Below are positions 1 to 64,000 of a DNA stretch of 64,000 nt, piece by piece (position 1 is the stretch's first letter; each line of letters begins with the position of its first letter). Both the position numbers and the translations under genes were made by a program. A model generated the notes under the pieces. It was not told the origin of the DNA and made no database searches. It saw only the letters and a program-made list of their open reading frames with translations. The DNA lies in the NCBI GenBank assembly GCA_023515725.1, contig JALDTO010000155.1:221147-285146 (forward strand), given 5' to 3'. The stretch is from Amoeboaphelidium protococcarum X5. Taxonomy: Eukaryota; Fungi; Aphelidiomycota.

Positions 1-235
1 GGGGGGGGGGGGTCTCCTTCTCGGTGTGCAAAGTTTTAGGCATCGTCTAGCAGTCTATCTCAGTGATCGTAATGTCGGTGGTTAGTACCAAGTATTTTCG
101 ATGCGTCTGCAAAAAGAGATGAATAATTTACGATCTATATTTTGCTCTTGACCACAGAACGAAAATTACCGGCCACTTATTAAGCTTACGCAACCAGCAA
201 GACGAATAAAATAAGCAACAACATGCAAAAAGACA

Positions 236-306
236 TGCACTCAACGGGAATCGAACCCGTGCCTAGTCGATGGCAACGACCAATTCTACCACTGAACCAT
301 GAGTGC
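236..306 (-). tRNA. tRNA-Gly (anticodon GCC)
   Basis: Reverse complement GCACTCATGGTTCAGTGGTAGAATTGGTCGTTGCCATCGACTAGGCACGGGTTCGATTCCCGTTGAGTGCA: acceptor stem GCACTCA/TGAGTGC, D-loop AGTGGTA, anticodon loop TTGCCAT, T-loop GTTCGATTC. T5 Pol III terminator at 227-231. Confidence 0.95.
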
Positions 307-320
307 TTTCTTGGATGAAG

Positions 321-618
321 TGTTAGCACACGCGTCGATCAAGTATCAACAACTGACTCTGTGGGGCTTAGTTGATCAACATTGTTTCAAGTGCGCGCCT
401 CTCTCATCATTGACGTCTCGAATAGGCAAGTATCTGCAGTATATTTGCGCGCCACTTATGAACATTGATTTCTTCCACTTAACGTGTTAATAGAGTATTT
501 ATCTTATTAACATATTTTATCTTCCTGTACTTCTGTTGGTGTCTCTGTTTGACTCTTAATCTTTGTATATAGCTTCCCGTCTTTTTTTATTGTGTTTATA
601 GTCTGTCCTAGAGTATCA
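321..618 (+). repeat. 5' LTR
   Basis: TGTTAGCACACG...GAGTATCA, direct repeat of 5538-5835. Confidence 0.97.
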
Positions 619-619
619 C

Positions 620-629
620 TTAACACGTT
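620..629 (+). promoter_or_regulatory. Self-priming primer-binding site
   Basis: TTAACACGTT immediately after the 5' LTR is the exact reverse complement of AACGTGTTAA at 481-490 inside the LTR. No TGG tRNA-type PBS is present. Confidence 0.8.
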
Positions 630-642
630 TTCTGTAATAGTA

Positions 643-1593
643 ATGTCTGGCACTAACACTCCTCCCGTTGATATCAATTAACTGATGGCCATTAATCAGC
701 AGCTCTAGAATTAAATATAATTCCTCTCTGACTAAATGACTTTATTACAACATCACGCTGCGCACTCAACTTCATCAGCGCCGCCTCCGCCATCTGCATT
801 ATAGAAGCGTTAAATTGTCTATCCTGAGAAATTCGATGGTAATGTAACTGAGTTCCGCTCATTTGTCAATTAATGCTAATTGATGTTTGACTTACATCCT
901 GAAGCGTTTGCATCTGATGACATCAAAATCAAGACTGTTGGCTCTTTGCTCTGCAAGAAGGCAAGCAAGTACTATGATCCGATTATCGAATAGCCGGACC
1001 AGTACAAGGATGAGCTGAAATCTTATGATTCATTCATTTAGTGCCTTAAGGATTGGTTATGCCTCGCTAGCTAGCGTGATAATGATGAGAAAGCACTACG
1101 TAAGCTGAAACAAGGCACTTCCTCTGTCTCCGCCTATGCGGCTGAATTTAGATATCTCTCTTCTGGAATAGGTTGGAATAATACTTCCTTAAAGTCTGAA
1201 TTTAGAGAAGGATTGAACAATGATGTCAGACTGCTTATGTTATCTACGGATGAGCCGGAGTCTTTGTCTGAGTTGGTAAAATTAGCCATCCGTTGTGGTG
1301 AACGCGTTGCTGATATGAAGGCCTTAGGTGGTGGTTATCGTCACTTCAGAAAGTAGCATTCATCCAGTGGATCTTCTACTGCTTCTGCTTATTCTAACTC
1401 TTCAACTTCTGCTTCTCATTCTTCTTCTGGCCCTTCTCATCCAGACAATATGGAAATTGATCAAGTAAAGCGTGGTCCTCTGTCTGCAGAAGAACGCCAG
1501 CGTAGACTGACTGAGAGATTATGTTTATACTGCGGTGGTGCTGGACATATTAAATCTGACTGCTCTGTGTTGAAGAATCGTACTCAAGGGTGA
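643..1593 (+). CDS. gag: Retrotransposon Gag (316 aa, table 6)
   Basis: ATG 643. PEKFDG motif, LKQGTSSVSAYAAEF, CCHC knuckle CLYCGGAGHIKSDC. Ends at TGA 1591-1593. Confidence 0.92.
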
Positions 1594-4500
1594 CTCTCGA
1601 ATGAATATATTTTTAGTCTAACTTCAGCTACTTCATCAAAGATGATTCTTCCTACTTTATTAAAGTATGGCCCGCAGAATATCCACCTTCCTTTCCTCTT
1701 AGATTCTGGTGCTGACAGCTGCTTCCTTAATGAAAGTGTCGTTTCTGAATTTAATATTCCCGTCGTCAGATGTAAGAGTAAAGTCCGAGTATCTTTCGCT
1801 GATGGAGACAGGCAGAATAACGTGTACATAACGCATCAGACTGTACCCTTGTAAATGCATATTGGTACTCATATTGAAACCATTACGTTCTATGTGATTA
1901 AACTTGCTCATAGTGGAATTATTGGGTACTCATGGTTGAAACTGCATAATCCAGAGATTGATTGGTCTGCTGAAACTATTAAATTTGCATCGCCGCATTG
2001 TTTGACTAGTTGCGTTAACTCTCCGGAAACGATTTCAACTTCCGTGGCCTCAGAAACCGCTTGTTCAGTAGTATCTTCCGAAAGTTAGCCTGTATACGTG
2101 TCTCTCCCAGATTCTCGCAATTCTCTTAGTCCTGAGTCAGTCCCTGCTGCAATGTCTGCATTCCATTCCGTCCCTTAACTTCCCTCTGCTGAGAATAATC
2201 CAGTTTCTGAATCCTTTGCTGTTGCTGTGCCTTAACCTGTCGGTGAGGATGCCATTATTGATGTTGTCTCTGATATTAATTAGTTTGACTCTTGTGTCTC
2301 TGTTTCCGTTTCTGATTCTTCGTCTATGTCCACTCCATTAAATGTTAGGAGTGATTCTACTTCTGTCACTGCTTCTGTCTCTAGTCTCGATTCTGCTTCT
2401 GTCGCTACTTCCGTCTCTTGTCTCGATTCTGCGTCTGTCATTACTTCTGTCTCTAGTCTAGATTCAACTTCTGTCTCTGGTCCCTCTTGTCTCAGCATTA
2501 ATGCAGCAATTCTTGGTATGTATGAGAAGGATTCTGATAACACTATTATTCCTGGTTTCATTTAAGAGGCTGAAGATGGTTCAATTAATTATCGATGCTT
2601 ATCTGATGTTATCCAAGAGTAAGTTTGTTTAATGAAAGAGGATGCCGATGCATCTAATTCAACTCTCCCTAATTAGATTAAGGATTTTGGTGATGTATTC
2701 ATGAAGTAGCAGTTAAATGAGCTTCCACCTCATCGTGAACAAGACTGCACTATTGACTTGGAGCCTGGTAGCAAGCCTCCTGTTGGTAAAATGTATAAAT
2801 TGACTTAGGAAGAAGATTCTGTCATGCGTGAATGGTTATCAAAGAATCTGGATCGTGGCTTCATACGCAAGAGCTAGTCACCTTATGGTGCTCCCTGTTT
2901 CTTTGTTCGCAAGGCTGACTGGACTAATGATTCTAAGTTACGACTCTGCATGGATTACCGTGGATTGAACAAGATTACCATTAAGAATCGGAATCCTCTG
3001 CCAAACATATCTGACATTTTCCGCTCTCTTTAGAAAGGAAAGTTGTTTACTGCATTGGATTTAGATGGTGCATTTGAGCTTCTGCGTGTCAAAGCTGGCC
3101 ATGAAGCTAAAACCGCTTTTCTCACTAAATATGGTCAATACGAATTTCTGGTGATGCCTTTTGGTTTGGCAAACGCTCCCGCTTAATTTCAAACATTCAT
3201 GAATGATCTATTTAAGAACTAGATTGGCAAATTTGTTGTGGTTTATCTGGATGATATTGTTGTATATACTGATGGTGATGAAAAGGAACATTGGTAACAT
3301 GTACGCGAAGTTTTGTAGATTCTCCGTTTTAATAAGCTTTACTGTAAACTGCCAAAGTGCAAGTTCGCTTAATCTTCTACGTCTTTCCTCGGCTATATTT
3401 TGTCCAAAGATGGTATTCTCATGGATCCTAGAAAAGTCGAAGCTGTTACTCAATGGCCAACGCCAAAGAATGTAAAGGATGTGATGATGTTCCACGGCTT
3501 TGTGAATTTCTACCATAAATTCATTCCGCACTTTGCAGATCTGACGCGTCCTCTGACTTAACTACTCAAAAAGGATGTTGTTTTTACTTGGGATGCCGAG
3601 AGGTAGCACGCATTTGACTCGCTGAAGAAGATGTTTAATAGTAATATTGTACTAAGTCATCCTGATGAAGAGAAACCTTTCGTGGTTGAAGCAGATGCGT
3701 CTGACTATGGCATTGCCGGTGTATTGTCTTAGTAGTCTGACTCTGGAGAATTTAAACCTGTCGCTTTCTATTCAAGATAACTCAATCCTGCTGAGCGTAA
3801 TTATGAGATCTATGATAAGGAATTACTGGCAATTCATCAATGCTTCAAAGAATGGCGCCACTTTCTGCAAGGTGGTAAGCATCAAGTTACAGTCTTGACT
3901 GATCATAAGAGTTTGCAATATTTCACGACCACAAAGCAATTGACAAGGAGATAGGCTAGATGGTCTCTATTCTTCTCTGAGTTTGATTTTGTCTTGACAC
4001 ATCGTCCTGGTGCCAGAAATGGTAAGGCTGATCTGCTCTCTAGACGCTCAGATTATGCGGTTGACGAAGAGAAATACAATTTTAGATGTTTGTTAGATCC
4101 TTCGAAGTTTGTGACTCCGTAAGAGTTGGATCTGTTTTCCATGTCCGTTGGTCAAGAGCTGTAGTGTTAGATGATCAGAAGTGATGTACTCAATAAGGAA
4201 TTTGATGAAGAGCGTGACTGGCCTATGGTAATTGCGCATTTCCTGTTGACGGACGAATGGTTGGATGTATCTAGTGACATATTGGATAAATGTAAGCAAG
4301 AGTGTCAACATTTCATCATGGTGCATGGAAAGTTACACAGAATCCTGGCTGATAATCGATCGAAGAGACCTTACTTGCTAAAGTCTGATAGAGATGCTCA
4401 TATAGCTCGATTCCATGATGGACTTGGTCATTTTAAGTATCATTCCATAGTTGACCTCATTGAACGCCGTTTCTGGTGGCCTGATATGCATGCCGACATT

Positions 4501-5592
4501 AAGTAGTATATTAAAGAGTGTGCGCAATGCTAACTTGATGCTTCTAAGAATTAGTTCACGCAAAAGACTCTTCTGCGTCCTATTCCTCCCGTTGCTCTCC
4601 CATTCGAGAGATGGGGTATCGACTTTGTGCAGGATCTGTAAACGACTAAATCTGGTAATAATCACATCATTACCGCTATTGATTACGCTACTCGTTGGGT
4701 GGTTGCTAAAGCTGTGAAGTTTAGAGATTCTGATACTGTTGCAGATTTCCTCTACAATGATATCTTTATGAATTACGGTGCACCTTATGAGATTTTGTCT
4801 GATAGAGCAAAGTCATTCTTAGCTGATGGTATAGCGAAATATGAAAGAATGCAAGGTGTTAGACCAATTGCTACTGCACCTTATCACCCTCAAACTAATG
4901 GTATGGTAGAGAGAATGCATTCTATGCTCAATCACGCGATAACTACTTTAACTAATGGGCGTCCGGAAAGATGGGACGAGTATCTGAAGTAAGCTTTGTT
5001 TGGTATACGCTGCCGAACTCATGCAGTGACCAAGAAGTCACCATTCTACATGCTTTATGGTGTGGAGCCTCGTTTACTAGGTGATTCGCGTCCTCCTGAG
5101 TGCACTTTGCAGCCGTTGGATGAGATTGAGTAGCTTGAGGAGAAAGGAGAAATTATGGCAAGAACCTTTGAAGCTATGGGAGATTCCAGAGCTGCTGCGT
5201 ATGAGAGATCTAAGACTTAGGCTGAAAGTATGAGAAGACGTCACAATCTTGATCCGAATGCTCCAGAATATTACTTCAAGATTGGTGATTGGGTCAAGTT
5301 AAAGCATCACAGCATGAATAAGTTTGAATTCGATTGGAAGGGACCATATCATGTTGTCGACGTTGGATTTCCCGGTACCTACTGGTTGATGTCACCTGAT
5401 GGAATACGATTTGATGCTACAGTTAATGAAAGAGATCTTGCTCCTTTTTTGGCAGCTACTGAGAAGAATAAGGACTATTTCTATGATGGATCTTCAAGGA
5501 GTTCTGTGGATTAGCTGCCGTTTAGAGAGGGGGCTAGTGTTAGCACACGCGTCGATCAAGTATCAACAACTGACTCTGTGGGGCTTAGTTGA
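1594..5592 (+). CDS. pol: Retrotransposon Pol (PR-RT-RNase H-integrase), in frame with gag behind one TGA
   Basis: No in-frame TGA from 1594 to 5589. LDSGA protease, MPFGL and YLDD RT, ADASD and RRQARW RNase H, HHCC plus D-D-E integrase, WKGPY (GPY/F). The stop lies inside the 3' LTR. Confidence 0.93.
2353..2493 (+). repeat. 36-bp tandem repeat (~4 copies, [12 protein letters not shown]-like) in the Ser-rich PR-RT spacer
   Basis: Units GATTCTACTTCTGTCACTGCTTCTGTCTCTAGTCTC, GATTCTGCTTCTGTCGCTACTTCCGTCTCTTGTCTC, GATTCTGCGTCTGTCATTACTTCTGTCTCTAGTCTA, plus a partial fourth. Confidence 0.85.
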
Positions 5593-5835
5593 TCAACATT
5601 GTTTCAAGTGCGCGCCTCTCTCATCATTGACGTCTCGAATAGGCAAGTATCTGAAGTATATTTGCGCGCCACTTATGAACATTGATTTCTTCCACTTAAC
5701 GTGTTAATAGAGTATTTATCTTATTAACATATTTTATCTTCCTGTACTTCTGTTGGTGTCTCTGTTTGACTCTTAATCTTTGTATATAGCTTCCCGTTTG
5801 TTCCTATTGTGTTTGTAGTCTGTCCTAGAGTATCA
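5538..5835 (+). repeat. 3' LTR
   Basis: Direct repeat of 321-618, preceded by the PPT. Confidence 0.97.
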
Positions 5836-6433
5836 GAAAATAATCAAACAGTCCGTTTATATTTAGTTTATTCAAAAGACGGAGTTAGGCGACATCAGAG
5901 TCGTAACTCATCAAGTTTATCGCACGAAGATGATTATATGTTTGAAGTACAGATCTCTGTTACACGATACTTGGAAGAATCATTAGACATGAGAGCACGT
6001 ATAAAGACCGCAGAAACTTGCCTATTTGAGATATCTATTGCTGCAGCTGGGCGCACTTGATACGATGTTGATTAATCATCAGAGCCTTCCATAGTCAGAT
6101 GTTGATCAATGTATGCAATAGTCAGCTCAAACGAATTTTCATGGAGATACGCGTCATTGATACAAGTTAAAGATTTGAATTTCTATCTGAATTTAAATCA
6201 AAAGGCAAAGATACATTGTGCCACTGTAGTACAAGTGAAGCACCAGTGTCTAAATCGCCAAAAAGTCTGAGAACATCAATTGGGGTTTGCCTAATAATAA
6301 AAAGCTGAGGATCTCATGACAAGATGCCAAAAAAAACGCAAGCTGCAAATGAGCTGGCATTAATTTAGATTGAATTATTACTACGCTCTTTCAGCTCACC
6401 TTTACTGTTTAAACAAGGCAAGCGCCCCGATTC

Positions 6434-7630
6434 TCACTGAGGACTGACATACAAAAGCTTGTTAGGAGTGTTCATATGGGATGAACCCACCTTAACGACA
6501 CCTTTAGTAGCTTAATCCAACAGCAGCTTCTTAAGCTCATTCACACCGGCGCCCTTGTTTCCGGATGCAAGTAAAGCTAAAGCCCCGGCAACGTGTGGAG
6601 ACGCCATAGAAGTTCCAGACATTGACTCAAACTTGTTACCAGGAATACCAGCTTTGATAAACACACCAGGGGCATAAAGATCGCAACATCGACCATAATT
6701 GGTGAACGGAGCCTCAAAGTCCCAGTAAGCTGATGCAGCGACAGTCACTACGAAGCTGAATTGGGAAGGGCTAGAGTAACAAGCATCTTCAAAGGAATTA
6801 CCGGCAGCAACAGCAAACAAGATACCGCTATCAGTAGCAGCCTTCATGGCGCGCTACAAAGTTGTGATAGTCGAGGACCATCCAAGAGACATGTTAGCAA
6901 TGTCAGTTTCGGTACGTCCCCTGCGAGCACGGTCTTTCATGGCAAATTCGACACCGGCTATGACAGCAGATAATGAACAGCGGCCTTACCAATCACATAC
7001 TTTCACACCGACAACCTCGGCGCTTTTTGCAACACCGGACAGCAGACCGCCAACAGTACTACCGACGTGGGTTCCATGACCATGATCGTCACTCTCGATG
7101 CCTCTAATAAAAGAAACACCATGACGCGCGTTGGTAGCGCCATCAGATCTCTTGAACTCGGAATGATCCACATCAACACCGGTATCAATGATGTACACTG
7201 TGGTACCATTGCCAGCATGATCGGGATAAGAGTAAGTCCAGTGGAACCAGCTCTCTTTGCGCTAAGAAATACGTTTCAATCCCCAATTCGGAGGATTAGA
7301 CTGCTCACCCACCACATGACCAATGTAATTTGGCTCGACGATATCAACCTCAGGCATAGCGCGCACCAGATTCATCAAGTAGTCGTCCATCTTGGCAGCG
7401 TAACCAAATGAGTACTTGTGCAGCACAGGATTATGGGTAGACTCTGCAGATGCACGCAGGCCAAAAACGCGCTGCAGATGATCATCAATGAAGCTGTTGC
7501 TGTCCATAGACTCAGCCATCTTGAGGCCAACAATGAACTCACCAGGCACGACACCGGACGCGTCATTGCTTTAAGTAGGAGCAGAGTAGACAACTGCAAG
7601 CAATGCTAAAGATAATACACTCTTGATCAT
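6434..7630 (-). CDS. Secreted subtilisin/proteinase K-family S8 protease with I9 prodomain (398 aa)
   Basis: Signal peptide MIKSVLSLALLAVVYS. Triad motifs IIDTG, HGHGTHV, GTSMASPHVAG. One ORF under table 6. Confidence 0.95.
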
Positions 7631-7978
7631 ATTCCCAACTTAAAGTATAAAAAAATTTCAGGTAAATGTGGGGATAAAAGCTGTAGAAAGAAGGAGCTCC
7701 GGGGAAATCAATTGATGTGATAGTGAGAGGCTTGCACAACTTATGTAAGCAAAACCATGTGTAGATTCATGTGAATAACACATGGTAGTCTCATATTTTG
7801 CGGTAAAGCGTATGTGAAATGTGGAGAGGTTTTCACCCAACTTGCTTCAAGATCAACAGAGGAAATTGAATGGTCATGAATTTTAAGAACTGAGTATTGA
7901 ATTGCAAAATCCAAATGGGAAGGGTGAATTTATTAAAAGTTCAAAATACAGACTATGGATAACATGTACCTACTAATG

Positions 7979-10156
7979 TCACTCATATAATTTCGAATAT
8001 CTACTCATTGCCCAAATTGGAAAGATGAACTTGTAGTTAGGATAGCTTATCATACATGTCTTGTTAAAAACACCCTCGATCGCTTCCTACTTCCAATCAC
8101 CTAACTTCTACTATCTCTGAATAAGCAAATCTAAGCCGCATTTGATCACTTCCTACTGTGGATACTTGGCAGCCATTAAAGAGAGCATAGCCCAGGCCGT
8201 ATTGACAACTTGAGATTATTCATGTTGTACGTACTTCTTCTAGGTGCATGCCAGATAACTCTCTCCCCAACCACCGTCTTTACGTTGCTTCCCAACCAAG
8301 AAGTCACAACCACGTCTAACACATTCGCTATTCTCATACGTCTCACCAACACAAGCCAGAGCTTCCAAAGAAAACCAACCGGCATACGTGAAACACACTC
8401 CCCAGCTACCAAACCAACTACCGTCTGCCCTCTGCTACTTCTTGATGTAATCAATACCATCCGCGATACACCTCTTAACACGTCTCAACATCGAGGCACC
8501 AAACTTATCAGAGTACTACTTCTCAAAAGCCGACAAGGCTTAAACAACACTAGATGTACACTCCACGTAGGAGTAGTCAACCATAATTTCACCGAAGACC
8601 TCGCTGGGATTCAAATATTCCAACCAAAATGGACCGCGACGCTTTTCATAAGACGCGAATCCTCCATCATCATTCTGCATGTCCATCAACACTTACATGC
8701 ACTGAATAATACGCTCATCGGAAATCAGTTTAGGCATGTCCGGATGACTTTACAGCGTCATTACAGCACGGATACCTTCAGCAGTGCAATCGGACACGAC
8801 CCAGCCACAATCGCGAGTACTGAACGGGAAAGCTGATAAGTTGACGTCTCTATAACATCTTTCGTGCTCATGAACATTCTTTTTGATCTAACAATCATCC
8901 AGAAAGTGTAATACATGAGACAGAGTCTACTAGTGGGCAGGATTATCAATTAGTTTCGATTCTGATACAGCAACGGCGGCAAAAGCTGTATCCCACAGCT
9001 GAGAACCATTAGTGCCTTACATTCTCATACCGTCATTGGCAATCCACAAGTAATCTTGACAGCGATCCAAGTGTCTTTGGAACTGAGGCGACTTTGGTCC
9101 ATCCTCCAAATACACCACCAGCATATTTATCATTTTACTAATCGGACCGATAGATATACAGTCAGTATTAGCATCGTCGCATCTGATCTAATACAAAATT
9201 TCTTTCAAAGCCTTCTCTCTTACCCATAAAGGAGCAAAGGATTCAAACAAATTCATTCCGGTATTGGCGACATCCAACAGCCAATGGTGAGGGGCATAAC
9301 AATCCACCCGGGCCACTTGATCTCTAGCTGCTACCCAGTCGATATCCTTATAATCCACCGGGTATAGTTCAGATCTCAACTGCTCAATCAACTCAGTACA
9401 TTCAGCTTGATATCTCTTCGCGTAAATATAACTCATTGGCAGGTAGATTTGACGTGCATGACACCACAATCTGGCAGGATGGAATGGCAGTGCGTATGGG
9501 AGTAGCCACAGCTCTGGTAGAAGTGGATTAACACCTTGCCAGTCGTAGACGTTCAACACCGAGAGCCAAAACTTGCCCCATGATGGAGTAAGTGTGGCTC
9601 CACCGTTGTTCAGTATGAATTGACGTGCTTCAACACATACGGGATCGCTGGCACTAACACCCAACAAACGCAGGACGACATAATTCAATACAGTACACAA
9701 CACAATAGATTCGCCCTCAATATGTAGGCCCCAGCCGCCTTCCTTCGCCCTGGTGTTCTTCACATAGCGAATAATCTCCAGCCTTTGCGCCTCTTCAAAC
9801 TTCACACCAGTGGCGTAGTAAACGATAACCATACCACCTAGCAAGAAGAGCGGACCACCATACTCGCCAGCCCAGTGACCATCTTCAGTCAGCAACTACT
9901 TGAAGAAGTTGAAACCACGTTCTGCTGCCTCATGTGCAGACTTGGCCTTGTCTTACAACACTGGAAGTTGTTCACTGTCGCCGAGATCACGATCGAGCGT
10001 TCCCAGCCAATACTTTTCCACAATACTCTATGGGTCTTCTTTACTTGGTGACTCGCTTCCAGCACTCCCATAATGCCAAGTCTACCTTCCATCCTTGACG
10101 CGCAGTCGCCACTTTGACGGATCGGTAGCAAATGGTTCTAAATATGAAGTTACCAT
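7979..10156 (-). CDS. ERG7: Oxidosqualene cyclase, lanosterol synthase type (725 aa)
   Basis: [22 protein letters not shown] (first Q = TAA), [15 protein letters not shown]. The Thr/Cys/Val diagnostic residues match lanosterol rather than cycloartenol synthase. Confidence 0.95.
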
Positions 10157-10632
10157 TAACGTTTTTTTCTGACTGTTTATGAATGAGTTTAAATGTTCAA
10201 GCCACTTGTTCAAACGATTAAAAAGCAAATGTCGATCGCGGTGGAAATGTAAGCAAGCGGTTTCAATAGTACAGAGGTACTAAACACTTTTGAATAAAAT
10301 GAAGATTATAAATTCGACAAAGAATGAAATGAAACTGAGTTGATGCAGTAAGCAGGAATCAGTGATTAAATGATGCCGTCTACCCAGTCCCAATGTTCTA
10401 TCTGTCCGATTCATGCTGAGAGGAGTTAGTCATTGGCGTTCCATGTTTTGCGATGAGTCGCTTTTGACATTTACGCGTTTAGAGTCTTCATCACAAACGC
10501 GCAATCGCTCCAATGACTCTCGCGTAGTTTTCATCGTTCAAATCTCGATTCGATTTCTTCGCTTAAGATTGCTGTTATTTCAACTACATTCTAGTTTCAT
10601 CCACCACATTGTTGTAAAAGAGTTTTCGAGCG

Positions 10633-11415
10633 ATGGCTACATTTTTTGATCAAGTCACTGTGTCGTTCGCTGATGTCTCCACAAGTAATGGAGTGGAGGT
10701 GGCCAAGTTCCTGGCTGCTACTGAGGATTTGATTAAATTATTTGGTACGTTCCTCATTCTTGTCTCTATAACCGGTATTAATTAATGCTCCGTGTAGATT
10801 TCCTTAATGGTACTGCTTTCGCTCCAGTCAAGTCTGACATGAATGGTAATGTCAAGGTATGAATGATGGTTGCATATGTTTGATGCGAATGTCGACTAAC
10901 TTATCATCTACTTTCATAAGTGTGTGTGTAGAAGATTAGAGAAAAGTATAATCAGGATCCATAACATTATTCCACTCTGGAAGCGATTGTAAAGGCAGAG
11001 TCGAGCCTACCTAAAGGCAAGGTTGCATCTGAAGGATTGCTGTGGTTGAATCGTGGTCTTGACTTTACCAGCTCTGCTCTGAGACGTAATGTGGACATTC
11101 CAACTGAGGAGCTGAATGTCTCGTTCACCAAGGCTTATGAGGGCACCTTACAGAAGCATCACAACTTTTTGATCCGTCCAGTATTTGCTGTAAGTTTACT
11201 TTTACTATTTTATTATAACATTTGATGTCGTGTGGCCTACTTGATTACTGTATGGAGAGTAGCTTGCAATGAAAGCGTGTCCACACCGTAAAGATTTTTA
11301 TAAGAAGTTGGGAGGTGATGATGAGGCTGCTACTATGGGCAAGTTGAAGCCATGGTTGGAAGCTCTGGAGAAGATTGTAAAGATCAACAATGACACTTTG
11401 CAGAATGTGAAGTGA
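10633..11415 (+). CDS. Glycolipid transfer protein (GLTP/HET-C2 family), 3 introns
   Basis: FAPVKSDMNGNV, EGLLWLNRGLDF, AYEGTLQKHHNFLIRPVF. Introns 10745-10797, 10857-10931, 11190-11262. Confidence 0.9.
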
Positions 11416-11602
11416 TATGTGATTTAAGTCAATTTGATTGCAAGCAGATATCTCTATAAGTTTGACCTATGAATAAACATTTTGGCAACATTGATAGCTT
11501 ATCTGCTTTTAATTTTTAACTGCTTGCTCCAAAAATAAAAGAAGAAATTTAAAAGTTCAATCACAAAATTAGTATATACTAAACAGTTCATAAGGCGTAA
11601 TA

Positions 11603-13626
11603 TCATTATCGAGTCGCCCGCTTAAGCAGGTAAGTCCCGGTCATGGCAACTAGAAGACATGCAGCGGCAGCCAGATGCGCATAAGAGTAATTGGATGAAA
11701 TCATGCATTGAGCATTTTCATCATCACACTGTGAACCATTGATTTTCTAATACAAAGCATCAAGAGCTGGGTACAGCTGCGGTGCAATAATTCCAGATAA
11801 CTATCCAACAGACACCATCATGCCGGTACCCACAGCTAATAGCGTAGGCTTGGAACGCGGAATTATTGTGGATAGCCAAGTGCAGAAGAGCGGAATGGCT
11901 GGACTCGCTCCAATAACAGACAGACTTGCAAATCCTAATGACAGCACGTTTTATCCCGTAGAGAAAGCATGTACTGTATCTTTAGCCACCAGGAGACCTG
12001 TGCCAGGATTAAATAAAGCAAGACCTGTAAAACCGATAAATGACACTGATAGAGGTGCAATAATGTGCCAGCATCGCTCACCGCGTCTGTCAGAACTGAA
12101 TGATATACACAAAGTTACGAGAGCAGCAGCTGCATAAATAGGCATAGTGATCAGATTGGCGGTAGAGAACTGGAATCCGGCCATTTTAATGATGGATGGC
12201 AGGAAGAAGTTGATAGCAGACACTGGAATTCCAATACACAAATAGGTGAGTGAGAATATCCACAGGGTGGAGTTACGCAGCGCTCGTAGAAATACTCTGA
12301 TGGAGGACTTTTCCAACTTGGGCTTCTTTTAGCTTTCCAAATGGTCAGAGCTTTTCACTTTTTCATCGACGGGTGCAACAATAGTATTATGCTCATATTC
12401 TGAACTACCTAGGTAAGAAGGAATATCATCATATCCATCTTCATCACAATTTTGTGTACTGATATTACTAGAAAACAAATCATCACCCTCCTCACCGTGA
12501 TGAACTTCTTCTATAACGCGCTTATCATCCTCCTTCAGCCAGCTGGCGTGTCTAGGATTAGATGGCAAGTACAACCATGTAGCAATACCAACAATCATGC
12601 CGGGGACACCTTCCACAATCAAAAGCCACTACCACCCACTCAGGCCAAGCCATCCATCAGTCAATGGGATGACCACGTACGCTAACAGTCCAACAAATCC
12701 ACCAGCGAGTAGACTAGCAGTAAAAAAAATACTGAATCTAAATCCCATCTCCTACCTTCTGTACCAGAAATTGAGATAATACAAAATGCCTGGAAATACG
12801 CCCGCTTCAACGGAGCCCAAAAGTGATCTTAAGACAATCCACACTGCGAAATTGTGAGCAAATATACAGCACACGCAAAGCAATCCCCAAACTACACAAT
12901 ATCACACTGGCAATCATATAAATAAACACTTACATAACAAAATCTATAAATCTTACTTAAAGCCATAGCTCCAAGCCATGCGCGAGCTCCAAAGCTCTTC
13001 AGTCCCAAATTGGATGGGATTTCAAAAATGGTGTAGCCCACAAAGAAGATCATCGCCAGCAGAGAGTACTAGTACTCCGATATGCCAACATCCTGGATCA
13101 ATTCATCGTGAATATTAGAAATATTAATGCGCGCAATAAATGCCAGAAAATAGATCAGTGTCACAAAAGGTAAAATTCGCCAGTCAAACTTCTTCACCAG
13201 CGCTCGGTAATGACGTTCATTCGCCGCTTGATGTTCCCAGTAATCGTCATCATCATCACCGCCGTCAGTTTAATTAATACTCTTATTATTTTTATTCAGA
13301 GGCTAAATCTCTGAAAAATCCAAGCCAGAACTAGCAGCGATTACAGAAAATCTAGGCTGAGGCACCGCAGTTGTATCTTGAACAGGCATCGTACGCGACT
13401 GATCAGAGTCTGATAGTATCAGCTGAGATGGACAATAATAATAATTTTAGTCTTCTGACTGCAGACACGGCGAAGAATGACGATGACGATTCGAATGCTA
13501 CCCAGAAACGACGACTTCCGGAACTGACAAGCGTGATGAAGGCGAAGATTAAAAATTCTTCAATTTTCTCGCCTCCTTGGTGATCGTTAACGGCAGAGCA
13601 GCTAAAAGTGGGGTAAGTCGTTCCAT
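11603..13626 (-). CDS. MFS transporter, allantoate/anion:cation symporter family, 1 intron
   Basis: KKFDWRILP, FEIPSNL, WYRRQEMGFR, LIVEGVPG, SSDRRGER. Intron near 12898-12958. Confidence 0.88.
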
Positions 13627-14169
13627 GTTCTCATTCAAACAATGACGTAGGTACACGATCATCAACCATACACTGCTAATAAGTTGGGTAACATCTACTA
13701 TTTAAATCATTTTACTCTTAATTTGTGTTAATGATGCACGGTTGGACTTATATTCATCGCGCGTTAGTTTGCCACATATATTTGTGATCAAAATAGTGTC
13801 AGATCTAGATGAATACATCTGATTGCATCGCACTCCTCCGTGTATCATAAGGTAGTTTTAAATCAAATGCCTCCCAAACTTATAAATCTTTCTATACCAC
13901 CACTAATGAGGCAAATACATAATTTACCTTAAGAGTTTCATACAGTCTTCATTCAATATTCAAGCAGTTTCATAGATCACTCATGATCAGCTTTGAAACA
14001 GCATGTCTAAAAATAGACAGAGTGAGGCAATGCGTTAACTACGGCGGCGAGTATAAAGATGAAGACTCTATAGTCTCTTTCATGATGATAATTTTCCTAA
14101 ATTGATTAAATATTTCCACGCTGTAATAGTGAATCTCTAACTTAAGTAGAAGTATCATTAAAAGATATC

Positions 14170-15114
14170 ATGAGCGAATTGCCAAATTCTCTGGATGCGA
14201 CATCTGATCAGCAGCGATTCTTGTAACCATTGACACTGGTGTCCTTATTCGCAGCGTTGATTCTATTAATGTTCTTTGGATTATACGTGTACAAGGCGTA
14301 AAAGTTTACATCTCTGGTAAAGAATAATGTTGCGCAATCGGCAGTGCTTGGTTTGGGATTTATGTGTCTTGTACTACTGTTTATATTTGATACAATGACC
14401 CGGTCGCCGACGCTATCAGTGCTATAATTTGCCACCGCTGCTCCACCTCCGACTTATTATGCTCCATTTAATTTAGATTAGCAGGCTGGGTTGATTATAT
14501 AGCATGCATTCACGTTATTAGTCCTGGTAATCGGTGTATTCTCTTCATGGATCAGATTGTATGATATTCATCCTCTGTATGCTAGTAGAAAGATAGTTTA
14601 TATTGTTGCTGTGTATACCTTTGCACAAGTATTGCAGTTTACATTTTACGCTGCCGTAGTTGATCCCAGTGTGAATGTTGTATCGGCTGTGATAACCTTT
14701 GATCTCTTCTTGCTCCCTTTGTAGAATATTGCAATTATAGCAGTATTCGTTCGTCTATTCATGATGATTCGTAATCAGGAAGGCACGTTGTCAATGCACG
14801 AGAAGAAGTTGTTTATATATGCTGGCTTATCGTGGGTATTGCTGATTATGGGAGACTTGGCGCTAGTGGTGGCAATGATCGTCACCTGGGCAGGATCTTC
14901 TGGCCTACCTCAAATTGATGGATATCTGTATCCGGCATCAGAGATATCGCGTCTCCTCAGTAGAATCTTTTGGCTTCTAGCTTATGTGTGTCTAATGCAG
15001 TTGCATAGTACAAGACTGTGGAAATTGCCTGCAATAGATGCCGCCATGGAGTTGTGGTTCAAGTTGACAGAGCCAGAGAGGAGGCCCCTAAAAGGTCAAG
15101 GTGACGTGGCTTGA
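14170..15114 (+). CDS. Multi-pass (~7 TM) membrane protein, unknown function (314 aa)
   Basis: Continuous table-6 ORF with about 7 hydrophobic segments. Confidence 0.7.
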
Positions 15115-15315
15115 GTGAAATTGGTTAAACTATCAAGCTCCATTACAAGATTGTAATGAATGAAGAATTGTTGATGAATATGTTGAATTCAAATAAAGTA
15201 GATGTTATGTATTCCTGTACTATCTCTTAAGGCTGTAATAAGGCAATTAAAAGGAAACATACAAGTTGCAAATATAAAGGGCTCTATCAAATCAAATCAT
15301 CACTCTGAAATTCAA

Positions 15316-17205
15316 TCAACTAATTGCGAGGTCTCTCAATACTTTTCGCATTTGATCCAATTATTAAAGCACCACATTGTAATCTTTATCCAATACCAGC
15401 GGTAACCACCTAAGAGTGGTGCTAGCTTCAAATTTTGTCCTGAGCCAGGCAACAAAAGATGAGAATTCTGAACGCGGCAGGTCAGACAGAATGAAATCTC
15501 TAACGGCCGATGCTGAGATTCTACCATTAGTTGCAAGTAGAGACGGTGACACTGGCCATGGAATATCTGCAAATCCCAGAAACTTTTGATTGCCCACAGA
15601 GCGAAGACTCGGAATCTCATGATCATCCCCCAATCCAGTCTGCGCTTCAAACAGCCTCACGATTCCCTAGTACCAACTTCTGCGCTACTCCACGTTAAGG
15701 TATTAAATGCCAATATATTTCATATTTTAAGTAAATTATTGGTTAAGAGCCGACTACAACTCCTTCTTCAGATACGAAACTTCATCTTTTGTAATTTTCA
15801 ATTCAAATTCTTTATCGGCCAATTGCTTTTAGAGTTGGATATTCATTTCCACGGCGAGAGACTATACACCATCATCTGTCATATTTTATCTTTTACTGGA
15901 AGATTATGATGATTGCACACCATTAACTATCATGGTATCTGACTTGATATCAGGATAAGAATTACTAAATAGAGGCCGCTCAGACAGTGTTGGAGTTGGT
16001 AGAGAGTTATCAGAGTTGGCAGACAGAGATTAATTCGATAGAGCCTTGATACCATCTTCCATCTCATGACTCAACTACTTCCACTTGTCCCAAATAGCAT
16101 TCAAATTTTAAACTTCAACAGGGAGCGATGGCTAATTATCAGCTCCATATCTCCGCTTCTTGGGAGGCATCATACCTTGAGCAGCAGCAGCAGCTGATGA
16201 TGCTTCATTCTGCAGCGAAACTTCTGGCGATTTTCTCTTCTTATCCTTAGCTTTATCTTTGACTTCTGCCACAGATTCTTCCGCTTTAACCACTTCCTTA
16301 CTCTGAGCTGCAATAGCTACCACCTCTTACTCTGGATTTTTCTTGGGTCGCCCACGTTTACGCTTAGGTGGTTCATCAGTACTTTATTACTATTACTTCT
16401 ACTAGGGTTCAACAGATTCTTATTTGCGCTTATATTTACCTCTAATCTTAGTGTCACTGCTAGAGTTGGACGGCTTTTTATCCAACATAATCCGATTATT
16501 ACTTTTACTATTGCCTTTATAATTATCATCATCATCGTTGTTATCGTCGCCAAAGTCCAGATCATCAAGAATATTATTACTATTACTATGGTTATTTTTA
16601 TTCGTATTATTATTAGTAAAGACGCTCTCTGTTGAACGATTCGGTCTCAGTCGAGGTGATTTGATAATCTCACTATCATACTGCTCATACATTACAGATT
16701 AGCCATCCATCTCCAAGAGAAATGGACATTGTGGATTCTTTTACTTATGCAACACCAGAGGATCATCCCCCTCCTTCCAATTACCAATCTTGATATGACA
16801 GTACAAACACTCACACAGATCATGGCATTCCATAGTGGGAGCATAGACAAAGCCGCACTCTGCCAATTTACTAGGCATGGCACAGAAAGGCTTGATATGA
16901 GGCCACCACTTGCCAAAAGTCTGCCGCCGAGCCTTCTTCACTTCATTCGATAGCGGAAATGATTACATAGAGTAAATCTTCACTAGTGGACAGTCACAAT
17001 AAGCTTATCGATGTCTATCCAGAGGGGTATCATTCTACTGCCAATTCATGACAGTCACACTGCAAACATAGCAAGCTACTCTGTCAGGATTCTTTTCTGA
17101 TGGAGCATGATAAAAGCCATGATGAGCCAGTTCATCTGCAGATGGATATTTGAGCTTCCATTTATTAAACGACTCTAGTCTCTCCTCAAGACACTCAAAC
17201 GACAT
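15316..17205 (-). CDS. BIR1: Bir1/IAP-like protein: two BIR repeats, AT-hook-like motif, coiled coil, C-terminal IPWP domain (629 aa)
   Basis: RLESF..W..ELAHHGFY..DRVACYVC..W...D.P..H and a second repeat LAECGFVY..CLYC..WKEGDDP..H. KRGRPKK. The track ORFs at 17035, 16741, 16420, 16132 and 15364 share one frame. Confidence 0.82.
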
Positions 17206-17802
17206 TATAAAAATCAAATTCTTTACTATTAGAATGGTAAGATATGATTTGTATGAACTAATCTTGCACTATAACTGTGCAATTCAATATCAATGTGATA
17301 ATGTAGGAGGATTCAATCAAGAGTTAGAGCAGAATAATAATAATTCCACTTCCAAATGTGTGTGTTTGTTTGAAATGAAATGAATTTCGTTCAGATTGTG
17401 AAAAGTTGTTGATTTCTCTATTTGACTCAACGACGACGGACGACGGCGAAACACAAGAAGAAAACGTGCTTGTTCAACCGCCGCCTGTGATTCGCGCTAA
17501 TGTGTTTCAGCTCGCCATCATCATCATCATCATCATCATTAGAATCGCTTGAACAGATAAAACTCATTGAAACAAACTTTATCTATATCAATTATACTAA
17601 TATTGAAACTATCTTAATATCGGGGTAGAGAATGCACGCGTATTTCATGCAATGATAAAAAAGGCGTACTAATATTATAGATAGCAATCACCATTGCGAA
17701 GGATCGATAAAGTGGACGACGAAGCGCGGAGGTTCAGTTTGCGTCGAAACTTCCTTACAGTGCCGCAGAATTGAATTATCTGATTGATATTCGATAGCCA
17801 CA

Positions 17803-19429
17803 TCACTGCTGCCACTTATAACCGTTCCTGAGCTATTATTATCATTACTATTTTCATTCATTTATGTCTGTTACGTGGATGTAGTTGGAGATTATGACAT
17901 TGTAATTGTACGCATCGCTGACTACTTCAATCGACGGCGTTTTGATGCAGTGATGTGAGTACCTTCAATGAGCGGACTAGATTTGTTCAACAGTAGAGAA
18001 CTGCCTTCCACCACGGATACAGATACTGAATTTGTCGGTACACTATTAGATAGAGGTGACTACTGATGTGTCTGAGATGACGAGGTGAAGGAATATCTTT
18101 GAATTTAACCGTTTGGAACATATGCAGCATTGTCGTGACTGTGGCACTCACTACTATTTATCATCGACTGGCCATCTTCCTACTATTTATTGTGAGTCAA
18201 TTGACTTTCCATCGCATTCTATTTATCGTCCAACGTGGCATTGGTGCTCTGAATCTCGGGGCCGGTTGAAGGCGCGAAATCTTTGTCAAATCCAAAATCA
18301 AGATTCGATTCCAAATTTCTAGCGTTCAGTACTTCTTCTTGAGATGATTAATCAATCCTGTTGGGAGTACTTTACAGATTAGGCACCTATAGAGTAAAAT
18401 TCATTGTTGATAGACTGGAGAAAGATGTCTATTAGGTGGAGGATATACTTAAATCAGAATCCTGGTCCTGTCTGATTAAATCTTGTGGACCGACCAGGGG
18501 ATACTAATCAGCATTACTGCAATACTTCAAAACACTTTGCAAAGTGAAGCAATCGATGGAAGCAAATTTTAATTCTTCCAATGCTTAACAGGCATTCCTT
18601 TCTAAATGTTAAGTTTATTCTTCAGCATTAGTAACAGTATCAGCGATTGAATTATTATTATTATTAGTGATAGAAGTCAACTGATCAAAAGGCTGAGTGA
18701 AGCAGGCGATTAGAGGATCAAACGCGTCTGCGGACTCTTCAACTAGCAAAGCATCGCTCATTTTATCGGCATTGCTTGGCTGGGGACAACTACAAATAGA
18801 GATAAATTATGATATAATATTATAATTTAATGATTTTGCAATATAGAATTACCATATGTTCTAGAGCAACTGAGCTCCCTCTGGTGTTTTTGAAACCGAG
18901 ACCAGCGCTGGCGTGTCACTTGGCTCGCCAGTATGTTGGTCGATGAGCATAAAGTCACCATCCAGGACCAGCAGTCGAATGGAATTTATACCATTGTGAC
19001 TCGAAATAGCAGCATAAGCTTTATTAATTGCTATAATGGCGTTATTCAATGAAGATACATATTCCTTGGAACTACACGATCGTCTATTAATCAAATCCGA
19101 ATGGTAGCTGTGAGTACAAAAGTTTACCATTGTTTCAAGAACTTCTATATCAGTTCCGGAGTCAAAGCTGCAGACAGACAATGGGAATTGTCACAAATGA
19201 CACAAGTGGCATAAGCATAAGCGTCCTCTCGAGTTAGATTGACCAATTTACATATCAATCCAGAGCCGGTAAATTCACGCGAATGGTATGGAGTCGTGCT
19301 GGGGTCCATCAACTTGCCAAATTATTCGCTTAAGCTGGACTTTCCATAATTATTTACCAGTTTACCCGGTTGGGCATGTTATAATATCTGAGTAAGTAAC
19401 CATTTCTTACACTGTTACAAATGGCTCAT
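17803..19429 (-). CDS. Putative TPP1/Est3-like OB-fold protein with low-complexity tail, 2 introns
   Basis: N-terminal KWLL...CVICDNSHCLSAALTPELIQKF...SSLNNAIIAI...IRLLVLD resembles the Est3/TPP1 OB pattern. GT..TGTAG introns near 19072-19127 and 18790-18852 restore the frame. Confidence 0.5.
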
Positions 19430-19591
19430 TTTTGTATGTACTGAAGTAAATCTTCTGAAACTTATCACTCAAAGAAACACGCTAAAATGCGATCAGAAGA
19501 AAGCACAATAACATAAGTACCGGTATTAGGTAGTAAAAATCTTTTTATTTTATTTAAAATGTAGGCATCAATTCTAAAGACTTTAGCAGCT

Positions 19592-20860
19592 TCATACCTG
19601 AGATATTCTCTTCATGTACTCGTCAGTGGGTGTGGTGAATGTGAACTTGGCATTCTTGACAGCGCTTGGATTGGACGACGCGACAGAGGAAGTACCAGAG
19701 TGAATTACCATCTCTTCTGATGTCTCGGAGCCGATGGTTGATACTGAATTCCTCTTTGTGGCAGACGACTCAGAGGAATGGGAAGATGATCTCTTCATCA
19801 TTTTACTTGATAGTTGTACTTCCTGCACACCCCAATGATCACCATCTTCATTCTTACTAATGAATGTGGCGTATGATTAGTGTTTCAATCGAGACGGGCC
19901 ATATGGTACTTCCTAAGTTTCAATGTCAGAGTAAACTTGATTCAGCTTCGGATCTTTGTATCTGAGGATGTACATGGTGATCATCATCAATGCTGCCATA
20001 CCAGTAATAGCCATATTCCAGAAAAATCCCAAAATGTCAATACCGACGCCAACTTCAGGCACCCCGGGAATTGCGCGCCTAAGCTATGGAAGTGCAAAAA
20101 TCAGCCCAATTACAGATGCCAGAATGGGCGGATGAACATCTAGTTTCCTAATAAGAGCATCTACAGCGACACCAAAGGCGGAAAGACTTAAGAGCCACAT
20201 CAGAATCACGATAAAGATTGCAAAAGCTTTGCTGGTGGATGATCGAGCAGCAGTAAGTCGCAGGAGTGCCGTTTAAGTGGAGTCCATAATTTGAATTTGC
20301 GGCACTATTATCCAATTTGGAATTGCCGCATCAACATCCAGACCTATAGGGATGTGTTGTGACGTAATTTAAGCTTTAATGAAACCAGCACCTTAAAAAA
20401 CGTCAAATGGATAATCATTCACGTCTCCCTCAAAGAGTGGTAATGTAAATCTAAGAGCAGGTATTGTCTGTCCGGCGGTGAAATTGTAGATACCATTTTC
20501 ACCAATAACAAGCTATAAGGGACCAGGAAGATCTGCAGCAAGCTAACCAGAGTTTCTGTCTTCAGCAGTGGAGCCGTAAATGCCACCAGGCACGACGCGT
20601 GCAATCATCTGAATTTCTGGTGTTGGTACATTTACCGATATAACATTCAAGTATATTGAAATCTAATCTTTATCCCAAAGTGATCCACTGCCTGATATAT
20701 TAAATTGTGCCTTAGTCGCTGTATTTTTTAATCCTTCTCTTCTATACTGGAAGTAAGCAGGTATGACAAACATGGATAAGCAGAGCAGCGTCAAAAACAT
20801 CACTGCAAACGCCCTGAATTTGCGCGGCACTATCTTGTATATTCGCTTGAAACAACCCAT
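19592..20860 (-). CDS. DUF4436-like membrane protein (422 aa)
   Basis: N-terminal TM, GDVNDYPFD, then RSSTSKAFAIFIVILMWLLS, LIFALPQLRRAIPGVP, IDILGFFWNM. Confidence 0.7.
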
Positions 20861-21265
20861 TTATTCTAATGCAATCTATTGTCTGTTAATATACCTTGTA
20901 TCTCTTAAAAAATTACGAGGAAGTAATGGACGTAGATGCTTATCGTAACATGTTTTGTCGCAGCGTGCAACGTCATGAACATCAGCCAATAAGGACGATC
21001 ACATCACGCTGTAACATGAGGCGACTGTAATAAAGTGGCAACCGTAGCCATGACGGACTCAACTGAAACTGAGCTTTGGTCGTACACTTGAGGAAACGGA
21101 ATATCACTGGTGCCATAATATCATCCTTTGCTTCCTAATTTTGACTCTTTCGCGTTGAACGTTGCCTTTGATGCCGTTGCCAAGGGGTATCTTTCCATCT
21201 TCATCACTGCACTTCTACAATTGAAGTCTCTATCGTAATTTAGAACCTTAAATACTAAAAGCTTT

Positions 21266-22327
21266 ATGAACCAGGATAACAGAGAAAACGGTTCAGAGCC
21301 AAGGAAATAAGGATATCTACTGCAGTTGTCTTTTGATAATGCTGGTGCCAAATCAAAAAACCTAAGCCCTGCAAAGAGCCTGAAACGGATCTTCAGAAAG
21401 CCTGACGTAATGAAGAGTTTTGTAGAGAGATATGTGGATATCAAAGAGGGAACTTTGACCATAGCCGAGAGCCACAAGTCTAATGCTTAGTTGTTGTAGA
21501 GTCATGATATCAGTCAATATCATACTGCATCTGTTGATGAAGATACTGCTAACCAACTGATCATCCTCTCCATTGTTACGCTGGATGCCATAAAGCCAAA
21601 CTTGATATTTGGAATTTAGACTGCCAAAGTGAACGCCCTCGAGGAAGCCAAAGAATGGGTGTTTGCTATCAAGCCGTATTTGAAGAGTATAGACAGCAGC
21701 GCAGAAGATTTGCGTATCACCACCATGTTGCAGTAAATGGTTGACGGTAGCAATGACGTGGACTCTGTGTTCTCGCGCGAACCTGCTCAGAGCGAGTCAA
21801 GGTCTAATACGCTGCGCAAGAAATTTTCCATCAGGCGCCTTGGTGATCGATTATTGCTCAAGCGCAAGAAGTAGATTACTGATTCTGGTAGTCCAGCAGT
21901 GTCTAATGATAGCATCTTTGCATCAGTTAATGGAGAAGCTCATGCAACTGCATCTCTGATTGTGGACATTCCGGTGTTTTAAAACAAAGTTGACGCTGTT
22001 AAATCTGAGGCTCTGGCAACTGCTGAAGCCGATTCATTTAAGACTCCTAGAGAAGTGACCGGTGGTATTGCACCTCAACGCGATTTGAAGTAGTAGACTG
22101 ATGCGATTTCACATGAATAGCATGTTGAAAAGAATTCTGAGCCTGCGCTACCTGCTGTACCTGATAAAAGATAGTCGACCAGTAGCAAAGATGCGGTTAA
22201 GCGAAAGCCAAAACTAGATGATGGATTCGCGATATTCGCAGTTGCTGCTATTGGCCTTGTGCTATTCGAAGCATTGTTCCACGCCGACAAACTAAAAGCA
22301 ATATTCAGCGCATTGATAAAGAAGTGA
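21266..22327 (+). CDS. PH-domain protein with C-terminal transmembrane anchor (353 aa)
   Basis: KQGYL...ERYV.I...EEAKEWVFAI PH pattern. C-terminal FAIFAVAAIGLVLF. Confidence 0.65.
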
Positions 22328-22385
22328 GATTTAGTTTTGGTTTATAAACGGTTATAGATATGATTGAAATGCTCTAATTCTATTG

Positions 22386-24230
22386 TCATATATCACTGTA
22401 GTCAAAATCTTTTTTAGAGTAAAACAACATGTACGCCTGACACGACGCAATTTCATTCCAATCCACTGCAAATACTAGACTATCATCAATCCTGAACCAT
22501 TACTCCACAGTAGATGTAAGGTGACGCACATAAACAATGTAATGACCAGAGTTTAGTGTACCATGATGCACAATGACGGCACACAAAATATAATTGAAAT
22601 TCTCTTGATACTAAACCGGAAGAGAATCCATAGATTACGCCAATATAGTGTACTAGAACATATTGATTTCAGACGGAAACTGAATGAGCATATTCAACTT
22701 ATCGTACTATTCATACTGGAATAATGTGCTGGCTTTGGCCACCTGAGGCGCACCCATGGTGTAAGACGAATTGTATCTCTTTAGATGGAACACCATGGTA
22801 TTAGGTAGCTTTGCAAACCGTAACTGCTTAGTCACACCAGCTTTCAGTGAACATTTGGAACATTTGTAATCAATATGAGCCAAATCTTCTTTCGACGTGA
22901 ATCTATCTAAACACTCATGCAATGAATGAGATTCTACAGGAGATTAAACATTAGATAAAGTCTAAGCAGTATTCTTTTACTTCTATTTAGAAGATTTCGT
23001 GTCGACAGACATTGATAACGCATCATCAACAGCTATTTTATGCTCAATCAAAGACCCTTTTGGGCGTGCAACTTTCATTGTCTGAGCCTTCACGTCTGAT
23101 TATTATCCCAGTGCTTGAACTGCAGGAGAAAACACAGGACGAACATCCAGGGATATATCCATAAAAGGATCGGTGGTTTCACTTTTATGACCGCATTAAG
23201 AACATTCTATAGTACTTTAAAGCTGACCAGAAAATGCTTGATCGACAGATATATTAGTCAATTTTAGAGTAGATGATGGCCTTAATCGCTTTAGATATCT
23301 TTACTAATCATTATGCAAAATATTTAATAGAGATATAAAAAACTCATGAGCATCTTATTATGAGTACCCAACTAACGAGCCTTATTGCGGTGACTAACCG
23401 AAGCTTCCTGCCTGTTACATTAACCACTAGTTGGTCCACGTACTGTACAGAAACCCAGACGGAACGAATGGCGCATTAGATCCAGCATTATCAATTAAAT
23501 CGCTTGAATTACACATTTTAATCTAAGATGAGCACATATTGAAGTTGGCGATAATCTAATCCAGCTGACAAGCAGTACAAGATGAGTGATTTACACCTTT
23601 TAGTTGGGCAAAGCACACTCGTCTATTGTGGAAATCAGCCAAGAACCACCGCCTCACAAACACATTATGCACAAGAACTTGAATGACAACATTCATAAAG
23701 CAGGTAGATCCAAGATTTCTAAGTCCTCGAAGGCCTTGGTGATCATTATGCGCGACAGATTATAATGGCTTTAGTGATAGATGTTGCCCATGAACATATA
23801 AATCACTACAATGAATTCGCAACCTTTCCAAGCGGTACATCTGAAGTAGTTACCAGTCGTAGAAATAATCATTACACTTGACGCAGAACGACTGGGCTTT
23901 ATATTCGAGATTAATAAAAATATGATGATTTCGCTACTCGGAGTGAGCATTTCTATGGCTACCACTGAGAGAATTTGAGGCATCATGACATCCAATGTAT
24001 AGGCATTATAAGCACGCATAGAGAGATTACATAGACCGCCGATCGTGTAAATGGTGACCAGAATCAGGACCATCTTCATCGCAAGCGGAGCAAGTTGCAG
24101 CAACCATATCCTCACCCTCAACCACATGATGATCATACGATGATTGAATCTAAGCCAATCGTACCAGCACACGATAAGATTTCAAGATCTCTTCATTCCT
24201 GATTATATCAAAGTGTGGACATGTACTCAT
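22386..24230 (-). CDS. UBP8: Ubiquitin-specific protease, Ubp8/USP22-like (ZnF-UBP + USP, 614 aa)
   Basis: GLRNLGSTCFMN Cys box, GYSQQDAHEF (both Q = TAA), VHHGTLNSGHY His box, N-terminal zinc finger. Confidence 0.9.
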
Positions 24231-24477
24231 ATTTAATCAGTTATAGAGAGAGAGAATTAATTTTCCTATTAAAGCAATTTTATATTACTGAGATGATCTT
24301 AAGGAAATTAATTTTCTTTTGAAGCTCTTTTGTTAATGCTCCAGCGATCTGACTGACTTTACACAAACTTTGCAAAGTTCTCAGCAGAGAATCTTCACAT
24401 TAAAAATCGTTGCTTTTGATTTTCCTTTTAATTTTACAGCGATTGACTATTTTTGTTTCTACATAGGCTCAATATAA

Positions 24478-25785
24478 ATGAAAGGGGAAATGAAAGTTCT
24501 CTCATTGACATTCAATGCTTTTGGTCAGAATCTGCCTATATCACAGAAAGTGTTACAATAGATTGTGTTAGATGGTGATGTAGATACTATTGTGATCTCT
24601 ATTCAAGAATTTAGATCATCTTGGTCATCTTTCTTGGTGCCTTTCAATCCGATATTAAAAGATGATTAAAGTGTCAAGACATCAGCATGGCTCACTGTAG
24701 TACAGTATGTGTTTAATTAGTATATTAGGATGGAGAATGCCGTATATCAATTACTTGATGCCTAATCTCTGGGCGTGATCAAGTGGCTGTTAACTCCGGT
24801 CGCTTGTGCTGAACACGAATTTTCTGAAACCGTTTCAGATTGGAAAATCTCGCTGTCACGCTCCATCAGCTCTATGGATAAAGCAGGAAGGCAATGGGCT
24901 GTTAGATAAGTCTAGTATGGCCTGTCTAATATTGTTACATTCTTCTTACAGCCAGCATCAATGTCATCAGTGGATTTTCGAGTAAGGTATAGATTGTTTA
25001 GACCTTATGGATTCTGGAATATATTTGGTAACAAGGGCGCTTAGTTTACATAGTTGGAGATTGGCCAGGTATAACTTCTTGTTGTCAATGTTCATCTCTG
25101 TGCTCACGCTGGTGCTCACAATTTCCGAATTAGGCAGTAGTAATTACGCGATATCTTGGAGACTGTAGAGTTGATTTAAAGCACATAACCTTGTAATGCT
25201 GTCATTATTATGGGAGACTTTAATTTTAGATTGTAGTTGACGTCTTATGAGTTTAAAGATTTGACGCGACAAGATATAGATTTGGCTAGCCTACTAACTT
25301 TTGATGAGTTAACGTGTATGTTGGATAGCAATGGCTTAGGTGGGGTGAATGAGTAGAAAATCGATTTTGCGCCATCGTATAAAGTTCACACTATTGGTTA
25401 GGAAGAACTTGGCACCTTGAGTAACGTAAGCTTGAACACCAAGTTTTCATAAATTTCGCATTTGTACCAAACTGAAAAAAGAGTTCCTGCGTGGTGCGAT
25501 CGAATCTTATTTAATATTGGATCAAATACATTGGCGTAACAACAAGTACTGCAGTATTAGTCAATTTCAAGTTTGGGATAAAGTGATCATAATCCTGTTT
25601 ATGCAGTGCTTGAAGTAACTAAGGGATTGATCCCATCTCAAGCCATCGCAGAAAATGTTATTGAATAATCTGATCAAAGTCTCGTATCGCTGTATCCGAT
25701 ACTTTTAATGTCAATAGCGCCGCGTTTTGTCGTAGTATTGGGTGTATTATATCTTTCTAGATGGACCAACTGGTATAGAATTTGA
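24478..25785 (+). CDS. Inositol polyphosphate 5-phosphatase with C-terminal hydrophobic tail (435 aa)
   Basis: GNKG, NVHLCAH, MGDFNFR, PSYK, PAWCDRIL, SDHNPV. Absent from the ORF track because of TAA/TAG. Confidence 0.9.
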
Positions 25786-25953
25786 ATAGATTTCCTTCTG
25801 AGTTTCTGTTTCAACAATTTCGTTTCATCTCAGCTGTTATACCGCCGCTCTATACCAAATTCGACGTTTCAGCTCTTAAACTGAACGCGCTTCTACGTCT
25901 GGTCGTTTCTCTGCAGCCTTGAATGTTAGTCAGTTGAGAGACACTCCAATAAT

Positions 25954-28034
25954 ATGGACACTTAGAATGCTACTATTTAGAAGCTATAAAGCCTATTCTA
26001 TCCAACTTCAGAGGCTAATAATACCGTCCTGGAAGAATGTAAGATTTATTGGGTTGCAGTGCTATTTCTAATTAAATTGAATGCCGTTATTATAATAATG
26101 TAGTGGACCGTATATGCAAGCTGTATTAGTTGAAACCTGAGAATGTGCATAACAAATGGGAGTCTCTTGCGATGTAATAGATGACTAAAGAGAATTCTGA
26201 TAATAACTTATAAGAGCAGGAATTCACTGAGTAATCTTTGCTATTATTTAAAAGTTATTTGCGTTAATAGGTTGAGTGGTAGACCAAGATGTCGCAAGTC
26301 TCTGCCACTAATAGCTCATTACCGAATTCCGCGCAATATTCGACGCCGTTTCGCGTTCCAGTCGGATCTCAGAAGAAGAGTAAAAAGTTGAGTCTTGGTG
26401 GTGGTGGTGGTAATACTCTTGGAAATAGCTCCACTTAGAATAGAAGTACTGCAATTCCATAATTAAATGACATTCCATAGTTTGCTTCTCCATAAACGCC
26501 TATTGCGTCGTAATAAAACATCCACGCTTTTAATCACTAACTATCCTCTGTGACTTCATCCGCTTTCAAAGAGAGACAAAACTCTGGAAAGGTGGAGATT
26601 TGTTACAATGAGCAATTGGCTGTTCAATCTGACGTTGCAACTTAATCTCAAGGTGGTCCTCAGTTGGTGGAAGTGGCTGTCTATCCGGATTATGTTTTCA
26701 ACACCAAGTATCGCTACATGGCGGAAACTTGTGATAGTATAGTGGACTCATCTTGCGATAGATTGGCCGCCCTTGGTTAATAAGTTGCGCAAGATTTTGA
26801 TTTTGTGGACTCTATTGCCGATCCATTTCAAGCGTCTTAATTGGCTGTAAAAACTTATGGCAAGATTTGCTGTGACTCCACGGGGAAGATGAATGATTAG
26901 TCAATTATGTTGGAATGTTCCACTTAGTCGTCTGCTGACGCGGATAGCCGGGAGGTGAAACGCATCAGACTTAACGTGAATGGAGTTGAAGAGTATTCCG
27001 TCTTTCCAGGTAAAATTGTGGGAGTAGAAGGAACTAATAATTCAGGAAGAGATGTATTCACGTCGTCTGTGCTCATGAACCCAAGTCTGCCTGAGCCACC
27101 ATCTACTTCATGCTCAAAGTTGTTACAATATTCTCACGATAAGCGTTACATGAATGGTCAGCCAATTCATCTAGCTGTGGCACGTGGACCTTTTACTGTT
27201 GGTGGTAGCTTTGACTTTGAACCACTGGTGGCATTTCTACAGCAATGTCGACAAAATCGCTCGGCGAATGTAATAGTTTTAATAGGCCCGTTTGTTGATG
27301 AACAAGAAGCGTCTTTGTCTCAAAGTGACCTTACACCAATGGAGATTTTCAATCTCAAGGTGGCACCTATAATTGTAGACTATTTGTAAGACTAATCCAA
27401 TTGCAGAATAGTGCTCATTCCTTCGGTTGACGATGCTATTCATCCTCATGTCGCCTTACCACAACCACCATACGATAAATTGGCTCTATTCCCTAAAAAT
27501 CTGGTGGAAGATGTCAAGGTTCTGAACAGAATTTAATGCGTGTCTAATCCTTCAGTATTTGTTGTTAATGAAGTCTACGTGGCAGTGACGTCCACTGATA
27601 TTCTTATGGATTTGAGTCGTGAAGAAATCTCAAGGTTTCCAAGTAAGCCAGTGCATGCTGATCGTATCAGTAGATTAGTGGAAGATATGCTGAGGCAGAG
27701 ATCATTCTATCCTCTGGATCCACCCAATCAGTCGTTGTACGTATCAGACTAGCATCAATAAGCACTTGGACTCTCTGTACGCCCTGATATTCTTCTATTG
27801 CCATCCAAGTTGACAATGTTTGCAAAGAACGTCCATGATTCTCTAGTGGTTAATCCTGGTCATCTGTGCAGAGTTGGTGGAGTGGGAGGTTCATAAGTTG
27901 GCGGTACCTATGCTAGTCTTTTGATCAATCCGATGGGCAAGAATTAACTTTAAGAAGCAATTCAACATGATCCAGAGGCTGAGATGTATCACGGTGTGGC
28001 TGATAGAACTTGTGTGAAGATTATGAGAATTTGA
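25954..28034 (+). CDS. POL12: DNA polymerase alpha subunit B
   Basis: YSVFPGKIVGVEGTN, RGPFT, LIGPFVD, LPQPP, SNPSVF.VNE, QRSFYPL.PP, PDILLLPS, VNPG. One intron near 26039-26103. Confidence 0.92.
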
Positions 28035-28156
28035 TGAAAGAGGAGAGAACTACTTTGAGTGTAAATGTAAAAAATTCAACTTTATAGTAAAGTCAAAACA
28101 TATATCAGGTTTGTTTAAAAAAACACTAGATTGGCTCAATTATCCGATAGTGAAAA

Positions 28157-29728
28157 TCAGTCATTTTATACGCGAGTATCCACAATGCGAACATTCTCAT
28201 CGCCTGCACTATCATTAATGGAGATGTATTTTGTCTTACCGAGACCAGCAAGGATTTATAATATTCCCACAATAAGGACAATAACTGCAAATAAAAACAT
28301 ACACCAGAAGAATCCGAGCCATTCATACATGAATCCAGCAGCAATTGGACCGACAAGCATACCCACACTATATGCCATATTGAATAGAGCATACACCTAC
28401 GTATACGAAGTACCACCCCTAGCTGTGATATAATTACCAATCTCTGGCAAAAGAGGAGTGATAGCGAAAGCGCTAAACGATCCAAACACCATCAGAGTGA
28501 GCACCTGCAACCAGATTCCACTTCCCCATCGATCGATATCAGAATTATCGTAATTATCAGCTTTCGGTATAGCAATCAAAGGCATACTAATGGCAGTGAG
28601 TACCATAGAGTATCCAGAAACCAGCTTCTTACTATATCGATCAGATAGCCAGCCAGCAACCACAGCCAATATGATGTTGGGAACCACTATAGCCACCATC
28701 AGCAGTCCAATCATACTCTAATTCATCTTCACTCCAGAAGTCGGAGGAAATGCAATGGGTAGATAGAGAGGCAGAGTAGGCTCAACACCACTATACGCCG
28801 TAGACATTGCAATAGTGGCAGCGAATGCAAGTAAAAGTGATGGAGCACGTACCATCTCTATCATTGATATCTTGATCACCTGCGGAGAGGCAGCGGCCCC
28901 AACAGACGACGAACGAAACAGTGGATAATTTTTATTATTATCATCCGTATCACCACCATCAGTACTGACTGGGGATACTAATGTGGACTCAGCGACAACG
29001 GTACTCTACTTTTAAATCCTCTGCGGCTTAACCCAAAGCCGAAATACAAGATCGATGATAGCAAGTGCACCAGAGAACAAGAATGGAGATACTTTGCCCA
29101 CAAACTCGTATAGAAATCCACCCAAAGGAGGACCAGCAAGTTAACCAAACACCTGTGCAGACATACAAATACCCATGGCAGAGCCAAGCACTTCTGTAGA
29201 ATATACATCGGCAATCAGCGAAAGACCAACAGACCACGTCACAGCTCCACTAACACCCTGCGCAAACCGAGCAATAATCAATAGAGCCAGACCGAGACCG
29301 CTCTATGATGGATCAGTATCCACGAAACCGAATAGAATAGTAGATATTCCGAGACCTGCGAGACCGGCCAACATGGACCATCGGCGCGTCATATCATGGT
29401 ACGGAGTTCCCTCATAATGATCACACACCCAGCCGACAGCGGGTGCTGCAATAAGCAATCCAAGTCCATATACCCCAACCAAAAGTCCCAGATTAGTCTC
29501 TGCTAAATTCAAATCCTTCAAAATACTTGGCAAGACTGGAATAACAATACCATAGACTAGCATATCGGTGAAGAGAGCAAGCGAAACTACAAATGTTGTT
29601 GCAGCTGGCAATTATCGCCATTTTCGATTTTTGACGCTTAGCACGCTCCATAAAGTATTCGTGGATGACTATTGTTAAGAGTTTTACTCTTAATCGCCAC
29701 TATCCACCGCAGTATATCCGGCAAACAT
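28157..29728 (-). CDS. MFS transporter, vesicular-amine-transporter-like (523 aa)
   Basis: ALFTDMLVYGIVIPVLP, ARFAQG, GPPLGGFLY, EPTLPL, YALFNMAYSVG. Confidence 0.88.
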
Positions 29729-29953
29729 TTATTTATTTTATCGCTACATTTCAATAAACATTCATCAACAATTAATAAGCAGATATAATAGTTCAACAAT
29801 GAATTGACAGACAGTGTGATAATAAAACACGAAAGAGAAATCAATCGATTAGACAGCGATCGTTTCTTCTTTAACGTTTTCTCTCTTCAGGAGAGAGAGA
29901 GAGTGCGTGTGAAAGTTTTTTGTGAAACGAGTGCCTAATCGTATACTGTAATA

Positions 29954-30024
29954 TACCTACTTACAATGTAGGTACCTACCTAATATCTAAATATTTATCT
30001 ATATACTTAAAATATAGGTAGGTA
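29954..30024. repeat. Overlapping TACCTAC/GTAGGTA inverted repeats (double hairpin)
   Basis: TACCTAC 29954-29960 pairs with GTAGGTA 29968-29974. TACCTACCTA 29973-29982 pairs with TAGGTAGGTA 30015-30024 around an AT-rich spacer. Confidence 0.8.
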
Positions 30025-30038
30025 TCTATGTAGAATAG

Positions 30039-30093
30039 CAGGCTTATCGACAAACATTGAGATTCTCTCCTCAATGCACTTCACAACCTTGTC
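30039..30093 (-). pseudogene. 55-bp fragment of a prolyl 4-hydroxylase gene
   Basis: 51/55 identical to 60092-60146. Encodes DKVVKCIEERISMFVDKP. Confidence 0.85.
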
Positions 30094-30148
30094 AGTTCAA
30101 TGTAGAGTTGTGAAATAGCCTCGTCACACAAGAGATAATTTATTTTTA

Positions 30149-30511
30149 TCATCTACAATATTCATTATTCAAAAGCAACTTTTCTGATCCGCTTTCCGCT
30201 ACACGCAAAACAACCCCCTTGTTGATTAATCTGATCAAGATTTGTCTCCTGGAAAGAGATCCCTGATATCCCTCAGAAAGAAGAGAGGCTTCTCGTTTCA
30301 ACAATTGATAACCAGAAAGCACTAGATCATACCCAGAGTATCGATAAGTATTAAAAAGAATTCTTTTAAAATCAGAGTCCACGTTCAGCACGCCTTGACT
30401 GTTTAAAAAAGCAGCAACGTCTCTGCGTCTTAAAATACCAGCACGTTCGATAGGGCGCCTTAATGGCGGACCTTCCGGACCATACTTAACTTAACTCCTG
30501 GTGGCAACCAT
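30149..30511 (-). CDS. Small basic orphan protein (120 aa, MVATRSQ...)
   Basis: ATG 30511 to TGA 30149 under table 6. No recognisable family. Confidence 0.5.
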
Positions 30512-31139
30512 TACAACTATACCTCACTTAATGTAAAACTCGTTGAGTCTGAATGCAACATCACAGAGTATTGTGATGCAATGACAGGTCATCGCTGTGC
30601 AATACAGTCTCAACCCAGCTAGCCTCGGTCTCGGAAGCGAAAACGGTATCGTTGGGCACCCCTCTTTACATGAATCAAAAGAGACTACTACTATCGCTGT
30701 GCAATACTACATATTCTTTCATTCCCATACTATCCAAAATGCCAAAATAGGGAAATAAACATTAAGAAAAGACCAAGAGAAAGGATAAGGCTGAAAAGCA
30801 TATCCGCTAAAGTTCTCAAAGGTCGCAAGATTAAACATGCCGACAGGCATGTGCTGAAGGAGATGGTCAAGCGTCGCTTGCAATTTTCTAGTGACGACAT
30901 CAAGTTATATTACATGTACTTGGAGTTGCTAGAGAAAAAGACGTTGGCCATTGAAGAGAGTACAAAGAAGGGTGACAAATTTGGCGGGAAGCGATTAAAG
31001 AAAGTTTTTAATAGCACAAAGGACTTGAAAACTACGGTGTAAGAATTGCTACAGACGCAAAAGTGAAAGTGAATATACTGGCATGTTAAGCGATCGCTAA
31101 TATAAATTGTTTTCAACTTGTTTGCTTTCATTCTCATAC

Positions 31140-32727
31140 TCGATTTGTGAAGGATGTCTACATCCAATTAAAGTCTTCATTGCAACGCGTCTAACAGCCA
31201 CCAAATCGCGAAATTGAGACTTTTCAGCATTAGAATTCATGAAGTTGCATCCTGATACATCTCATTCGCCATTAGAACTTTGAAATTGAAAAGAACCGAT
31301 AATTACTCACAAATTGGACAAGAAGTAATGTCCTACCGTAAGAAGCAATGAAACCGGTGCAGCATTGGTTTCCTCTTTGAGTCGCTATGTATTCTCTCGC
31401 TTATTGCCAATTTACATTCTTCCTCTCACAGCGTTGAATTCCAAGCTCGGCATAGTCTTTTGTCTTGGTTAATCATTGGTGTCTTCTAATCAAGCTAGCC
31501 TTTAGACATACCTCTTAGGCCTTATTAAATATTCTCTTATAATGTTGCATTTTCGGTCAATTGGATTGCTTTATGACCGCATGGTTGAATTGTCTATAGC
31601 AACTCTGAAACCCAGTTGATGCTTTGCAGCTGTTATCTTGACGGATTCATATTGACACATGTCCATTTAAGGACTACAGTATTAGCATATGATAATTTGT
31701 AAGTTAGATTTAATTGACTCTAATCAAGGACTAACTTATCTGTATAGATATATTGATGAGAATTGTAACTGACAGTCAATACATCAAAAAGCTGGTAAGA
31801 TGCGCTGAGATGATGTTGTAAAAGAAGGAGTCCAGATAAGTCATTGCCATTTTGTTTTGTTGGATGGTTACCTGTTTGTTACCAACTTTGTAAATAACTT
31901 CGTTGATTTTGGGTTTGGAGCTCTGTTGTTGCATCTATTTCTTCCTAGAATTTGAAAAAGCATCTGCCTACGGTTCTATCTCTAGTAGTATCTTAAAGTT
32001 TGGGATTGTATAGCATATGTTGGTGCTGCCAGTGCAAGACTATAATCAAAGAAAACTTTGCTGCCGCATTATTGTACCGTACAATATTGCAATTTGTAAG
32101 ATGATGTTAACGATTCGCTAATCAACTCTGAATGTGGATATCCTTATGCGATCTAGCCCATTTATGTTAAACCATAAAGTCTCTTTGTATAATCTCACTA
32201 CAACAAAAGTGATCTGGCCTGCCGATTTCCTATTGCTGGCTCACAATTGTGAGTATCTTTTTCGGTGTTGCAGAATTCAAGTGAGAATTCTTGATTGCTC
32301 TCGTTGGGACATCTGATCGGGCGAAATTTCTCACAATATCCATCTAGATCGTTCATGGTGTTCAAACATATTACATGGTATTTGTAACTCTCTGATATGT
32401 TTGATATTTGTGTGTAGTTTATTTATTACATTAGGTATTCGTACTTGACTTGGTGAAGAGTATGAATCTGTAGTTTAGAGTTGGAACTGTGGGTGGTTTT
32501 CCCTCCTCGTAAAAGGATCTGCACACCTCAGTCTTGTAACGTGGATGTCGACGATTAATTGTCTAGTTTTTATCTCTTGTTCACTAGTTACATCAATGTC
32601 TGATTAGATGCATTGGGTTACATGCGATGTGCTCGGCGTTGTAGTCGTTCGAAGTAATGCATTTCGCGTCAGTTTGTAGGTATGATGGCCATAGAAGGCG
32701 TGAAAGAAGAATATTCATTAAGAACAT
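31140..32727 (-). pseudogene. Probable decayed Cys-rich secreted-protein gene
   Basis: Signal-like start MFLMNILLSRLLW. Cys-rich fragments (CADPF, GYCEKFRPIRCP, CERKN...CCTG) are split among frames by TGAs and frameshifts. Style resembles 51391-52774. Confidence 0.35.
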
Positions 32728-32766
32728 CAGTGAATGTGTTTAAGTGCAATATATAAGTCTAATGGT

Positions 32767-34901
32767 TCATTCATCTACTTTTGGAATATACTTGCTGGGA
32801 ATAAATGCTTATGGGATACTGCCAGCCTTATCAGTGATTATACTTCTTGTCAGAAAAAAGGTATTGGCTGCGCCCAGCTAATCTGCATCATACCGCCGAT
32901 TGCACTTTGGGCAGTCAGCAATGTTCTTTCTTCGTACTACCAATGAGATTATCTACTTGCGCAAACATTCGTAGCATAGACTAGAAGTACGCAGCTCAGG
33001 CACAATATACACCACAGCGTATTAGTTTAAGACTTTAACAAAGGACTTCAAGCTGAATCTATGATTAACTTCACCCTTCTTATAAAAGTCTCCAATATAA
33101 ACAGCGTAGAAATCTCTATCTTGAGATTTCAATGCACCAGTAATCCCAAGAAACTTTGATACCATTCCCAAAATTGCCTATCTCTTCAGCTCTTATTGGT
33201 CAAATTTCAACTAGAGCGCCTGATCGGACGAGTAGAATTCAATCTACTGGTCAAGAGATCTGCAGCAAGCTTGCATTTAAATCGCAAAAATACTAGAGTC
33301 TGGGAAGTAGTGGAATGCAAACTGCTAACAGCATTAATTAAATGACTGCTGTCGTTAAGCCAACTCTTTGCCGCCAATCATCTGCAAGTATTACTCTCCC
33401 CCCAAAGTATATCTATACGCCTAATCAAATTTAATTTGCTCCTTCGGCAAACACTACTGCTGGTCATTTGGCCTAAAAACTGCAATAAGCTAGTTTATAC
33501 CAGATCAGCGGACAACTTCACCTTGTGCTTAATAGTGCTTTTAGCGTCTTCAGTGGACATTATGAAATATCTAATTGCTTAGCAAGATTAGACTGATCTT
33601 CTTTTATTGCCTTCTTCAGTATCAGAGTCTTAATCTTCATCGTCACCAGCATCATTCTAATCTTCTACATCTTCAATCAAATCATCAATTTCGTCCAAGT
33701 TCCCATCATCATCATTGACTTCATCATCATCATCGACTTCCATGGACTCCGCTTCATCTTCCGAGCTGAAACCCTGATAGGCGGCAATATAATCATTCCC
33801 AATGGTGCTTTAATTACTACAACTAAGATTAGGCACAACACTGATGCATTTTGCAGAGATCAATTCGGAGGTGACATCTTTCTAAACCTCATATTTGAAC
33901 GACAGGTTTTTGAAGTTCGTAGAAAATGAAGTCAGTGTAGCATTATACTTAGTTGTTAGCGTTGGAATATGTAACAGCTTCTAAAACTGACTCTGCTACA
34001 GAAGGCAATCCAAACCACTTTTAGTAAATGTCACCATGTGCAACTTTTTGGCAGGGAACGAAAGCAACTTTGGATATCTCAAATGTACACACGCCAGTTG
34101 ACGAATGCATTTTAAGAAGAGCCTGAGATAGACAAACCAGCTGGACTTAAATTTTGATACACTAAGAGGATATTGTACTGTTCCCAACGTCGAATCAGCT
34201 TCTAACTAACCCTTAATGTCCATCACTTCCTCAAAATATTCCTAAAGTCCATCGTCCAACATAGCAATACTGTCAGCATTAAACTCACGAGTCTTTTTAA
34301 CTACTTTTTGAAGTTCATCAGAGCTTCCATCATTGCCAGCAAATTTCTCCAGCCTATTGAGACGTCTTGACGCAAGATTTACCAAATCATTGAGCCTGAA
34401 TACAGCGCCGAGTCCAGCAATCTTCAAATGATATGCCACAACTCTCTTCAACGTCTTCCAAAGATTACTAATAATGTGATTTTAACAAGCAACACCAAAC
34501 TGATCTGCTGCAGACGCGAAGAGATACTTAAAATCGCTCCCAGATGGGTATTCAACCTGCAAACTCTTGAATTAATTTTGGTCGAACACTGTAAGTAGGA
34601 GTTTAGAGACTTCATTAGAAACGTCCGATTCCTTTTAACGTTTATGACCGTATACGAAGAGATGAAATATATCGCGTATCACCTTTAAATCCAACATTGG
34701 TGAGGACCGACTTCTTTTCAGACCGCTATCACCACACAAGTACGATAAAGCTTAGAACTGAACGGTCATACAGCCAATCAGATTAATTCTATTATAGTCA
34801 ACAATGCATTTACTTATAACGTTCTATTCTTCATCAGTCCCTTTCCACGCTTTTTCAAATCCGCCTACATATGATATAGTTCGATAGTTACTTTGGCTCA
34901 T
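32767..34901 (-). CDS. Fanzor1-type (TnpB-derived) RNA-guided nuclease, ~711 aa, with a 1-nt frameshift at ~33502
   Basis: RuvC-I KLSAD[P]GINQLIAV (GAT CT GGT, one base short), VYIGD, RuvC-II VYIVPELRTSSLCYEC, CPKC, RuvC-III RYDADQLGAANTF. The 2135-nt span is 3n+2. Confidence 0.85.
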
Positions 34902-34959
34902 GTTTACTTTCTTTGAGATACAGTAAGACGTTAAGGAGTTGTGTTAATCGAAACCGAAA

Positions 34960-35925
34960 CAGTGGCAAAGGAGCGTGTTTCCTAAGACAATCAAGCGTTT
35001 GCCCGTCCCACTGACTCATGTGCAGTATAGTGTTGTACAAAGAAGGTCTCTAACCCAAACCCGAACCGATAGATTGGATCAGGAGATTTTTTCTTTCCTC
35101 GTAATGTTTGCTATTCACTCCTGGATCAACATCACTGCGCTCCGTGAAAAAGCAACGTCTCAGCCGTCTGTAACCATGTAATACGAAATTATTCTCTAGT
35201 CGATGTCTGTAATTACCTCTCAATGTATGTGTATGTAATCATTAAGCGTACTGTTCTCGCGCTAGATGAACTAAGTGCTCTTCAGGTAAGCCATCCATAT
35301 TATTTGTTTTCTGTGCGTCCTCTCTCGTTTGTGTAGATTAAAGTTGAGAATGATAGTAATCCTTTATGGAAGCTTCCGTATTGTTTAAAAGTTTGTATAT
35401 GTGCCATTGTTGGATGTGGGGCAGAAGTCAACTCATGATTGTTAAAGTGACTCTTGTGCACATGTATAGGAGCTACATTTTGCAGTCTATGAGCCTTCAC
35501 ACTCTGTCTGACCGACGCTCAAGGTTCACACGCTTGACATTAAGCTGCGTTTGCTACTTAATGTGCCTATTTTGAAATAGGGGACGGATCGGCGAAAGCT
35601 TTGAACTCTCTGATGCGTGCTTGAGTGCTAGGATTGAGTATGCCTCAAGGATACCACTCCTTTCGTTCGCTATAAGTGGTGACATGTGTCAATACGAGAC
35701 GCGATCCCGCCGACTGCCGTTCTCTTTCTCGCTTTAAAACGCGATAACGACGATTCTGCCCAGCAATGGGCGGTTGGTGTTGTTTATCGTGTTATATTGA
35801 ATATTTGTCGCGCGTATGATGCCAACACTCAGCTTGAATAATTGATGATCACCTATAAAACTTTAATCTTAGCTGACGCGCTTACTCTTATACACTCTCT
35901 TACTAACCACACCATAATGTAAAGT
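34960..35925 (+). ncRNA. Candidate structured long ncRNA (telomerase-RNA-like core); boundaries approximate
   Basis: CTAACCCAAACCC 35050-35062 followed by an H-type pseudoknot (35074-35155) with U-rich loop and A-rich strand, a multibranch domain 35580-35725, and TACTAAC at 35901. Confidence 0.4.
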
Positions 35926-36146
35926 GTATAATGGCCACATTTTTCAACATTTTTAGTAGTCGAAGTTCTAAGCCAGCGCTTTCCCGTATCGCCCAAAGAC
36001 TCGACAACATGTGCATTCCTTTCCTTCCTTCACGAGAGAGAAACGGCCGTTACAACTCGATTTACATTCTTTTGTTCTCCCTTTGGCCTTAATCATCATC
36101 TTAATATTCAATACGTAGCATTTATACAAACTTAAGTTTGACAGCC

Positions 36147-37121
36147 ATGTGTGACGCTTAGAGAATTGAAGTTAACAAGACTGGATTTGTAATTGACAAC
36201 ATCAAGAGGTATCTATATATCACTGTCGTTTATAGAATGTCAATTTTTATACTCGTTGAGGTATCGTGTAGAAATGCAATGTTAGCCAGTAAGGGAACTC
36301 ATCCACCCAAGGCGACTAAAACTGGTACAACTATTGTCGGTGTCATTTACAAGGACGGAGTTGTACTTGGAGCAGATACCAGAGCGACTGAGGGTAACAT
36401 TGTTGCGGACAAGAATTGTGAGAAGATTCACTACCTGGCACCGAACATGTACTGCTGTGGTGCTGGAACTGCTGCTGACACTGAGATGACCACCATGTTG
36501 ATCTCGGAGTAATTGTCTCTGCACCAGCTCGCCAGTGGTAGAGAGTGCAGAATCTCAACGGCGCTCACCATGTTGAAGTAGATGTTGTTCAAGTACCAGG
36601 GACATATTGGTGCTGCACTGGTTCTGGGAGGTATTGATGTCAGCGGTCCATAGCTGTACACCATCTATCCGCATGGTAGTACTGATAGATTGCCGTTTGT
36701 GACTATGGGATCTGGTTCTCTAGCTGCTATGGCCATCTTTGAGGCTGGTTGGAAGAAGGATATGTCCAAGTAGTAGGCGGTAGACTTGGTAGTGTAGGCC
36801 ATTGAGGCTGGTATATTCAATGATCTTGGCAGTGGATCCAATGTTGACGTGACGGTGTTGAGTAGAGAGCAGTTGACTCCACAGCAGATCTCGGCCCTTC
36901 CACCGAATACCCCCACCCTGGGTCCGGTGAAAGTTGAGTATCTGCGCAATCTCAAGCAGCCTAATGTGCGTGAGAAGAAGGAGAGGAGCTACAAGTTACC
37001 TGCCGGTACATCTGTTGTATTAAAGAGTGATTTCAGAGCGTATGTTGATGTTACTGAGGAGCGCTTTATTCCAGCCGCAGCATTGTAATCACAAGGCGGT
37101 GTTGCAATGGAAGTTGAATGA
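36147..37121 (+). CDS. PUP1: 20S proteasome subunit beta2 (PSMB7), 1 intron
   Basis: KTG/TTIVG propeptide cleavage site, [28 protein letters not shown]. Intron 36209-36271. Confidence 0.96.
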
Positions 37122-37385
37122 TTTCTTGTTAGTGACTGATAATACTCAATATGAATTGCCTGTATTATTCATATCTCGCTTTACTGATTTATCTTGTTAC
37201 ATGAACGTTCTCTATTATAAAATGCTCTTTTACGCGTTCACTTCGCTTATGATAGAGCTCTCGCTTAACTTCTCTTCATTCAACTCTAGCCCTTTCGCGC
37301 TTTACAATTGTCACAAGTTAACGATTTTTTATCTAATTAGAAGCGATATTAAATTGGCTGAATATTCGCTGTATCCTTTATAAAG

Positions 37386-38361
37386 ATGAGTATTAATAAT
37401 AACAATAATTAAAGACCTGTTTAAAATGAACTGCTCGCTGCCTATTATGGTGTTCCATTGGTGACGCGCAGTATTATGACCGCTGTGATTGCTTTATCCC
37501 TCAGTGAAGGTAATTTACCTTGTTAGTCGCGGCGATGTTAACTATTTATATCGCATTTATGTAGCTTTGGGTCTTGTGAGTGTTTATTCAATGTTCATGT
37601 ATGGACCACTTCTGTTGAAAGGTTAGTTGTGGCGAATCTTCACCAGCTGTCTGTATGTGAAGACTGGAATTAATCTGCTGTTCCAGTTGCTCTTCCTCTA
37701 TCAGTATGTCAAGTCTCTTGAGTAGACTTACTTTTCCGCTCCGAATGGAAAGTCCAAGGCTGATATGGTATACTTTGTGTTGCTCATGATCGTGATGCTT
37801 AACATGTTGGGCTATCTATTCACGTATCCTATAATGACTCAGGGATTTATACTCAGTTTCATCTATCTATGGAGTTAGTTGAACAAGGAGACTATTGTCT
37901 CGTTCTTTTTTGGACTACGCTTCAAGGTATTTCATATCTGTTGATTTATCTCGTCAAAGATATAATGTGATATTCATTTCATTGTAGGCAATGTATCTTC
38001 CAGTGGTGATTCTGTTGTATGACTTGCTAAGTGGAACGTTCAACATTAGTTCCGTGTTTGGAATGTTTTGTGCTCATGTGTATTACTTTCTAGAGGAAGT
38101 TTACCCGCGAATGCCACAGTCTCAGGGACGCAAGGTGTTATAGACGCCTCAGATATTGTAAAAATGTGTTATATTATTGTTATGTGCAATTACCAGAGTT
38201 TATGTGATGTAATTTTGTGTGTGTGTAGAAAAGCGTACGTTCCTGATGATTAAGCAGTTGGCGGCGCGTCTGCTGGTTCTTCAACCGGGAGATAATAGCA
38301 GGCCGCACAAGACGGCATGAGACATCGATGGGCGGGTCAAGGTAGACGTTTGAATGAGTGA
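37386..38361 (+). CDS. Derlin (ERAD rhomboid pseudoprotease), 3 introns
   Basis: VPLVTR, QLWRIFTS, YLWSQLN, FGMFCAHVYYFL, C-terminal SHP-like WAGQGRRL. Confidence 0.88.
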
Positions 38362-38620
38362 CGTACTCACTTATGTTGCTGATGAAATTCATATTGTATT
38401 AGTTCACTCATAATGCATCGCTGTATCAATTTTTGCCTGTATGTTTCAATGTTTATATCCGCACAAGATCATCATCTGTTTGATCACTGCGTATCTTGAC
38501 AACTTTGGTTCGATCACACACTGTATTCTACATGGAAACTTTCTTCTTTCTATCTCTCTACTCTCAATTTGTAAAGATTATTCCTGCGCAAATTAATATA
38601 GATTTAAAAATTTTATAATC

Positions 38621-41084
38621 ATGGATTTGGATGAGGGTGATGATTTATCTAATATTGACAGCATATTGAATCAAGACTTTGTTTCATCATCTCAACAAGG
38701 GTCCATGAAACTGAATAGTGGCTGTAACTTTCTGATATATTCTGTTCGAATAAATAAATCGCTATTTCATTAACATAATTGTAGAATTATAGAAGTAATT
38801 TTAAAGTCAATAATAGCTACCAAATGGGAGTTAAGTACCGAGGCAGTAGAAGGACCTGAACGTAACTGCAGCAGGTCTGACAACACAGTAACAAGCGTCT
38901 ACATCAACAACGCAACAATCTGGCGACGTGAAACCGAAAAAGTTACATAGAAAGTCGATCAGTAATGATATCACAAACCTACAGGCGGTCGATACGGCTC
39001 TTTAACAGTCGGCAGTTAGACCTGGAAGTGCACAACCAGCTGGAATCGCTGCCGCATAAAATTCCTCTAGCGTCTAAGCGAAATAATCAAAGGAAGCATC
39101 CACCGCACCCCAATCATCTTCGTAACAAAAACATCGGTATAGCGTTGCTACTACTGAGAGATCCGTTGCTGCCAAGATATATTTTGAACATTACTTTGAT
39201 CGATTGTTCACTGGCAAGTCGTCCAGTCCTTCCGCTGCATCATCGAGAACGCGGCGAAGACTTCAGATTGAGTAAGAACTGGGCAAGTTGAAGTTAAGCG
39301 AAGAGGAGTGCTCTAAAGTACGGGAAGAGTGGATACAGCGAGAGCATCTCCTTACTCGCATCAGCCGAGAGAAGATCACTCCACACCATTTTGAGCCACT
39401 GAAAATACTAGGCAAAGGAGCGTTTGGAAGCGTGTAATTGGTTAGGGAGAAGAGTAGTAATGTTGTTTATGCAATGAAGATCCTGTCAAAAGAGGTGATG
39501 ATTAGAGAAAATCAAGAGTCTCACGTCAGGGCAGAACGCGACCTTCTCAGTGAAGCTGCATCAAATGATAGTTGCCGCTGGTTGGTCAAGCTTATCTACT
39601 CTTTCCAAGACATTGATTATTTGTACTTTATTATGGAGTACCTGCAGGGTGGTGACTTTCTATCATTGTTAATCTAATTTGACACATTTCCTGAAGAGAT
39701 GGCTAAATTTTACGCTGCTCAGATGATACTTTGCTTAGAAGAAGCTCATAAACTTGGGTATGTTCATCGTGATGTTAAACCTGATAACTTCCTTATTGAT
39801 GCTCGCGGTCACTTGAAGCTGGGGGATTGTGGATTAGCCACAGATTTTCATTGGAGTCATGAGACGAAATATTATGAGATTGTGAGAAAGTTGGCGTATA
39901 AAGCTAGTAAGTTCTAGTCTGATGTTGAGTAGCATGTGAAGTAGAATTTGGAATCTGAGCGGCAGGAACTTGATGACTATATTGCAAGTACGCTGGAAAT
40001 CGCTGGAGGTAAATCTGGAGCTTCACTTGTGGTGGGTGCTGATGTCAATGTCACCAGTTTAGACGATTTATCAGATTCATCCTCGGTTAAGCGCGATGCT
40101 CTGATGACCAACGTGTTGATGAATCCACCGGATGAACATAAACTGCTGACGTGGCGTGCAAGAGCAAGACTTTAACATCCTCACGCACGCGATTACAGTA
40201 TTGTTGGTACGAACAACTATATAGCCCCAGAAGTTTTACAGGGCAATCCGTATGATTATAGTTGCGATTGGTGGAGTTTCGCAGTGATCGTGTTTGAGAT
40301 GTTGTACGGCTATCCTCCGTTTGCAAGTAAAAGCAAAGATGGAACGCGACTGAAAATACAAGATTGGAAGAAATGGCTCAAATTTCCATCTTATGTAACG
40401 AGAAAAGATTCTCACGGATATGCGTATGCTGGAGAGGTGTCTAGACAAGCGGTGGATTTGATCCGATAACTATTGTGTGATAAGAAGCAAAGGCTAGGTG
40501 GAGCGTAATCGGTTTCCAGTGCAGACTAGAAAGCTGAACAAGTGGATGCTGAAGGAAATCTGCCATTTACCGCTGTGCTTAATATAATGCTCACCGGTCA
40601 AGATGCGTCGTAGATTAAGAAACATCCGTGGTTCAATGGGATTGATTTCAATAGACTTCATGAATAGACTGCTCCTTGGATACCGCAAATTTCTGGAGAT
40701 ACTGATACCAGGTACTTTGACGCTTCTAATAATGATGGCACGGATTTTACAGGGCCCTACGCACCTAAAATTGTAAATAATGAATCTGCTGAGGAGAAAT
40801 ACGATCCCGATCGCCACAGTTCGACGGAAAATGTTGCTTAAGCTGCCGAGATTAAAGCAGAAGAATGTCGAAAGTCTCAAGGTTCCTCATCGTTATTGTC
40901 TAGTTCAGATCCTGATTTGAGTCAGTCTATGATAGACTTGCGAAAGCGACTCGCGTTTGTCGGATTTACTTATAAAGGCTCTGGCGGTGTTGTAAATCGC
41001 GTTGAATCTCTAAAGACTGGCAAGCTGTCCGTGGTTATAGCGTAATAAAGTGGAAGGTCGAGCCCGTCGCAAGATTCTCAATGA
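38621..41084 (+). CDS. NDR/LATS-family AGC kinase (Cbk1/Orb6-like)
   Basis: [37 protein letters not shown] in place of [15 protein letters not shown], hydrophobic motif FVGFTY. One early intron. Confidence 0.9.
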
Positions 41085-41239
41085 ATTGATGTTTAATGTC
41101 TATGAGAGTTCAAATCTTTGTTTAGATCTATCTTGTATTTCTTCACACATCATCACTATTCAACTCTTATTAACGTTGCCTCATTATCATCTTGAAACCT
41201 CTCGTGAAATTGATTGTCAACCTTATTAATAGTCAACAA

Positions 41240-43216
41240 TCAATTTCGTCCATTTGTAAACCAGTACACAACCATAAACATTTTACCCAGCTGAGAGTAC
41301 ATGAAGACGGGTGCCAACCAATAAGCCGCATACATAAGTCTACTCCACTTGCCATGGATAACACTGAGGCCAATCAAAGACAAGGATATGCCATTAGCGC
41401 GATACCTCACGTACAGAGTTGCACACACCAAATTGATAACCAAGGCAGCAATAGACAGTCCCGCTCTAATGTATGAGTCAATTAGAATCTCTAAAGGAAA
41501 GTCAAACACAACACCATACCAATCGTGATTAGGCCCAAAGAAGTAGACGGGTGCAAGAAAACAAAAGATGATACTGCCAAAGAGCTTAGCCAGTAGACCC
41601 AGAAAGTAAAACTCCATTCTACCCAAGTACGCAGCAGGTAATTTCAGATAATTCTCTGGCAGTTTGTTTCTATACTTGATCATTACAGCCTCTGCTTGTG
41701 GATCTCTTGCCTTTGGTTTTCCCAACTATCCGCTGGCATTGGTACGATCAAACTCATTACTCATTCCCAGCATTTGACGAATCTTGTGGTAAGTGTAATG
41801 GAAGATAAATACCATACCATCCATGTTGGTCTCTTTTGTGTGCATCAGCTCAAAGAATAATGTCATATTGAGGAATACAATCAGCAGCACAAAAGTCTCC
41901 CATCCTCTAATGGCAGGGAAACACATGGCAAAGTAGCTCTCCTACATCGCTGAAATTTCAAACTTTGCGAAGACACTCATCTCGTGACCAGCCATACGAT
42001 TCACACGCACCTGGTGTTTGTACGCATCAGAGCCCTTCTTGAAAGCAGGATCATTCTCCATTAGACCAGTATCATTAGCAGCCAGTTCTACCAAGTTACA
42101 TCTGAAGTAGATAAACAGACTGGTCGAGAACTTGAACACCGCCACCAGGATCAGCTGAAATACTGCAGTGGAAGTACTTAGGGTGAACAGGTAGTAGAAA
42201 ATTAACAGCATGAAATAGTAAATGTTCATGGTGGCCACGACGATACATGCGCGCACAAATTTTCTAAATATCGGGTCACTGAATGAATACTTCTTCACCT
42301 GAGATGTTAGACTGCGAGGCAACATCACCCAAACCATAGGTGGGAGTACTACTGAGTAGAAGGCACCACCACCCATGATTGAAGTCAATGGGAAAGGCCA
42401 CTGGCCACTCATAACAATCACAGTGTAAATGGCACCGGCAAAGACAGCGTACACCAATCCAGGTATCATATCTCTCTTAGCGAACCAGCTGTAAGGCACT
42501 CCCATGAAAGACTTCAACCAGAAGACGGCACTGAAACTGATGGAGATCGCCACGGGCACCTAGCTGGCAACAAAAGAAAATCCAGCAGCGTAGTAGTTTT
42601 AAGTCATCAGCTCTTACATTGGAATCAGAGAGAGACCGGCATACATCGAGGACACTATCATGATATACAAGATATGCTTCACCCCAATCGTTATCGCCCA
42701 AGACCAGAATTTGGCTTTCGGTCCACTCTGTAAGAATTAGCTGCCTTTAAAGTACTCAGAGCCGTGAATCTGACTACGCGCACCCACAGAGTTGGTGGAC
42801 TTTAATACTTCTTGATTAACTCGCGGCACAGCGAGCATACCATCATCAGCAATTGACGCTGCCGCTTTTGTATCCATCGGAGCATTCAACTACTGCGACT
42901 GTTCAGGTGTTGTACTCTTCTGAACTTCCACCATTGGAAGTGTGTGATCATCAATCACAGCATTATTACTACCTTTAGCATCATGAGCATTGTCGTCACC
43001 AAAGCTTCTAGTTTCAGCTTCATCAACCTCCGGAGTAAGCATATGATGTTGATCCTAAAGACTAGCGAGAGCAACAATAGTCGACGGCATTACACTTTCG
43101 TTCAAGTCCAAAGTTTCTTGTCGGGTTGGTCTATCAGTGGTTGCATCTCCAGAGGTACTAGCCGTTGGCGCCTCTTGTATGAACCTGTCAAGCGTGCTAG
43201 ATTACTCAATGTCCAT
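41240..43216 (-). CDS. Multi-pass membrane protein of unknown family (658 aa)
   Basis: Track ORFs at 41240, 41726 and 41942 share one frame and are joined by TAG codons. Disordered N-terminus, many TM segments. Confidence 0.75.
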
Positions 43217-43503
43217 ATCGATGCAAAATAAGTAGATAAGATTCTAATCTAGTATCGGGATTAATGGTGAATAGAATACCACGGCAGACAAGTGATGAGA
43301 AATTATTCGGATATTAATAGCTATAGCGCGAGTAACCATGGGTTGTATATAAATAGCCTTACATCATGATCTCCAATCAGCTGCGTTTAAAAGCAGAACT
43401 TGAACGATGTGCTTACATATTCCAATGAAGGTATAGAAACGTAATACAGGAATGCAAATTATAAATTTTATTCAGCTACTAAAAACGAATAGATCTTCAA
43501 AGT

Positions 43504-45414
43504 TCATCCTAGTGCAGCTAAGTAAAGAGCGTGAACCATCACCTGGCTAGAACTGAATCGCTCAAACTCGCACACTAAAGAGCATTGCAAACCCTTCAAA
43601 TCTCTAATCAAAACATCGTATTAGAACTCATCAGAATCCAACATTTCCTAATAAATACGTTCAGTTAATATCGGTTTTATGACCTGAGCCACTGATCTGG
43701 ACACCCAATTGCCAACAAATTCCTCATCAAACTCCCCGTTATAACTGTCATCAATACACGCAAAACTAGGAGATATACCGACAGACATAATCTCAGATTC
43801 ATCGCTATTATTGTTCTCGTTGCAATTATTATGGTGGGAAATCGTGATCCTTAGGTACGGATACACTACTTATTGAGGACGTTCAGAATATTTCTACAGG
43901 ATAATATTTTGACACCGGTAAATAGCATTGTGACTAACAAGATTAGGCATATCGAGCTGTATAATTTAATCTGCTGAATATTCTAAGCTCACTTCCGTAA
44001 TCAGACCACTTACCACAGCTAGTCGACGGCTATTCAGTGGACAGAAAGATATCCATTAAGACACCTCATGTAATTCCATCATAGGCATATCTGACTCAAG
44101 AGCTATACTCTCTATATCACGGTTTTAGTAGGGAAATCTGAACAGATCATTATGACTTCGGACTTTAAGCTCCAAATCAAAGTCCACCAGAGCACGATAC
44201 TATTCACGAACATGTTAAATATCTTCATAAATCAGGATTTAAGATTGGCTACTCGTTTTGACAAGCCGAAAGTCTCCAAACTAGTCAACCTGAGCAGAAG
44301 TAATCAATAGAATGTCACCAACTTTTAAATGACAAAGAGCTTACTATTAAGAACAGGCAAACAGTTTCATAAATAACCGTACTTTCTGAACATTATTAGA
44401 ACGGCTCTTCTACTCTATGCCAACCCATTTATAAGAAAGCCAGCCGCCATTCAAGTAGTTTTCACCCCTTTTTCTTTTATAGATCCCGCACCTGATGAAA
44501 GTATCGCTATAATAAAACACCTTTCCAACAAGATCAAATAAATCATTAGAGTTGGAGTATAAATCCAAACTCTGATGCAAATCAATGACATTCAACATCA
44601 GCGAGGGAAATCTATCTCTGTATTGGTGAGGATTCCAACCCACAAAGTGTCCAGGATTCAGCACTTTAAAAGACTTAACTTTAACCTCATTGCCATGCAT
44701 AGTGTAGCGGTCAACAGATATTACAGCTCCAACAGTGACCATGTCAAAATACTTTACTGCAAACTTGCCCCAAATCACGCATTATTACTTTTGATGACTA
44801 GAATCATACAGATCAATCATAAACTTGAATGGATAATCGTCATCAAATCTGTTGGTTTTAATATAATTAAATGCACTATTCTTGCTCATCACGCGGCCTA
44901 TCAGCGGTTGAGATCTCAATACGGCATCACTGAGCATTAAATCATCTTGCCGAATGGGTGGGTGTTCTGTTTACCAGTCAATCTCTTGTTGTAATAACTG
45001 CTCTTAAGTACTAGTAATCCATCTATCGTCGCTCATCGGATCGATTTAGCAATTGCGAATAAAATTATATTAAGGATTTCGCCGAGGTGTTTCCGCGTCA
45101 TTAATCAGTGGAATATCAACATCATCCAACGGTGCAGGATAGTTGGGATCAATATCGCAGTCTTGCAACATTGTTGGTTCGTCGCCGTCTTCAATCAGCT
45201 CAATATTCGCCAAGCAAACACCTCTCTGGAACATTCCAATTTCAGCCCAACTATGCAGGCCCGGATGCAATGGCAATAGCAAAGTCTACTACTCTTGAAC
45301 GTTCAATACTTCCACATCAAATCCACAAGGTCTATCAGGAACATTTCCTAAATTATTATACCGAAACTTGTATCTCTTACAACTCAGCACAACATATGCA
45401 ATCTCATGCACCAT
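43504..45414 (-). CDS. RADX-like multi-OB-fold ssDNA-binding protein (636 aa)
   Basis: QPLIGRVMSK..YPFKFMIDLYDSS...VIWGKFAVKYFDMVTVGAVI and FDLVGKV..YKWVGI..MKLFACSQ..LKVGDILLIT resemble RPA1/RADX OB folds. Confidence 0.55.
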
Positions 45415-45792
45415 TTAAAAAGCTTTAATCTTATACTTTGATGGTCAACAATACGACGAAAGATAATTATGAGGAATGACTCGCTAAAACTACTAAAATT
45501 ACAGTACACTATACTCCAACAATATGATAGATAATACGTGCTTATAGTGCAACAATGTAAAGACAAAGCAAAAGACTTGAAACAATTTCGTTTCACAATT
45601 GTCTCTCTTAAATTGACTAAATGAATGAGTGTGGAGATGGCCCCATAAAATGGCGTTTTATAGAAACAAGGAGACAGTAAAATAATATCCATAATTATAT
45701 CACCCAATTTCATCAATACATTCATTCCCTTATACATTCATACAAAAGTCACCACTAACAATACAATACTATGTACTTAGTCAATCAGTCTA

Positions 45793-47482
45793 TCAATAGT
45801 CGATACTTGGACCGATCAGGTTCAAATCCATGCAGTGAGCATCGTCCTTGATCGAGTCAACAGCCATAAGAGCGGCGCGAAACTCCAAAGCGTATTGCTT
45901 CAGCTTGGCATCTCTGAACTTGTAGTTTACATCTTCCAACTTGCTAGATGCACCAGTGTAGAAGAACACAATTTGAGTCTGAGCCAGTTTCCACATGTCG
46001 ATTGGCGCATGGGCCCACTTGAAATCGAATGCAGTCTCCGGGTTCTGAGGAGGATCCTCGCGAAGACGCCAGCAGTTCTGGTTCCACGGAATCTTGTAGA
46101 AAGTGTAGTGATCAGCACCGTGATACACAGAGACATTCCACATGATCTGGGCAATGATCTGCTTAAACAACTGCTTGTCCTGCAACTGCTTACCATCTGG
46201 GAAACCAGGAACAATAGCAGCAATCTAGTCACCCCATTTAACAGTTTCAGGAGTGTACAGTTGCTCCCAAGCATGGTCAACAACCTTGCCAACAAAATTC
46301 ATGTAAACATCATGATATCTGCTCAGAAACGTACCATACGGGAACACATTATCCTTCTCAACACCATTCTTGACATACTTAAAAGTCTCACGAGACTCTT
46401 GCAAATACTTTCTCAATTCCTCTGGTGGAGCATCGAATGGAGTCTAGCTCATCAGTGGATTGATGACAATCGACAAATAGACAGAGTTCAAGACAGTATC
46501 ATTCAGAGCCAATGTATACTTCAAATGCGGCCATAACAAAGTCTTCAATAAGTGACCATTAGGCAGATGGTGGGTGAAAGCATTAACAGAGTCATACGGA
46601 AAGTGAGCTTTCGGGTGTTCAACCAAGCTACCCATCTTGGCGGCTCCTTGCATCAGGAACAACTTGGCACCAGGCCAGGCATTATCACCAGGAACGTAAA
46701 CTTGCACATTCTTGTCCTAGTTCTTAACCCAAGTCAGCTGAATAGCAACAGGCTCTGGCACCTTGATTCCGGCAGTCTTACTGACACGGAAGACACCGAC
46801 ACTTCCACTGGTGCGAAAGTCTGACCAGATCTTTACGTTAGGCACAAAAGAAAAATCGGCTATGTAATACCAGTATCCATTAGGGGCAGACACTGGAATC
46901 TAGCGAGCACTAAGCCACTCAACCTTGTCAACTTACTTCAAGAACTTGGCATACACAGTGTTGCCAAATACATGAGATAGCTGCGGATCAGAAATTGGCT
47001 TGGCTTGGTAATCGAAGAAGGCCATGTAAGTAGCAACAGCCAAGCCTTTTACCATCTTGGGAACATACGCCGTAGCTAGACGCCAGTAGAACTACAGACG
47101 CTCACCGAATGGGACATTCAACACAGTCGGGAATTCATCGTCATGCAGAAAGGTTGGCACAGGAGGACTGAAGGTGAAATAGCGAGCACCCAGAGTACTC
47201 AACCAAGTCAGAAAGCGGGGAAGAGCTGAAGTTATAATATAAACTGGATTGTACTCTGGAGTAACTACACACAATAATAATGTAAAGAGTGTGAAATATG
47301 AAACAGCGCATATAATACTTACAGTAAAAGTCAGTGAATTTCTCAACTCTATTAACAACGCTCTTGACTTTACCACTTGCATAAGTCTCAGACTTTTTCA
47401 AGTCTTGTTTCAACTAAGCAATTCTATCAACAGCACCACCATTGGCAGTCTTGTTGTCTTTTGCTTACACAGCAGAAGGCAT
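45793..47482 (-). CDS. Lipoxygenase-family protein (543 aa), 1 intron
   Basis: WPGAK, EHPKAHF..N...LPNGHLLKTLLWPHLKYTLALN, SVYHGADH, C-terminal PSIDY. Intron 47265-47322. Confidence 0.75.
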
Positions 47483-48077
47483 TCTATACGATACTTGGTA
47501 CTTTCGAGATGTGGTAAGTTAAGTGATAGGTAAGATTATGAACAATAACCGACAATGATACAATCAGAGTGAAAGAGTATCAGTTGACTGACAGTCGAAT
47601 ATGCCGAGATACAATGCGGGAGGACAGTGTGGAACGGAGAAGGAACAGGCTCGCTCGTTGGCTCGGTCTTTCAACAACATTCATCAAACGGCCGCGATTT
47701 CTTGTTGTTTCCGAGCCTTGTCGTCAAACAACAGACGATCGTCACAAAACTCACGCGGGTCTTTTTCTGTTTCACACGCGCACAACACTGTTTTCTCGTC
47801 TCTCTCTAATGTCTCCATCTTAAGAGGCTAGAGGTGGATTCTTCAGTGACTTGACGCGTCGATTCGCTTTCTTCAAATGAAATATTTCATTTCCTTGTTC
47901 GAACAGACACTCGTTTGGTTTTGTTTCAATTATCAGCTGTTTTTGTTACATTTTGAGTAAATTGTCGAATTTGTAATCGCTTATTGACTTTAATTTGATT
48001 CACAGTTGCACTGTCAATAGATTTTAAATTTGTAAATAGTGTTCTAGACATTTTTAAACATAATTCCGACTGTGCAT

Positions 48078-51000
48078 ATGAACCATCATGACTTTATTGA
48101 TGATGAACTGACGCGAAATGTCTGGGCTGAGAACGATGATGAAGTAGAAGAGTGTTATAATTCGACAAAGCAGTCACCATACACCTCACATAACTAGTCT
48201 CCGGTGCCCATTAGTGATGAAGAATCTCTGGTTTAAGCTTAGCTGTAAGATATGACCATTTAGAGTGACTCCTGCAATGATACCTCTCCTGCGGTGATCA
48301 AGGTCCAATTAGAATCCACCTTGACTCCTGTGAAAGAGAATGTTCTTGCTGCTCCTGTGTCTCCGTTGGAATAATATTCTGTTGCTACTTTATCTCCAAC
48401 TACATAGTTTACTGCGCACCCAGAGCCTGATAAAGATGTCTAATAGGATGATGAGGCCGATGATGATGATGCGGAAGAGGAGGTTTATTTATCCGTGGAG
48501 ACTATTAATTCTCCCGATGCTGAAACTGAACTTCATTAGGCCAACATGACCAAGGAAGAGCAGTAGCAGCTCATTAACAATTTACTTGAAGAAGCAGTTT
48601 GGGTGGACGTACCGGATCTTAAAGATATCTTGGATGAACAGGAACGGATTGCATTCGCTGGTCTCGTGCTTATGATCATTCAGAAATTGGCTCATAGATT
48701 TGCTCGATTTCAATTTGTAGACTAGGTGGCATTGTAGAAGCATGTCTATTAACAACAGCAGTAAAGCAATGTAAATGTAAAGAAATCTAAAGATAGTCTT
48801 CTCTATGATTATTCTGATTAGGAGTCTAGCGATGATGACGATGTAAATGGTAGCTAATGGTCTAAAAGCGCCAGTTAGTAGTAAATAGTCTCAGTTGAAC
48901 CATTCGAATCTGAGTTTTACACTCATCTGCATGCTCAAGATAACATAACCCACTTGGTATATATTGGAGTTAATATCACGGCAAACACATCGCTGGCATA
49001 CGCTGTTAATGATTATCTGAGTTGGGGTAATGAGTTTTATGAGTCTTTGTGCAAAGACTTGGAGATTGATTTCTAGGAGTAGCACTTTATCGAAAGCAGT
49101 TTGCAGTTTATGACAATGTCCTAACTGAAGAGTAACATTCGATTAAATGACCAAGATTCTGTGCAAAAGATTGAATTTGATAAAGATGGATAGTTGACAG
49201 GGGACTCTAAGAATATGTAGAAAATGAAAAGAACATTTATACTGTGGAATATAATGATTCTTTTAATGCAATCTGATCGATAAAGAGCCAATACAAGTAA
49301 AGAGAATGATAATCTAGTGCACAAGGAAACTATTTTGTTAAACACTTTAGATTGCAGATCGCGTCAGTTTATGAAGCTGCTGGCTTTAGATTGTCTCGGT
49401 GTTGATAATTGTTTAGATGTCGTGGAATTTATCGAGAGTCCTTTAAAGTTTACGTATTTAGCAAGCGATGAAACGGAGGACTTTATGGCGTCTTCAGATT
49501 AGTTTGTTACTAGTCCTACTTCAACAACTGCTGATGCTTTCGCATCTAAAAAGGCTGATAATCCGACTGCTGATACAAAATCGCGAGAACGGACAGAGTC
49601 TGAGAGGAATCGACAAATCGCCGATAAAAAGCTGGCTGCCAAGAATAAGCGTAAAAGGGTCGGTATGATGACTGCTGCTGCTATTGGTGGTGGACTTATG
49701 CTTGGTGTATCAGCTGGACTTGCTGCTCCACTGCTCGTAGCTGGTCTTGGCACGGCTCTGACTGCGGTCCATGTTGCCGGAGCTTCGGCGTTCCTGTCCA
49801 GTGTTGGCGGCACAGCTCTCATCACGTCAGGTGCAACTCTCTTCGGAACATCATACGCAGGATACAAGATGGGAAAGAGGACGGCAGATGTTCAAGTTTT
49901 TAAATTCATTCCTCTGTAGCTTAATACCATGGCATCCACGGATACTAGTCAGGCACCGGCAGTTATAGTATCCATTGCCGGCTGGGTGTTTAACAAGAAG
50001 GGTAAATCAGCCAGGACATCATAGTAGACCAGTCCTATGCCTAGTGGAAGTTTGCAAAAGAAGTCTCTTCCCTCAAGTCAGCAATAGCAATAGCACTCTG
50101 AGCAATCCACTGATGAGACTCTTGCTTGTGGTTTGGAGGATTTAATTATCCCGTTTGTTGGTCTCTCTGCAATCAATGGAGCGCATTACTCACTCTGCTT
50201 TGATCCCCATATTCTGTCAACTCTTGGGGATGCTTTGAAAATGTTTGCCAGTGAATTGGTGTCTTTTTCCACTTAGTAAATTTTGTAATAGACTGTGCTG
50301 AGCACTTTAATGTCTGGACTTACTTGGCCTCTGTGGTTGATCAAGTTGAGCTACCTGGTTGATAATCCGTGGTCTATGGGTTTGGATCGTGCCCAGAAAT
50401 CCGGATATCTGTTAGCTGACTCTTTGTGTAATAACATTCAAAATTCTAAGCCTGTCACTCTTGTCGGATACTCTCTTGGTGCCAGAGTCATCTTCTATTG
50501 CCTATTAGAGCTAGCCAAGCGTGGAAAGTATGGCATCGTGTAAGATGTGTATCTATTTGGAACTCCAATACTTACAACACATGTCACTTTGTCAAATGGA
50601 TCTAATGCAAAGAACAATAATAGTGTAATGCCTCTTAACGTGGAGTAGTCAGATCCTTTTATCAAACCGGAGAATATTAATTCTTCATCTCCGAACGCTT
50701 ATCAATCTTTGGACGAGTGGCGATCTGCAATATCTGTGGTTGGCGGAAGACTGTTCAATTGCTTCAGCCGTGTTGATTGGGTGCTTGGGTTTCTGCTCAG
50801 AGCATCAGTTGCTGGACTTTATGATGTTGCCGGTCTGTCTCCAGTAATACTGGACGAAACAGAGACACCAGATGTTATAACATTGTTTGATGATATGACG
50901 GAAGACGAGGGGAGATAACGCGCCAACGTTGAAGCCGAAGTCCGCCTCAAGTCCACGTCGAGGCTTTTGGTGAATGTCGATATAACCGATGTGGTTACTG

Positions 51001-51206
51001 GGCATCTACAGTATCGTACAAAGATGCCTCAGTTGGCTAGGCGCGTATGTGGATTTGCCACTTGGTCAGAATCCACAGAAGTTTTATAGGAAATTGTGGC
51101 TGGCAGTTGGCTCGATGAGATTGATGGATGGTGGTCAGAGGAGAAGTAAAAACTGTCCAGAAAGCAATCTAAGAAGAGTGGCAAGAAGAGTCAGTCAAAA
51201 AGATGA
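48078..51206 (+). CDS. TMCO4/DUF726 (Mil1-like) alpha/beta-hydrolase-fold membrane protein
   Basis: IGGGLMLGVSAGLAAP, LTWPLWL..LVDNPW, PVTLVGYSLGARVIF, DWVLGFL.R, VTGHLQY. Confidence 0.9.
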
Positions 51207-51390
51207 GTTTGCGCTTTGTATATACAGTACATGATGAGTTGGAATCACAATGAAATTTTTACTCTATCTCTATTCATCGTTGTTTTCCGTTATTAAGTCA
51301 CTTGTCAACTTCCATTTTCGTTTTATCTGCGAGAGAGTGAAACAGAACGCGTCTCCCTTTGTTTCAACCGCATTGAAGCTGAGAATTGAC

Positions 51391-52774
51391 ATGATGAAAG
51401 TATATGTAACTGCAGCACTTGCTCTTCTACCTCTGCTATCCATAGGTGGCCGATCTCTTTCTCTTGATAGCCGCTAAGCTTATGCTTCAAGTCGCTGTCA
51501 TCCTGAAGATCCAGAACTTATATCTACGGGCCAACTCGATATTGTATTTGAGAAATGTCCAGATGGATTTGTGTGCAGAAGCCATAAAACTCTTTAAAAG
51601 CAGCTCGATGTGCCTGCGATATCATTCGCTCATTGCGTAGATAAGAAGTTACTGAATCTTGATTAATTCTGTTCTGATAAGCTTACTGCTGCGGCTGTTG
51701 CATAGAATATTCAATTGCCCGAAGAGATCTCCAGCTCTCCAGCGAATTACACTCTTTTGGATGTAACAACATGCAGTCCATTTGATCCTAACAGTAAATA
51801 ACAAGTTCAATGCTCTTTGGTCATGACTGATCTCACGTAAACTAGAGTTTAATTCCAAGTTCATCCATGTCCGCAATTTGATGTTTGCCGCAAGTACTAG
51901 CAAGTTACCTATTCTGATGATACGGTAAGATTTAGATCTCAAAAACAGAAAGTATCTCACAAATTCTGTGTAGAAAAGCTACTGTGAATAGCCTGTACAT
52001 GCTTTATGCAAGGATCGATTTTTCAACATCTACGCTGAAACTATCAAATAGAATCTGCTAAAGATAACTCCAGCCTCTGACGAGCAGCAAGGAAAAATTG
52101 AATTCAAGTTTTGCGATCCTTACAAGTAGAATAAATACCTGGGATGCTCAATGAAATACACTGTTCAAATGCTGGGAGATGGCGGTCTGTAACATGGAAA
52201 GCCTCGCGAAATCAAATTTTAATTTGATCATATCACTGTGTCTCATCATTTCTGTCCGTAAAAGGTGATAAGATAAAGTGCTCTTTCTTAAAGAGACGCC
52301 TAGTAGAGTTACTTAGACACGACCTTCATCACATCTGGGCCTTAATGTCGCCAGTTTACTCCCTCAGTAATGCGCTGTACTTCAAGACCGAGCGTTCGTT
52401 CCAATCCATAGGCCGTGTAAAAGCTTCGATCATCCACAACAGCTGATATATTCAATCAAATGTTTCAGCTTGGAGAATTTGTACATATCTGCGCTGATAA
52501 AGATGAGCCTGGTCAGTATTGCCTTCCCGGAAGTCCAGAAATTGGTATCATTTGTCCTCAAGGTAAAGCTGTTACTTGTCCTCGTCCTTTTATCACTGAT
52601 CCCAACAATTGGAATGATTTAGGCTAGGCGCCTCGATGTGTACAAAACTATGGCCCTTTCCCAGGATTTATTTAAGATGATCCTTTCAGATTGCCGCTTA
52701 ATGCTCCGTTTGATATGTTCACTGGTGTCAAGTTGAAACAAGGTCATTATGCTCAGTGTAAAAGTATGAAATGA
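51391..52774 (+). CDS. Secreted Cys-rich repeat protein (candidate effector), 1 intron
   Basis: Signal peptide MMKVYVTAALALLPLLSIG. Repeated C-x-P...C...CP...C units. Intron 51925-51973. Confidence 0.7.
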
Positions 52775-52830
52775 TTTCGAAGGATTATGTGTGAAGAATT
52801 TGTTTTATTACGCTCAGATCATAAAACTTT

Positions 52831-55800
52831 TCACAGTTTCTTCTTCAGTTTAGGCAACTTGCTGCTAGATGCACCATCTTTCTGATCCAGAAGTAGTTGA
52901 GAATCGAGATTGAACTGATTGCGGCCATTTGTCTCATCCAAAATTGCCTTCTTACGGTCGCGCACTTCTTTAGCACGATCCTGGTCTGCTTTAGCCTTCA
53001 ATTAAACTCTTGACAGCTCTGCTAATCTATTCTACTCGGCCTGTTCTTCCTTCTCTACACACTCATATAATATCGTTACTCTCTGATATTAAGCTAAATT
53101 GCGCGTTAATCAATACCTTTCAATTCAGCAGCCAGGCGTTCATTATCTTTAGTATCTTCAGACGCCTTACCCTCTGCATCTCTGATAAATGCCGGCTTGT
53201 TAGATGGCACCTTTAACTCGTCCGCGGATACTTCAAACACGACAGCTACAAGGATCTGAGTACAATGCTCTTATTGTTAAAAGTGCAAAGTGCAAAAACG
53301 GAAACCGTTAAGGTTGACGTTGGAAGAATGCGCGAGCGATCGAGCGCGCGACGGTGATCTCGCAGAAAACAGACAAGTCAGTTGTTTCAAACAAATCCTC
53401 AATGATTTTGCATTAAACTTTTTGTATTAAATCCACTTTCAATCTCAGTCTCCATATTATCTGTCTTGTTCAAATACTACACTCATCCATGGTACCAGAG
53501 CAATTGTTTGTCTTGAAGCTAGTTGGTTTGAAGTTCCCCCAATGTGCGATGAACTTATCCAAATCACCGCCAAAGTGCTTTCTCAGACATTTCATGATCG
53601 GGCAGTATTGCTTCACGTAGAATGATTTGGCGCCAGCTGATAACCCGACGGTTGAGCCAGGATCATCCACTGCAAGAATGGCCTCCAACTTCGCCATGGC
53701 AGTCTTCGCTTTTCTCACTTTCTCTCTCCCAGGCATATCATTCACAACTTCATCCTACTGAACAGCTGTGATGGCAGGTACAACATCAGCTACGTCAGTG
53801 TCTTCTTCATCGGATTCATAGAGTTCATCATCAGAGTGAACCGCAGCTTGTTCACGTAACTATCTGGAAGAAGATTATTGAGAAGTCAGAGTAGATTTTG
53901 GCTACTTCAACTTAGCTGATTGAGTGGCAGCAATCAATCCATTCGCATAAAGCTCAAGCATCCTACGCAGCTCATTAATCTCCTCCGGAGTGGCATTAGG
54001 TGCAATTTCTTTCAACTTTGCCTCAATAAGCTGCAGCACAGTCTCTTTCTTCTGCAACTGGAGAAGTGCATCGTAAATCACTCTAGGTCCACCAACTGCA
54101 TCAACATCAGATAATCCACATAAGCTACGAACAATCTCTTGACTCACCTGCTGCAGACAAAAATTGCCTCTAGAATGGGCAGCATTCAGACTGCGAGCCA
54201 TCTATAGCTACTCACAGTAGGCTGATCTGAATTTGCTTACCACGGAAGACACGTCCAAACGTCTAGTCTTCGCTAATTCTAGCAAATAGCTAGCATCCTT
54301 CTTATACAATGCGGCATTAGCGGACGAAGCGTGTCGCGCACTCTTAGTGATGTCAATCTCTGATCCCATTCCCCAAACAGCAAGCAAATAGCCAGTCTTC
54401 CTACTAGTGTGCGTACCAAATTTACCATCGGGATTGCCGGTAGCAATCTTACAAGCTTTCTGATACTGCCTATGATAAGATACGTAAGAGATGTTGTACG
54501 CCGCATGCCCAACTTGCTTCACAGCATCCAGTGTACTCTCTTGAGGGAACAAGAATCCAGTTCTAATCCCAGAAATAAAAATCCACGTCAAAAGCGCACG
54601 AACCGGGCACAATTCGGGCACATCATAATCCGTCCAAAGAGTCAAGCACACTCTAACACGATCAGACTTGCCTTTAATGTAGAAAGCAAGGGAAGATATA
54701 CTGCCATCACTTTGAAAGGTCGCAAGATCCTTGTTGAGACAATTTTCCAGCCTAGGATCATGAATTTTCAAATCGGTGACTTCATCATTGCGCAGAAATA
54801 GCTTGATACTAACGATAATCATCGTCCACATCATGAATGACTTCGCATCATTTTTCGAGATGAAATACTCGCGGAGACGTAGTAATTCCCAAGGTGTGAG
54901 CGGCTAGCTGCCTTCGGACACGTAGCTGCATCCATCGCGGGAGTTCAATCTCTACATGTTAGTCATGAGGGAAGAATTCTTTGGATCTCCACCCAGCCAA
55001 ATACGAGGAGCCATCGGATGGAACCGACAGCCAGATCTATCACCACGCTCAGAACGTTGGATGCACTCTTCGCAGATATCTCTGTACTCCCCCCTCTAAT
55101 TACGACTATCATGCAGCACAGAGACAGCCGATAACAACTGGTCAACATTCTGTGGCATATTCCAACCACCCTAGCACTTGATATCGTGCCCATAGACACA
55201 TTTCACAGCGTTGCCATTCTCGTCTTTTAGCAAAGAACCCTTCTCATTACGCTTGAACTTGATAAACAAAATGATGCTCTTGGCGTTCATTGACGGTGTG
55301 TACTGCGGGGGGTTAGGAAGCAGCATTAAACTCGAGCTGTAGTCACCAATTAGCGCAAAAAAGTACCGCAATCCTCTGTAATGCTTCTAGTAGGCTTACA
55401 TACTATTCACAGCCAAAGGCCTACCGCCAGTGAGTGGCACAGATACGTCGGATCGAGTCAACCTCAGCAGCTTCAACGTCTCTCCAATGCCTTCATCCAG
55501 CTTATACTTGTACGCCGCTTCAATGCGATACACATGGCTGTTCTCCGACTTCTTGCGTCTCTTCACCTTCTTCGCCAACTGCTCATCATCCAGACCATCA
55601 TCAGAGTCGTAATCGTCGTCGTCATCTTCATCTTCATTCTCCAGCTACCTATTGAAAGCAGCACTGACTTGAGCAGAACTTTGTGAAGTGATATCAGCAG
55701 TTTGATTCATGCTAACAACACTTGTTTCAGCCTCGCACCCAGCCAGACCAGAACTTGAGGAGGCGGATACGCCGACACTACTGCCAACACCAGCACACTC

Positions 55801-56173
55801 ATCAACGGCTGGGATGCCAGTACTACTGTTGGAGGTGGTGATACCACCTCCAGATGGCTACGAGTCACTCTACACTGCTCTAGAACGCTTCCTGCCAGAC
55901 ATGCGAGACGGTCGAGATTGTAACAAAGCGAGTTCGGTGCGTTTCTCCGGGTGCAAGGTGCAAAACACTACCGGTGCAAAAGAAAACAAGCGTTTTATTT
56001 GTTTTAAAAGAGTCAGATACAATGAGATATCGAAATCTTATTCAACTCTATTTCAGACAACTTCATTTACATTTTAGAGGCTTTTTGGCATCTTGGGCTT
56101 TACCAATTTGCTATGGCTTCTACTCTTACGACTCGGCCAAGTTGCTCTGCTCACTTGATGGTCCGCAGCCCAT
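52831..56173 (-). CDS. Small N-acylated coiled-coil protein (stathmin-like, 151 aa); intron 1 carries the Crypton
   Basis: Exons 56173-56071, 53245-53117 and 53054-52831 splice in frame: MGCGPSSEQ...PLK/SVVFEVSADELK...LAAELK/EKEEQAEQNRLAELSRV...KKKL*. Confidence 0.75.
53261..56024 (-). mobile_element. Crypton-type tyrosine-recombinase DNA transposon
   Basis: 7-bp direct repeat TACAATG at 53261-53267 and 56018-56024, no TIRs, single YR gene. Removing it restores a 68-nt GT-AG host intron. Confidence 0.9.
53470..55902 (-). CDS. Tyrosine recombinase (810 aa, intronless)
   Basis: Catalytic set LFLRNDE (R), KGKSD (K), ELCPV, GTHTSRK (HxxR), SARH (H), AALY (Y). Five track ORFs join in one table-6 frame. 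Confidence 0.92.
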
Positions 56174-56826
56174 GTTTTTGCGTTATTGTTTAAAAGAGTG
56201 ACGCTGTAGAAGTATTTATGATGAAAAGTCGGATGAATATGTGTCAATTTAAAAATGAAGATTATGTGGTACTCACTGACAATATGAAAATACTAGAGGC
56301 TAAAAATAGACATCTCATTGAGCTGTTTCAACTGAAATATGATCTAAGATTGTGAAGATTGTGTGGATGTACGATCATTAAACGATTACTTTGGTACATA
56401 GAGTTTCTTTAAAATTTTAATCATTGCCTAGCACATATTTTCTACGTCGCATTAATGGATAATACTCCATGTATAGTTAGACAGTTAATTAACAACGCGG
56501 TTATTGATCTGACAGCCTTGTCAAACCTGTAAGCAGTGCAATTAACGTTGTATCACTCAGTTGATAGTACGATGGTGTCTTGGCAGTCTGCGATTCGCCA
56601 AATTTCTATATTGATTTCGTGTAACGTTGATTTAATTGACTGTACACTCCTGATGTGCCACCGTGTTCGAAACTCAATACATTGATTGGCCCATCTGATT
56701 GATGACAACCAATCGACGCAGTGCCAAGAATTAATCGACCACAAAATGATCTTAGCTGGGTATAAGGTGGTTGTTTCTTCTACACAATTGTATATTACGG
56801 GAAAAAACTAAGTCTCCGACTGAATA

Positions 56827-58545
56827 ATGAAAGTATCTAATGATAGATTATTGTTGCCTCTGGCTCCCTCTATGCATGAACTGCTCACTGCGCTTAAAGA
56901 TTTGCCATTCTCTTGCGATAATGACACAATAACGTCCGGCAATGATTAACACCGTCCTGCACATGAGAAATCTGAAAGTCTTGCCACTCTGATGTGCGTC
57001 TTGTCTGATCAGGCTGAGAAGGATGGCTTCAAACTGATTACGATCAACACTGAGCCGAAGCGCGTCATTATGGCATGTAACAGACAGGGAAAGTCCCCCA
57101 ACGCCGCAGCTGCTAATTCAAAGTCTGAAAATGGTGCTCTGTCTGACACCTAATCACCAAGCGCTGAAAGTCCAATGAGCCCAAAAAGACACAGTCGTCT
57201 GGGTACTAGTATTCGCTGTCAGTGCAGAATGCGTGTCAACATCAACTTCCATACTAAATTGAATGCTTGGCGTATTACGTCCTTCGAGTCGTCGCACAAT
57301 CATTCCTATGGGACATTCTCTTTGGAGAATAATGAACCTCAGTCCACTCAGAGACGTACCTCTGTTGATTACAGCTACGAAATTTCCGAGTCTACTATTC
57401 AGCGTGCCATTCAGAGATATCGGCAGATGAATGCTCCCACTCTGGATATGACACGTATCGCTCGCGAATCTGATGCAGCTTTCGTGCTTGCCGGCATGTC
57501 CAAGTCACCCGCTGCTGAGAAGTCTATGCGTTTGCCATTGTAGCCTCATGGTCACCCACAGCAATAGTAAAAGCAGTAGTTGTAGTCTTTCCAACAGGTG
57601 CCACCTTCTTAGCACAACAGTAACGGCAGTCCAAACTTGCTGATGCATCAACAGCCTCTGTCTGCTATGCCTCAGACTCATCGCACTTCTGTCTCTTCTA
57701 GTAGTAGCGCTGGTCTTGATCACCGTGTGCCCAGTAGTGCTGGACTTGTGCAGAAGCATCTGGCTCATCCGGTATCTCAGCATCACAATCCTGCTGGTTA
57801 TACGCGTCGTCGTTCCTTTTCTGTGGCAACTCCTTAGCGTAATATGGCATAACCTCTATCGGCTGGATAGCATTATGCTTACACTAATGGCGCGCCTTCC
57901 AATGCTCCACCTCCGCAACATCCTCAGTAAGGTGAAGGAGCCAGAGTGAAGAACATGGCCGCCATGGCTATTGAGGTCGAGCGATACGCCATGATGCATA
58001 ACCAGTTCAAGAAAGTGATTGCTTTGGCTTGTAAAAAGCGTGACTCTACTGAAGAAGTTATCTCTGGCATTGGGAGAATGCTTGAAAGATTGCAGGCACC
58101 AGAGTTCTTTGATGGTCATAGAAAATCCATTACATAGCTGGTATCACCTCCAAACTCTGCGCAATAAGTATAATAGCAGTAATTGGCATAGCGATAGGAA
58201 ATGTAGTATGGTGTACCATTGAAGCGTCAGTCAATACACATCCAAACGACGTCTTCTGTTAATGATGGCATTGACTATGCTAGTAAGAAGCAACGCTTGT
58301 CGCCATTGAGTGAGTAGAATCCTGAAGTGTTACGTTAGCAATCTAAGAACTCTCAATAAATGTCGCCTGTAAAAGAGTATGATGAATAGTTGCAACAACA
58401 TCTCTAATCCCAATAAATGGAGTAGTAGAATAACGCGTCTATTAAATTGGCACCTCTGAAAAATTTGAGCCCTGGGGGACAACCCGCTGATTTGTAGCAG
58501 TAGAATGTAATGGAGCGAGTAAGAACTGGCGAACATGCTGTATGA
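56827..58545 (+). CDS. FAR1/Aft1-type (WRKY-GCM1 fold) transcription factor with Gln-rich tail (572 aa)
   Basis: AEKDGFKL...IMACNRQG...SIRCQCRMRV...WRITSFESSHNH. Poly-Gln tracts are coded by mixed CAR/TAR codons. Confidence 0.75.
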
Positions 58546-58780
58546 CTCTGAATTAATTTAATCATTGAGATTGTGTAATTTAATAATAGTTATTTGACTT
58601 AACTTTAGCCTTCTTCTATGCCTCTTAAATGGACCACCACTTAGTCACGCCAAATTTCAACAGGGGTAGGCAATGCCGCGAGCCCCGTGTAGGCGATCGC
58701 TGTACTAAAAATGTAAAGCTTGTAGGCAAAAATTTCATGAATTATTTTTGATAAGTGTCCTTAGTCATAACAATTTCATA

Positions 58781-59627
58781 ATGATTCTTTTAATTCTTGG
58801 GAAGGAGAATCTTAATCTTGAGGACTATGGCCATTCGTGGTAGATTGTTCTGATCGTCCTACTCTCCCTCGCCAACCTTTTGCAATCCATATCTCATCTA
58901 CCGTAAGAATTCTGTAATGACCAAATGAATGACAGCCAATAAATATGTGTGTAGATAGCTTATTGCCAATTTTAAATCAAAGAGCTCTCAGGCCTTGTCA
59001 GATGGATTCCTTTTCTTTGGGTTGATTCATGGCATCTCACTCTGTTGTTGGTAAGGCTTACGATCTGGCTTTAATATCTACCTGCTTGCACCCATAATTT
59101 ATACATTTTTCGCGGCGGCTCTTGCCTTATAGAGAATATATCATTAATTTCCTAGAGTGCCAAGTCTTAAAAGTAAATCTAATGGGAAATTGTTTGACTC
59201 GCTGGCCGCGGAATAGTTGGTGTAAGTTGTGCCAAAGTACGTAATGCAGTACTTTGCGCTTATCATTGCCTGTTACTCTGCTCTGATTTTGCGTCTCGAC
59301 GGCACTTTCGTCACACTCTTCGTTTATCTTCCGACGCTGACTATGCTGCAATTCTACCACCAAGTTAAGTATATCAGGTCATCTGGACCAGAGTTGAACG
59401 CGTCGATGGTGATCTACATTCTGACATTCGCACCTAATTTACTATCGCTGGCAGCTCTCATAATAGTCACGTCATTGCGGCCTTCAATGCTTTGCATCAT
59501 TTGTTGGGTTTTATTCTGTTTGAATCTGCTCCCGCCTTTGCTATCGTCCATCATTATTCTGCGTTAACTGCACATTGCTGATAGAGGGCGTTACGATCAG
59601 GCGCGCGAAGAGTTAATCACGCATTGA
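58781..59627 (+). CDS. PQ-loop membrane protein, 1 intron
   Basis: After splicing 58903-58955: SHLP-Q(TAG)-LIANFKSKSSQALS. Several TM segments. Confidence 0.65.
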
Positions 59628-59729
59628 AGTATATTTAACAAGAACTATAATTAAAACATGATGGTCATGACTAATATTAAAATCAACTTACAAAATTAAT
59701 CAATTAATTACATCAGTAAATGTTCAATT

Positions 59730-60680
59730 TCAAATAAACTCGCCCTGGCGAATCCAAACATTAAGTCCGTACTTTTCAACATTGCCAATAATTGGACTAC
59801 CTCCGTGCTAAGTGGCACGATCTTCAACCTAATTATCATCAGTATTATACCAGAACGCGGCATCACCTACAACAGCAGGGACATCCACATTGATTTGGGG
59901 GAAAGATGTTGCTCCACCGTGCTTCTCCATGTCAACAGTATTCAAGTAAGCGAAAATCGTGATTTCTCTCTGCCCACCGCGTTCCAGCTCTTTATCTGCG
60001 CCAGGAAAAGCAACATCAAACCAATCGTAATGCGGCTTATATTGCTGGCCTTCGCGATACCATACCACTTGCAATGGCTCGATATTGTGCACAGGCTTAT
60101 CGACAAACATCGAGATTCTCTCCTCGATGCACTCCACAACCTTATCGTGGGACCTTTTCAAGTGAGCACTTGAACTAGTTCTGATTTCCGATATTCTCGT
60201 ATCATCACTATCAGATACGATTGTGCTCCTTTTAAACAATGGTCGGGCTGCCTCAATCAAGTGCTGAGACTCGCCGCGCGTCAGTATCTTGCTCAGGTAC
60301 ATCATGAAAGGTTTACGACGCATTATGTTGACACCAAATTTGTAATTGCGATTGCACACATACTGGTCCATGAACGCGGTATCATTGAAAGATCCGTCTG
60401 CATTCCAACTACCAACAGGATCGGCCAAGCCTTGAATCTGAGCTAGCTGCTCTGAATGGGCACTCTGCATGATATTAGCAAGCTCCACCTAAGCGCGACG
60501 ATTTAGCCATTGAGGCACATTATAATAGTGAGCAGTAAAGGTCAGAATGAGAGCTAAAACGGCAACAGCGATATATCCAGACGCCCAACCGCGTCTCGTA
60601 ATATTTGTTTCAACGCGTAACTACTAAGGCAAGCTATCATGCTTATTAACAGATTTGGATCGTGATCTTAATCTTCCCAT
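59730..60680 (-). CDS. Prolyl 4-hydroxylase (2OG-Fe(II) dioxygenase), type II membrane (316 aa)
   Basis: RTSSSA, EPLQVVWY..GQQYKPHYD, GGQR..T...YLN, GGATSFP, HGGSP...EKYGLNVWIR. Confidence 0.93.
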
Positions 60681-61047
60681 TTTATTATTATAAAGCTTTT
60701 CGTATGGAAATACAGGAGATTTTTATCAAAAAGCAAACAATGGAGTATGGGTAAAAAGATGGTGGATTTTGAGACTGATCGAGAGTCACCGCGGTCATTG
60801 GTAATCACTAGACGGTATCTGATTGGATGACTTTGGGTTGTTTGACTTGGCAAAAATGCTTAGCTGCTTAATGCACTGATGATATAGAGCAGTAAGCACT
60901 TTACATCTCAAATATTGTAGTTAGAAAAAGCTATAAGTATAAGAGCAGTTGTTCTGTACTTTTTTCGCTAATGATACATGATTTATCATCTTCAAGTTTA
61001 ATAAACCTTCTTAATTTCACTTATGAATACACGTCGGCAATCTTATA

Positions 61048-62190
61048 ATGACTGAAATTTAGAACTTATAGAATTTGGATACTCAAGACTACAATTAATA
61101 AAATTAAGAGAAAGAGGCAGATTAAATAAACTATGCGGCCTAGACTAAATCTTTGAAGGGTGGCCGCTCTAGAATGGCGAGAAAAAGGTTAGAATAGTAT
61201 TATATGCGATAAAGCGCGATTTAATCTGGAATGCAAGATGTCGATCTGTTGCAAAGGGGCGAATTAGTAATAGATTCTACAGAGGAAGATGCTCTGGCAA
61301 GAAGAGCTTTGATTTTGAGTTTCGCTGCAAATATTGTCTTGTTGGGTGTCAGAGTTGCGGTCGCGGTTCTCTCTGGATCCCTCTCTCTGATTGTCGCTCT
61401 GATGGATGCCGTGCTTGACGTGTTATCTAGTTCATTCATGTTTTGGGCTGCAAGGTAGGCGAATTCGGTAGACATTTATCGGTATCCAGTTGGGAAGCAT
61501 CGTTATGAGTCACTCGGGGTTGTTATTTTCAGCACCATTATGGGCACTGCTGCGTTCACTTTAATCGTGGAGGGTGTGCGATAGTTGATCGAACCACATG
61601 ATGGTCCGACCGAGACTTTAAATAGTCAATGGCTTGTTGTCGGCTTCACCATCTTTGTGGTCGGCTTAAAATTTCTGTTGTATCTCTACTGTCGACGGTC
61701 AAGAAATGCATCGGTTTAAGCGTTTGCCACAGATCATCTGAACGATGTGTTTGTCAATTCATTATCCCTTGTCGGTGCTCTGTTAGGCGCGTATGTCGCG
61801 TGGTAAGCTGATCCAAGTATAGCTATAGCTTTAGCTTGTTACGTTCTATTCAGTTGGAGTAGGCAAGCCTATGGGCAGGTTCGATCTCTGGTGGGTATCG
61901 CTGCGCCGCACGAGTTCTTGCAAAAGCTTACATACTTGGCCACGGTGCATCATGCTGAGAAGATTGTGGCAGTGGATACTGTGCGTGCATATACAATTGG
62001 CGAAATGTATCTGGCAGAGGTGGACATCGTTCTGCCTGGAGATATGACGCTGAAAGAAGCGCATGATATTGGAGAGGACTTGCAAATCAAAATTGAATCG
62101 CTGCCTGAGGTTGGTCGCGCCTTTGTGCATCTAGATTATGAAGGCACTCACAGACCTGAGCACTAGAACGCATTAAATAAAGGAAACTGA
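61048..62190 (+). CDS. Cation diffusion facilitator, Mn-CDF (MTP8/11-like) (380 aa)
   Basis: [56 protein letters not shown]. Confidence 0.9.
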
Positions 62191-62236
62191 AAGCAGATTA
62201 ATGAATCTAAATGGTGTATATTAAATATTAAGTTTT

Positions 62237-63430
62237 TCATTTAGCATTTCACCACAAGAATCTACTCTCTTTGATGTTATCTGGTGTATGTATATCGCGC
62301 AATGTATCGCAGAGATCTTATACCAAAGGATCCTAAGAGCTCTCAACATTAAACAAACCAGATTAAGCCTAAGCCAATCTATAGCTTCTCTCCTGCCTTT
62401 GCTTCAGCTCCAAGTTAACTCGATCGGCACTGTAATCTTGATCAGTGTAGAGAAGTGATGGAAAAGTTGAGATTCTATGGCTGTCCGCGGATGATTACAT
62501 ACTGGCATTATCGGCAACGCATTATGCATCTTCCAAATCAGAGTTCCCTGCTTCAGCCTTAACATCTTTAATCGATTGGAGGTGATTAGTCTCATCTAAC
62601 ATACTCGGTCTCTAGTAATGGACCCAAACCTTGACACCAACGACACCACTTCTCAGCAAAACTTTACTGAAACCATAATCAATCAAAGCTGATGCATCTT
62701 GCTTTGGGCACGACCCGAGGATTAGATCAGACTTGGAGGCCATCTCCTCACCTTTCGGGCGACCACTTATACGCATACGCACTCCCAACACCGGCATCTC
62801 AGTCATGCCAGGTTACAAAGCACGACGCGGTAACTTTGACTCTTTGAGACCGGGTATCATTTTGGAAACCTTATCGAAGATCATAGTGGAACCGACGCGC
62901 TTCTTCAACATCTCACACGCCACCTGGGCCATAATCTCGGCGTTTCCTAAAGGTGAATCGAGCTGAATAATATCCAGCTTAGTTTTGACGCGTCCAGTAC
63001 GCAAATTATCATCTCGAACGCGCCCAGATGTACCAGGTGCTTAAAATTGACCAAATACCTTACTCAGTGATCCTTCAATCTGCGGCCAGTTGATCTTCTG
63101 CGCGTCTTTATCATTGTAAACGAATAGCCGAACCAGATTGCCAGCGACTGCTCTATAAACTAGCGGTGTGGAGATGTAAACACTCTTCTCATGCAGGTAT
63201 CCTTCAATAAACTTTTTAAGCTTCAAATGCTATATATTGTACGATGCATAATGAGCGCTCATCGACGCGCCTTCAAGCGGAACGAACATGTTGTTGTAAA
63301 ATGGACGCGCGTAATTTCTATCAATAGGGATATTACTCTATTAATTTAGACGCATTATTATAGGATTCTTTTCCTACGATGCCCATCGCTTTGACTAAAT
63401 TACTCGCACAGCTGATATCTACTTGTTCAT
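62237..63430 (-). CDS. rps3: Nucleus-encoded mitochondrial ribosomal protein uS3; 3' end uncertain
   Basis: SQEKNPIIMRL N-terminal motif, GVRMRISGRPKG, IDYG, GVVGVKVWV. Many TAR-Gln codons. Confidence 0.75.
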
Positions 63431-63708
63431 TGTAAGACGACTAATATAATGGTTTGATATCGTCGCCCAATAAATAAGAAAGTTTGATTGAATGAAGAAC
63501 CAGCGAAAGAATCCCGCGTAGAAACTAACAGAGAGCCGCGTTACCTCGTTTGTGTTACTTTATAACACAAGGTTACCACGAAACTTGATTCACGTTAAAC
63601 ACACTCGCTGATAGAAAAATTAAAACTATACCAAAAGTCGATATTCTTACGATTAAATTAACCTGTATTCAACATCAATTACATTTACTTGGACAAAATT
63701 CAAATTAT

Positions 63709-64000
63709 TCAGTCAAAGGAGCCTTGGCGAATCCAAATATTTAAACCAAACTTCTCACCATCGCCTATAATAGGACTTCCGCCGTGCTTGGTCAATGGAT
63801 CTTCCTTTTAATCAGCATCAGTGTTGTACCAGAACGCAGCATCACCCAGTCTTGCAGGGACATCGACATCAATCTCTGGGAAAGAGGTAGCACCACCATG
63901 TTTCTCCATGTCAACAGTGTTTAAATAGGCAAAGATTGTGATTTCTCTCTAGCCACCGCGACTCAGCTCATTGTCTCCTCCAGAGCCATCGCGTTCGAAC
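63709..64000 (-). CDS. Second prolyl 4-hydroxylase paralog (3' part, runs off the window)
   Basis: GGQREITIFAYLNTVDMEKHGGATSFP...HGGSPII...EKFGLNIWIRQG, paralogous to 59730-60680. Confidence 0.9.

Follow-up and report, generated by a model that had tools for sequence, protein, structure and literature searches.

The first intron of a small gene in the window (the whole 64,000-nt stretch of DNA analysed, G000:C155:221147-285146, from the 23.6-Mb assembly, in 346 contigs, of an alga parasite) contains a 2757-nt unit whose sole gene encodes an 810-aa tyrosine recombinase (YR). The best explanation is a DNA transposon of Crypton type that is very young and probably still able to move, a reading to which we assign a probability of about 85%. 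Active Cryptons were first observed in 2023, and to our knowledge the chemistry of Crypton recombination has never been studied. The burst of identical copies, combined with empty sites that are exact to the base, offers a clean natural data set for both the target rule and the position of the crossover.

The mobile unit and the subterminal repeats at its two ends are located as follows.

53266-56022, no strand assigned: mobile unit, 2757 nt, TGCTCTTATTG...GAGTCAGATACAA; its length is constant in 19 complete copies, and the flanks diverge beyond its ends
53283-53296, plus strand: subterminal repeats of the left end, GTGCAAA twice in tandem (starts 53283 and 53290)
55951-55980, plus strand: subterminal repeats of the right end, GTGCAA[G/A] three times (starts 55951, 55958 and 55974)

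Owing to a 2-nt AA ambiguity, boundaries at 53264 and 56020 are equally valid. A DNA search of the genome returned 19 complete copies, every one exactly 2757 nt long; 14 of them, the window copy included, are identical, and A2581C is common to the other five, one of which (L019) also has its last base changed from A to G. The same search found two partial copies, L020, which lacks the last 28 nt and terminates ...AAAACAAGCGTT|GTAT... at an internally located look-alike of the element end, and L021, cut by a contig end; about ten contig ends terminate within element sequence. In a protein search of the genome, 21 loci were 100% identical over the catalytic part of the recombinase, and one further relative was found at C264:1094545-1095240 (40% identity). 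The repeat search revealed no terminal pair in the element, whether of terminal inverted repeats (TIRs) or of long terminal direct repeats. GTGCAAA is present in four exact copies versus 0.33 expected, and the GTGCAA[A/G] repeats at the left and right ends share one orientation. Pattern searches of the assembly and of JGI metagenome contigs found no circle junction or tandem copy, which counts against the Crypton-type explanation, and neither the circle-junction pattern nor the empty-site pattern had a match there. The element is very young and, judging by the identity of its copies, probably still mobile.

Long frames in the window are closed by TGA alone, with TAA and TAG encoding Gln, and once these two codons are read in this way, the window is full of frames of 250-1300 codons. 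The recombinase gene and its catalytic core occupy the following positions.

53470-55902, minus strand: recombinase ORF of 810 codons, closed by a TGA stop; 16 TAA/TAG codons in frame are read as Gln
54211-54903, minus strand: tyrosine-recombinase catalytic domain, supported by conservation, an AlphaFold model and Foldseek

This 2433-nt ORF is the only one in the 2757-nt unit; the minus-strand frame from 56052 to 53473 is open for 860 codons, with the first ATG at 55902, and in the numbering of this longer frame the catalytic residues are R421, K462, H548, R551, H574 and Y583. An exhaustive HMMER search with residues 384-614 yielded 700 relatives, of which 413 reach E <= 1e-10; identity to the best one is 44%. 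The named ones are 'hypothetical proteins' from chytrids (Zopfochytrium, Blyttiomyces, Physocladia and Quaeritorhiza) and an oomycete (Aphanomyces), and many others reside on environmental contigs 2.3-3.8 kb long. When 61 relatives are aligned, K79 is invariant, and conservation is at least 90% for R38, H165, R168, H191 and Y200. Also conserved are an N-terminal segment rich in Cys and His and, at the C-terminus, a C..H..C..C motif that the window protein shares.

Pfam scans of the window protein, run on stop-free pieces of at least 47 aa that cover about two thirds of the ORF, gave no significant match, Phage_integrase included; for the same pieces, PHROGs returned phrog_1 integrase at E 0.022 only, and a PDB sequence search nothing usable. 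A PDB search with the profile of the 61-relative alignment had no match either. That Phage_integrase stays below significance counts against the Crypton-type explanation; to recognise the recombinase, one needs the family alignment and the fold. While AlphaFold produced an unusable model from the single sequence (pLDDT 36), the alignment as input gave a usable one for the catalytic domain (pLDDT 97.6), which Foldseek matched to XerH, Cre, XerA, lambda Int, Tn1549 Int and IntI; the domain is predicted to fold like XerH and Cre. The PF00589 match in the same genome represents another locus, C249:842461, and not the element. Among the 61 relatives, nine touch the Pfam family NDC10_II (best E 1e-4) and five touch Phage_integrase, in both cases under the curated cut-off. 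NDC10_II is a Crypton-derived domain, and an Atlas NDC10_II cluster has a score of 0.96, both of which may be taken as indirect hints of kinship with Crypton YRs.

The combination of an XerH/Cre-like catalytic fold with the lack of a TIR, an LTR and a reverse transcriptase fits the Crypton class, and in this respect the sequence-only reading, which had taken the element for a complete Crypton-type YR transposon without TIRs, was right. No reverse transcriptase family was matched in the Pfam scans of the ORF pieces (about two thirds of the ORF) or in the 61 relatives, and the lack of this enzyme, of RNase H and of a methyltransferase sets the single-ORF unit apart from DIRS, Ngaro and PAT. The recombinase of Starships, elements of tens to hundreds of kb with cargo and a DUF3435 recombinase at one end, was considered as well: DUF3435 (Starship Captain) had no match in the ORF pieces or the 61 relatives, and a Starship was ruled out for an element of 2.76 kb that has neither cargo nor a DUF3435 match. 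Cryptons are YR-only DNA transposons without TIRs, whose terminal repeats of 4-6 bp are taken as recombination substrates; GCR1_C is present in CryptonF and absent from CryptonS, the termini of which are mostly TATGG (PMC3212892). GCR1_C (PF12550, the CryptonF mark), which had not been recognised from the sequence at the outset, had no match at E <= 1 in the C-terminal residues 618-716 and 767-860 of the 860-codon frame, or at E <= 0.1 among the 61 full-length relatives; DUF3504 (PF12012, the mark of CryptonA / Glomhopper) had none in the ORF pieces or the 61 relatives. With neither GCR1_C nor DUF3504, and with relatives at 44% identity or less, the element may plausibly represent a new Crypton subfamily. 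In the literature searched, we found no description of Cryptons in aphelids.

The element is inserted in a three-exon gene encoding 151 aa, the exons 1 and 2 of which join in frame.

56071-56173, minus strand: host exon 1 (MGCGPSS...), 103 nt; 94% identity to the homeolog, with ATG and GT conserved
53246-56070, minus strand: host intron 1, spanning 2825 nt as it stands and 68 nt once the element is taken out; GT and AG conserved, homeolog intron 68 nt
53117-53245, minus strand: host exon 2, 129 nt
53055-53116, minus strand: host intron 2, 62 nt
52831-53054, minus strand: host exon 3 with TGA stop
53276-53282, minus (host) strand: TTTTAAC, branch-like as a sequence observation, supplied by the element end; its A is 31 nt from the intron end

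The homeologous contig G000:C232 lacks the element, and its alignment to the window becomes gapless after removal of the 2757 nt, with 91% and 87% identity in the two flanks. Here, all splice sites and both intron lengths are retained; exons are 92-94% and introns 76-85% identical, and the differing codons comprise 22 synonymous and 6 non-synonymous cases, with 4 of the synonymous ones exchanging CAG/CAA for TAG/TAA. This conservation indicates that exons 1 and 2 belong to one gene, so that the concern that they might derive from separate genes does not apply. Much of what the sequence-only reading had claimed for this locus is borne out: the recombinase frame is intact and flanked by two TACAATG 7-mers at the positions given for them, deletion of the element restores a 68-nt intron between in-frame exons, near-identical copies and the empty homeologous allele for which it had proposed to look bespeak a recent insertion, the element is in sense orientation to the host gene (both are on the minus strand), and a branch-like TTTAAC does lie, as a sequence, about 30 nt from the acceptor. 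The element itself ends 20 nt upstream of the intron 1 acceptor. Its precise excision might toggle the host gene, as the sequence-only reading had suggested, and the TTTAAC may serve as a branch point. A Pfam scan of the host gene, exon by exon, found no match, and a search for the Stathmin family found none in the host gene, nor in the controls. With a 2.76-kb sense insertion in a 68-nt intron and an intact homeolog as an internal control, the window copy constitutes a test case for how such an insertion affects the intron.

Empty sites define which bases at the junctions belong to the target. In C232, the site reads ...GGATCTGGG TATGA TGAAA TATCA..., where GTATGA corresponds to the left half of the target and TGAAATAT to its right half. 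Four other copies (L002, L007, L008 and L026) are inserted in an intron-like repeat of ~150 nt, whose empty paralogs read ...GGATAAAATACAATATCTTACTGATACTAAC... and show a simple insertion without duplication at TAAAA^TACAATAT, with a second insertion point, TACAA^TATCTTAC, five bases further on. Moreover, the empty contig C169 matches the right flank of L007 over 1495 nt at 100% identity. It follows from these empty sites that the target itself contributes the five variable bases on the element's right side. Two candidate explanations of these bases were rejected on the same grounds, namely a 'coupling sequence' carried along as in Tn916 and a TA target-site duplication of the Tc1/mariner or IES-like kind.

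A junction logo built from 23 left and 25 right junctions resolves the window copy into the following parts.

53260-53265, plus strand: the target's left half as retained at the left junction, G-TAC-AA (R-T-A-H plus AA in the consensus), from the junction logo
56018-56022, plus strand: the element's own terminal TACAA, shared by 24 of the 25 right ends, L019 having TACAG instead
56023-56030, plus strand: right half of the target, TGAG-A-TAT (N4-D-T-A-Y), from the junction logo

On the left, R at -6, T at -5, A at -4 and A at both -2 and -1 are present in 23/23 junctions, and -3 is A in 11, C in 7 and T in 5; the left flank as a whole ends A-R-T-A-H-A-A. On the right, beyond an element end that reads ...GATACAA (once TACAG), the logo shows W at +5 (23/25), T at +6 (25/25), A at +7 (24/25) and Y at +8 (25/25), and T is mildly enriched at +1 (12/25). 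Both half-sites combined, the target is the palindrome-like RTAH-AANNNN-DTAY, entered without target duplication. The exact empty site postulated from the sequence is supported by the gapless homeolog; a requirement for a downstream DTAY had been missed. The element's terminal TACAA matches TAHAA in all 23 left junctions, perfectly in seven of them. At the junction of the element itself, 7 nt separate the ATAC and TTAT arms, as opposed to 6 nt in targets, a discrepancy that we count against the preferred, Crypton-type explanation.

Comparison of the 7-mers across copies, as the sequence-only reading had advised, overturned its view of TACAATG as a 7-bp terminal repeat or overlap. TACAATG occurs in the window at 53261-53267 and 56018-56024, and this presence of both 7-mers is what speaks for lambda-type recombination via a 7-bp overlap, with the 7-mer as a terminal direct repeat. 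Across the copies, though, TACAATG is found at 7/23 left junctions and, on the right, at 1/25, the window copy alone having TG after its terminal TACAA; the other 16 left junctions carry TAAAATG or TATAATG, and the mismatched middle bases never change sides, which makes such an overlap very improbable. The 7-mer arose in the window because the target there happened to be TAC-AATG, the TG consisting of target bases: it is the shared 5-nt TACAA plus two target bases that equal the element's first bases by chance.

The origin of individual bases locates the exchange more closely. At -3, the left junction always holds the target base (16 left junctions have a non-C), and the element's C is present at all 25 right ends; TGCT(C) of the element is invariably on the left, and target bases invariably on the right. 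In L019, the right end is TACAG and the left TAAAA, and G occupies this position in the homeolog. The visible crossover therefore falls between -3 and -1; in the right junction, the AA at -2/-1 is, to all appearances, derived from the target and required. The opposite junction polarity was seen in 0 of 21 or more copies, although exchange of both strands 6-8 nt apart followed by replication should yield both polarities. Exchange of one strand, with replication or resolution afterwards, would account for this, as would strictly one-sided repair, and the sequence fits both equally.

In the mechanism that we propose, the element would excise as a circle with the junction ...GATAC-AATGCT..., and the recombinase would pair this junction with a look-alike target, with the crossover directly adjoining the H/C position on its 3' side (between -3 and -1). 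The match needed beside the crossover may be AA alone, often AAT. Every junction retains AATGCT from the element to the left and AANNNN from the target to the right, leaving the exchange point of only one strand visible. That the Crypton integrates, and perhaps excises, via exchange of one strand pair at RTAH^AA, the junction then being resolved by replication, is a tentative and rather unlikely proposal. If true, it would explain the uniform polarity in 21 or more copies, the need for merely 2-3 nt of homology, the pairing of the element's 7-nt spacing with 6-nt targets, and the copy gain by Cryptons despite clean excision. A full two-strand exchange of the Goodwin type over a 5-bp TACAA/TAHAA core, with later correction of the middle-base heteroduplex, seems to us somewhat unlikely. 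The 5-mer is the sole shared block, and such an exchange agrees with the published Crypton model and with the CACCG/CAYCG case (PMC9977147, PMC3212892). Nevertheless, the target's middle base always stays on the left and the element's C on the right, whereas replication of the heteroduplex should yield both arrangements, so that fully one-sided repair would be needed; in addition, the 5-mers at the two ends of L019 disagree in their last base.

Two further alternatives concern the copies themselves. Being intact and in sense orientation within a host transcription unit, the recombinase could be regarded as a domesticated, immobile host gene, but 21 copies at 100% identity in unrelated sites with identical ends, and the existence of homeologous and paralogous empty sites, render this extremely improbable. 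A real possibility, if short of an even chance, is that part of the flank diversity is an assembly artefact, with contigs mis-joined through the identical 2.76-kb repeat: at least ten contig ends stop within the element, the left flank of L009 pairs with the right flank of L022 and its right flank with the left flank of L011, and the left flank of L007 is foreign. Against this, both flanks of the window copy are collinear with the homeolog, and real Crypton-mediated rearrangements are documented in Chlamydomonas, with target sites at their breakpoints (PMC9977147); each junction sequence is valid even where pairings are wrong. The mismatched flank pairs could be Crypton-mediated rearrangements or assembly chimeras.

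For the Crypton-type element favoured here, recombination may be likened to that of bacterial integrases that tolerate heterology (CTnDOT/NBU1 and Tn916/Tn1549) and of systems with a one-strand exchange (integron IntI and CTX phage with XerC), as a 2-3-nt match beside one cleavage site is seemingly enough and the overlap otherwise differs; the modelled fold of the window recombinase also matches Tn1549 Int and IntI. Unlike these integrases, the element, a eukaryotic nuclear one, carries over no 'coupling sequences', its side being always AATGCT, and the analogy would be a mechanistic one only.

Closer parallels exist among Cryptons. The only ones seen moving are those of Chlamydomonas, which combine clean excision with copy gain (PMC9977147). 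CryptonF-1_cRei of Chlamydomonas reinhardtii, with ends CACCG and targets CAYCG (López-Cortegano et al. 2023, PMC9977147), shares with the window element its YR-only content, a 5-nt end motif that matches the target except for a degenerate middle (TACAA/TAHAA versus CACCG/CAYCG), clean empty sites, numerous copies of identical sequence, and rearranged flanks where the element ends. It differs in that the window element is devoid of GCR1_C, has an AT-rich motif and requires an extra DTAY half-site 6 nt downstream; moreover, its activity was observed in mutation-accumulation lines, whereas that of the window element is deduced. CryptonS of oomycetes and a diatom (Kojima & Jurka 2011, PMC3212892) resembles the window element in lacking GCR1_C, in having its own conserved C-terminal region and in 5-6-bp termini that begin with TA (TATGG in CryptonS), and a relative of the window element occurs in the oomycete Aphanomyces. 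In contrast to CryptonS, the window element resides in an aphelid and has its closest relatives in chytrids; its features are compatible with membership in CryptonS, the likeness being one of described features rather than of named sequences.

Taken together, the copies steer clear of long open frames. Frames that span their insertion sites have a median of ~690 nt (by eye, from 19 per-copy maxima), as compared to 1602 nt at random window positions.

Four insertions of the Crypton, the 2757-nt tyrosine-recombinase element, lie within members of a repeat family of approximately 150 nt with an intron-like appearance (copies L002, L007, L008 and L026), occupying two sites spaced 5 nt apart, which makes this repeat a Crypton hot spot. 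Its members (L037, L040-L043, L046 and L048) share a layout bounded by GTGAGAGTGTACTGAAACGG on the 5′ side and ...TTCTTACA(G) on the 3′ side; inside are a hairpin (CTCAAAGGTG...CACCTTTGAG) and, after it, a branch box reading TACTAAC. Excision of the repeat as an intron yields open frames of 1665 nt at L041, 681-891 nt at L048 and 609 nt at L037, and we regard the repeat as a candidate introner family.

Loci discussed here (G000, assembly; C-numbers, contigs)
G000:C233:294171-294279, example member of the intron-like repeat
G000:C233:286511-289273, Crypton copy L007
G000:C179:59268-59378, repeat copy L036, discussed with its flank
G000:C192:415422-418161, Crypton copy L020, lacking the final 28 nt

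The right flank of L007 is 100% identical across 1495 nt to the 5-kb contig C169 (L046), where the Crypton site is empty and lies within an intact intron-like repeat, and the left flank of L007 is foreign. Either C169 carries the allelic empty site and a rearrangement has occurred, or the arrangement is an assembly chimera. Flank pairings are also permuted among Crypton copies at L009, L011, L022, L053 and L055-L057: one repeat family (...GATGAATATAA^...CCCCGGCCTTCGGGCC...) includes both the right flank of L009 and the left flank of L011, and the right flank of L022 resembles the natural right neighbour of the left flank of L009.

Repeat copy L036 breaks off exactly after ...GGATAAAATACAA and continues into unrelated DNA, GAAAGTATTC, which matches N4-D-TAY. 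The Crypton is absent at this break and its flank. The break may be a scar of Crypton-mediated rearrangement or excision.

The shortened copy L020 is broken immediately behind ...AAAACAAGCGTT, with GTAT coming next, together an internal look-alike of the normal Crypton end followed by a DTAY half-site.

A second relative of the recombinase occurs once in the genome (G000:C264:1094545-1095240; 40% identity, one in-frame TAA), and there are degraded fragments at C135:20951 and C179:505022. A tyrosine-recombinase-like stretch at G000:C249:842461-842766, which passes Pfam Phage_integrase (30.1 bits) and contains three TAG codons, is different from and unrelated to the window Crypton.

Gene hosting the window Crypton
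Window 52831-56173, minus strand, host gene

Its predicted product begins with MGCGPSS, an N-terminus of the myristoylation/palmitoylation type, and would form a charged coiled-coil for most of its length. Both homeologs of this gene are intact, differing at six residues.
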